NCBI GenBank assembly: GCA_964016885.1
Contig: OZ024742.1
Coordinates: forward strand, 106,578,001 to 106,642,000
From: Eledone cirrhosa
Lineage: Eukaryota
Length of the DNA stretch: 64,000 nt
Direction of reading: 5' to 3'
Shown: in pieces, positions 1 to 64,000 of the stretch
How positions within the stretch are numbered: position 1 is the first letter of the stretch
Layout of the letters: each line of letters starts with the position of its first letter
Notes under the pieces: generated by a model
What the model saw: the letters and a program-made list of their open reading frames with translations, nothing else
Told to the model about the DNA's origin: nothing
Database searches by the model: none
Position numbers and translations under genes: made by a program

Positions 1-170
1 TTGCCAAAATTTTGGACTCTGCATTTAGCAGAGTTATGGGCCTAAAATGATTTATACTGCCCCCCCCCCCCCCCCCCCCACCCTGTTCTGATCTTTACTC
101 AGCAGTGCCACAACTCCACGGCTCACAGAACTGGAAATACTCCCGTGAAAGAGACGATAATGTCAATAAA

Positions 171-365
171 GATGATGACGATAATGATGATGATGATGAT
201 ACATCATCATTATCATCATTATCATCATCATCATCATCATCATTATTGTCGTCATTATTGTCATCGGCGTCAGCATCATTGTTATCATCATCATATTCAT
301 CCTCATCATCATTTTCGTCGCCACCATCATCAGCATCATCATCGTCATCAACATATTCACAATAA
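171..365. repeat. (GAT)n/(TCA)n degenerate trinucleotide microsatellite
   Basis: Runs of gatgat then tcatca, which explain the poly-D/S/H ORFs. Confidence 0.9.
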
Positions 366-514
366 TAAAGATGGAAATCATGTCTGAGAGAGAGGAAGAA
401 AAAGAGAGAAGAGAGTGTGGGGGGGAGGGAGAGAAAGGAGCCACGTGACCAAAATTCTATGAAAGAGGCACAAATATCTGGGATTCGTATTACACTAAAT
501 TGTTCGAAAGATAA

Positions 515-601
515 TGGTGGTGGTGGTGGTGGTGGTGGTGGTGGTGGTGGTGGTGGTGGTGGTGGTGGTGGTGGTGGTGGTGGTGGTGGTGGTGGTGGTG
601 G

Positions 602-632
<31 letters not shown>

Positions 633-1051
633 GGTGGTGGTGGTGGTGGTGGTGGTGGTGGTGGTGGTGGTGGTGGTGGTGGTGGTGGTGGTGGTGGTGG
701 TGGTAGTGGTGGTGGTGGTGGTGGTGGTGGTGGTGGTGGTGGTGGTGGTGGTGGTGGTGGTGGTGGTGGTGGTGGTGGTGGTGGTGGTGGTGGTGGTGGT
801 GGTGGTGGTGGTGGTGGTGGTGGTGGTGGTGGTGGTGGTGGTGGTGGTGGTGGTGGTGGTGGTGGTGGTGGTGGTGGTGGTGGTGGTGGTGGTGGTGGTG
901 GTGGTGGTGGTGGTGGTGGTGGTGGTGGTGGTGGTGGTGGTGGTGGTGGTGGTGGTGGTGGTGGTGGTGGTGGTGGTGGTGGTGGTGGTGGTGGTGGTGG
1001 TGGTGGTGGTGGTGGTGGTAGTGGTGGTGGTGGTGGTGGTGGTGGTGGTGG

Positions 1052-1082
<31 letters not shown>

Positions 1083-1123
1083 GGTGGTGGTGGTGGTGGT
1101 GGTGGTGGTGGTGGTGGTGGTGG

Positions 1124-1154
<31 letters not shown>

Positions 1155-1796
1155 GGTGGTGGTGGTGGTGGTGGTGGTGGTGGTGGTGGTGGTAGTGGTA
1201 GTGGTGGTGGTGGTGGTGGTGGTGGTTGTGGTGGTGGTGGTGTTGGTGGTGCTGGTGGTGGTGGTGGTGGTGGTGGTGGTGGTGGTGGTGGTGGTGGTAG
1301 TGGTAGTGGTGGTGGTGGTGGTGGTGGTGGTGGTGGTGGTGGTGGTGGTGGTGTAGTGGTGGTGGTGGTGGTGGTGGTGGTGGTGGTGGTGGTGGTGGTG
1401 GTGGTGGTGGTGGTGGTGGTGGTGGTGGTAGGTGGTGGTGGTGGTGGTGGTGGTGGTGGTGGTGGTGGTGGTGGTGGTGGTGGTGGTGGTGGTGGTGGTG
1501 GTGGTGGTGGTGGTGGTGGTGGTGGTGGTAGTGGTGGTGGTGGTGGTGGTGGTGGTGGTGGTGGTGGTGGTGGTGGTGGTGGTGGTGGTGGTGGTGGTGG
1601 TGGTGGCTGGTGGTGGTGGTGGTGGTGGTGGTGATGGTGGTGGTGGTGGTGGTGGTGGTGGTGGTGGTGGTGGTGGTGGTGGTGGTGGTGGTGGTGGTGG
1701 TGGTGGTGGTGGTGGTGGTGGTGGTGGTGGTGGTGGTGGTGGTGTTGGTGGTGCTGGTGGTGGTGGTGGTGGTGGTGGTGGTGGTGGTGGTGGTGG

Positions 1797-1827
<31 letters not shown>

Positions 1828-1856
1828 GGTGGTGGTGGTGGTGGTGGTGATGGTGG

Positions 1857-1887
<31 letters not shown>

Positions 1888-2299
1888 GGTGGTGGTGGTG
1901 GTGATGGTGGTGGTGGTGGTGGTGTTGGTGGTGCTGGTGGTGGTGGTGGTGGTGGTGGTGGTGGTGGTGGTGGTGGTAGTGGTAGTGGTGGTGGTGGTGG
2001 TGGTGGTGGTGGTGGTGGTGGTGGTGGTGGTGGTAGTGGTGGTGGTGGTGGTGGTGGTGGTGGTGGTGGTGGTGGTGGTGGTGGTGGTGGTGGTGGTGGT
2101 GGTAGTGGTGGTGGTGGTGGTGGTGGTGCTGGTGGTAGTGGTGGTGGTGGTGGTGGTGGTGGTGGTGGTGTTGGTGGTGCTGGTGGTGGTGGTGGTGGCG
2201 GTGGTGGTGGTGGTGGTGGTGTTGGTGGTGCTGGTGGTGGTGGTGGTAGTGGTGGTGGTGGTGGTGGTGGTGGTGGTGGTAGTGGTGGTGTGGTGGTGG

Positions 2300-2330
<31 letters not shown>

Positions 2331-2449
2331 GGTGCTGGTGGTGGTGGTGGTGGTGGTGTTGGTGGTGCTGGTGGTGGTGGTGGTAGTGGTGGTGGTGGTG
2401 GTGGTGGTGCTGGTGGTAGTGGTGGTGGTGGTGGTGGTGGTGGTGGTGG

Positions 2450-2480
<31 letters not shown>

Positions 2481-2521
2481 GGTGGTGGTGGTAGTGGTGG
2501 TGGTGGTGGTGGTGGTGGTGG

Positions 2522-2552
<31 letters not shown>

Positions 2553-2587
2553 GGTGCTGGTGGTAGTGGTGGTGGTGGTGGTGGTGG

Positions 2588-2618
<31 letters not shown>

Positions 2619-3508
2619 GGTGGTGGTGGTGGTGTTGGTGGTGCTGGTGGTGGTGGTGGTAGTGGTGGTGGTGGTGGTGGTGGTGCTGGTGGTAGTGGTG
2701 GTGGTGGTGGTGGTGGTGGTGGTGGTGGTGGTGGTGGTGGTGGTGGTGGTGGTGGTGGTAGTGGTGGTGGTGGTGGTGGTGGTGGTGCTGATGGTGGTGG
2801 TGGTGGTGCTGGTGGTGCTGGTGGTGGTGGTGGCGTTGGTGGTGCTGGTGGTGGTGGTGGTGCTGGTGCTGGTGGTGGTGGTCGTGGTGGTGGTGGTGGG
2901 GGTGGTGGTGGTGGTGGTGGTGGTGGTGGTGGTGGTGGTGGTGGTGGTGGTGGTGGTGGTGGTGGTGGTGGTGCTGATGGTGGTGGTGGTGGTGGTGGTG
3001 CTGGTGGTGCTGGTGGTGGTGGTGGCGTTGGTGGTGCTGGTGGTGGTGGTGGTGCTGGTGCTGGTGGTGGTGGTCGTGGTGGTGGTGGTGGGGGTGGTGG
3101 TGGTGGTGGTGGTGGTGGTGGTGGTGGTGGTGGTGGTGGTGGTGGTGGTGGTGGCGTTGGTGGTGCTGGTGGTGCTGGTGGTGCTGGTGCTGGTGGTGGT
3201 GGTCGTGGTGGTGGTGGTGCTGGTGGTGCTGGTGGTGGTGGTGGCGTTGGTGGTGCTGGTGGTGGTGGTGGTGCTGGTGCTGGTGGTGGTGGTCGTGGTG
3301 GTGGTGGTGGTGGTGGTGGTGGTGGTGGTGGTGGTGGTGGTGGTGGTGGTGGTGGTGGTGGTGGTGGTGGTGGTGGTGGCGTTGGTGGTGCTGGTGGTGG
3401 TGGTGGTGTTGGTGCTGGTCGTGGTGGTGGTGCTGGTGGTGGTGGTGGCGTTGGTGATGCTGGTGGTGGTGGTGGTGGTGGCGTTGGTGGTGCTGGTGGT
3501 GGTGGTGG

Positions 3509-3539
<31 letters not shown>

Positions 3540-3690
3540 GCTGGTGCTGGTGGTGCTGGTGCTGGTGCTGGTGGCGGTGGTGGTTGTGGTGCTGGTGGTG
3601 CTGGTGGCGGTGGTGGTTGTGGTGCTGGTGGTGCTGGTGGTGATGGCAGTGGTGGTGGCGGTGGTGCTGGTGGCGGTGGTGGTGGTGGTA
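515..3690. repeat. 3.2-kb (GGT)n array with variant triplets
   Basis: Nearly pure GGT on the left, increasing GCT/GTT/GCG/CGT/GAT variants to the right, and a few phase shifts. Confidence 0.97.
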
Positions 3691-3741
3691 GGGTTTGTAT
3701 GTATGTGCGTGAGAGTGTGTGTGTGTGCACATACATGAAGG

Positions 3742-3743
<2 letters not shown>

Positions 3744-3822
<79 letters not shown>

Positions 3823-3885
3823 GCGTGTGTGTAAATGATACGTATATAATAAAGAAACACACACACACACACATATATATATATA

Positions 3886-3976
<91 letters not shown>

Positions 3977-4387
3977 CCATATATATATATATACATATAC
4001 ATATATATGTGTGTGAGTGTGTATGTAGGTATATTATATATCCATATATGTGTCTATATGTACTTGCGTCTTTGCGTACAGACAAATATGCATACAAGAA
4101 TGATGCGCCTATGCATTTATATATATATATACACTCATATATATATATATATATGTGTGTGTGCTTGTGTGCGTGTGTGCGTGTGTGCGTGTGAATGTGT
4201 GTTTGTGCCTCTATGTGTGTATATATATTCGTATATATACATACATACATACATCCATAGATACATACATGCATACATACATACATACATACATACATAC
4301 ATACATACATACATACATACATACATACATACATACATACATACATACATACATACATACATACATACATACATACATACATACATA
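3744..4387. repeat. Compound (TA)n/(CA)n/(TACA)n microsatellites
   Basis: Directly visible. Confidence 0.95.
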
Positions 4388-4809
4388 CCCGTTTTCTAAT
4401 TAAATCTTCTTGATCAAAGGATATAGCTTTAAAGACATTTCACTCATATCTTTAATAATTCTATTACTTATGCTCTCTTGTGTGTATTAGTTTCTGTTTT
4501 ATTTTATATGTCTGTTTTGTTAGGAAGGGGCGGTTGTTACATACCATAAGCCAGTTTCATTCACTGTCTACGACTCTACATCTTGAATTGTCCAAAGTTT
4601 TATCAAGTCTTTCTAACCACTCAGAAAATTCCACTGCTCTGCATATTTGAAGAAAGTTACATCAGTTTCGAATGTTGGATTCTTTTTACCCCCGTTCTTT
4701 CATATGTTTATCTATCTGTCTATCTATATATCTATTTATCTATCTATTACTCTCACTTGTTCATTCTGCACACAGACGCGCAAACGTACACACACAAACA
4801 CACACACAA

Positions 4810-4882
<73 letters not shown>

Positions 4883-5060
4883 TATATATATATATATATA
4901 TAATAACGAAGATTGCTGGTATAAATGCAGCGTCTAGCTCACTCAATGAATCTGGAGAATTGCAGTATTGCAGCTGCAATCAAATCTTCAGAGTGCGCAC
5001 ATTTTGTTTACTGTAGACATTGGCTGTGTTTAGTTAGAGATAGATGTAGATATCTCATTT

Positions 5061-5183
5061 CCTGGACGATCGTTTCTGTGTAATATAACTTTACAAATGC
5101 ATATATTACTTCTGCAGTGTTCAGAAAATCACGTAAAATCACCGGATATTTTCTTAATCGGGCTATTACGCGTCTTCAGCAGA
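5061..5183 (-). ncRNA. Type I hammerhead ribozyme with long stem II insert
   Basis: Minus strand reads tctg-CTGAAGA-c-gcgtaata...tattacac-a-GAAAC-gatc-GTC-cagg. Stem III acgatcgt is palindromic and the core is canonical. Confidence 0.8.
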
Positions 5184-5522
5184 CTGCCCAAATCATACGA
5201 TAGTTCTTGGCAGTGTGAGCTAGCCTTCACTACTGGATAAGCTATCTTTCAGTTCACGGCAATCCTTCACTCCGCTGCTAAAGAGGAAGAATCTCTCGCA
5301 GACGATAGCATGTGGTTTTGATAGTTGAATTCAAACAAAGGAATTCGCGCGAAAACGAAGCACTTAACCGGCTTCTAGTATATGTGCATACATACATAAC
5401 GAGGTTTATGCATATATACACATATACAAGCAAATAAAATCTGATTTGTGATACAAAGTAGAACATTCAATACTCAAAATTTAATTTTAGGAAATATAAA
5501 CAAGAAATATTGAAAAGTATAA

Positions 5523-5595
<73 letters not shown>

Positions 5596-5662
5596 AAGGT
5601 TTAGTAAATAATGAAAAAGTTTCAAAATAAATTTTAAAAAATTGACTTTACCTCCTATAGTT

Positions 5663-5746
5663 ACCTTTACCGATCGGTTTCGAATCCCAAAAATAAAACG
5701 GAGACCATACGGCCTTCGTTGCAAAGAGAGATTCTCGTCACAAGGT
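5663..5746 (-). ncRNA. Type I hammerhead ribozyme, C3 mutated
   Basis: Minus strand reads acctt-gTGACGA-gaatctc...gggattc-GAAAC-cgatcg-GTA-aaggt. Stem III accgatcggt is palindromic. Confidence 0.75.
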
Positions 5747-6385
5747 TCTTTTCATTCAAAGAATATAAAATTCCTGAATTTAAATCACAAACTAGCGCTA
5801 TCAAAAACTGTTCCTGGGATGAGAGTGGATGATGTAGAACAGGTTTATCAAGGGCCGTAGCAAAGATAGAGGCAAAAGGAGGTAGGTCAAACTAGCCACA
5901 GCTATTACTAGCAGCAGACGGAACGACCAGGTTTGTTCTCAACGTTAGTGGAGGTAGTAGTAATATGAAATACGTTCCTTCGCGCACATTAACCCGCCAT
6001 TGAACCACACTGGCATTTGGTTGGACAATACATGCGTACCCTGGCGCCTTGTGCGCGAAGGAGCGTATTTCATATATATATATATATATATATCGATCGA
6101 TCATGAAATCCACCCAGCTTATGCTGACCGGACAACCATGTTGCTTGTTTATTTTCCTATCTTTGGTTTGCTTTTATCCTTCTATGTTGTTTACTTGTCC
6201 CCCTCGCTTTACGCGATTTACTGGTCCCAATAACTTTTTTTAATTATTGCTCGCACCAACCTGAGGTATATGATTTTTAATGCGATGAAATATCAATGAT
6301 GGTTGGCAAATCACTGACGAAGGACTAATTTTATCGTATGTAACCCATGTGCAACCACGCAGTATTCTTCTTTCTTCTCATGTTT

Positions 6386-6444
<59 letters not shown>

Positions 6445-6453
6445 CTAAATTTC

Positions 6454-6526
<73 letters not shown>

Positions 6527-6534
<8 letters not shown>

Positions 6535-6744
6535 TGAGTTAGAAATTGAAGCCTCCGCATTTTGGCTAAAGAAAATTAGCCTGATCGTGGGGTTTAAAAT
6601 GCTATAAATGGAAAAGGGAGAGTTTTGACGTACATGGTGGTAATACTCATCCTTTTCCATTTAAAGGGTTTTAAATCCCACTATCAGGCTGGTTTTCTTT
6701 AGTCTAAATACGGCGAAAGGTTCTATTTCTAGCTCAATTTCATA
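6527..6744. repeat. Imperfect fold-back with ~100-bp arms next to (TA)n
   Basis: tatgaaattgagttagaaat... pairs with ...atttctagctcaatttcata. A related single arm lies at 18195-18347. Confidence 0.8.
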
Positions 6745-6957
6745 CTTCGCTCGCCGTCTTCAAAACAACACACTTGATATATATACGCTTGATATATATA
6801 ATATATATGGCGGTAATATACTTCCTCATTTTTGAATCAGTTTGAGTATTTCTTTAGAACTGCTGGAGTAGCAACTTAACAGATACCTCGGGCACTGATG
6901 GTGATTATCGCTAAATACTGATATTGGTTAGATTATCAATATTAGTATTATTGGGCA

Positions 6958-7083
6958 CCCACTGATGAATTATAAGAGCCCACTTGAATATTATCTGTTG
7001 ATCCTATACAAGCTCCTACATAAATTGGTATAATTTCACCCAAATTGTAGGAATCTTATAATGAAACGAGACGTCCGTCTGGG
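6958..7083 (+). ncRNA. Type I hammerhead ribozyme, canonical core, extended stem II
   Basis: ccca-CTGATGA-attataaga...tcttataat-GAAAC-gagacgtcc-GTC-tggg. Stem II has a perfect 9-bp base and stem III is near-palindromic. Confidence 0.88.
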
Positions 7084-7114
7084 AAGAGATATATTCGATA
7101 AGTCTCATATGAAA

Positions 7115-7305
7115 TAATTGTTTCTATTTTTGGCACAAGGCCAGCAATTACCCAGTACATTACTGGTACTTTATTTTATCGACCCCGTAAGGATGAAAGG
7201 CAAAGTTAACCTCGACGGGATTTGAACTCAGATCGTAAAGAGACGTAACTATGCTGGAAAGCATGGCGTCCGACTCTCTACCGATACTGCCAATCCACCG
7301 CCCTT
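7115..7305 (-). mobile_element. tRNA-derived SINE (Nin-domain-like family)
   Basis: Minus strand has A box tggcagtatcgg, B box gagttcaaatcc and core gcctttcatccttacggggtcgataaaataaagtaccag. Multiple copies occur in the window. Confidence 0.88.
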
Positions 7306-7307
7306 CT

Positions 7308-9094
7308 AAATATTGCCAATCCAATCCATCCTTCTAAATGACGCCCTTATATTAGCTATGCAAAATAGCGACCTGACTAGATCCCAAATTGACATCATCC
7401 TTGCTGCCCGGAGAACTATCATCCTCTTCGAAGACCAACTTTGGACCCGGAAGAACACGCCGAATAACTTTGATGTCACAATGGAGTCCAGCGACTCGGC
7501 GCAGGTCACTGACTTGGTTCGACTTCACCTCCTCCCTGAACTGCATAAAACATTCCCGCATTTCAAAGGCGGGCTATATCGTGACGACGCCCTGTTCACT
7601 ATTGAATATAAAAAAACATAATATAGAAAGGACGAGAAAAGAACTACATAAATTCTTCAAAAGCTTTAACCTTAGCATAACGATAGACATAAATAATAAA
7701 ACGGTTAACTTTCTAAACGTAACCCTGGACTTGGAAAATAAATACTTCTCACCCTATCACAAGCCAGATGAAACACTAACATACGTGAATGCAAATTCCA
7801 ACCACCCTAGACCCGTCCTAAATGCAATAATTAAAGGGGTATCTAACAGGATTAGCAGACTATCACATAATGAGCATGCATTTAGGTCTAATGCGAGGTA
7901 CTATAATAAAGCACTAGCAAAGTCCGGTTTTAGAGAAAAATATACTACATATATAACAACGCCCAAACCACCAGGGCCGGACAATATAATGTAATCACAC
8001 ACAATATGGCTTTGCCTAATAGAAGCGGACACAAAAATAGGAACTACACGGGTACTGTAGGCGGCTCTGACCAACCGCAAGGGACTCCATTTAACACGCC
8101 TCATCGGTATGGCAATAATACTAACACTAGGATAAAAGCTAGAAAATTGAAGTGCAATGGGAAAGACAGGGAAGCCTGTGAACCCCTCCGGGTAAGGTTA
8201 CCACCCCAGGTTCTCTCTACCATGGAAGATGGGTTGTCTATGCCCAGGGCCAACTCTTCCCCTAGTACGAAAAATAGGAAAAATAGACGAAGATCTAATT
8301 CCTACTTTAATCCACCTTACAACTCGGAGTCGGAGGTATCAACCAATATACCAAAGGCATTCTTCTCGATTTGGGAACCCCCCCCCCCCCCCCCGGTAGT
8401 AAATGCCATAGTATCATTAATAAAAACACAATTAAGCTATCATTCTCCACTACTCCAAATCTAGCTCGTCACCTAGCCATAACAAACAACAACAAAATTA
8501 GAAAGGGTTTCAATACCATTGCAGCTGCGGCACACCCGCAACCACTAGATGGACCTGATGCGGCGTCACCCAGCAATACTATCCACACATCTGATGTACG
8601 GTTGCCAAATCTGGAACGCACGGAAAACCAAACATCTCCTGTGCCGCAGACTCACATACACCGCAAATGTAACTGCAGACGAAAGGCGGAGTGCACCCTA
8701 AAGGGACATTGCCTTATAAACAATATTGTCTACGCATGTGATGTTACAACTCGGACCTCCTCCAAAACATATATAGGGTCAACATCGACCCCCTTTAAGA
8801 CTAGATACAACTCCCATCACTATACATTTAGTCATGATAGACTTAAGAATACTACATCCCTAGCTAGTTACATATCCCTCCTGAAGAACACTGATATTCA
8901 ATATCCGCTTGATTGGAGAATCATCACTAAATCATCGCAGTACACTCCCTAACAAGACCTGTGACCTTTGTCTCTCTGAATCACACGCCACAATACACTC
9001 CAAACTGAACCTGCTAAATAGGAAGTCGGAGATATTCTCGTCTTGCCCGCACATAAATCTTAGCTCCTTCTATTATTTTAGACCAATTAGCTAA
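7308..9094 (+). mobile_element. Penelope-like retroelement remnant (RT, CxCx5Cx5C linker, GIY-YIG), 5'-truncated and frameshifted
   Basis: FDVTM..D.AQV.DLV; GGLYRDDAL; VNFLNVTLDL; YVNANSNHP; YFNPPY; CNCRRKAECTLKGHC; IVY...YIGST...FKTRY..H; CDLCLSE. A non-coding 3' region runs to about 11250. Confidence 0.93.
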
Positions 9095-9818
9095 CGCTGT
9101 AAGACCTGCATACATCCGTCCTGTCTGGCCTACGTAAAACCACGCCGCACTGCATCCTGGTTCCTTTGTGACTATAACTGCCCTTCGGGTGTATATAGAC
9201 TACTCTAATACCTCTTCTCTTCTCTCCCCCCTCCTCTCTTACTTTTCTTCCTCTCTTCCCTAGTTCATCTTATTGGACCACAAGCCAAGAACCCTGGGGT
9301 AGAACCTACTTAAGGCTTTTCACTATACCTAGCACAGTTTGACCCTATATAGGCACATACCCACACTAACCATGTTAGTATGGTTTATAAACACACCCAT
9401 TGTGCGCTAACTGATAGCACAGCACAATAGTCTGTCGAAAGCCCAGAAAACCCCACCGCAGCTATAAAGCGGGTGAATTGGGCACCCGGGGTCTAATTAA
9501 CCTTAACCCTAAAGTGTGTAATAGATCTAACCTAGTATAGTGAACTATGGTAGTAAATCGTGTGGGTTAGGCGCCGCTGAAGCGACTAGGCCCCAGGAGG
9601 AAGGGGTGGTTGATCGCAGAGGGCTTCGAATCAAACAAAAGACTCGCCCCTAGCATCCCGTTGGATATCTAATGAATCCGCCCTTTATGACGCGAATTGC
9701 CTCCCATACCTTTCATAGGTACACTACGACTTCCTGTGTTTATATTCGGACTACCGTTATGTGTTACTAGCGAGAGACTAATCTTTGAAAGTTGGAGTTA
9801 GTTGAATATGAATTGTGA

Positions 9819-9965
9819 TCCAGCTTTGATGAATTATAGAACCACACTCAAGGCAAAGTACAGCACTGGATATTGAACTCCCGCCGACCCAGGAGGGGTC
9901 ACAGCCGACTGTGAATGGATTGCAACCTCCGGTGTCAATAATCTAAACGAAAACCACGTGGCGGA
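9819..9965 (+). ncRNA. Degenerate hammerhead-like motif in the PLE 3' region
   Basis: tTGATGA-attataga...cGAAA-a-ccacgtgg (palindrome). Its start resembles the 6958 motif, but the cleavage triplet is damaged. Confidence 0.35.
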
Positions 9966-11102
9966 CATATAAATAACATAGCTATCATTGACAGGTTTGG
10001 CTGTGAGTTATCTCTTCTATATATATCTATATATTCTACAGAAATGTGCACTCACTATAATAAACCCGCCTATTATTATAACAATATATGCTCATTCTGC
10101 CATATGTGATTCTGGAAGCGGAGTTTCCTATATGCACTTTTTCTCTATATGTAACGGGATAGCCATCACGATTTGTATTTACTTTGGTATAGTTGTATGC
10201 GGTGTAATACATTGGTTGAACGCCAACTTGGACATACAGTGAATTTCACCTGGCACGTTGGATTGAGCGACCGAACCTGAGGATTTTGGGGAATGCCAGT
10301 TTCTGCGGACCTGGCGTGTTTTCAATTTCCTCACATCTGTGCCGGCTGTATATGTACTATACATTTCTTTAACTGGTCGTACTTTCTTTTATTTTTTATT
10401 TTAGATTTTAGGTGTATATCCCAGACCGCCTATGGTGATAAATCCCCTGGGTATAGGTTTTGGAAAAATAGTGTTATCTCACTTAAATTTCGAAACTGGA
10501 ACATATCGATGTGGTTCGTAGGGTGCGGATATGATCAGGAGAATCGACCTGTTACAAGGCGATATAATTGGAGTACACCATCCCTCATATGGACTATCAT
10601 ACATGTAAGGCTGCACCACTGCTAACCAACTATTCTTTTCATAGACTCATGATTGCAAATTTTATTGATCTGCCTTTACACCCTGTTTTTGCACTGCTTG
10701 TGCTTTGATGCATCTATGCTTTGCTTTGTCTTATATTTTGGGGAGTTTCCGGGCTTTTTGTTCCTTTAGTGTTTTGTATTTTTATATTTATCTCTTTTCT
10801 TATCCGTGTATTTTTGTACTTTTTTATTATTATTTTTTTAATTATTTTCTTATTGTTTCTGATCATGCTGAGTAATACCCTCACTCATCCCTTGCTACCC
10901 TCTCCCAACCTCTTTATCATCTATTGCACCATTTAAGTGATAAATGTTTGGTGTAATTTTTAAATTTTTAAGACATTTTATGACATTATGTGCATGTATT
11001 CTGTCTTTTTCCATATAGCGCTGGCCTCGGGACCCCCCTGCTGGTCCTTTAACCTTGTTCTGGTGACACAGCTCAATGGAACATGCAACTACTGATATAC
11101 TC

Positions 11103-11168
11103 TTGTTTATAGGCTCTGATGATTCCTGCCATGGTGTATGGATGAAACACTATTAGCTAATAAAACAA
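11103..11168 (+). ncRNA. Hammerhead motif at the PLE 3' end, followed by AATAAA
   Basis: ggct-CTGATGA-t-tcc...gga-t-GAAAC-act-att-agct; AATAAA at 11159-11164. Confidence 0.6.
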
Positions 11169-11339
11169 TGTATTTCTAAGCACTCTTTGGTTATTCCTAT
11201 AACTATAACGGCTCTGTAGTATACTAGTTATCCTACATTGAGCTAAAACCACACTGTCATACCAAGGGCAATATATCTCCATGTCTGGGCATATTGATAT
11301 ATTTGTCAACGAAACTATATATATATATATATTTATATA

Positions 11340-12080
<741 letters not shown>

Positions 12081-12311
12081 CTCGATACGTGTATCCTCCC
12101 ACCTCTCCTGTTTATTTTCCTTTTAATTTTGTTTATTTCTTTTATTTTCTTTGTCGTTTCCTTATTTATTCTGTCTTTTTCTTCTCTCTGAACAGATGAA
12201 GTGCAAACGCCCGATAGGTTGACCATTTAACTCTCTTTCTATTAAACATGAAACTAATACGACTATATGTTAATGCAGCCTCTTGTTTGTTCGTTTCTTG
12301 TATTCTTGATT

Positions 12312-12520
<209 letters not shown>

Positions 12521-12574
12521 ATACTTGGGGAGGGTCATATTTGCGTAATATTGCCAGAATTAATAATATATATA

Positions 12575-13860
12575 TCAGAGCATGGAAAGATTAAGAAAAA
12601 AATTAGAACATTCTTCAAAAAACTAGGCCAAAGTATTACCTACGAACTGAACCATAAGAAGGTAAACTTTCTAGATGTGACTCTAAATCTAAATACGGGA
12701 TTAATAGAACCTTTCCACAAAAATAATGAAAATCTGGCCTACATTAGTTATAACTCAAACCACCCCAAATCCATAATCAGATCCATAGCACGTAGTATAT
12801 CCCTTAGAATATCCCGCTTATCCTCAAACCTAGAAATTGTTAATGAACATGCTAACTATTATAACGCAGCATTACATAGGGCTGGACATAAAGATAAACT
12901 GCAGTATATAGCGAATAAAGACAACTTAAACAAACCTAATAACAATTACACCAACCGCTCACACAAAAATAGAGGTAACAGGACTAGACATAGAGTTAGG
13001 CACGTAGCACCTAGAGTAAGCGGTCCAAACACCAATAATGTAAACCCTTGAAACAATAGAAGAATCAGAGAAAGAAAATACCTATGGTTCAACCCAATAT
13101 TCAACTCCTCTGTAAAACCAGACTGCCTTCTACATTCTTTAAACTAATAGATAAACACTTCCCTATTTCACACAGATATCATAAAATACTCAATAGAAAC
13201 ACTATAAAACTCTCATACTCTCTGGCAGCAAATATAGAATCGCACATACGCAAGATCAACCACAGAAATATCTCTAAGGAATCCGCCCCACCTATGCGCA
13301 ACATAGCACCAAATTATAAGCATAAACACATCACAATATCACAACCGCAAGCGCATACAAGCACACAGCAGCAAAACTCCAACGGGCATGAATCACAACC
13401 CACTTATAGCAGTGTACAAAACAGCAGTGTAGAAGCTGCACGAAATAACACCTCAAACTGTAACTGCCACCTACCGGATAGGTGCCCATGGGCGAATAGA
13501 TGCCTCGATTCGAGCCTAGTGTACATGTGTACGGTCAACTCAGACAACTCCACTTGGCATTACATTGGATACACCGCGGGTACTTTTCAAAAAAGATGGT
13601 ATGTGCACAGACACACGATGAAAAGTCGTGCACTTATGGGTTCTACAACCCTCGCCAAAAAAATCTGGGAACTTAAGGACAACAACACCAACTACAGTAT
13701 CAACTGGTCGAGGTTGTCGGCCGCAAAGACCTACAGTACCGGTATGTCCCCTCTAGGCTATGTAATCTAGAATTACTGTATATCCTTAGAAATGTAAAAA
13801 GGCTACTTAACAACAAGTTAGAAAGATCTATCTTCTGCAGACACAGGATCGCCACTAAAT
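12575..13860 (+). mobile_element. Penelope-like retroelement remnant (RT thumb, linker, GIY-YIG), 5'-truncated
   Basis: [11 protein letters not shown]; [12 protein letters not shown]; WFNP; FFKLIDKHFP..H.YHKILNRNTIKLSYS; CNCHLPDRCPWANRC; LVY...YIGYT...FQKRW..H. Confidence 0.93.
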
Positions 13861-14668
13861 TCACAAGATTTAAACCTCCGTGAATCGAACCGACGTAACT
13901 TAGCTTTCAACTTAGGATACCCACTACACTGCACGAACCACCACAGAAATATAATCATTAAGTACATTCTAGCCTTCTTAGTTCTATACCACACTAATGT
14001 CTGTAAGTACCTCATCAACCCATAAACATATCTCTTCTCAGCTGCTGTCAGCACATGAACCTAAATCCAAGAACATTTCAAAATACTACTACAGCAGAAC
14101 TTTACCTTCCTCCTGTTATAATTATAGTCAGCATGTTTTCTCTTTATATGTATGTATATATGTGTATGTATATATATATATGTTTGTGTGCATGTATGTA
14201 TATATATATATTGCCTCCTTAACCTCTGTATTAACTTGCCCATTATATTGCTACTCTGTTAATGTTGTCTTATACATGTATGTTATTGATGATGAGAAAG
14301 CTAAACAACCCTTTCATCTAATATAGACCACACAAATATTACTATCCTCACTACAGTGATAAATTCTTCATCTGTCAGATAATAAAGATCCTTACGGCCA
14401 CCAGACCTATATTGTTTAAAGCCACCGGCTTATCTTTACACTAGATATAATACACCCCATGACAGCTTTTACATGTCAATGTTATACATCTGCCTCATGT
14501 CAGCTAGTTTTACACGCTAAAATCGTAGATATACTATACTTCCCACCTAGATTGATGTTGTGATTATTTCAAATAATTTATTGCTAGCATTGTTAGTATT
14601 GTTGTTATTGTTCTGATTGAATGCCATTACTACTATATATAGTAGCCATGCCTGTATATTCTTTTCAT

Positions 14669-14789
14669 TCTCAAAAGCTCCGATGAATTGACTGGTTATA
14701 ACTTTGTATTGGTGATCGAATAACGTGAAAATAAGCAGGTAGCGATCTCTAGACCTACCAGTTCAGAGAAACAATTGTCAGCAATGAGA
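14669..14789 (+). ncRNA. Type I hammerhead (CCGATGA variant) at the PLE 3' end
   Basis: tctca-aaa-gct-CCGATGA-a-ttgactggt...accagttca-ga-GAAAC-aatt-GTC-agc-aa-tgaga. Stem III acaattgt is palindromic and stem I is extended with an internal loop. Confidence 0.8.
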
Positions 14790-15075
14790 TTAAAAACCTT
14801 TTTTGTATAGCAAACCGTATCACTCTTCTTTCCTGATTTATATATATATATATATATATATATTTCGTTTCTGGATTTGTTTAGCAAGATTCTTTATCTG
14901 AAAACGTGTGTTGAAACCGATATTGTTATAATTTAGGAGGGTCATGTTGCCAATAAGAAACACACGCACCAGTTGCTTTCACTCCAATTTATTATAAATT
15001 AAATTCATAAATTTAAGAATTTATAAATTTCCGGTTGGTTGGTTGGTTCCACAACCAGATGGTTGTTTATATATT

Positions 15076-15118
15076 GTCAAAGTTCTTTCGTCACACATTC
15101 TGTGACCTCTTCAGTGAC
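15076..15118 (-). ncRNA. Minimal type I hammerhead in the 3' terminal repeat of the minus-strand PLE
   Basis: Minus strand reads gtca-CTGAAGA-g-gtcaca-gaatg-tgtgac-GAAAG-aa-CTT-tgac. Confidence 0.8.
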
Positions 15119-15325
15119 TGGGGATTCTTTTCTTTGTTTTTGTGCCTCTCCTTTGTTCTGTCCTACGCCATCTTGTTTCTGTGTGTGTGTTTTGTGTGCT
15201 CAGTCTGGGCATGCGCCACATCCGGGTGTGTGTCTGTGTGTGTTTGTATTCGTTTATTTATTTGTTTACTTACATGTTACAGGTTGGTTGTTTGTTTTAT
15301 GTGCGTGTGTGTTTTCATTTTGTCC

Positions 15326-16219
15326 TTAATTGTAAGTTGTGATGTTGCTGTTCCACTCATGTTTTCTATTTAATTTTGGTTGTAATTCTTTTATGTTTAT
15401 TGCCTCTGTGATTTGTCTAAACATTGCGTCTTTTCTGTGTGTAGATTCTATTTTTATTTCTATGTTCTCTAATTTACCCTTATGTTTTATTTTAGCATGT
15501 TGGTAGAGTACAGATGATTCTTTACTATCTTGAAGGTTTCGCCAGTGTTCATTTATCCGTTCCCCTACACTACGAGCTGTCTCACCTATGTACACTATAT
15601 TTTTGTCTCTACATTGTCCTTCAGTACATCTTATGCTATATACTACATTTCTAGTTTTACAGTTAATATGGGGGCTTAATTTACAGGTTATACATTTCTT
15701 ATCTATACAGGGCGGTCTTTGAAAAGGGTATGTCTTGCTAATAAGTGTTTTTACGGAGGTACCTGGTCTTTCTATCTTAATATTGAGTTTATGTTTATCT
15801 AGGGCCCTTCTAAATTTGTAAGCTAATTCACCTCTAGGGGTTGTATCGATGAACATTACACTCTAGCATTTATTGCTATCATACCATGAGTTTATTCTAT
15901 TAGCCTTATTCCTAGTTCTTTCTATTCTATTCCAAAATTTGCTCCTATACAAGGGGCAGGTCCCATTTGTGTCATTATTTACCATTTTTTCCCATTTGGT
16001 TCTGGCTCCTCTATACACTCTGATTTTATCTCTCTGATTGTAACCAGAGCACTGCATACGGTGGATGAAGTGTTGTATGTGTCTCTCTAGTTCTTCGGGG
16101 TTGCACATGCGGGACACGTTTCTCATCACCCGTACCAAATCCGCAATGAGTATGTTGATTTAGGTATGGTCCGAAACAGCTGAGTTTCGGTGGATCAGAT
16201 ATTTGGAAGTCATGGGTTT
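15326..16219 (-). mobile_element. Penelope-like retroelement remnant of a second clade (Cx4Cx2C linker, GIY-YIG)
   Basis: KPMTSKYLIHRNSA; MQCSGY; PPCIDKKCITC; NVVYSIRC...VYIGETARS...RINEH; RQITEAINI...LNRKHEW. Confidence 0.92.
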
Positions 16220-17025
16220 GGCAAAGCGAGGACTCTGGAAACTTATTAAAAAATAATTCAGTGGTTAGAAAATAGCAAAGCGTGGACTGAATTCCTAGCC
16301 ATTGAGAAAATCACTGCCTCTGCGTCGGTGGCAAATTCAAAAAGAATCAATCACGTGACATCGAGGTCAATCAGTGGAAAGTGGTTTGCTAATAAGACAG
16401 CGGCCTGCCTGCTACCATAGCAGCAGTCATGGCCAATATTGCTCGACAAATAATTTGGAGATAATTATAAAGAATTAATATCTAGTAACATATATATACA
16501 TACAGATGCATAGCAATGCTAGCAAATATATAGGTTTTGTCTTAGTAACTTTGTGGTTCAATGCATGGGGTTGCAGAACAATAATATGAGAGACGTAAAA
16601 TAAGAAAATTATAAAATTAACGTGATTGATTCTTTTTGAATTTGCCACCGACGCAGAGGCAGTGATTTTCTCAATGGCTAGGAATTCAGTCCACACTTTG
16701 CTATTTTCTAACCACTGAATTATTTTTTAATAAGTTTCCAGAGTCCTCGCTTTGCCTGGATACTTAGATGAGAATAGTCTTCCCTCACGACGGAATGATT
16801 CTCTGTATTTTCTTCGGAAAATATATTTATTCCATTCCAGAAACTAATTAGTTGGAAGTGATATTTTAGTAAGTAAGTTAATTTTATAATTTTCTTATTT
16901 TACGTCTCTCATATTATTGTTCTGCAACCCCATCCATTGAACCACAAAGTTACTAAGACAAAACCTATATATTTGCTAGCATTGATATGCATCTGTATGT
17001 ATATATATGTTACTAGATATTAATT

Positions 17026-17032
<7 letters not shown>
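16220..17032. repeat. Interleaved inverted repeats A-x-B'-A'-y-B (rearranged HHR monomer)
   Basis: A 16220-16356 is the reverse complement of 16620-16756 (137 bp). B' 16466-16621 is the reverse complement of 16877-17032 (156 bp). Both pairs are near-identical. Confidence 0.92.
16779..16858 (+). ncRNA. Type I hammerhead, G5 mutated
   Basis: cttcc-CTcACGA-c-ggaatg...attttc-TTCG-gaaaat...cattcc-a-GAAAC-taatta-GTT-ggaag. Stem III actaattagt is palindromic. Confidence 0.75.
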
Positions 17033-17073
<41 letters not shown>

Positions 17074-17078
<5 letters not shown>

Positions 17079-17726
17079 TAGTTCTGTTTAAATGATTATT
17101 TGTCTAGTTAATTTCTACGGACTAAGAAGAACAATTAGGTAAATTTTATCTGACTGTTCTTCAAACTTATAATTTTATATAGCTCTGATTAATAATTATT
17201 TATTTAATTCATTTATTCATTGAGCTACACCGTCGAAGGTAGTCTACACTCATATATGTATCTATGCCTATGTTTAAATATATGTGTTCCTTATGACTTT
17301 GTTCTATACTCCCTTACAGTAGAGTAAATTTAGACAGTAACTAACTGCTTCTTCTAGCAATAAACTTATTGGCCACCAGTCTACCCTTCACAACAGTTCT
17401 ATCTTGACCGTTAGCCACGTGATGATTTTCACCCTTTTCGAATTCGTTACTGGCGGCGATCACTTTGGAAATTTCGGTCCTGACTGAGGGAGTCTCTTTA
17501 TAAAGTTGGTGCCTCGTGGATCATGCAACGATTAGACATTTCCACAAAGTACAAGCGAAACTGTCGACAGTCGGGACTAGAGGAATATTGGTAACATTTA
17601 TCTATTATTTCTTCAAACTTACATTTTAAACTTAGCTCCGTTTAAATTATTATTTGTCTAGTTAATTTCTACGGACTAAGAAGAAAAATTAGGCAAATTT
17701 TATCTAACTGTTCTTCAAACTTTATA
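17074..17726 (+). mobile_element. Non-coding 554-bp monomer with ~100-bp terminal direct repeat, between (TA)n tracts
   Basis: 17074-17171 is repeated at 17628-17726, and the unit contains an HHR-like motif. Confidence 0.8.
17477..17577 (+). ncRNA. Degenerate hammerhead
   Basis: gtcc(tga)-CTGAGGG...gc-GAAAC-tgtcgaca-GTC-gggac. Stem III actgtcgacagt is a perfect palindrome. Confidence 0.6.
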
Positions 17727-17727
17727 C

Positions 17728-17769
<42 letters not shown>

Positions 17770-18098
17770 CATTGTGTCTCCAAGCGGTAACTATTGTTAA
17801 TTTTAATGCAGATTGTATATATATATTTTCTACTAATAGATTTACCTTCCCATGGTATTTACAGCGATGTCTTTATTTCAACCTTGTCAAATTGCTTGTT
17901 AATAACATAAACATTTTAACAAGCAGCATACGAGTACGTTTGGTTTCCATTGGATAAGACTATCCTGAATTTAAAAGTGCCACACGCAAACAATTCATTC
18001 CACCATAATCACAATTAATTTTAATGTTATCTGACTGATCACACGCATAGAGCTCTTGCGCACGTATGAGACACTTGAACAACGCTGACTATTATGTA

Positions 18099-18171
<73 letters not shown>

Positions 18172-18344
18172 GAATATATATATATATATATATGTCAAGT
18201 AAGAATATTTTCGAAACAGCGAGCGGGTTTGAAATTAGAAATATAAGCTATCGCTGTATTTTGACTAAAGAAATTAAAGAAATTACTTAGCCTGATAGTG
18301 GAGTTAAGAACCCTCTGAGAAATGGAAAAAGATGAGTATTGACG

Positions 18345-18910
<566 letters not shown>

Positions 18911-19228
18911 ATCATAACATTCTTTGCTCTCTGCTTTCCAAAATAATAGTAATAATAATTAGCTTGAATGAAGGTGAATATTTTTCAGAGAAGTTTAAGT
19001 GAATTATCTTCCAGACAGCTGCAAAACATTAAATTAACATCAAGCAGAAGCGTATTTGTTAAAAACAAAAATTAATTTCAAAGAATTGAAAATTTTCGGT
19101 TTCATTTTATCATGGTTAGTTTCAGTGTAATTTTTGATGCATGTGCCTGCGTGCGTGAATGTATCTGTGTGTTTTTCATACTCTGTTTAAGTGCATGTTT
19201 ATATATATACATACAAATATACATACGT

Positions 19229-19274
<46 letters not shown>

Positions 19275-19364
19275 TATATATGTATGCATATATATATATA
19301 TATATATATATGTATATGTGTGTGTATATATATATTTGTATGTGTGTTTATATATATATATGTG

Positions 19365-19422
<58 letters not shown>

Positions 19423-19933
19423 TTTGTGTGTGTTAACGTGTGCGTGTGTGCTTGTGTTTGTGTTTGTATGTGTGTGCGTGTGAGTGCGTATCTTACTTTT
19501 TTTATGCTTTCCATTTTCACAACGCTTTCAGAATGTTTATATTACTTAAGAACAAATTTTCTTCTTTGATCTTATTCGACACATTACGAAAGTAGTAAAT
19601 AGACTTGTGACTACTAACAAAAACGAGAGCAGAAGTCGAAATGTTTGTAAGTTATATAAATACGGACAAAACTTGGCAAATTTTCGGCTAATTTCTTCTT
19701 GGTTCTCTGCCTTTCTTCTGAATTCTGTTTGGCTTTATCCAGAGATGGCACCACTTGATATTTTTACATCAGCCTTAATTATATCTTAATGGAGGATCAG
19801 AGTCAGACTGTTTGACGCATCATTAGCGATCATTACATTTGAGCAAAGAATAAGTATCCTTGAAGAGTCGTTCACAAACCACAAACAGACATTCAAAAAC
19901 ATTCGTTTCTTTTCACCCCCAACACACACTTTC

Positions 19934-20012
<79 letters not shown>

Positions 20013-20159
20013 ATTTACGTATCTGTTTAATTCATATCATATTACATTATATTAACCGCAAATTAATCAGGTCACACCCAGTTAATTATGGCGGTTAATT
20101 AATGACTGAATGATAACACTTAAGGATCCTCTCTTTCACATATAAATACTCACGCACTC

Positions 20160-20232
<73 letters not shown>

Positions 20233-20428
20233 TATATATACACACACACACACATGTGTGTGTGTGTGTGTAATCATCCGCCATTTTTAACGACGTTAAA
20301 GGAGGTTAAGTTTGACACCAATGTTACACAAATGCCACATGATATAATGAATGAGTGATGAAAAGAAATGATAGAAAGAAGAAGTAAAAAACAATAACCA
20401 GAGAGAAATAGTGCACATGTTTACTCCG

Positions 20429-20955
20429 CGGGTAAACACAGCTGTTACTCAGCGGGTAAACACAGCTGTTACTCAGCGGGTAAACACAGCTGTTACTCAG
20501 CGGGTAAACACAGCCGTTACTCAGCGGGTAAACACAGCCGTTACTCAGCGGGTAAACACAGCTGTTACTCAGCGGGTAAACACAGCTGTTACTCAGCGGG
20601 TAAACACAGCTGTTACTCAGCGGGTAAACACAGCCGTTACTCAGCGGGTAAACACAGCCGTTACTCAGCGGGTAAACACAGCTGTTACTCAGCGGGTAAA
20701 CACAGCTGTTACTCAGCGGGTAAACACAGCCGTTACTCAGCGGGTAAACACAGCTGTTACTCAGCGGGTAAACACAGCTGTTACTCAGCGGGTAAACACA
20801 GCCGTTACTCAGCGGGTAAACACAGCCGTTACTCAGCGGGTAAACACAGCTGTTACTCAGCGGGTAAACACAGCTGTTACTCAGCGGGTAAACACAGCTG
20901 TTACTCAGCGGGTAAACACAGCCGTTACTCAGCGGGTAAACACAGCTGTTACTCA
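20429..20955. repeat. Minisatellite, 22 x 24 bp (CGGGTAAACACAGCYGTTACTCAG)
   Basis: Head-to-tail units with a single T/C variant position and no spacers. Confidence 0.97.
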
Positions 20956-21061
20956 AACGAAAGACAGAAAGTAGGGAACTTCTTTTTTTTTTCTCTTCAT
21001 TCAAAAGTATTACCTGAGTCTTAAAGACTCAGTGGTATATTTCGTTTCTCTCTTCCTCCAT

Positions 21062-21149
<88 letters not shown>
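21062..21149. repeat. (CTA)n(ATA)n microsatellite, likely SINE tail
   Basis: Abuts the 3' end of the minus-strand SINE. Confidence 0.85.
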
Positions 21150-21150
<1 letters not shown>

Positions 21151-21367
21151 TGTTTCTACTTTAGGCACAAGGCCAGCAATTAAAGGAGGGGAAAGTCGAT
21201 TAAATCGACCCCTGTTTATTACTGGTGCTTTATTTTATCGATCCCCGCAAGGATGAAAGGCAAAGCTAACCTCGGAGGGATTTGAACTCAGAACGCAAAG
21301 GGCCGTAACTCTATGCTACACAGCATGTTGTCCGGCGCTTTACTGATTCTGCCAATCCACCGCCCTT
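21150..21367 (-). mobile_element. tRNA-derived SINE, full length
   Basis: Same family as 7115-7305, with A and B boxes on the minus strand. Confidence 0.88.
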
Positions 21368-21889
21368 CAGTAATAACAATAATAATTTCTTTTATTGGCC
21401 ACAAAGGCCCAAGACGTTGAGGACAATATAAGGACGAATTACAAACCGAAGCGGGATTTACATCAAATAAAAGGTCCAAGATCTACAAAAACAATAAATT
21501 TCCAACAAGACAAATTCCCCCAATGGGGGGGGGGGGTGATCACACTGTAATTTGGAGCGAAAATCACAAAGTCATAAATTATTCTGTATCACCAAAGACG
21601 TTGAAAATCCCTGCTTCCCCCTTCCTAATTTCTTTTCCTCCGACATTCCCTATACATGGTGGGAAAGACGGGATGATTGCTGTTGGAATAACTTCGCTTA
21701 TACGAGATTTGTCAGAAAAGAAACAGGACTGGGGTCGCAAAAAATATTTCGAGTCCAAACTACAAACTACAAGTTTTCCCACACGAGTCTAACGCCCTTT
21801 CCCATCATTCTCGGTCACGCCTTCGTGCAGTTCGAGAAGGATTCTCCCGTGATTATACGCATCTCTGTCGTTGTGGTGCATTGATGGCT

Positions 21890-22345
21890 TCCACGTCCGG
21901 AAAACGGGTCGTACTCGAAGGTTCATGACTCGTCGCCGGTAATGATTTTTCCTTGTAATTCTAGTTCAGTTTCAAGACGCTTCAGGATGCGTTGTCAAAC
22001 ATCCATGCGCCGTTCCTTCTGGCCATCATTCAGCAGCTTCGGCACCATCTTTGCACAGACCTTACACATGCCCAAATCTTCGGTGATAATCTTCCAAACG
22101 CTGTCATGGATTATGCCCAGCTCACTTGAAATCAGTCGAACAGTCAGCCGACAATCGCCACGCACCACTTGCCTCACGTTCAACGTTGGCCTCAATCCAG
22201 TCCGTTGAAGGCCTTCCACTCCTGGGGTTGTCTTTCACATCTTTAGTGACACTCGAAAACCTGTGAGCGTGACATCGTCTTATCCCCGTACACTTGCTGC
22301 AGTATTCTGAGTGCTTCTGATGTGGTTTTCCCCACTCGGACTTCA
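21890..22345 (-). mobile_element. Tc1/mariner transposase fragment (mariner-type HTH and first catalytic D)
   Basis: DVKDNPRSGRPST; DCRLTVRLISSELGI; LGMCKVCAKMVPKLL (WVPHEL-like); IITGDES; frameshifted. Confidence 0.9.
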
Positions 22346-22379
22346 CTTATTTTGGTTACCCCCGATTGAACTCGAGACT

Positions 22380-22480
<101 letters not shown>

Positions 22481-22522
22481 ATATATATGTATGTATATAT
22501 ATATGTATGTTATATAAATATA

Positions 22523-22603
<81 letters not shown>

Positions 22604-23254
22604 CAGCGTCTTAGTTTATGTCTCATAACTCAGTGATTCGACACAAAAAAGTGATCCATAAAATAAAGTATCAGACTTTAAAAAATAACTACTGGGGACA
22701 ATATGATCGACTAAATTAAGTGGGGTGCCATGTACCAGCATAGCTGTGTACTAACGTGACTGAGTACTAACATTACTCTAAAGGAAATACACTGAGATCA
22801 TAGATATGCTCAAATAGATGAGCTGCCAATAAGATTTACTGTTTTACTGTTGTCATTCAGTCTGTAGGAAATAACAACTAAATCTCCCTCAAATCTTACC
22901 TATCTTTAAAGAAAAGTGAATGATATGTTTAGTTGATCATATAGATCCCAATAGTTATTTTTTCATGTGTGGTACTAATTTTATCGATCACATTTTTGTT
23001 TTGTTTTTATTTATTTATTTTTTTGGCGAATCGCTGAACATTCTATACTATAGTATATTATACTATACTATATTAAAATATAATATACTATACTATGCAA
23101 TAATGTAATATATTACACCATAATTTAATTCTACCGTCTATCTCCATCCCCACATCAACGCCTTTCTCTCCATCTACCTCTTCCCTCTCTAGAGTTCTCA
23201 CGCTTTCTTCATTTACTAAGCTGTTTCTATCTATCTACCTATCTATCTAACTAA

Positions 23255-25640
23255 CCGCCACTCTCGAGTACGGATGCGGAGAGCTGCGAAAGGCCGATCA
23301 CAGCGGTCGAAATAGAAGATACCCTAGGCCGCTGCGGGAAACGCAAATCACCCGGTTTAGATGGTCTACCCTATGAGTTTACTTAGGCATGCCAGACTTG
23401 TTCTCTGGCGTCCTCGAAGCGGTCTACTGCAACTGGCAGCAGAACGGGAGGATTCCCAGTTCTGTAGGCAGAGGCGTAGTAACCCTGATCAGGAAAGATG
23501 AGAACAAGGAGGATGAGATAAGCAATTTCAGGCCCATAACTCTGCTCAGCACAGAGTTAAAGATTTTGGCCAAGGTGTTAGCAGCAAGGCTGGCGCTTGT
23601 CGTCGAGAACCTGGTAGGGGAAGCCCAAACGTGTGCAATCCCGACCAGGTCCATACACGACAACCTCCACCTCATGCGATACATCATAGAGAGGGTAGGG
23701 TGTAAACCTGGTTTTGGTGGGGCTCTGATCAATTTAGATCAATCTAAGGCATTTGATAGGGTCGACCATCAATACTTGGAAGCAGTTCTCAAGGCGACCG
23801 GCTTCGGTCCCGTCTTCAGAGGCTGGATCGCTGCCATGCACACCAGCATCTGCTCGGCAGTCAAGGTGAATGGCTACCTATCAGAGCCATTCCAAATCAT
23901 GCGTTCCATCCGTCAGGGATGCCCTCTCTCCTCCATTCTGTATGTACTGACTCTCGAGCCGTTACTGCGGAAATTGGAGCTGTTGCAGGGCATCCCGATC
24001 GAACCAGGACTGCTGCGGAAAGCAGCGTCAGCCTATGCCGACGACATAACTGTAATGGTGTCGAAAACCTCGGAAATCAGGGTAATCGGCAACCTATTAC
24101 AGGAATACGAAACGTTGACAGCAGCAAGACTAAACCCAAACAAGTCTGTCGGTTTGCAACTCGGCACATGGAGAGGCAAACCCATGCCTTCCGACAGTAT
24201 CGTAGGACGCTGGACGGAAGGACCGGTGAAATTGCTCAGGGTCTGGTTCGGTCCAGACCTCCAGGTGGACAAGAACTGGAACGAGGTCACAGCGAAGGTG
24301 TTTGCACTCACCCACAAGTGGGCTAAGTGCAAACTCTCCTTGAAAGGTCGAGCGGAGGTGGCAAACACTTACATAGCGTCCGTCATCTACTAATGCTTGA
24401 CAGTCGTGCCTTGCCCCTGCGAATACCTTACGAAAATGGAACGACTACTCTTCAAGTTCCTCTGGAAGAAACAGGCTCCATTGGTGAGGAGATCCATCTG
24501 CTGTCAACACCCTTCTAATGGAGGCCTGGGCATGCCGTGGCTGATGATGCGCAAACATGCGCTGAGGCTACGCCATCTCCAGGTATTCCTGACCGGTGAA
24601 CCGGTGTGCTGTCGTTTGTGAGACAAGCTCTTCCAAAACTCGTCTCACTAACAGAAACACAGACAGCTGCAGTCCTGGGTCAAGCGAAGACCGAAAATGG
24701 GTGCCTGGCACCTCGAGTGCCTACAGGCGCTCACAGCCCTCTACCAAGCGGAAACGGCAATCAGCGGAGACTCCACTTCGACAATCTATAGGGGATTAGT
24801 GGAGGATAAGTGCGACGACGTTCTCGGAGAAACTCTAGGCATCGAGGAGGACGAACTGACTAGTCTGTTCGGGAGGACTTTCCGTCCAGGGCCTATGGAT
24901 AACTTCCAGAGGTCTCTGGCTTGGCAGTGCTACCGAGGAGTTCTACCAGTTCGAGACAAAATCTACAGGCACGGACGCCCTGGCAGAGATCCTGCCAAAA
25001 GGACCTGTCCAAGATGCGAGCAGGACATCGAAACCGTTCTGCACGCAATTGTTCAGTGCCCAGGGGTGACCAACCTGTGGAATTGGGTCGAACAGCTGCT
25101 GTCACGTGTGGGACGCATCCAGTTGTCAGCCGAGTCCATCGTGAAGATCACCCCGCCGCCTTCATTTAAGAACGAAGGAGAGGCGGTTTTCCTCTGTCTG
25201 GTCGCTATGGCGAAAGAGGTAATATGGTGGACGAGGTTAAAAGGACTGAGGGCAAACACCTTTCTCTCCGGACAACTTATCCCCTTCTTAAAGTATCACT
25301 TCAGAAGGAAGGTGAGAGTGGAGAGAGAGGTGCTACACACCAGTAAATTCGCTGAAAGGTGGGTGAATGTGGCAAAAATGGCCCGAGTGAATGGGCCTTC
25401 TCTGTATATAAACCTGTAGGTTGAGGAGGATAAATAGAGGAAGACAGGAACACCTACAAAAGGTGTTCCTGGTGTTGAGGGTTGTTCTATCCACGCAACC
25501 CTGCAAGATTTCAATTGTTGTTTTATTATATATAGTTTATTGTTATTTATTAATGTTAAAGTTATTTTATGTAAAAACCCCTCCGTCACGTCTTGTAATG
25601 TCCCATCTGTGTACGCCCCTGTGGCAAATAAAGAAAGATA
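23255..25640 (+). mobile_element. L1/Tx1-clade LINE, 5'-truncated ORF2 with 3' UTR
   Basis: KSPGLDGLP; NFRPITLL; LDQSKAFDRV; IRQGCPLS; AYADD; C-terminal CPRC..ETVLH...C knuckle. Contains an internal stop and frameshifts, and AATAAA at 25627-25632. Confidence 0.95.
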
Positions 25641-25689
25641 TCTATCTATCTATCTACCTATCTATCTATCTTTTATCTAACTATCTATC

Positions 25690-25746
<57 letters not shown>

Positions 25747-25805
25747 TTATTTATCAATCTATCTATTTATGTATCTCTCTATTTATCTATCTACTTATCT
25801 ATTCA

Positions 25806-25806
25806 A

Positions 25807-25905
<99 letters not shown>

Positions 25906-25910
25906 GATAG
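25806..25910. repeat. (GATA)n microsatellite
   Basis: Directly visible. Confidence 0.95.
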
Positions 25911-26301
25911 AAGCAGAAATGCACAAAGGGGAAAAAGAAGAAAGATACAAAGAGCAGAAGAGAAAAGCAGAGTGAGAAAAGGAACGAAAATAGATAAATG
26001 GAACAAACAAAAAGAAAAACAAAAGAAATTTATTTTGCACTGAATGACCCGAGGCAGACGATCGGATGATGGGGTTGTGTGGTAGGAAGAGGCAAATGAA
26101 AATGATGAGGAATGGTAGGAGGGTGTTTAAGGATGAGATGTTGTTTTTAACCGAATACGTGTCAATCAGATCAAACCGCAAATGTACACACACATACACA
26201 CACAGACATATGTGTATGTATGTATATACATAATTTCAAATATATGTGTGTATACGAATGTATATATATATTATATATATATATATATATGAATGCATGT
26301 A

Positions 26302-26357
<56 letters not shown>

Positions 26358-27009
26358 CATACATATACATACATATCATACATACATACATACATATACA
26401 TATCATACATACATACATATACATACATATCAATATATATACATATATACATACATATCAATATACATACATACCCATATACATGCATACACACATGCAT
26501 CCATACATACACATACATACACACATACATACACACATACATACATACACACATACATACATACACACATACACACATACACACATACATACATACATAC
26601 ATACATACATACATACATACATACATACATACATACATACATACATACATACATACATACATACATACATACACACACATACATACACACACACATACAT
26701 ACATACATACATACATACTTACATACATACATACTTACATACATACATACTTACATACAATGTAAGAACACATACACAAAACAGACATGCACATACAGAC
26801 ACATACTACAGCACTGGGAAGCCTTACCTGTATACAAACACACTATCGTCTGCAATAGTTTAGCTCACGTTTGGTGGAAAATTATTTGTATGCATGGTTT
26901 GATTTCCACTTGGAAATTTTTGTTTATTGCTGCTCTGCAACATCTCCACCTATCTCTTCCACTTTCCTTTCTCTCCTTTCTTCGAGAATGTTCCAATTTC
27001 TTGCGTTAC

Positions 27010-27042
<33 letters not shown>

Positions 27043-27095
27043 AGCATCAGCCGTACTAAGAGTGAGAAATGAAATTTCGTTTCATTCTTTTCCAT
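27043..27095 (+). mobile_element. Short terminal fragment of the 442-bp HHR monomer family
   Basis: ccgtactaagagtgagaaatgaaatttcgtttcattcttttccat matches 56907-56951 and is flanked by (TA)n. Confidence 0.8.
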
Positions 27096-27374
27096 ATATA
27101 TATATATATATATATATATTCTTTGTTGCTTTTATTTAATTCATTATCTATTCATTATATTTATTTAGTCGACTGAAAGGCTTTTTATACCACTTTTTGT
27201 TTGCTTAAGTGTTTTTTGTTATTTTTGTTTGTTATGTTATTCTTTGTGGTATTGTTATTTTATCGAATGTTTCTTTGTTGTTGTCCATTTTCTTCTTTTC
27301 ATTTTTTGCATTTAACATAATTTTTATGTTGTTTGAAACAACATTTAGACTTGATTTTGTCTGTTCGTTATTCT

Positions 27375-27423
<49 letters not shown>

Positions 27424-27485
27424 ATATGTATATATTATATATGTGTATACATATACCTATATAGCATATACATATGCATATATTT

Positions 27486-27521
<36 letters not shown>

Positions 27522-27747
27522 ACACACATACATTTATATATACATATATATATAGATATATATATATAAACAAAACGTCAATGGAATACATATATGTATG
27601 TGTGTCTATATGTGTGTATGTATGTGGGTGTATGTATGTGTATACATCTTTTCTTTTGATATGTGTTGTTCTTGGAGATGGTTTGTTAATGCTTATTTAT
27701 TTATTCATTTAACAAATTCTAAATCCTCTCGTGTTTATTGTCTTCCT

Positions 27748-28730
<983 letters not shown>

Positions 28731-29837
28731 TGTACAGTTAAGTTATTACATTGTTCCTAGTTATTTTATCATATCTTCTTTTGTTTTTGTTTCATTCATT
28801 GTTTATATAAAGAAACAATTATATTTCTTTTCATGCTCAACCACCATGTTTTTTTCAGAAATTGTCGCTTTGTTCTTTTTAGGTTTTTTATGTATTGTAG
28901 TTCACTTATATGTTTGTAGCCTGTTTTCTTTAATTGTGTGTGCGCGCGCATCTAAGTGTTTGTGTGTTTGTGAATGTTTGTGTGTTTGTGAATGTTTGTG
29001 TAGGAATATGCGCATTTGTGTTTCGGACGTTGTTTGTGAATGTGTTTGTTCATGTTTGTGATTGTGTGTTTTGTGTATGTTTGTGAATGTGTTTGTGTAC
29101 GTTTGTGAATATGTTTGTGAATGTGTTTCTATATGTTTGTGTATGTGTGTTTGTGACTGTGAATGTCTATTTGTGACTGTTTGTGAATGTGTTTGTGACT
29201 CTGTTTGTGAATATGTGTTGGTGTATGTTTGAGAATGTGTTTGTGACTCTGTTTGAGAATGTGTGTTTGTGTGTGTTCGAGAATGTGTGTTTGTGACTTT
29301 GTTTGTGAATGTGTATTTGTGACTTTGTTTGTGAATGTGTGTTTATGCATGTTTGAGAATGTGTGTATTTGCGTATGCCTGTGAATGTATGTATTTGTGT
29401 ATGCCTGTGAATGTATATATTTGTGTATGTCTGTGAATGTATATATTTGTCTATGTCTGTGAATGTATATATTTGTGCATGTCTGTGAATGTGTGTATTT
29501 GTGTATGCCTGTGAATGTGTGTCTGTATGTCCGTGGTTCTATATGTGTGTTTGTACATATGGTTTACGTGTGAATTTATACATGTATGTCTCTGGCTCTG
29601 TTTTTCAGGTAACATGCTTGTTTGTTTGTGTGTGGTGCATGTTTATGTGTGAATGTGTCTAGGTACGTTTCAAGGTCTGTATGCGAATGCGTGTGTGTGT
29701 GCGTATGAGTGTTTGTGGGTTTGTGTATCTACATTTCTATGTGAAAGTGTTTGTGTGTGTCTCTCTGCTCGCGGGCTCGCATGTGTGTGCATTTTTGTGT
29801 GCGAACTTTTATGTCTTTATGGCTGTGTGTGTGTGGC

Positions 29838-29869
<32 letters not shown>

Positions 29870-30004
29870 AGTGTATGCGTTAATATATGTATTCGTGTAT
29901 GTTGTTCTATGTGTGTGTGTTTGCATGTTTGTGGGTGTTTCATACCTTAATGTTTGTTTGTTTCAAGAATCTTTCTGATTTTTTCCCAAGTTCAATGAGC
30001 AACA

Positions 30005-30069
<65 letters not shown>

Positions 30070-30468
30070 TTAACAACAACAACAACTACAACAACAGCAA
30101 CAGCAATAACAACAACAGTAATAGTAATAATATATTTACCGATTTTAACATTGGCATGACGTCATCTGGCTTACATTTGGAACAAGAAGTAAAATGCTTC
30201 AAAAAATCAAAATACAAAAGTAACAGCAATAATAAGACCGACAAAAAAAAGCACTCACGTGATCATTCATCTTCAACCGAAATATTCCGAGGTTATTCAG
30301 TGCAGAATCTTTTCTTTTTGTTTTTGGGAAATTTTTATTAGAGGTGGGGGGGGGGGGGTTATTTTTTTATTTTTTTATTTATTTATTTGTTAGTATTATT
30401 TTTTTTTTTTTTTTGCTAGCACTTTCTCTGTCGGCTTACTTCCACTTCAATACTGTAACAAACAACTT

Positions 30469-30516
<48 letters not shown>

Positions 30517-31026
30517 TCTTTTAGTAATAATACCTGACAAAAATATAATCAATCCGATCATTTTCTTTAACTCTCCTATGTCTACGTGTCTGTCTGTCTG
30601 CATGTATGTATATTTGTTTGAATGTTTGTATACATATATAAATGTATGTATTCATGTTTGAATATATGTATTTATGTTTGTGTGTGCGTGTACGTATGTA
30701 TGAATGCATGCATGTATGAATCTATATATATATATATGTGTGTATGTGTATATTTATATATTTATATGTTGGCATGTATGTATATATGTATGCAATTTTA
30801 TATGCATTTTGTATGTATATATTGATGTTTGTATGTATATATCTATGTCTGTATGTATGCATTAATGTATATATTCATGTAGTTATGCAGGACTATATAC
30901 ATAATGTATGTATATGCGCATGTTTATGTGTATGATATGTATGTATGATGTGCATGTTTGTATTTATGGTATGTATATATTATATATATACGTGCTTATA
31001 TATGTGATTATGTATGTATCATACAT

Positions 31027-31120
<94 letters not shown>

Positions 31121-31629
31121 CGTATATATGCATGTTAGAGTGCATGTACATATACTTGAATGTATGTATGTGTGTGTGCAAGCATGAATATCATTATGCG
31201 TGTGGACCTGCAAATTTGGAATTATGTATGCATACACATAAATAGGTTTGTATGTCTACATGCCGAGGATCTTTGATGTTAAAACTCTGAAATGTTTTGC
31301 ATATTTTCAGACTTCCATTAATGTCTTAATTAAGAAAATAGATTATGAGTGATCTTGCCTTCGTCATTACTATACCTTTTTATATTTTTTTATTCTCAGA
31401 ACTATACTTTCTGTATGTGAGTTTGTATGTAAACATGTGTGCTTTTTTCAGACTGGTTTAAGATATTCTCTTAAGCTGGCTACTAACTACATGACAAGAC
31501 TTCTTTGTTTGAGACAACACAGTCCTGAGGATTTGTGAATATGTGAAATATTTAATGTCCTTATGTATGCATGTTTCTCTTTTAAATTATTTTAATTCTT
31601 TCGTACAGAGTGAATTGGTTTCAACTCCT

Positions 31630-32900
31630 TTGTTGCATGTTTTATTGTTCCGCTTACAGATTGTATTTTTAAACTCCATATTAACTGGTCAATTTCTTTG
31701 CCTGAAAACCTTAGCTTTTCTAGATTGTCACTTAAGCATTTGTTGGCATAACCAAATAAACTAGTAATTTTCGGTATAAACGTAGATTCATAATCCGGGT
31801 GGAGAAGCTGAAGGTTTCGCAGCAGTTATTTGTTTACAGTATCTTTCTCTCTGATTTTGGAGGAAATGTATACATTGCCAGGGCAGCAAGCCTCTGTGAC
31901 AGTACATAATTTCGAAACAAGTATCTCAGACATTATAATTTCACTTGGTGGGAGTTTTTTATGTAAATGTTCCACCAATATTCCTTGTGTTGGTACGTGT
32001 AGATACATTCAAATACAGGTGGATTCCCTACATTTTTCGCGAAATATATTTTTCCCGAGAGTGGCATAGTATATTGTTTTAGCAACTTCATACAACATTG
32101 AGAAGTAACACATTAATGATATTTTAGATAGCGAAAGATATCTTCCTCGGAAATGACATAATTAACATTTCCGACTCCCTCGTAAAGTTTTAAGTGCTTC
32201 ACTGTCTTTTTTTATTTATTAGATATTCTGGATTTACATTACAAAAGAATAGCTTTCGAAATTGTAAAAGGAGACGGCTCTGTTCAAGCATTTGGTCATC
32301 AAATGCAAACACTCTATGAAACTCATTAAAGCCGGTGGCTAATTATTTGTGTCGATAAGCCTGGAACTTTCAGGTGTCTGTAAGCTACTCAGAAAACATA
32401 TTCTCCGATGACAACAATTGGACATTACCTCAGACTTTCAGTTAAGTGATATTGCTGGGTTGCTTTAATATTTAGAATTTTCTGAGACAAATATTCCAGA
32501 TTCGTGCTCCGTTGAAGTGTTGAGTGGCTTTATTGGCGATATTCTATATTATTTTAGGGATTTCAAAACTTTTATATGAGTTTCCAAACCAATTGGGTCA
32601 GTAAAATTTTCCCTATTCTTTTACCTAAATGAGGTAATGTGCTTGTAGTAACAACCCTTGAAAATGTTTACAGTGATTAGCGCATAATTTTGTTTAATAC
32701 CGCCAAAGGAGGTTCGATATACAAATGCTTTGGTCAAACAGGATCCCTTTAGTTGTAGGTTGTTAAAGGTATTTTGGCAGTTATAATTAGGCTATTTGAA
32801 TGGGGGATATATAGTTGTATTTTATCGGTTATAGAGTATAATTTGGACAATGTTCTCCAGGTAGAAGTATTCATATTTGGACTTCTCCGATCACAGTCTT
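31630..32900 (-). pseudogene. Decayed non-LTR retrotransposon with C-terminal restriction-like endonuclease (R4/NeSL-like)
   Basis: Minus-strand remnants EVAKTIYY; KEYWWNIYI; KLCTVTEACCP...KIREK; LLRNLQLLHPDY..FIP; IQSVSGTIKTC, with many stops. The upstream boundary is approximate. Confidence 0.62.
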
Positions 32901-33004
32901 CAGCCTACTCCAATATACATAAAATTTGCCAAATTATTGAAACTCGAAGTATTGTGAATATAGAATCAAGAAAAATTAAATTGTTAAATAAATTAAATGT
33001 ACAC

Positions 33005-33035
<31 letters not shown>

Positions 33036-33172
33036 TGTATGTATGTATGTATGTATGTATGTATGTATGTATGTATGTATGTATGTGTGTGTGTGTGTAT
33101 GTGTGTGTGTATGTGTATGTGTATGTGTGTATGTGTGTATGTGTGTATGTGTGTATGTGTGTGTGTGTATGT

Positions 33173-33239
<67 letters not shown>

Positions 33240-33242
<3 letters not shown>

Positions 33243-33676
33243 ATTTAAGTATCAGCCCTACTAAGAGTGAGAAATGAAATTTCATTTCATTCTTTTCCAT
33301 TTGGCGTTTTCGGTACGCCCGGCCGACTAACTCACTGGATATGCAAATTAGGCTGCTCAGCCGTTAATATGCATAAGGAAAGTATATACTTTCAAACGTT
33401 CAATCATCTGACAGGAAGGTATACGGTGCTGACGATAGCTAATAAGCTTGAAACTAGTTCATCGTTCCTTTGTCAGTGTTGAACAAAAAGGGAAACGATG
33501 GTTGCCGAACACTGTACGGCTTAATTCGGGCTGTTTGTTTACAAACAAACCGAACAATATAATAAATGTTCGGTGAACCCATACGTACATATATATATAT
33601 GTGTGCGTGTATCTATATATATACATACTACTGCTGTACGTCTGTATACATATATGTATGTACGTATACATACTTA
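33240..33676 (+). mobile_element. ~440-bp HHR monomer (retrozyme-like), one unit
   Basis: Homologous to 56482-56955 but in a different circular permutation. Confidence 0.85.
33416..33470 (+). ncRNA. Minimal type I hammerhead (GTT triplet)
   Basis: aagg-tat-acggtg-CTGACGA-t-agct-aata-agct-t-GAAAC-ta-GTT-catcgt-t-cctt. Confidence 0.85.
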
Positions 33677-33873
33677 TATATATATATATATAAAATTATT
33701 TTTGAAAGGCATTAGAAATGCGCAACCGGTAAAACTTAAAACCAAAACTGAATACTAACCAATACTATTACTAAACTGAATACTAACCAATACTATTACT
33801 AATTTTTACTTATTCCTAATTAAACTTTTTTTTACTGGGAACAATTTGTCAGCATTTTCTTTTCCTTTTACCA

Positions 33874-33965
<92 letters not shown>

Positions 33966-33974
33966 AGAGAGAGA

Positions 33975-34082
33975 CCCAGTTGATGAGTAATACTAATTGC
34001 TACAGTTGGTACTCAATGTTTTCACATGAATTGGATATTCATTATCTATAGTGGCAATTATTACCGACATCGGTATTTTGGC
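33975..34082 (+). ncRNA. Degenerate hammerhead-like motif
   Basis: tTGATGA-gtaa..taattgctac...gtggcaatta-ttac-cGAcA. Stem II is good but the core has two changes. Confidence 0.35.
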
Positions 34083-34701
34083 GTAAGATACAGATTGTTT
34101 ATATTAAGAAAGAAAGATCGAAGATTCAGTTTAACATACTTTATTCATAATTACACGTAACACGTATTTTGCAAGTGATCAGTTTGGAGCTTTAATAAAT
34201 TACATTTAACTCGACACTAAGATCGATTTGCTCGTCAGACGCAATGGAAATTAGAATCGGAATATATCCATCTCTATTTATGTAAGACATCATACCTGCC
34301 TTTACATAGAATGTTGACCATGTCCAGATGCCATATCATAAATGCCACTTTAATGCTGAAACAAAAAATGATATGCTCACAAAGAAAAATATTTACATGA
34401 AAATACTGTTTATACTTAAAACATAAACTTATCAGAATAATCCTTCAAGTATACAGTTTTGACAATTCACATTACAAACACAAATATAGATTTAAACCAC
34501 ACTTGATATTAAACCACCTGAAACCACACTTGATTCTATGGTACGAAGCTACTTATTTTAAAGTGTTTTTATTTTTCTTAAAACCTTCCATTATATTTTT
34601 ATGTCAAACCTTTGTTCAGTTATGTACCACACATCAGATTAACAATGAGAAAGTTAGTTACATTATTAAATGAACATTCTCATTAAATGAACATTTTTAT
34701 A

Positions 34702-34990
34702 ACCACGTGCCCATAGTATCGGAACTGTGATCTCTTAATTCGAAGAAATAGCGGCTCTACCTAGAGTGACTCTCTGATCTCCGAGCTACGCACTCTATCG
34801 AGTAACGTTATTCCAAAGAACATTCGGAGGAACCCCATTTTGGCCGCTTGTATTCGCGATCGTATACTTTCGGTCATTACTCAGGATTCATGACCATAGG
34901 TAAGGGTTGGCACGAAAGATAGTGAGTTTGGCTTTTACACCTCTCTCCCTTTTTATGGTTACCGAATGCTGAAGCTGGCGCATTACTTCT
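34702..34990 (-). pseudogene. RTE-clade LINE RT 3' fragment
   Basis: Minus strand FVPTLTYGHES*VMTESIRSRIQAAKMGFLR...DRVRSSEIRESL...RSQFRYYGHV. Confidence 0.85.
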
Positions 34991-35377
34991 ATTAATAAAA
35001 AGAAAATCATTATTTAACATTGTTGATCGGACGGCTCCACATTTCTGTTAAAGATCAGGCACCAAACTTCCAACAGAAACCATCCATTCATTTAACTTCC
35101 CCCGTCAAACGGACATCGGCAAAATAAACAAAGCATATTAGTTAGAATAATTCCACGTCTTAAACAATTATCAACTTTATCACGTTGAAATAACACTGAT
35201 ATAATAAGAGAATGGTTTAAATATCTCCCGAAAAAGGAGCAGGTCAATTTTCTGCAGTTCCATATATAAGGAATACATTTTACTTATGGGTGTTCTGAAT
35301 TATGTTAGAATACTGACTAGTATAAAAGAGAAATAAATTAAACTACTGTTGTTCGCTTATCGAACGTCTTTGCAATA

Positions 35378-36134
35378 TCTATATATATAAAACTGTGGTT
35401 GTCTGTCTGTCTATCGATTTTTGGCACACATCTCCTCTTAGAATCTCTCACGGAATTGCACCCAAATTGCTATACTTGTACATTGAGCCCTAGCGAAGAC
35501 ATCGGAAAAAAAGAATTTCAAATTGACCCACCCTATGTGACGAAATCGAATATAATGTATCGATTTTTGAGCGTAAGTTATCAGTTATTTCCCTTTGTTC
35601 TGTTTACATTGAGCGTCTTACGTAAAAAATTACGCTGGCTTTCTCAGCGTTTAACACAATACGTTCGAACACTAAGCTTCCGTTTTGCTTCATTTCCATT
35701 TAAAAGCATTTTAAAACAATATTTTTACTTGAAAACAAGTCTATTTAAAGACTACGTAAAACAAGCAAATATTTCAGGCGTGCAGACAGACAGTCGTGCA
35801 GAGAGGTGATATAGGCGTGCAGACAGACATAACTGATAATTTGGTTACGCTAATGTTTTTCTCTGCGTTGCAGTGTTTACATTTTCGATCTTTGTTAATA
35901 AATAACCAGTGCAGTTTCTATCCCCAGCATCCTCTTTTGTTATAACATTCGGGTTATCGTTATGTTTTCTTAACTTCATAAGGCATATTGTTGGTTGAGG
36001 GAATATTAATCAAAAACACCACATGCAAGTCTGCACAGTAGACACTACAGTTTTTAAGCCAAGAAAGAAACTTAACATTGTAACTTTAACACAGCTACTG
36101 AGCGACCCCGAGCAACGCCGGGCTTTACTGCTAG
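35378..36134 (+). mobile_element. Non-autonomous Helitron
   Basis: 5' TC(tatatatataaaa), 3' GC hairpin cccg-agcaacgc-cggg then CTAG. Inserted between A and T with no TSD. Confidence 0.85.
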
Positions 36135-36419
36135 TATATGCTAAATGGATTTAAACTCGTTGTCAATTCCATTAGATATTATTTGGGGATCGAATGATTC
36201 AGCCGAAATATGTGATATGACAAGTTTATATGTGTATATGTATTGACCCGTAACTCCTATGAAGTAGTAGGGGTGGTGTCATGATATACGGCTTGTCTGA
36301 AGTTCCTTAAACTTGGTGGAGGCCATCCCCTCTCCAGATCTGAACACTGCTGATTTCTTCCCGAAAAGAAAAGAGAGATATAAAGTGAGAGAGAAAGGAA
36401 GGAAGGAAGTGAAAAAGAT

Positions 36420-36570
36420 ATATTTTGGACGAATCGATCCCAGTACTGGACTGGTACTTTTTTATTGACCTCGAAAGGATAAAAAGCAAAGTTGACCTTG
36501 GTAGGACCTGAACTCGGAGAACGCAGCAAGTTAGAACGATTACCACAAAGCATTCCATCCGACGTTCTAG
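36420..36570 (-). mobile_element. Diverged SINE copy
   Basis: gatcccagtactggactggtac...gacctcgaaaggataaaaagcaaagttgacc. Confidence 0.75.
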
Positions 36571-36579
36571 GTAAAGAGA

Positions 36580-37190
36580 AACTGCTGAACTGATGTCCTA
36601 CTTTTAAATAACTTTATCCACAACAGAGGAATCGAATGACAAAGGACCTGCACTCATTCATTAAAACCTATGGCTTTAAAATAACAACATCAAACACAAT
36701 ATCAAAGTTACCAATTGCCTTCAATTTGAACAATTCCCTATTTTATCTGTACCATAAAAAGAAATGAAACACTTAACTATGTAAATAAATTATTTAATCA
36801 TCTCCAAAATAATGATTTCATCTAATGAGGAAATCTAAAACGACTCAGCTACTTATTATATATAATGATAATCTGATCAAAGGGAGGTTCATTGAAAAAA
36901 TATACTACATTAAAGGAACAGCAAGATCTACAAACAAAAATAAAAACAAAATGAGAAAATGAAATATAATTTAGCTTAATCAGCACCCTGCTTTAATATC
37001 AAAACACACCAATAGCTAATATCTTCTTTTTTTTTCAAATTAATAAGAAAATATTCCCACCCACTATATAAATACAACAAAACTTTTAACAAAAATATTA
37101 CCATACTTTCATAATTCTATCACACCAAACTTTACTAATGTACTGGCCTCCGCTAATTCGTATAAACTTAACAAAATATCCACCTATAAC
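36580..37190 (+). pseudogene. Highly decayed PLE RT-thumb/linker fragment
   Basis: NETLNYVNK..NH; FFKLIRKY.HPHYKYNKTFNKNI, collinear with the other PLE copies. Confidence 0.65.
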
Positions 37191-37559
37191 CCAGAGTAAA
37201 TGTAATTGCAGAAACAGAAATACTTAAAAAATGAAGTCAAATATATTACACACACATACACACACACATACACACACACACACATACACACACACATACA
37301 CACACACACATGCGCACATGCGCACGCGCGCACACGCACACACACACACATATTACACACACACACATGCGCGCGCACACATATGCACACACACACACAC
37401 ATACACAAACATACACATACACACATTACACACACACACATGCGCGCACACATACACGCGCACACACACACACACATACACACATAGATAACCAGCACCC
37501 ACCAACACACAAACAAACACAGACGCACTATTGCGTACAGAATAAACGAACACATATTA

Positions 37560-37722
37560 TGTCAGACGCCATGCTTTGACGCATTGAGTTACGGCCCTTG
37601 CCATTCTGAGTTCAAATCCCGCCGAGGTTAACTTTGCCTTTCATCCTTACGGGGTCGATAAAATAAAGTACCAGTAATACACTGGGTAATTTGCTGGCCT
37701 TGTGCGAAAAGATGAAACAATT
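37560..37722 (+). mobile_element. SINE, 5'-truncated
   Basis: ctgagttcaaatcccgccgaggttaactttgcctttcatccttacggggtcgataaaataaagtaccag. Confidence 0.85.
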
Positions 37723-37968
37723 ATATATACACCATACGTACACACTTATACAACTCACCTACACAAACACATATATTAACAAAGATATCTACACGGATAC
37801 ACACATACACAACGCCCAAGCCATACACACGCACGTACTCACAGATATACTCACTTTCACACACACATATCTTCTCTCAATCTCTTTCACACAAACTAAC
37901 AGATTGACAAACGAAACGCAGACACAGACAGTACACATGTGCATACTATAACAAATATACTATATAGT

Positions 37969-38021
<53 letters not shown>

Positions 38022-38039
38022 CACACACACACACATACA

Positions 38040-38079
<40 letters not shown>

Positions 38080-38164
38080 TACACACACACATATACATAC
38101 ACACACATACAGACGCAAAATATCACTGACACATCCATACATATTGACATACACACATTAATGC

Positions 38165-39835
38165 CACACCACAACAACCACCACCACCACTACCGTGTCC
38201 ACTACCATATCTACCACCACCACCACCATCACCACCACCTCTCACTACAACCACCGCTACCACCACCACCACTACCGCAACCACCACTACCATCATCACT
38301 ATGATTTCTACTCCATCTTCCACTGAAAACCACCACGACCACCACCACCACCAACACCACTGCCGTGTCCACCACCACCACCTCATCACTACAACCACTG
38401 CTACCACCACCACCACTACCACAACCACCACCACCACCACCACCACCAACACTACTATCATTTCTACCCCATCTTCTACTGAAACCACCACCACCACCAC
38501 CACCACCACCACCACTACCACAACCACCACCACCACCACCACCACCACTACCACAACCACCACCACCACCACCACTACCACACCCACCACCACCACCACA
38601 ACCACCACCACCACCACTAGCACAACCACCACCACCACCACTACCACAACCACCACCACCACCACCTCCACCAGTACCACATCCACCACCACCACTACTA
38701 TCATTTCTACACCATCTTCCACTGCAACCACCACCACCACCACTACCACCACCACCACCACCACTACCACTACCACAACCACCACCACCACTACCACAAC
38801 CACCACCACCACCACTACCACAACCACCACCACCACCACCACCACTACCACAACCACCACCACTACCACAACCACCATCACCACCTCCACCACCACCACA
38901 ACCACCACCACCACCACCACCACCACTATCATTTCTACCCCATCTTCCACTGCAACCACCACCACCACCACCATCACTAGTACTACTTTCTCCACCATCT
39001 CCAACACAATCCTTTCACCCCAGCTAGGGAGGGTAACCATCATTACAATGAGCGGTGCCACTGCCAACACACACCAACACCATAATCACCACCAATAACA
39101 CTCCCACCATAATAATAACTGCAACACTACCAATACTACCACCACAACTACTACCAGCACCACCAACACCATCCCTCAACAAAACTATCATCACCACAAA
39201 CATTACTAACATAACCACCACTATTATTACCACACCACAACCATACCATCATCACCACCACAAACACTCCCAACACAACCACCACCACCATTACTATCAA
39301 AAGCCAACTACACCATCACTACCGCCATCACCGCTGCTACCACCACTACCACAACCACCACTACCACCACCACAACCACCACCACCACTATCATTTCTAC
39401 CCCATCATCACCACCACAAACACTCCCAACACAACCACCACCACCATTACTATCAAAAGCCAACTACACCATCACTACCGCCATCACCGCTGCTACCACC
39501 ACCACCACAACCACCACTACCACAACCACCACTACCATCATCACTATCATTTCTACCCCATCTTCCACTGCAACGACCAGCACTATTACCACCACTACCA
39601 CAACCACCACCACCACCACTACCACAACCACCACTACCACCACCACCACTATCATTTCTACCCCATCATCACCACCACAAACACTCCCAACACAACCACC
39701 ACCACCATTACTATCAAAAGCCAACTACACCATCACTACCGCCGTCACCGTTGCTACCACCACCACCACAACAACAACAAAACACAACGACGGCAACAAC
39801 AAAACTAACCTCCACCTCTCCCACTACAACCAAAC
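38165..39835. repeat. (ACC)n-rich complex repeat with higher-order units
   Basis: Recurrent actatcatttctaccccatc spacers and three copies of a ~95-bp unit near 39250, 39405 and 39665. Confidence 0.9.
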
Positions 39836-40087
39836 CATTTGTGAAATGTGACCTCTTTATATACAGTGATTTTCTCTCAACTCTGAGATGACAAAGTCGC
39901 CATTATTTCACTGTGTTAAACTCCCGTGAATGGAAGATAGATACCACAGAATATGATGGGAACATTCTCGATCTTTTCTTATCAAACATTAAGGCGGGGC
40001 CAGATAACGTTGTCCTGGACACTTAAGATTTCATTTATCACAGTTCACAATTCGAATTATAATGCCAATCATTGTTATATGTAAAAG

Positions 40088-40455
40088 GAGGGGCGGGTAG
40101 ATTATCAGAATCGTTAGAACGTCGGAAATGTCTTGCAGCCTTTAGTTACGGCTCTTTACGGTTTGAGTTCAAATCCCGCTAAGATAAACTCTGGGGGTCT
40201 ATATAGTCGATTATCTTCTTCCCTAAATTGCTGGCCTTGTACAAATGGTAAAAAAAAGATATATGTGAATGAAGGAGCGACAGGTTGGCAGAATCGGTAG
40301 CGCGTCGCATAAAATGTTTTATGATACTTAGTTCTGGCTCATTACATTTTGAGTTCAAATCTCCCCAAGATCAACTTCATCTTCCATACTATAAAATAAT
40401 ATAAAATAGCTGAAGTTCATATAATCGACATTTTTCTTCTCCCAAATTTGCTGAC
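40088..40455 (+). mobile_element. Two adjacent diverged SINE copies
   Basis: Two A-box/B-box heads (gagttcaaatc), each ending in aaatt(t)gctgrccttgt. Confidence 0.75.
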
Positions 40456-40534
40456 CTTGTGCTATGATAGAAAGTTATATTTATATATATAAAGAGAGAG
40501 AGACATACATACACACACACACACACAAACACAA

Positions 40535-40592
<58 letters not shown>

Positions 40593-40595
<3 letters not shown>

Positions 40596-40773
40596 AAAAA
40601 GTATGACCCCGACGGCAGAGCTCAAGCCGTTTCGACGGCTATTTCTGGACAGAAATAGCCGACGAAACGGCTTGAGCTCTGCCGTCGGGCTCATACTTTT
40701 TCCTATTACCCACTCTACTACCCTAAGTATTGAGTACTCTGGTGCGTTATGGTCCATCTGGTTCCTTACCACA
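40593..40773. mobile_element. Fold-back element carrying the 3' half of a hammerhead
   Basis: ~55-bp near-perfect arms containing cGAAAC-ggc-ttgagctct-gcc-GTC-ggg. Relatives lie at 48316-48462 and 62985-63080. Confidence 0.85.
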
Positions 40774-41519
40774 TTTCCTTCGTTATATGTTTATATATAT
40801 ATATATATAATTTAACGTCCATTTTCGCAGCTAGCAAGTTATTATGTACCTATATATGCGTCTGTGTGTGTACATACATAAACACAGAATGTGGTTTTAC
40901 GGCTGGGTTAGTTTGATTTGATATAATTGACTGATCTCTGACTTCATGAAAGGTTACTCAAATGAGGCCATATATATTTATTAATTGAAATCTTCACCTT
41001 TCTTTTATGAATTACAAAACCTTTTTTATCGTTTGCCACACAGAAAATTTACTCATCTGCATATAAACGCCATGACAGTTAGGTCACATTCCTTTTGATT
41101 CGTCTCCATTATTCTACAGGCGATCTTCCCTTTTCCTGGCCAAACAGGCTGACGACAGCCATTTGTATTCTGAGATTTTAGCGAGTCTTCATTGCAAATG
41201 AATGAAATGTGTCATATGATGTATAAGTTTGATAAAAGGGTGTTTATTTCGGATGATTAATCCCGAAAGTCCCTATTGTCAAATGTTTTTCACAGCCATT
41301 GGGAACTTCTCTCGCTTTCACGCTAATTTGCAAGTAATTTGAACCAAAAGAACCGAAACTTGAAAGCATACTAGTTTTACGCCTTTCATATTTACATATT
41401 TATTTTCACACATCTCCGTGCATATACACGTAAACTTACACACGCCCAGGCTAATACACACAAATATACGCACACACACCCACAAATATCTATACACAAA
41501 TCAATGCACAGTTATAGTC

Positions 41520-41567
<48 letters not shown>

Positions 41568-41642
41568 TGATGTAAAATCCTGACCGCGGCGCCAAGCGTT
41601 TTCAGCTTGTGTCATATATGTGTGTGTGTGTTTGTATGCATG

Positions 41643-41734
<92 letters not shown>

Positions 41735-42239
41735 ATATATGTGTGTGTGTATCAGTGAGTGTGTTTGTTTCTATATAAAGTACTGTATTAAAGGTATTCG
41801 TATGCACACAGACATACACACATACATATAGTAAATATGTGGGTGTATGTGTGTGTATGCGTGTGTGCGTGTATATGGATGTATGTGTCTGTGTGTGTTG
41901 GTGTGTTTATATACATGTGTTATGCATATGTATGTATCTGTGTAGCATATAAGAACATATTATAAATATAAATCTATATGCGAATATTTACATATATTTT
42001 AAATGGTTAATGTATATAGGTTTCATACAGAGACTTCTGTACACACATACATAAATACACCTACATATAAACGTAACTAAGTAGGCTTTCCTGTGTCACG
42101 TACGCTATCTTACACTTTATCAATTTTCTACTAAAGCTATTCGAAGCAGAATTATATCCTAAAATTGTACAACATACACTTTCTAAGGATGGCTATAAAG
42201 TTATGGGAGCTGATATCGATTTCGCCGATGAGCATTCTC

Positions 42240-64000: not shown

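Follow-up and report, generated by a model that had tools for sequence, protein, structure and literature searches.

A head-to-head hammerhead retrozyme insertion fused to a Penelope-like element in Eledone cirrhosa, and a recurrent error seam that may mark a template end

The non-LTR retrozymes of animals have been proposed to be mobilised by Penelope-like elements, or PLEs (PMC7229834; bioRxiv 10.64898/2026.07.22.740005). Insertions of the EN+ PLEs are described as being truncated at the 5' end and as forming partial tandems; they include an inverted copy that is also 5'-truncated, have a tail at one end only and use microsatellites as targets (PMC8557442, PMC3846280). The PLE start site lies inside the pseudo-LTR, or pLTR (PMC2377424, PMC8557442), hammerheads have been described in pLTRs (PMC4209133), and a cysteine motif preceding the GIY-YIG domain has been described for the Neptune and Nematis types (PMC8557442). 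How pseudo-LTRs are regenerated, and how tandem and inverted copies form, has been called undefined (PMC8557442). In vitro, PAc, the Poseidon element of Anolis, uses two internal start sites of reverse transcription that bound the tail; both target strands are nicked and extended, and insertion takes place without a need for hammerhead cleavage (PMC11167929). The PAc study proposes a tandem read-through RNA and, in the parts of it compared here, reports no end-to-end jump (PMC11167929). Minus-strand strong-stop transfer has been described for retroviruses and LTR elements (PMC5399748), and DRT2 makes concatemeric cDNA from a linear RNA by programmed template jumping, with rolling-circle-like products (PMC12039810).

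The locus considered here lies within 64,000 nt of Eledone cirrhosa DNA, referred to below as the window (GenBank assembly GCA_964016885.1, contig OZ024742.1, positions 106,578,001 to 106,642,000 of the forward strand). Positions along its 522-nt retrozyme unit (U) are counted from window position 16620 on the plus strand, and the unit is divided into A (U1-137), x (U138-257), B' (U258-413) and y' (U414-522). Positions along the minus-strand PLE (P) are 16220 minus the window position. The features of the locus are as follows.

14836-14861, no strand assigned: (TA)n target run bordering the composite insertion on its left, from the sequence.
14862-16219, minus strand: 5'-truncated PLE (RT thumb, GIY-YIG endonuclease and 3' region), its terminus being the long 3' site P1358.
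14920, minus strand: PLE short 3' end site P1300, where the partner arm ends in inverted PLE insertions; tail of 58 nt.
14971-14977, minus strand: P1243-1249, the error seam of the PLE, which precedes an ATG at 14945-14943 by about 30 nt; unscarred in the window copy.
15080-15121, minus strand: PLE minimal hammerhead motif from a motif scan, core starting at 15114 and predicted cut after 15080.
16219-16223, no strand assigned: junction of PLE and retrozyme, with 4-nt microhomology.
16220-16621, minus strand: left retrozyme arm, U258-522 then U1-137 (B', y', A), with no hammerhead.
16620-16621, no strand assigned: head-to-head inversion junction, 2-nt overlap.
16620-17032, plus strand: right retrozyme arm, U1-413, its terminus being the long 3' site U413.
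16761-16875, plus strand: type I hammerhead motif from a motif scan, with extended stem I and palindromic stem III.
16803-16805, plus strand: U184-186, the error seam of the retrozyme, which sits at the distal stem-II hairpin's base; U185 carries the family-majority base in the window copy.
16914, plus strand: short 3' end site of the family, U295, internal in the right arm; tail to U413 of 118 nt.
17029-17074, no strand assigned: (TA)n target run at the right end, from the sequence.

Comparison of the window with itself gives two pairs of inverted arms, 16220-16356 with 16620-16756 (137 nt, 99.27% identical, one difference) and 16466-16621 with 16877-17032 (156 nt, 98.72%, two differences). 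The pairs interlock, sharing 2 nt at 16620-16621, and the three positions at which the arms differ are U76, U315 and U366. The first-pass annotation had assembled these parts into a unit of about 520 nt with a 2-nt overlap at the junction, and the arms, the sum of A, x, B' and y' (137, 120, 156 and 109 nt, or 522 nt) and the recurrence of the unit all agree with that reconstruction. When the left arm, 16220-16621, was used to query the 3.0-Gb genome, 2090 candidates were obtained; the 40 that were scored were all 98-100% identical, and among them neighbouring units lie 520-522 nt apart, head to tail, at five sites. A long-array query returned arms of up to 5816 nt, about 11 head-to-tail units. 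The order B-x'-A'-y, for which a genome search had been suggested, therefore recurs at these five sites and in the arrays. Neither retrozyme arm contains a stop-to-stop frame of at least 80 aa, and the two listed frames span junctions. Judged by its hammerhead, its tandem form and its lack of coding capacity, the 522-nt element would be a non-LTR retrozyme.

The family was represented by 85 unique insertions obtained with four queries, which are the top-scoring matches to few queries and no random sample. Fifty of the 85 are head to head and 35 are single-armed. Their 3' ends lie at U295 or U413 and run into (TA)n, and any target-site duplication would be hidden inside the TA runs; their 5' ends are variable and joined via short microhomology. 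With end classes assigned by script, 39 of the 50 inverted insertions combine a long with a short end, none has two long or two short ends, and 11 have one odd end, so that the one-of-each rule holds in 39/39 canonical pairs. At the 50 inversion junctions the arms overlap by 1-8 nt in 31 cases, are joined bluntly in 6, and are separated by a gap or filler in 13. Inverted pairs of the PLE family, whose ends are at P1358 and P1300, behave alike: 33 of 36 are long plus short, one is short plus short and two have an odd end, in a set whose queries were biased toward P1358. The inverted arms are the family's normal Penelope-type two-primer footprint, with one long and one short end. Very probably, each of the two internal sites is the start of one cDNA, and the two cDNAs are joined 5' to 5'; they would be primed by both nicked strands of the target.

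At polymorphic sites, discordance amounts to 41/967 within arms and 47/811 across arms, against 34986/147298 between loci: the units and the arms of one insertion share a haplotype. Together with the tandem arrays, this shared haplotype upholds one part of the origin suggested by the first-pass annotation, namely reverse transcription of a circularly permuted or multimeric template. The inversion, which had been taken for a one-off switch of strands, is instead the usual two-primer footprint, as in the PLE. As a product of its family the window locus is ordinary, and it has a chimeric PLE junction.

The strict PLE-type footprint is direct structural evidence for a PLE-type enzyme moving the retrozyme, beyond the earlier arguments from co-occurrence and sequence kinship. 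The unit and the pLTR of the fused PLE family, which was the one compared, are not similar, and retrozyme and PLE adjoin at 6/175 TA runs compared with 12/315, no excess over chance. Neither similarity nor adjacency thus points to the fused PLE family as the mobiliser. The same counts tell against deducing a co-insertion of the two families from adjacency.

The fused PLE belongs to a family whose full unit is about 4.1 kb, and it carries an in-frame stop at 15863-15865. Its GIY-YIG domain matches Pfam PF01541 (E 5.7e-5), and C-x4-C-x2-C lies upstream of this domain in the 178-aa frame. With a CX2-5CxxC motif before a C-terminal GIY-YIG domain, the element appears to be of the Neptune/Nematis type. 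The retrozyme's left end is fused to this minus-strand PLE without a spacer, just as first described, and intact PLE family members and the unit share 4 nt at the breakpoint. The junction's uniqueness, an earlier point for checking, was borne out among the 40 scored of 1313 candidates, where the window alone covers both sides. No short-read contig bridging the junction is among the matches listed, a gap that carries no weight.

Two readings of this junction have to be weighed. The left cDNA of the window copy might have begun on PLE RNA at P1358 and switched to retrozyme RNA at the 4-nt microhomology, a proposal whose chances seem a little short of even. About evenly balanced is the alternative that the retrozyme inserted beside an existing PLE and that the intervening sequence was lost, either when priming at a microhomology deleted target sequence or through a microhomology-mediated deletion at a later time. 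Such an origin would suit the one odd end of 11/50 inverted insertions, those other than the window copy being joined to a non-PLE flank, and about 4% of the TA runs near these loci touch the fused PLE family anyway; moreover, 4 nt of microhomology suits repair as well as a template switch. A switch is further opposed by the absence of shared sequence between the two families and by their chance-level adjacency. Against it, the two parts have the same polarity and a similar age, the window has no TA run or 5' PLE remainder between or beyond them, and P1358 occupies the place expected of U295, each being about 110 nt from its own seam. Private substitutions number 8/1351 in the PLE part and 4/815 in the retrozyme part; no difference in age is seen, and this similar private divergence is compatible with a single event for both. 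Two other loci are possible chimeras: at L112:1229-2298 a PLE end abuts a retrozyme 5' end across 2 nt of TA, and at L097:1026-1783 it does so via a short PLE-like filler.

The type I scan puts the hammerhead on the plus strand of x, with the core at 16784-16790 (U165), GAAA at 16840-16843 (U221) and the predicted cut after 16853 (U234). It had first been placed in y, which is incorrect, since the same scan, with one core mismatch allowed, found no hammerhead in y or on the opposite strand. Rfam searches in gathering and E-value modes gave no ribozyme match and missed all of the hammerhead motifs described here. Sixty loci supplied 114 segments, and 102 of these have an intact core and GAAA. 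The window copy carries a private G-to-C change in the core at 16786, seen in 1/114 segments, and short-read contigs show the family base at the corresponding position; by established hammerhead chemistry the hammerhead of the window copy is predicted to be inactive.

Several observations bear on the structure of the hammerhead. Of 247 segments, 201 have G-C and 42 have A-T at the stem II pair U174-U218. At both U186 and U188 an A or a G faces U, a pairing that works on the plus strand only and thus fixes the sense strand. A sister family of 545 nt, 75% identical, has the same hammerhead fold with changed, compensatory stems. Taken from sequence comparison, these patterns indicate that the hammerhead structure is under constraint. 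As a circle, the 522-nt unit folds at -126.5 kcal/mol, compared with -96.2 +/- 4.0 kcal/mol for 30 shuffles; the fold is branched and 62% paired. Since the hammerhead is on one strand only and the fold is branched, a viroid-like ambisense circle is out (for other ribozyme classes, by Rfam only).

Comparison of units within single insertions reveals a site at which copies of the same insertion repeatedly disagree. U185 differs in 12/38 loci, against a background of 256/15076, and the result was replicated in new loci (12/25; background 456/13024). Combined, 24/63 loci differ at U185, compared with 712/28094 (2.5%), a corrected P of about 1e-19. U186 differs in 15/63 loci and U184 in 9/63, with small indels at U184-187. 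The predicted cut, U234/235, has no excess of errors (1/42 and 0/42 loci). A covalent circle made by the hammerhead is not upheld by this pattern, in which the lone copying scar sits 49 nt upstream of the predicted cut. The product at U185 is rarely G (3/85 loci). An assembly artefact is out, as T>A and T>C at U185 are present in short-read contigs, two runs of small pieces (X5 and X6) being set aside; a spliceosomal lariat junction is out as well, since haplotypes without a donor-like sequence vary equally.

In the sister family, U2, 2/12 loci differ at the homologous base, which in this small sample is no clear seam. An older neighbour family is too diverged for a seam to be read. A second, weaker hot spot within insertions is found at U124 (window 16743), where 11/57 loci change from G to T, A or C, 9 nt after AATAAG.

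The PLE has a seam of its own. At P1243-1249, 42 of 101 arms deviate, with 33 alleles; four flanking windows have 6-10 alleles, and four upstream windows of polymorphic or repetitive sequence have 11-19. The subset fetched last has 18/42 deviating arms, in a sample selected for identity downstream of the seam; among arms without tail-query selection, 23/72 are scarred at the seam compared with 23/216 in flanking windows. In 33 two-arm PLE insertions the scar is absent from 10, present in one arm in 10 and present but different in both arms in 13, and identical in both arms in none. Substitutions at this seam give T in 42/81. Downstream of it, reliable sites are too few for linkage across the seam to be read. 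The two seams stand at nearly the same distance from their start sites: U185 to U295 is 110 nt, and the PLE seam to P1358 is 112 nt. The PLE seam also follows a TATA-like motif by about 33 nt and an AATAAA by 11 nt, which in AT-rich DNA is weak evidence. In 21/30 near-full-length PLE loci the copy extends past the seam and includes a 5' pLTR whose length varies, and none of the 21 long copies stops at the seam; crossing is therefore efficient.

A further change is G to T at P1289 (window 14931), 11 nt inside the short start site. It is found in 18/82 long-end arms, 1/59 short-end arms and 0/20 internal copies, and in 3/24 long-end arms obtained without query bias. It may record passage over the second primer.

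The scars arise independently at each crossing of a seam, in the retrozyme and in the PLE. A mutation scar that is fresh, independent of the base present, a few nucleotides wide and biased toward T would fit a discontinuity in the template with non-templated addition, a combination for which there is a retroviral precedent. The chances seem even that the seam is where the template RNA has its 5' end, at which run-off, non-templated addition and an intramolecular jump would make the scar. A jump to this RNA's own 3' end would regenerate tandem units and pseudo-LTRs without a ribozyme-closed circle. As a whole, a two-primer PLE-type insertion in which the seam is a template end crossed by a jump is the best explanation, and a fairly probable one. 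A more specific form of it, given slightly less than an even chance, is that the PLE RT copies its RNA as a pseudo-circle: it would start 50-230 nt from the 5' end, run off, add a base or two and jump to the 3' end, repeatedly, the seam being the genomic fossil of these jumps. Because the RT likely jumps between the ends of an RNA, arrays are no proof of a covalent circle. The pair U174-U218 stays in phase across the seam, so that jumps would be mostly within the same molecule or haplotype.

Other results count against a jump. Run-off should leave some 5' ends at the seams, yet none pile up there: among 117 arms, with 11 complex loci left out, 9 5' truncations fall at the retrozyme seam compared with 6.9 expected (P 0.25), and in fresh samples the query-matched arm stops at the seam in 1/21 retrozyme loci, and an arm ends within P1240-1255 in 2/27 PLE loci; nor is the PLE seam a stopping point for any of the 21 long copies. 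Also on this side are the scarcity of G (cap-templated) products, the lack of a clear U2 seam, the U124 hot spot and the P1289 change.

The same results bear on rolling-circle reverse transcription of a covalently closed RNA, in which hammerhead cleavage and RtcB-type ligation would close U234/235 and the seam, inside the circle, would stem from a base modification, a structural roadblock or a 2'-5' link. Near-identical units in arrays of up to 11, the crossing of U234/235 without errors and the stable circular fold would all be expected of it, as would a U174-U218 pair that keeps its phase from one side of the seam to the other. A circle ligated in the normal way, which may also exist, would leave no scar. 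Animal retrozyme circles have been ligated by RtcB in vitro (PMC7229834), and RTs misread branch points (PMC5399748). In addition, 5' ends are concentrated just inside the predicted cut (17 compared with 8.9, P 0.005), which hints that cleaved RNA is also copied, but this cluster falls on an ATAT microhomology and its window was chosen after part of the data had been seen. Against rolling-circle copying is a scar that is 3-7 nt wide with indels, that varies at A-, C- and T-majority loci alike, and that recurs in the 4-kb autonomous PLE, 105 nt downstream of the PLE hammerhead. Rolling-circle copying is considered unlikely.

A second alternative is that the templates are ordinary read-through transcripts of genomic arrays, with some duplication at the DNA level, and that the seam reflects a hot spot in the DNA itself, for example where the element's endonuclease nicks its own sequence. 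Uncleaved RNA is indeed the main substrate in vitro, and the endonuclease nicks the element's own pLTR in vitro (PMC11167929). Alternating unit haplotypes in L206 and L207 (G000:C1604) suggest a dimeric template or unit duplication, and the alternating shared variants of L206, L207 and L076 fit the latter. The age of the insertions speaks on both sides: the oldest third of loci is the most discordant at the seam (18/22), but the youngest third already has it in 9/21, with a pair discordance of 0.40 compared with 0.017 expected, and there is no significant trend with age (rho 0.15, P 0.23). A DNA hot spot also fits poorly with substitutions to T that outnumber deletions, with short truncated PLE arms that are scarred at their first crossing, and with scars never common to both arms of one insertion. 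Altogether, read-through templates with a DNA hot spot are a quite improbable account. Under the preferred reading, two-primer insertion with a jump at a template end, the seam predicts, to the base, where RNA ends should lie (U185/186 and P1244-1248), and these coordinates make a jump, a true circle and a modified base decidable at single-base resolution. Pseudo-circle copying, if true, would account by a single step for pseudo-LTRs, for partial tandems and for retrozyme arrays, and would make a hammerhead-closed circle unnecessary for transposition.

Other repeats surround the locus. At 17073-17738 (plus strand), in the same TA run, is a partial tandem of a separate 554-nt family (2044 candidates, best matches 81-93% identical) that is not alignable with the 522-nt unit; it has a hammerhead-like motif at about 17476-17577 with a palindromic stem III and an atypical core. 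The sister retrozyme family (L077:3362-3968, L115-L144; 4151 candidates) has the same head-to-head and tandem footprint. A second PLE remnant at 12513-13770 (plus strand) starts with a 29-nt inverted piece resembling the P1300 end, and a 24-nt tandem array at 20300-21090 has open frames on both strands.

Compared with known systems, the element agrees with animal non-LTR retrozymes in lacking coding capacity, in being repeated head to tail with one type I hammerhead in each unit, and in occurring as dispersed monomers and multimers (PMC7229834; bioRxiv 10.64898/2026.07.22.740005). Its 522-nt unit is longer than the 170-400 nt first described (PMC7229834; Cervera and de la Pena 2020) and lies within the wider range of 51-972 nt (Li, Clavereau and Pollet, bioRxiv 10.64898/2026.07.22.740005). 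Those parts of the retrozyme descriptions that were compared mention no pair of fixed ends, no head-to-head arms and no error seam (PMC7229834; bioRxiv 10.64898/2026.07.22.740005). The tails, 118 nt in the retrozyme and 58 nt in the PLE, exceed the 30-40 nt of EN+ PLEs (PMC8557442, PMC3846280). The two start sites of PAc did not differ by strand in vitro, whereas the genomic pairs here have one of each (PMC11167929). DRT2 differs in that it serves bacterial defence, jumps precisely and does not integrate into a genome (PMC12039810). With the EN+ PLE footprint the present one shares variable 5' truncation, a partial tandem, an inverted truncated copy, a tail at one end and a (TA)n target, but here it is found on a protein-free repeat and the strict one-of-each rule has been counted. 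No report of a fixed PLE error seam or of a strong-stop-like jump was found in the open-access literature, supplements aside; the error seam is the new element of the present analysis.

In L1 twin priming, two target primers also give head-to-head arms with microhomology at the joint; the arms correspond to neighbouring parts of a single linear RNA, with priming at the poly(A) and at a variable site. The arms of the present family, in contrast, generally overlap (in the window over U1-137 and U258-413) and both of their start sites are fixed. Overlaps of hundreds of bases indicate that this is not single-pass L1 twin priming. Retroviruses have a mutation hot spot at the U3-R border. The process proposed here would differ from strong-stop transfer in that target DNA at (TA)n serves as the primer, that a tRNA primer, an integrase and a true LTR are all lacking, and that the jump would repeat, giving arrays.

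What the first reader, a model, noticed from the sequence alone, without database searches (positions are those of the whole stretch)
33240..33676. Same HHR monomer in a different circular permutation
Seen: this copy begins at tacatttaag, which is near the end (56891) of the 56482 copy, and ends just before that point. A 50-bp piece at 27043-27095 ends at nearly the same ttccat position as the 56482 copy. This permutation pattern is what a circular or multimeric RNA template predicts.
Basis: partly seen in the sequence, partly recalled or inferred. Interest (0 to 1): 0.7.

Follow-up and report, generated by a model that had tools for sequence, protein, structure and literature searches.

The report
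Penelope-mobilised hammerhead retrozyme copies
These are three cut-short copies of a 430-base non-coding repeat with a hammerhead-ribozyme motif, present over 10,000 times in this animal genome, whose copies end at two fixed points and start at random as Penelope-type jumping genes do, so it likely spreads by borrowing their enzyme to copy an uncut, probably circular RNA.

Summary
Observation confirmed. Copy A (33240-33676) is one 435-bp monomer, copy B (56482-56953) is a monomer plus 30 bp in another register, and copy C is the last 53 bp. Each monomer holds a minimal type I hammerhead motif, and the family has over 10,000 copies.

The 'permutation' is not free. 3' ends fall at two fixed sites about 63 nt apart (117 of 132 arms), mostly into (TA)n. 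5' ends are random. Head-to-head arm pairs use one site each (37 of 41). This is the published Penelope-like element (PLE) footprint, here on a non-coding unit.

None of 85 copies starts at the ribozyme cut site, so the template is uncut or re-ligated RNA. No copy runs into coding sequence, and no parent PLE was found. Circle versus long linear multimer is not settled; a circle is somewhat favoured. There is no RNA evidence.

Verdict: a new member of the known animal non-LTR retrozymes. Its copies give genomic support for the proposed PLE-driven spread. This scan noted the same pattern before on other DNA of this genome (e1-8665316, e1-10327172).

The parts
33240..33676 (+). Copy A: one 435-bp monomer plus terminal TA; 3' end at fixed site E1 (no tail); 5' truncated at unit position 1
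33423..33465 (+). Minimal type I hammerhead motif of A: stem I ACGGTG/CATCGT, core CUGACGA, U.U then stem II AGCU/AGCU, GAA, palindromic stem III ACUAGU, triplet GUU; predicted cut after 33459 (unit 220)
   Evidence: activity not tested
33240..33302 (+). The 63-nt segment between E1 and E2 (the 'tail'), here at the start of A; holds a hairpin
33580..33676 (+). Internal purine-pyrimidine (TA/TG-rich) tract of the unit; its length varies between copies
33006..33239 (.). (TATG)n/(TG)n microsatellite 5' of A; (TA)n follows A
56482..56953 (+). Copy B: unit 34-437 plus 1-63; 442-bp monomer with 30-bp terminal repeat; 3' end at fixed site E2 (with tail); inside (TA)n
56633..56675 (+). Hammerhead motif of B, triplet GUA, predicted cut after 56669
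56891..56953 (+). Tail of B (unit 1-63)
56466..56481 (+). 16 nt between (TA)n and the 5' end of B that did not align to the unit; origin unexplained
27043..27095 (+). Copy C: tail-only piece (unit about 8-61) ending at E2 inside (TA)n
   Evidence: 7 of 77 E2-ending arms stop within the tail

Best explanation
The three pieces are 5'-truncated copies of an abundant non-coding hammerhead repeat (a non-LTR retrozyme) with two fixed 3' ends, likely inserted by a borrowed Penelope-like reverse transcriptase-endonuclease copying an uncut, probably circular RNA. Shown: the family, its copy number, the two ends, random 5' truncation, (TA)n targets, head-to-head arms with one end type each, and no stop at the ribozyme site. 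Inferred: multi-unit loci are transcribed; paired hammerheads cut out a monomer, which is ligated to a circle; the PLE protein nicks (TA)n and primes internally at E2 on one side of the break and at E1 on the other; each cDNA stops at random (about 0.003 per base) and may pass one lap. A one-armed copy is left when only one arm is seen. The class assignment is about 0.9 likely; the circle rather than a linear multimer is about 0.6.
For: Family: 10,192 exact hits of the 32-nt core and 13,326 of the next 32-mer, reversed controls 0. Ends: 117 of 132 arms in 79 position-ordered loci end at E1 (61) or E2 (56), windows that cover 8.5% of the unit; 74 of 80 arms in a second set of 49 loci. (TA)n follows 99 of 117 such ends against 4 of 15 others. 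Pairs: 24 of 26 and 13 of 15 classed pairs are E1+E2, together 37 of 41, p=5e-8. This matches the one-sided tail and inverted arm of PLEs (PMC8557442; PMC3846280) and the two internal start sites of a PLE in vitro (PMC11167929). One empty-site comparison gives a 9-bp duplication. Template: 0 of 85 copies start at the cut site; 118 of 214 units run on past position 1 with no pile-up of 5' ends; natural arrays reach 4.5 to 9 units. Single-template signs: units of one insertion differ by 3.7% (tandem) and 4.6% (opposite arms) against 10.6% between loci; 18 rare variants are shared by all units of an insertion, 7 across opposite arms; one private variant is in all 7 units of both arms of L248. Ribozyme: 96% of cells pair; stem I pair 3 reads GU 11, AU 10, UG 4, CG 1 of 27 distinct rows.
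Against: No RNA, cleavage or circle was observed. No autonomous PLE sharing sequence with the unit was found in three families checked. Rfam gave no hit. The monomer's minimum-energy fold does not form the active core. Only 2 pairs covary on both sides, which 295 of 500 shuffles reach. Shared variants also fit homogeneous source arrays or gene conversion; 9 of 19 young multi-unit insertions have an identical neighbour, as a few master loci would give. Unit length varies nearly as much within arms (SD 18) as between arms (SD 26). The Anolis PLE uses uncut RNA and needs no ribozyme cleavage (PMC11167929). All position-ordered samples come from the first 52 Mb of one contig and were picked by exact motifs.
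Confidence: 0.6

Rival explanations
1. Same element and same PLE enzyme, but the template is a long linear uncut transcript of a few multi-unit master arrays; the hammerhead cuts little and no circle is needed.
For: Everything about the ends fits equally. Masters of 3 or more units would hide a transcription start at the measured truncation rate (arithmetic). 9 of 19 young multi-unit insertions have an identical neighbour. The Anolis PLE inserts uncut RNA (PMC11167929). 8 of 9 Xenopus dimers did not cleave in vitro (bioRxiv 10.64898/2026.07.22.740005).
Against: Daughters of linear templates cannot be longer than their parent, yet young arrays reach 6.5 to 9 units. Private variants are shared by all units of L248 and L249. 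No shared 5' flank or fixed 5' end was seen; the junction-shared hits were low-complexity or chain breaks (my reading). The core stays intact across subfamilies.
Confidence: 0.29
2. The pieces are debris of tandem pseudo-LTRs of a coding PLE.
For: The footprint is that of PLEs, and coding PLEs with their own hammerheads are very abundant here.
Against: 0 of 85 free 5' flanks run into PLE coding sequence on the same strand (4 PLE proteins as queries; antisense hits in 4 flanks). The unit closes on itself in arrays. The longest stop-free sense stretch in three arrays is 87 codons. No homology to 66 PLE loci of three families beyond nested copies.
Confidence: 0.05
3. The template is the linear, ribozyme-cut monomer.
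For: The motif is conserved and predicted to cut at unit 220.
Against: 0 of 85 copies selected by the sequence just after the cut begin there; 82 keep the whole ribozyme upstream. Many arms exceed one unit.
Confidence: 0.03
4. A satellite spread at DNA level (slippage, unequal crossing-over, extrachromosomal DNA circles), the ends shaped by (TA)n recombination.
For: The unit has TA-rich tracts, both ends show short homology to (TA)n, and local sub-unit satellites exist (L043).
Against: It does not predict polarity (fixed 3', random 5'), the E1+E2 rule in 37 of 41 pairs, or a 9-bp duplication at a non-microsatellite site.
Confidence: 0.03

Closest known systems
Metazoan non-LTR retrozymes (Cervera and de la Pena 2020, PMC7229834, parts 2-4 of 6 read; Li, Clavereau and Pollet 2026, bioRxiv 10.64898/2026.07.22.740005, parts 1-3 of 5 read)
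   Same: 150-450-bp non-coding unit, one type I hammerhead per unit, monomers to multimers, thousands of copies, low GC, PLEs in the same genome. Axolotl HHR_Amex2 also has a U.U at the base of helix II and a weak helix III.
   Different: Sequence is unrelated as far as tested (no Rfam hit). Expression and circles are shown there and untested here. The parts read propose PLE mobilisation but do not describe fixed ends, tails or inverted arm pairs.
Endonuclease-positive PLE insertions (Craig et al. 2021, PMC8557442: passages, section 11, supplement search hits; Arkhipova et al. 2013, PMC3846280: passages)
   Same: 5' truncation, partial tandems, adjacent inverted arm, tail at one end only, (TA)n targets (Hydra, Naiad, Neptune), 8-10-bp duplications.
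   Different: No ORF here; the tail is about 63 nt rather than 30-40; the whole unit repeats.
Anolis Poseidon PLE (Frangieh et al. 2024, PMC11167929, parts 1-2 of 4 read)
   Same: Two internal start sites that define the tail; both strands cut and extended; no dependence on ribozyme cleavage.
   Different: Coding element tested in vitro; its start sites lie about 85-90 nt past the cut, here 217 and 280 nt.
Minimal PLE hammerheads (Cervera and de la Pena 2014, PMC4209133, parts 1-2 of 4 read)
   Same: Palindromic, unstable helix III that needs a dimer; that paper already proposes circular templates for more-than-unit copies.
   Different: Short helix II with U.U instead of a long helix II with G-C; it sits in a free tandem unit, not in a pseudo-LTR.

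Membership tests
Non-LTR retrozyme | Type I hammerhead core and stems in each unit | tested here: met
   below Rfam's gathering score
Non-LTR retrozyme | Unit of 150-450 bp in head-to-tail tandem, many copies | tested here: met
   421-442 bp, sister subfamily about 460-550 bp; arrays up to 9 units; over 10,000 hits
Non-LTR retrozyme | Non-coding, no LTR structure | tested here: met
   longest stop-free sense stretch 87 codons in three arrays; 0 of 85 flanks run into a PLE ORF; primer-binding site and polypurine tract not searched
Non-LTR retrozyme | Target-site duplication longer than 4 bp when present | tested here: inconclusive
   9 bp at one locus with empty-site comparison; hidden by microsatellites at the window copies
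Non-LTR retrozyme | Self-cleavage of the transcript | not testable with these tools
   only a predicted dimer duplex, -8.0 and -6.8 kcal/mol
Non-LTR retrozyme | Expressed as linear and circular monomer RNA | not testable with these tools
   no RNA reads were available to lay
PLE-type insertion | Fixed 3' ends with optional tail, random 5' truncation, inverted arm, tail on one side | tested here: met
Autonomous PLE or its pseudo-LTR | RT and GIY-YIG ORF joined to the repeat | tested here: not met
Dependent of a Hydra-clade PLE | Sequence shared with a partner's terminal repeat | tested here: inconclusive
   none in two Hydra-like and one Neptune-like family; other families not sampled; (TA)n target fits Hydra

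The most novel reading that the evidence does not exclude
The genome records rolling reverse transcription of a re-ligated ribozyme RNA circle by a PLE enzyme pair: one enzyme primes at each of two hairpin-marked sites, one on each side of the break, giving mirror-image arms. This would be direct genomic evidence for the circle-to-DNA step that was proposed for retrozymes and PLEs and, in the papers read here, not shown.
Probability: 0.5. Interest if true: 0.65.

Novelty: new member of a known kind. Interest (0 to 1): 0.42.

Why it matters
How animal retrozymes get back into DNA is proposed but not shown in the papers read. This family gives sharp, testable predictions: two priming sites, one per side of the break, a template intact across the ribozyme site, and a constant drop-off. 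A sister subfamily is very young (0.36% difference within insertions), so it may still be active and open to assay. The class itself is known, and this scan has noted the footprint several times in this genome.

Tried and rejected
Expression: no RNA holder listed. The three listed runs are of unknown kind, one sample, kept as contigs; laying them showed only family diversity and that A's GUU triplet is the minority form. They may be the source sample.

Rfam at gathering threshold: 0 hits.

RNA-editing scars (lead from e1-8803865): shared variants A>G 4 against T>C 1 (p=0.375); private 25 against 32; the A>G share differs weakly (Fisher p=0.045). Not supported in this sample.

One-lap stop on a circle (A is exactly one unit): no excess of 5' ends at positions 1-6 (2 against 2.2) or 58-72 (6 against 7.0).

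Mixed arm pairs with another family: 0 of 84 free 5' flanks hold another hammerhead pointing away. The one candidate, L087/L258, is a retrozyme inserted in a Hydra-like ORF and later moved with it.

Unit-length uniformity as a circle test: not discriminating.

The pair counts for the second set were polluted by low-complexity hits (26 false E1+E1 pairs); they were discarded and redone. The all-against-all flank search was swamped by other repeats, its output was cut, and it was replaced. The repeat finder was swamped by microsatellites.

Literature: searches found no paper on a retrozyme of this kind in cephalopods or on these end patterns in retrozymes; PMC13282606 (passages) has no occurrence of 'ribozyme'. 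The supplement of PMC7229834 could not be read and bioRxiv supplements are closed; either may list this family or such ends. The host taxon was not tested; 'cephalopod' comes from my impression of the repeats and from earlier notes.

Full report
Observation. Unit coordinates are those of copy A (33240 = 1). B matches A 34-437 at 88% and then A 1-63 at 90%; C matches about 8-61. A is a 435-bp monomer plus the TA that starts the next unit; B is a 442-bp monomer plus 30 bp. The junction implied by A's two ends occurs 750 times as an exact 23-mer, control 0. All three copies end in (TA)n.

The ribozyme motif. A and B carry stem I ACGGTG/CATCGT, core CUGACGA, a U.U pair before a short stem II, GAA, and a palindromic stem III ACUAGU with triplet GUU (A) or GUA (B); the predicted cut is after unit 220. 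Among projected copies the five commonest forms (39, 30, 28, 15, 10 copies) differ only at free core and loop positions, the triplet's last base and one stem I pair. On 27 distinct rows of a 35-row alignment that I picked from plus-strand copies, 96% of cells pair and that pair reads GU 11, AU 10, UG 4, CG 1; only 2 pairs change on both sides, which shuffles reach often. The monomer fold does not form the core; two copies can pair through stem III, as described for dimeric hammerheads (PMC4209133). Rfam has no hit. The unit folds more stably than shuffles, linear or circular, partly because of its self-complementary TA-rich tract (my reading). Activity is inferred.

The family. The genome is 3.0 Gb. 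The 32-nt core has 10,192 exact hits and the adjoining 32-mer 13,326, the latter including a younger subfamily with longer units. I fetched the first 100 listed hits of each search, all from the first 52 Mb of contig C1. After dropping duplicates of the same place this gave 79 and 49 loci (13 hits of the second list lay in the first set); arms cut by a locus edge or confined to the low-complexity tract were dropped.

Ends. In the first set 61 of 132 arms end at E1 (unit 420-437), 56 at E2 (48-66), 15 elsewhere; in the second 34, 40 and 6 of 80. (TA)n follows 99 of 117 fixed ends and 4 of 15 others. Of 35 head-to-head pairs 24 are E1+E2, 2 E1+E1, 0 E2+E2 and 9 involve another end; of 18 pairs in the second set 13, 2, 0 and 3. 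Together 37 of 41, p=5e-8. At least two exceptions (L062, L115) look like chaining breaks in the TA tract, and the same fault may inflate E1 slightly. 5' ends follow a flat hazard of 0.0031 per base with no pile-up. So A is an E1 copy, B and C are E2 copies, and the 'permutation' is two fixed ends plus random truncation. This is the PLE pattern: partial tandems, inverted arm, tail at one end only (PMC8557442; PMC3846280), explained by two internal start sites (PMC11167929). At L258 a copy sits in a Hydra-like ORF; 18 of 18 uninterrupted copies give the empty site and show a 9-bp duplication whose last 3 nt overlap the E2 end. About 8 nt past each end lies a 4-5-bp stem with a 7-nt GCC-containing loop, 97-98% paired in the sample; this lead came from e1-9533619, there is little variation to test it, and its role is untested.

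Is it coding-PLE debris? None of 85 free 5' flanks runs into PLE protein on the same strand, and three arrays have no sense frame over 87 codons. Three coding PLE families were checked: a Neptune-like one (window 15329-15862, 38,816 candidates, own hammerhead), a Hydra-like one (57664-58640, 59,041 candidates) and a second Hydra-like one. The clade labels rest on zinc-finger motifs as described in PMC8557442, not on a tree. None of 66 loci shares sequence with the unit except nested copies and a 37-bp, 78% match to the ribozyme of another repeat. The partner is unidentified; a rare parent is not excluded.

Template. None of 85 copies chosen by the sequence just after the cut site starts there; 82 keep the full ribozyme. 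The template is therefore uncut or re-ligated. For a circle: units of one insertion are closer than units of different loci (3.7% and 4.6% against 10.6%; 0.36% against 2.3% in the young subfamily); 18 rare variants are shared by all units among 98 multi-unit insertions, against 348 private ones (about 1 expected by my hand estimate); 4 private shared variants occur in 19 young multi-unit insertions, one of them doubtful, one spanning all 7 units of both arms of L248; and linear copying can only shorten arrays. Against: homogeneous masters or gene conversion give similar signs, 9 of those 19 have an identical neighbour, unit length is not uniform within arms, no editing bias is seen, and a PLE tested in vitro uses uncut RNA. 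I put the circle at about 0.6.

Comparison. The unit meets the sequence-level definition of animal non-LTR retrozymes (PMC7229834; bioRxiv 10.64898/2026.07.22.740005). Cleavage and circular RNA, which define them experimentally, could not be tested. Those papers propose PLE mobilisation and circular templates; in the parts read they do not map insertion ends. Six searches found no description of this family; unread supplements may bear on that. My reading was written down before I looked at earlier notes; those notes report the same footprint on other DNA of this genome and are not independent evidence.

Verdict. A real feature, a new member of a known kind, with useful mechanistic traces. Interest 0.42.

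Noticed in passing
window 15329-15862 (-): GIY-YIG end of a young, very abundant Neptune-like PLE (38,816 candidates; open frames up to 1257 aa elsewhere) with its own hammerhead about 200 nt after the stop.
   Followed up: partly
window 57664-58640 (+): Broken Hydra-like PLE fragment (thumb and endonuclease); 59,041 candidates in the genome. A hammerhead with a U.U base of stem II and palindromic stem III lies in inverted arms next to two copies (L205, L215).
   Followed up: partly
window 48723-48760 and 54794-54825 (+): Two more hammerhead-like cores of other families next to (TA)n; the first lies in a strong fold-back (z -5.75). Both failed my stricter stem check.
   Followed up: partly
window 23377-25416 (+): Non-LTR (LINE-type) reverse transcriptase and zf-RVT fragments.
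   Followed up: no
window 57003-57110 and 57225-57330: Another element in two inverted arms right after copy B, separated by (TA)n; a related piece starts near 54900 (by eye).
   Followed up: no
L258:4273-7396 (G000:C1 near 18.49 Mb): A Hydra-like PLE copy carrying this retrozyme in antisense was itself re-inserted as a two-armed structure, 97% identical arms.
   Followed up: yes
L252:6550-8000: A different 310-bp hammerhead repeat in two opposed arms of near-identical units.
   Followed up: no
L043:1747-3063: A local satellite of about 88-bp pieces from the unit's TA-rich tract (unit 334-423), at least 14 copies.
   Followed up: no
window 515-3689; 20421-20955: A 3.2-kb (TGG)n array and a 24-bp unit repeated 22 times at 97% identity.
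   Followed up: no
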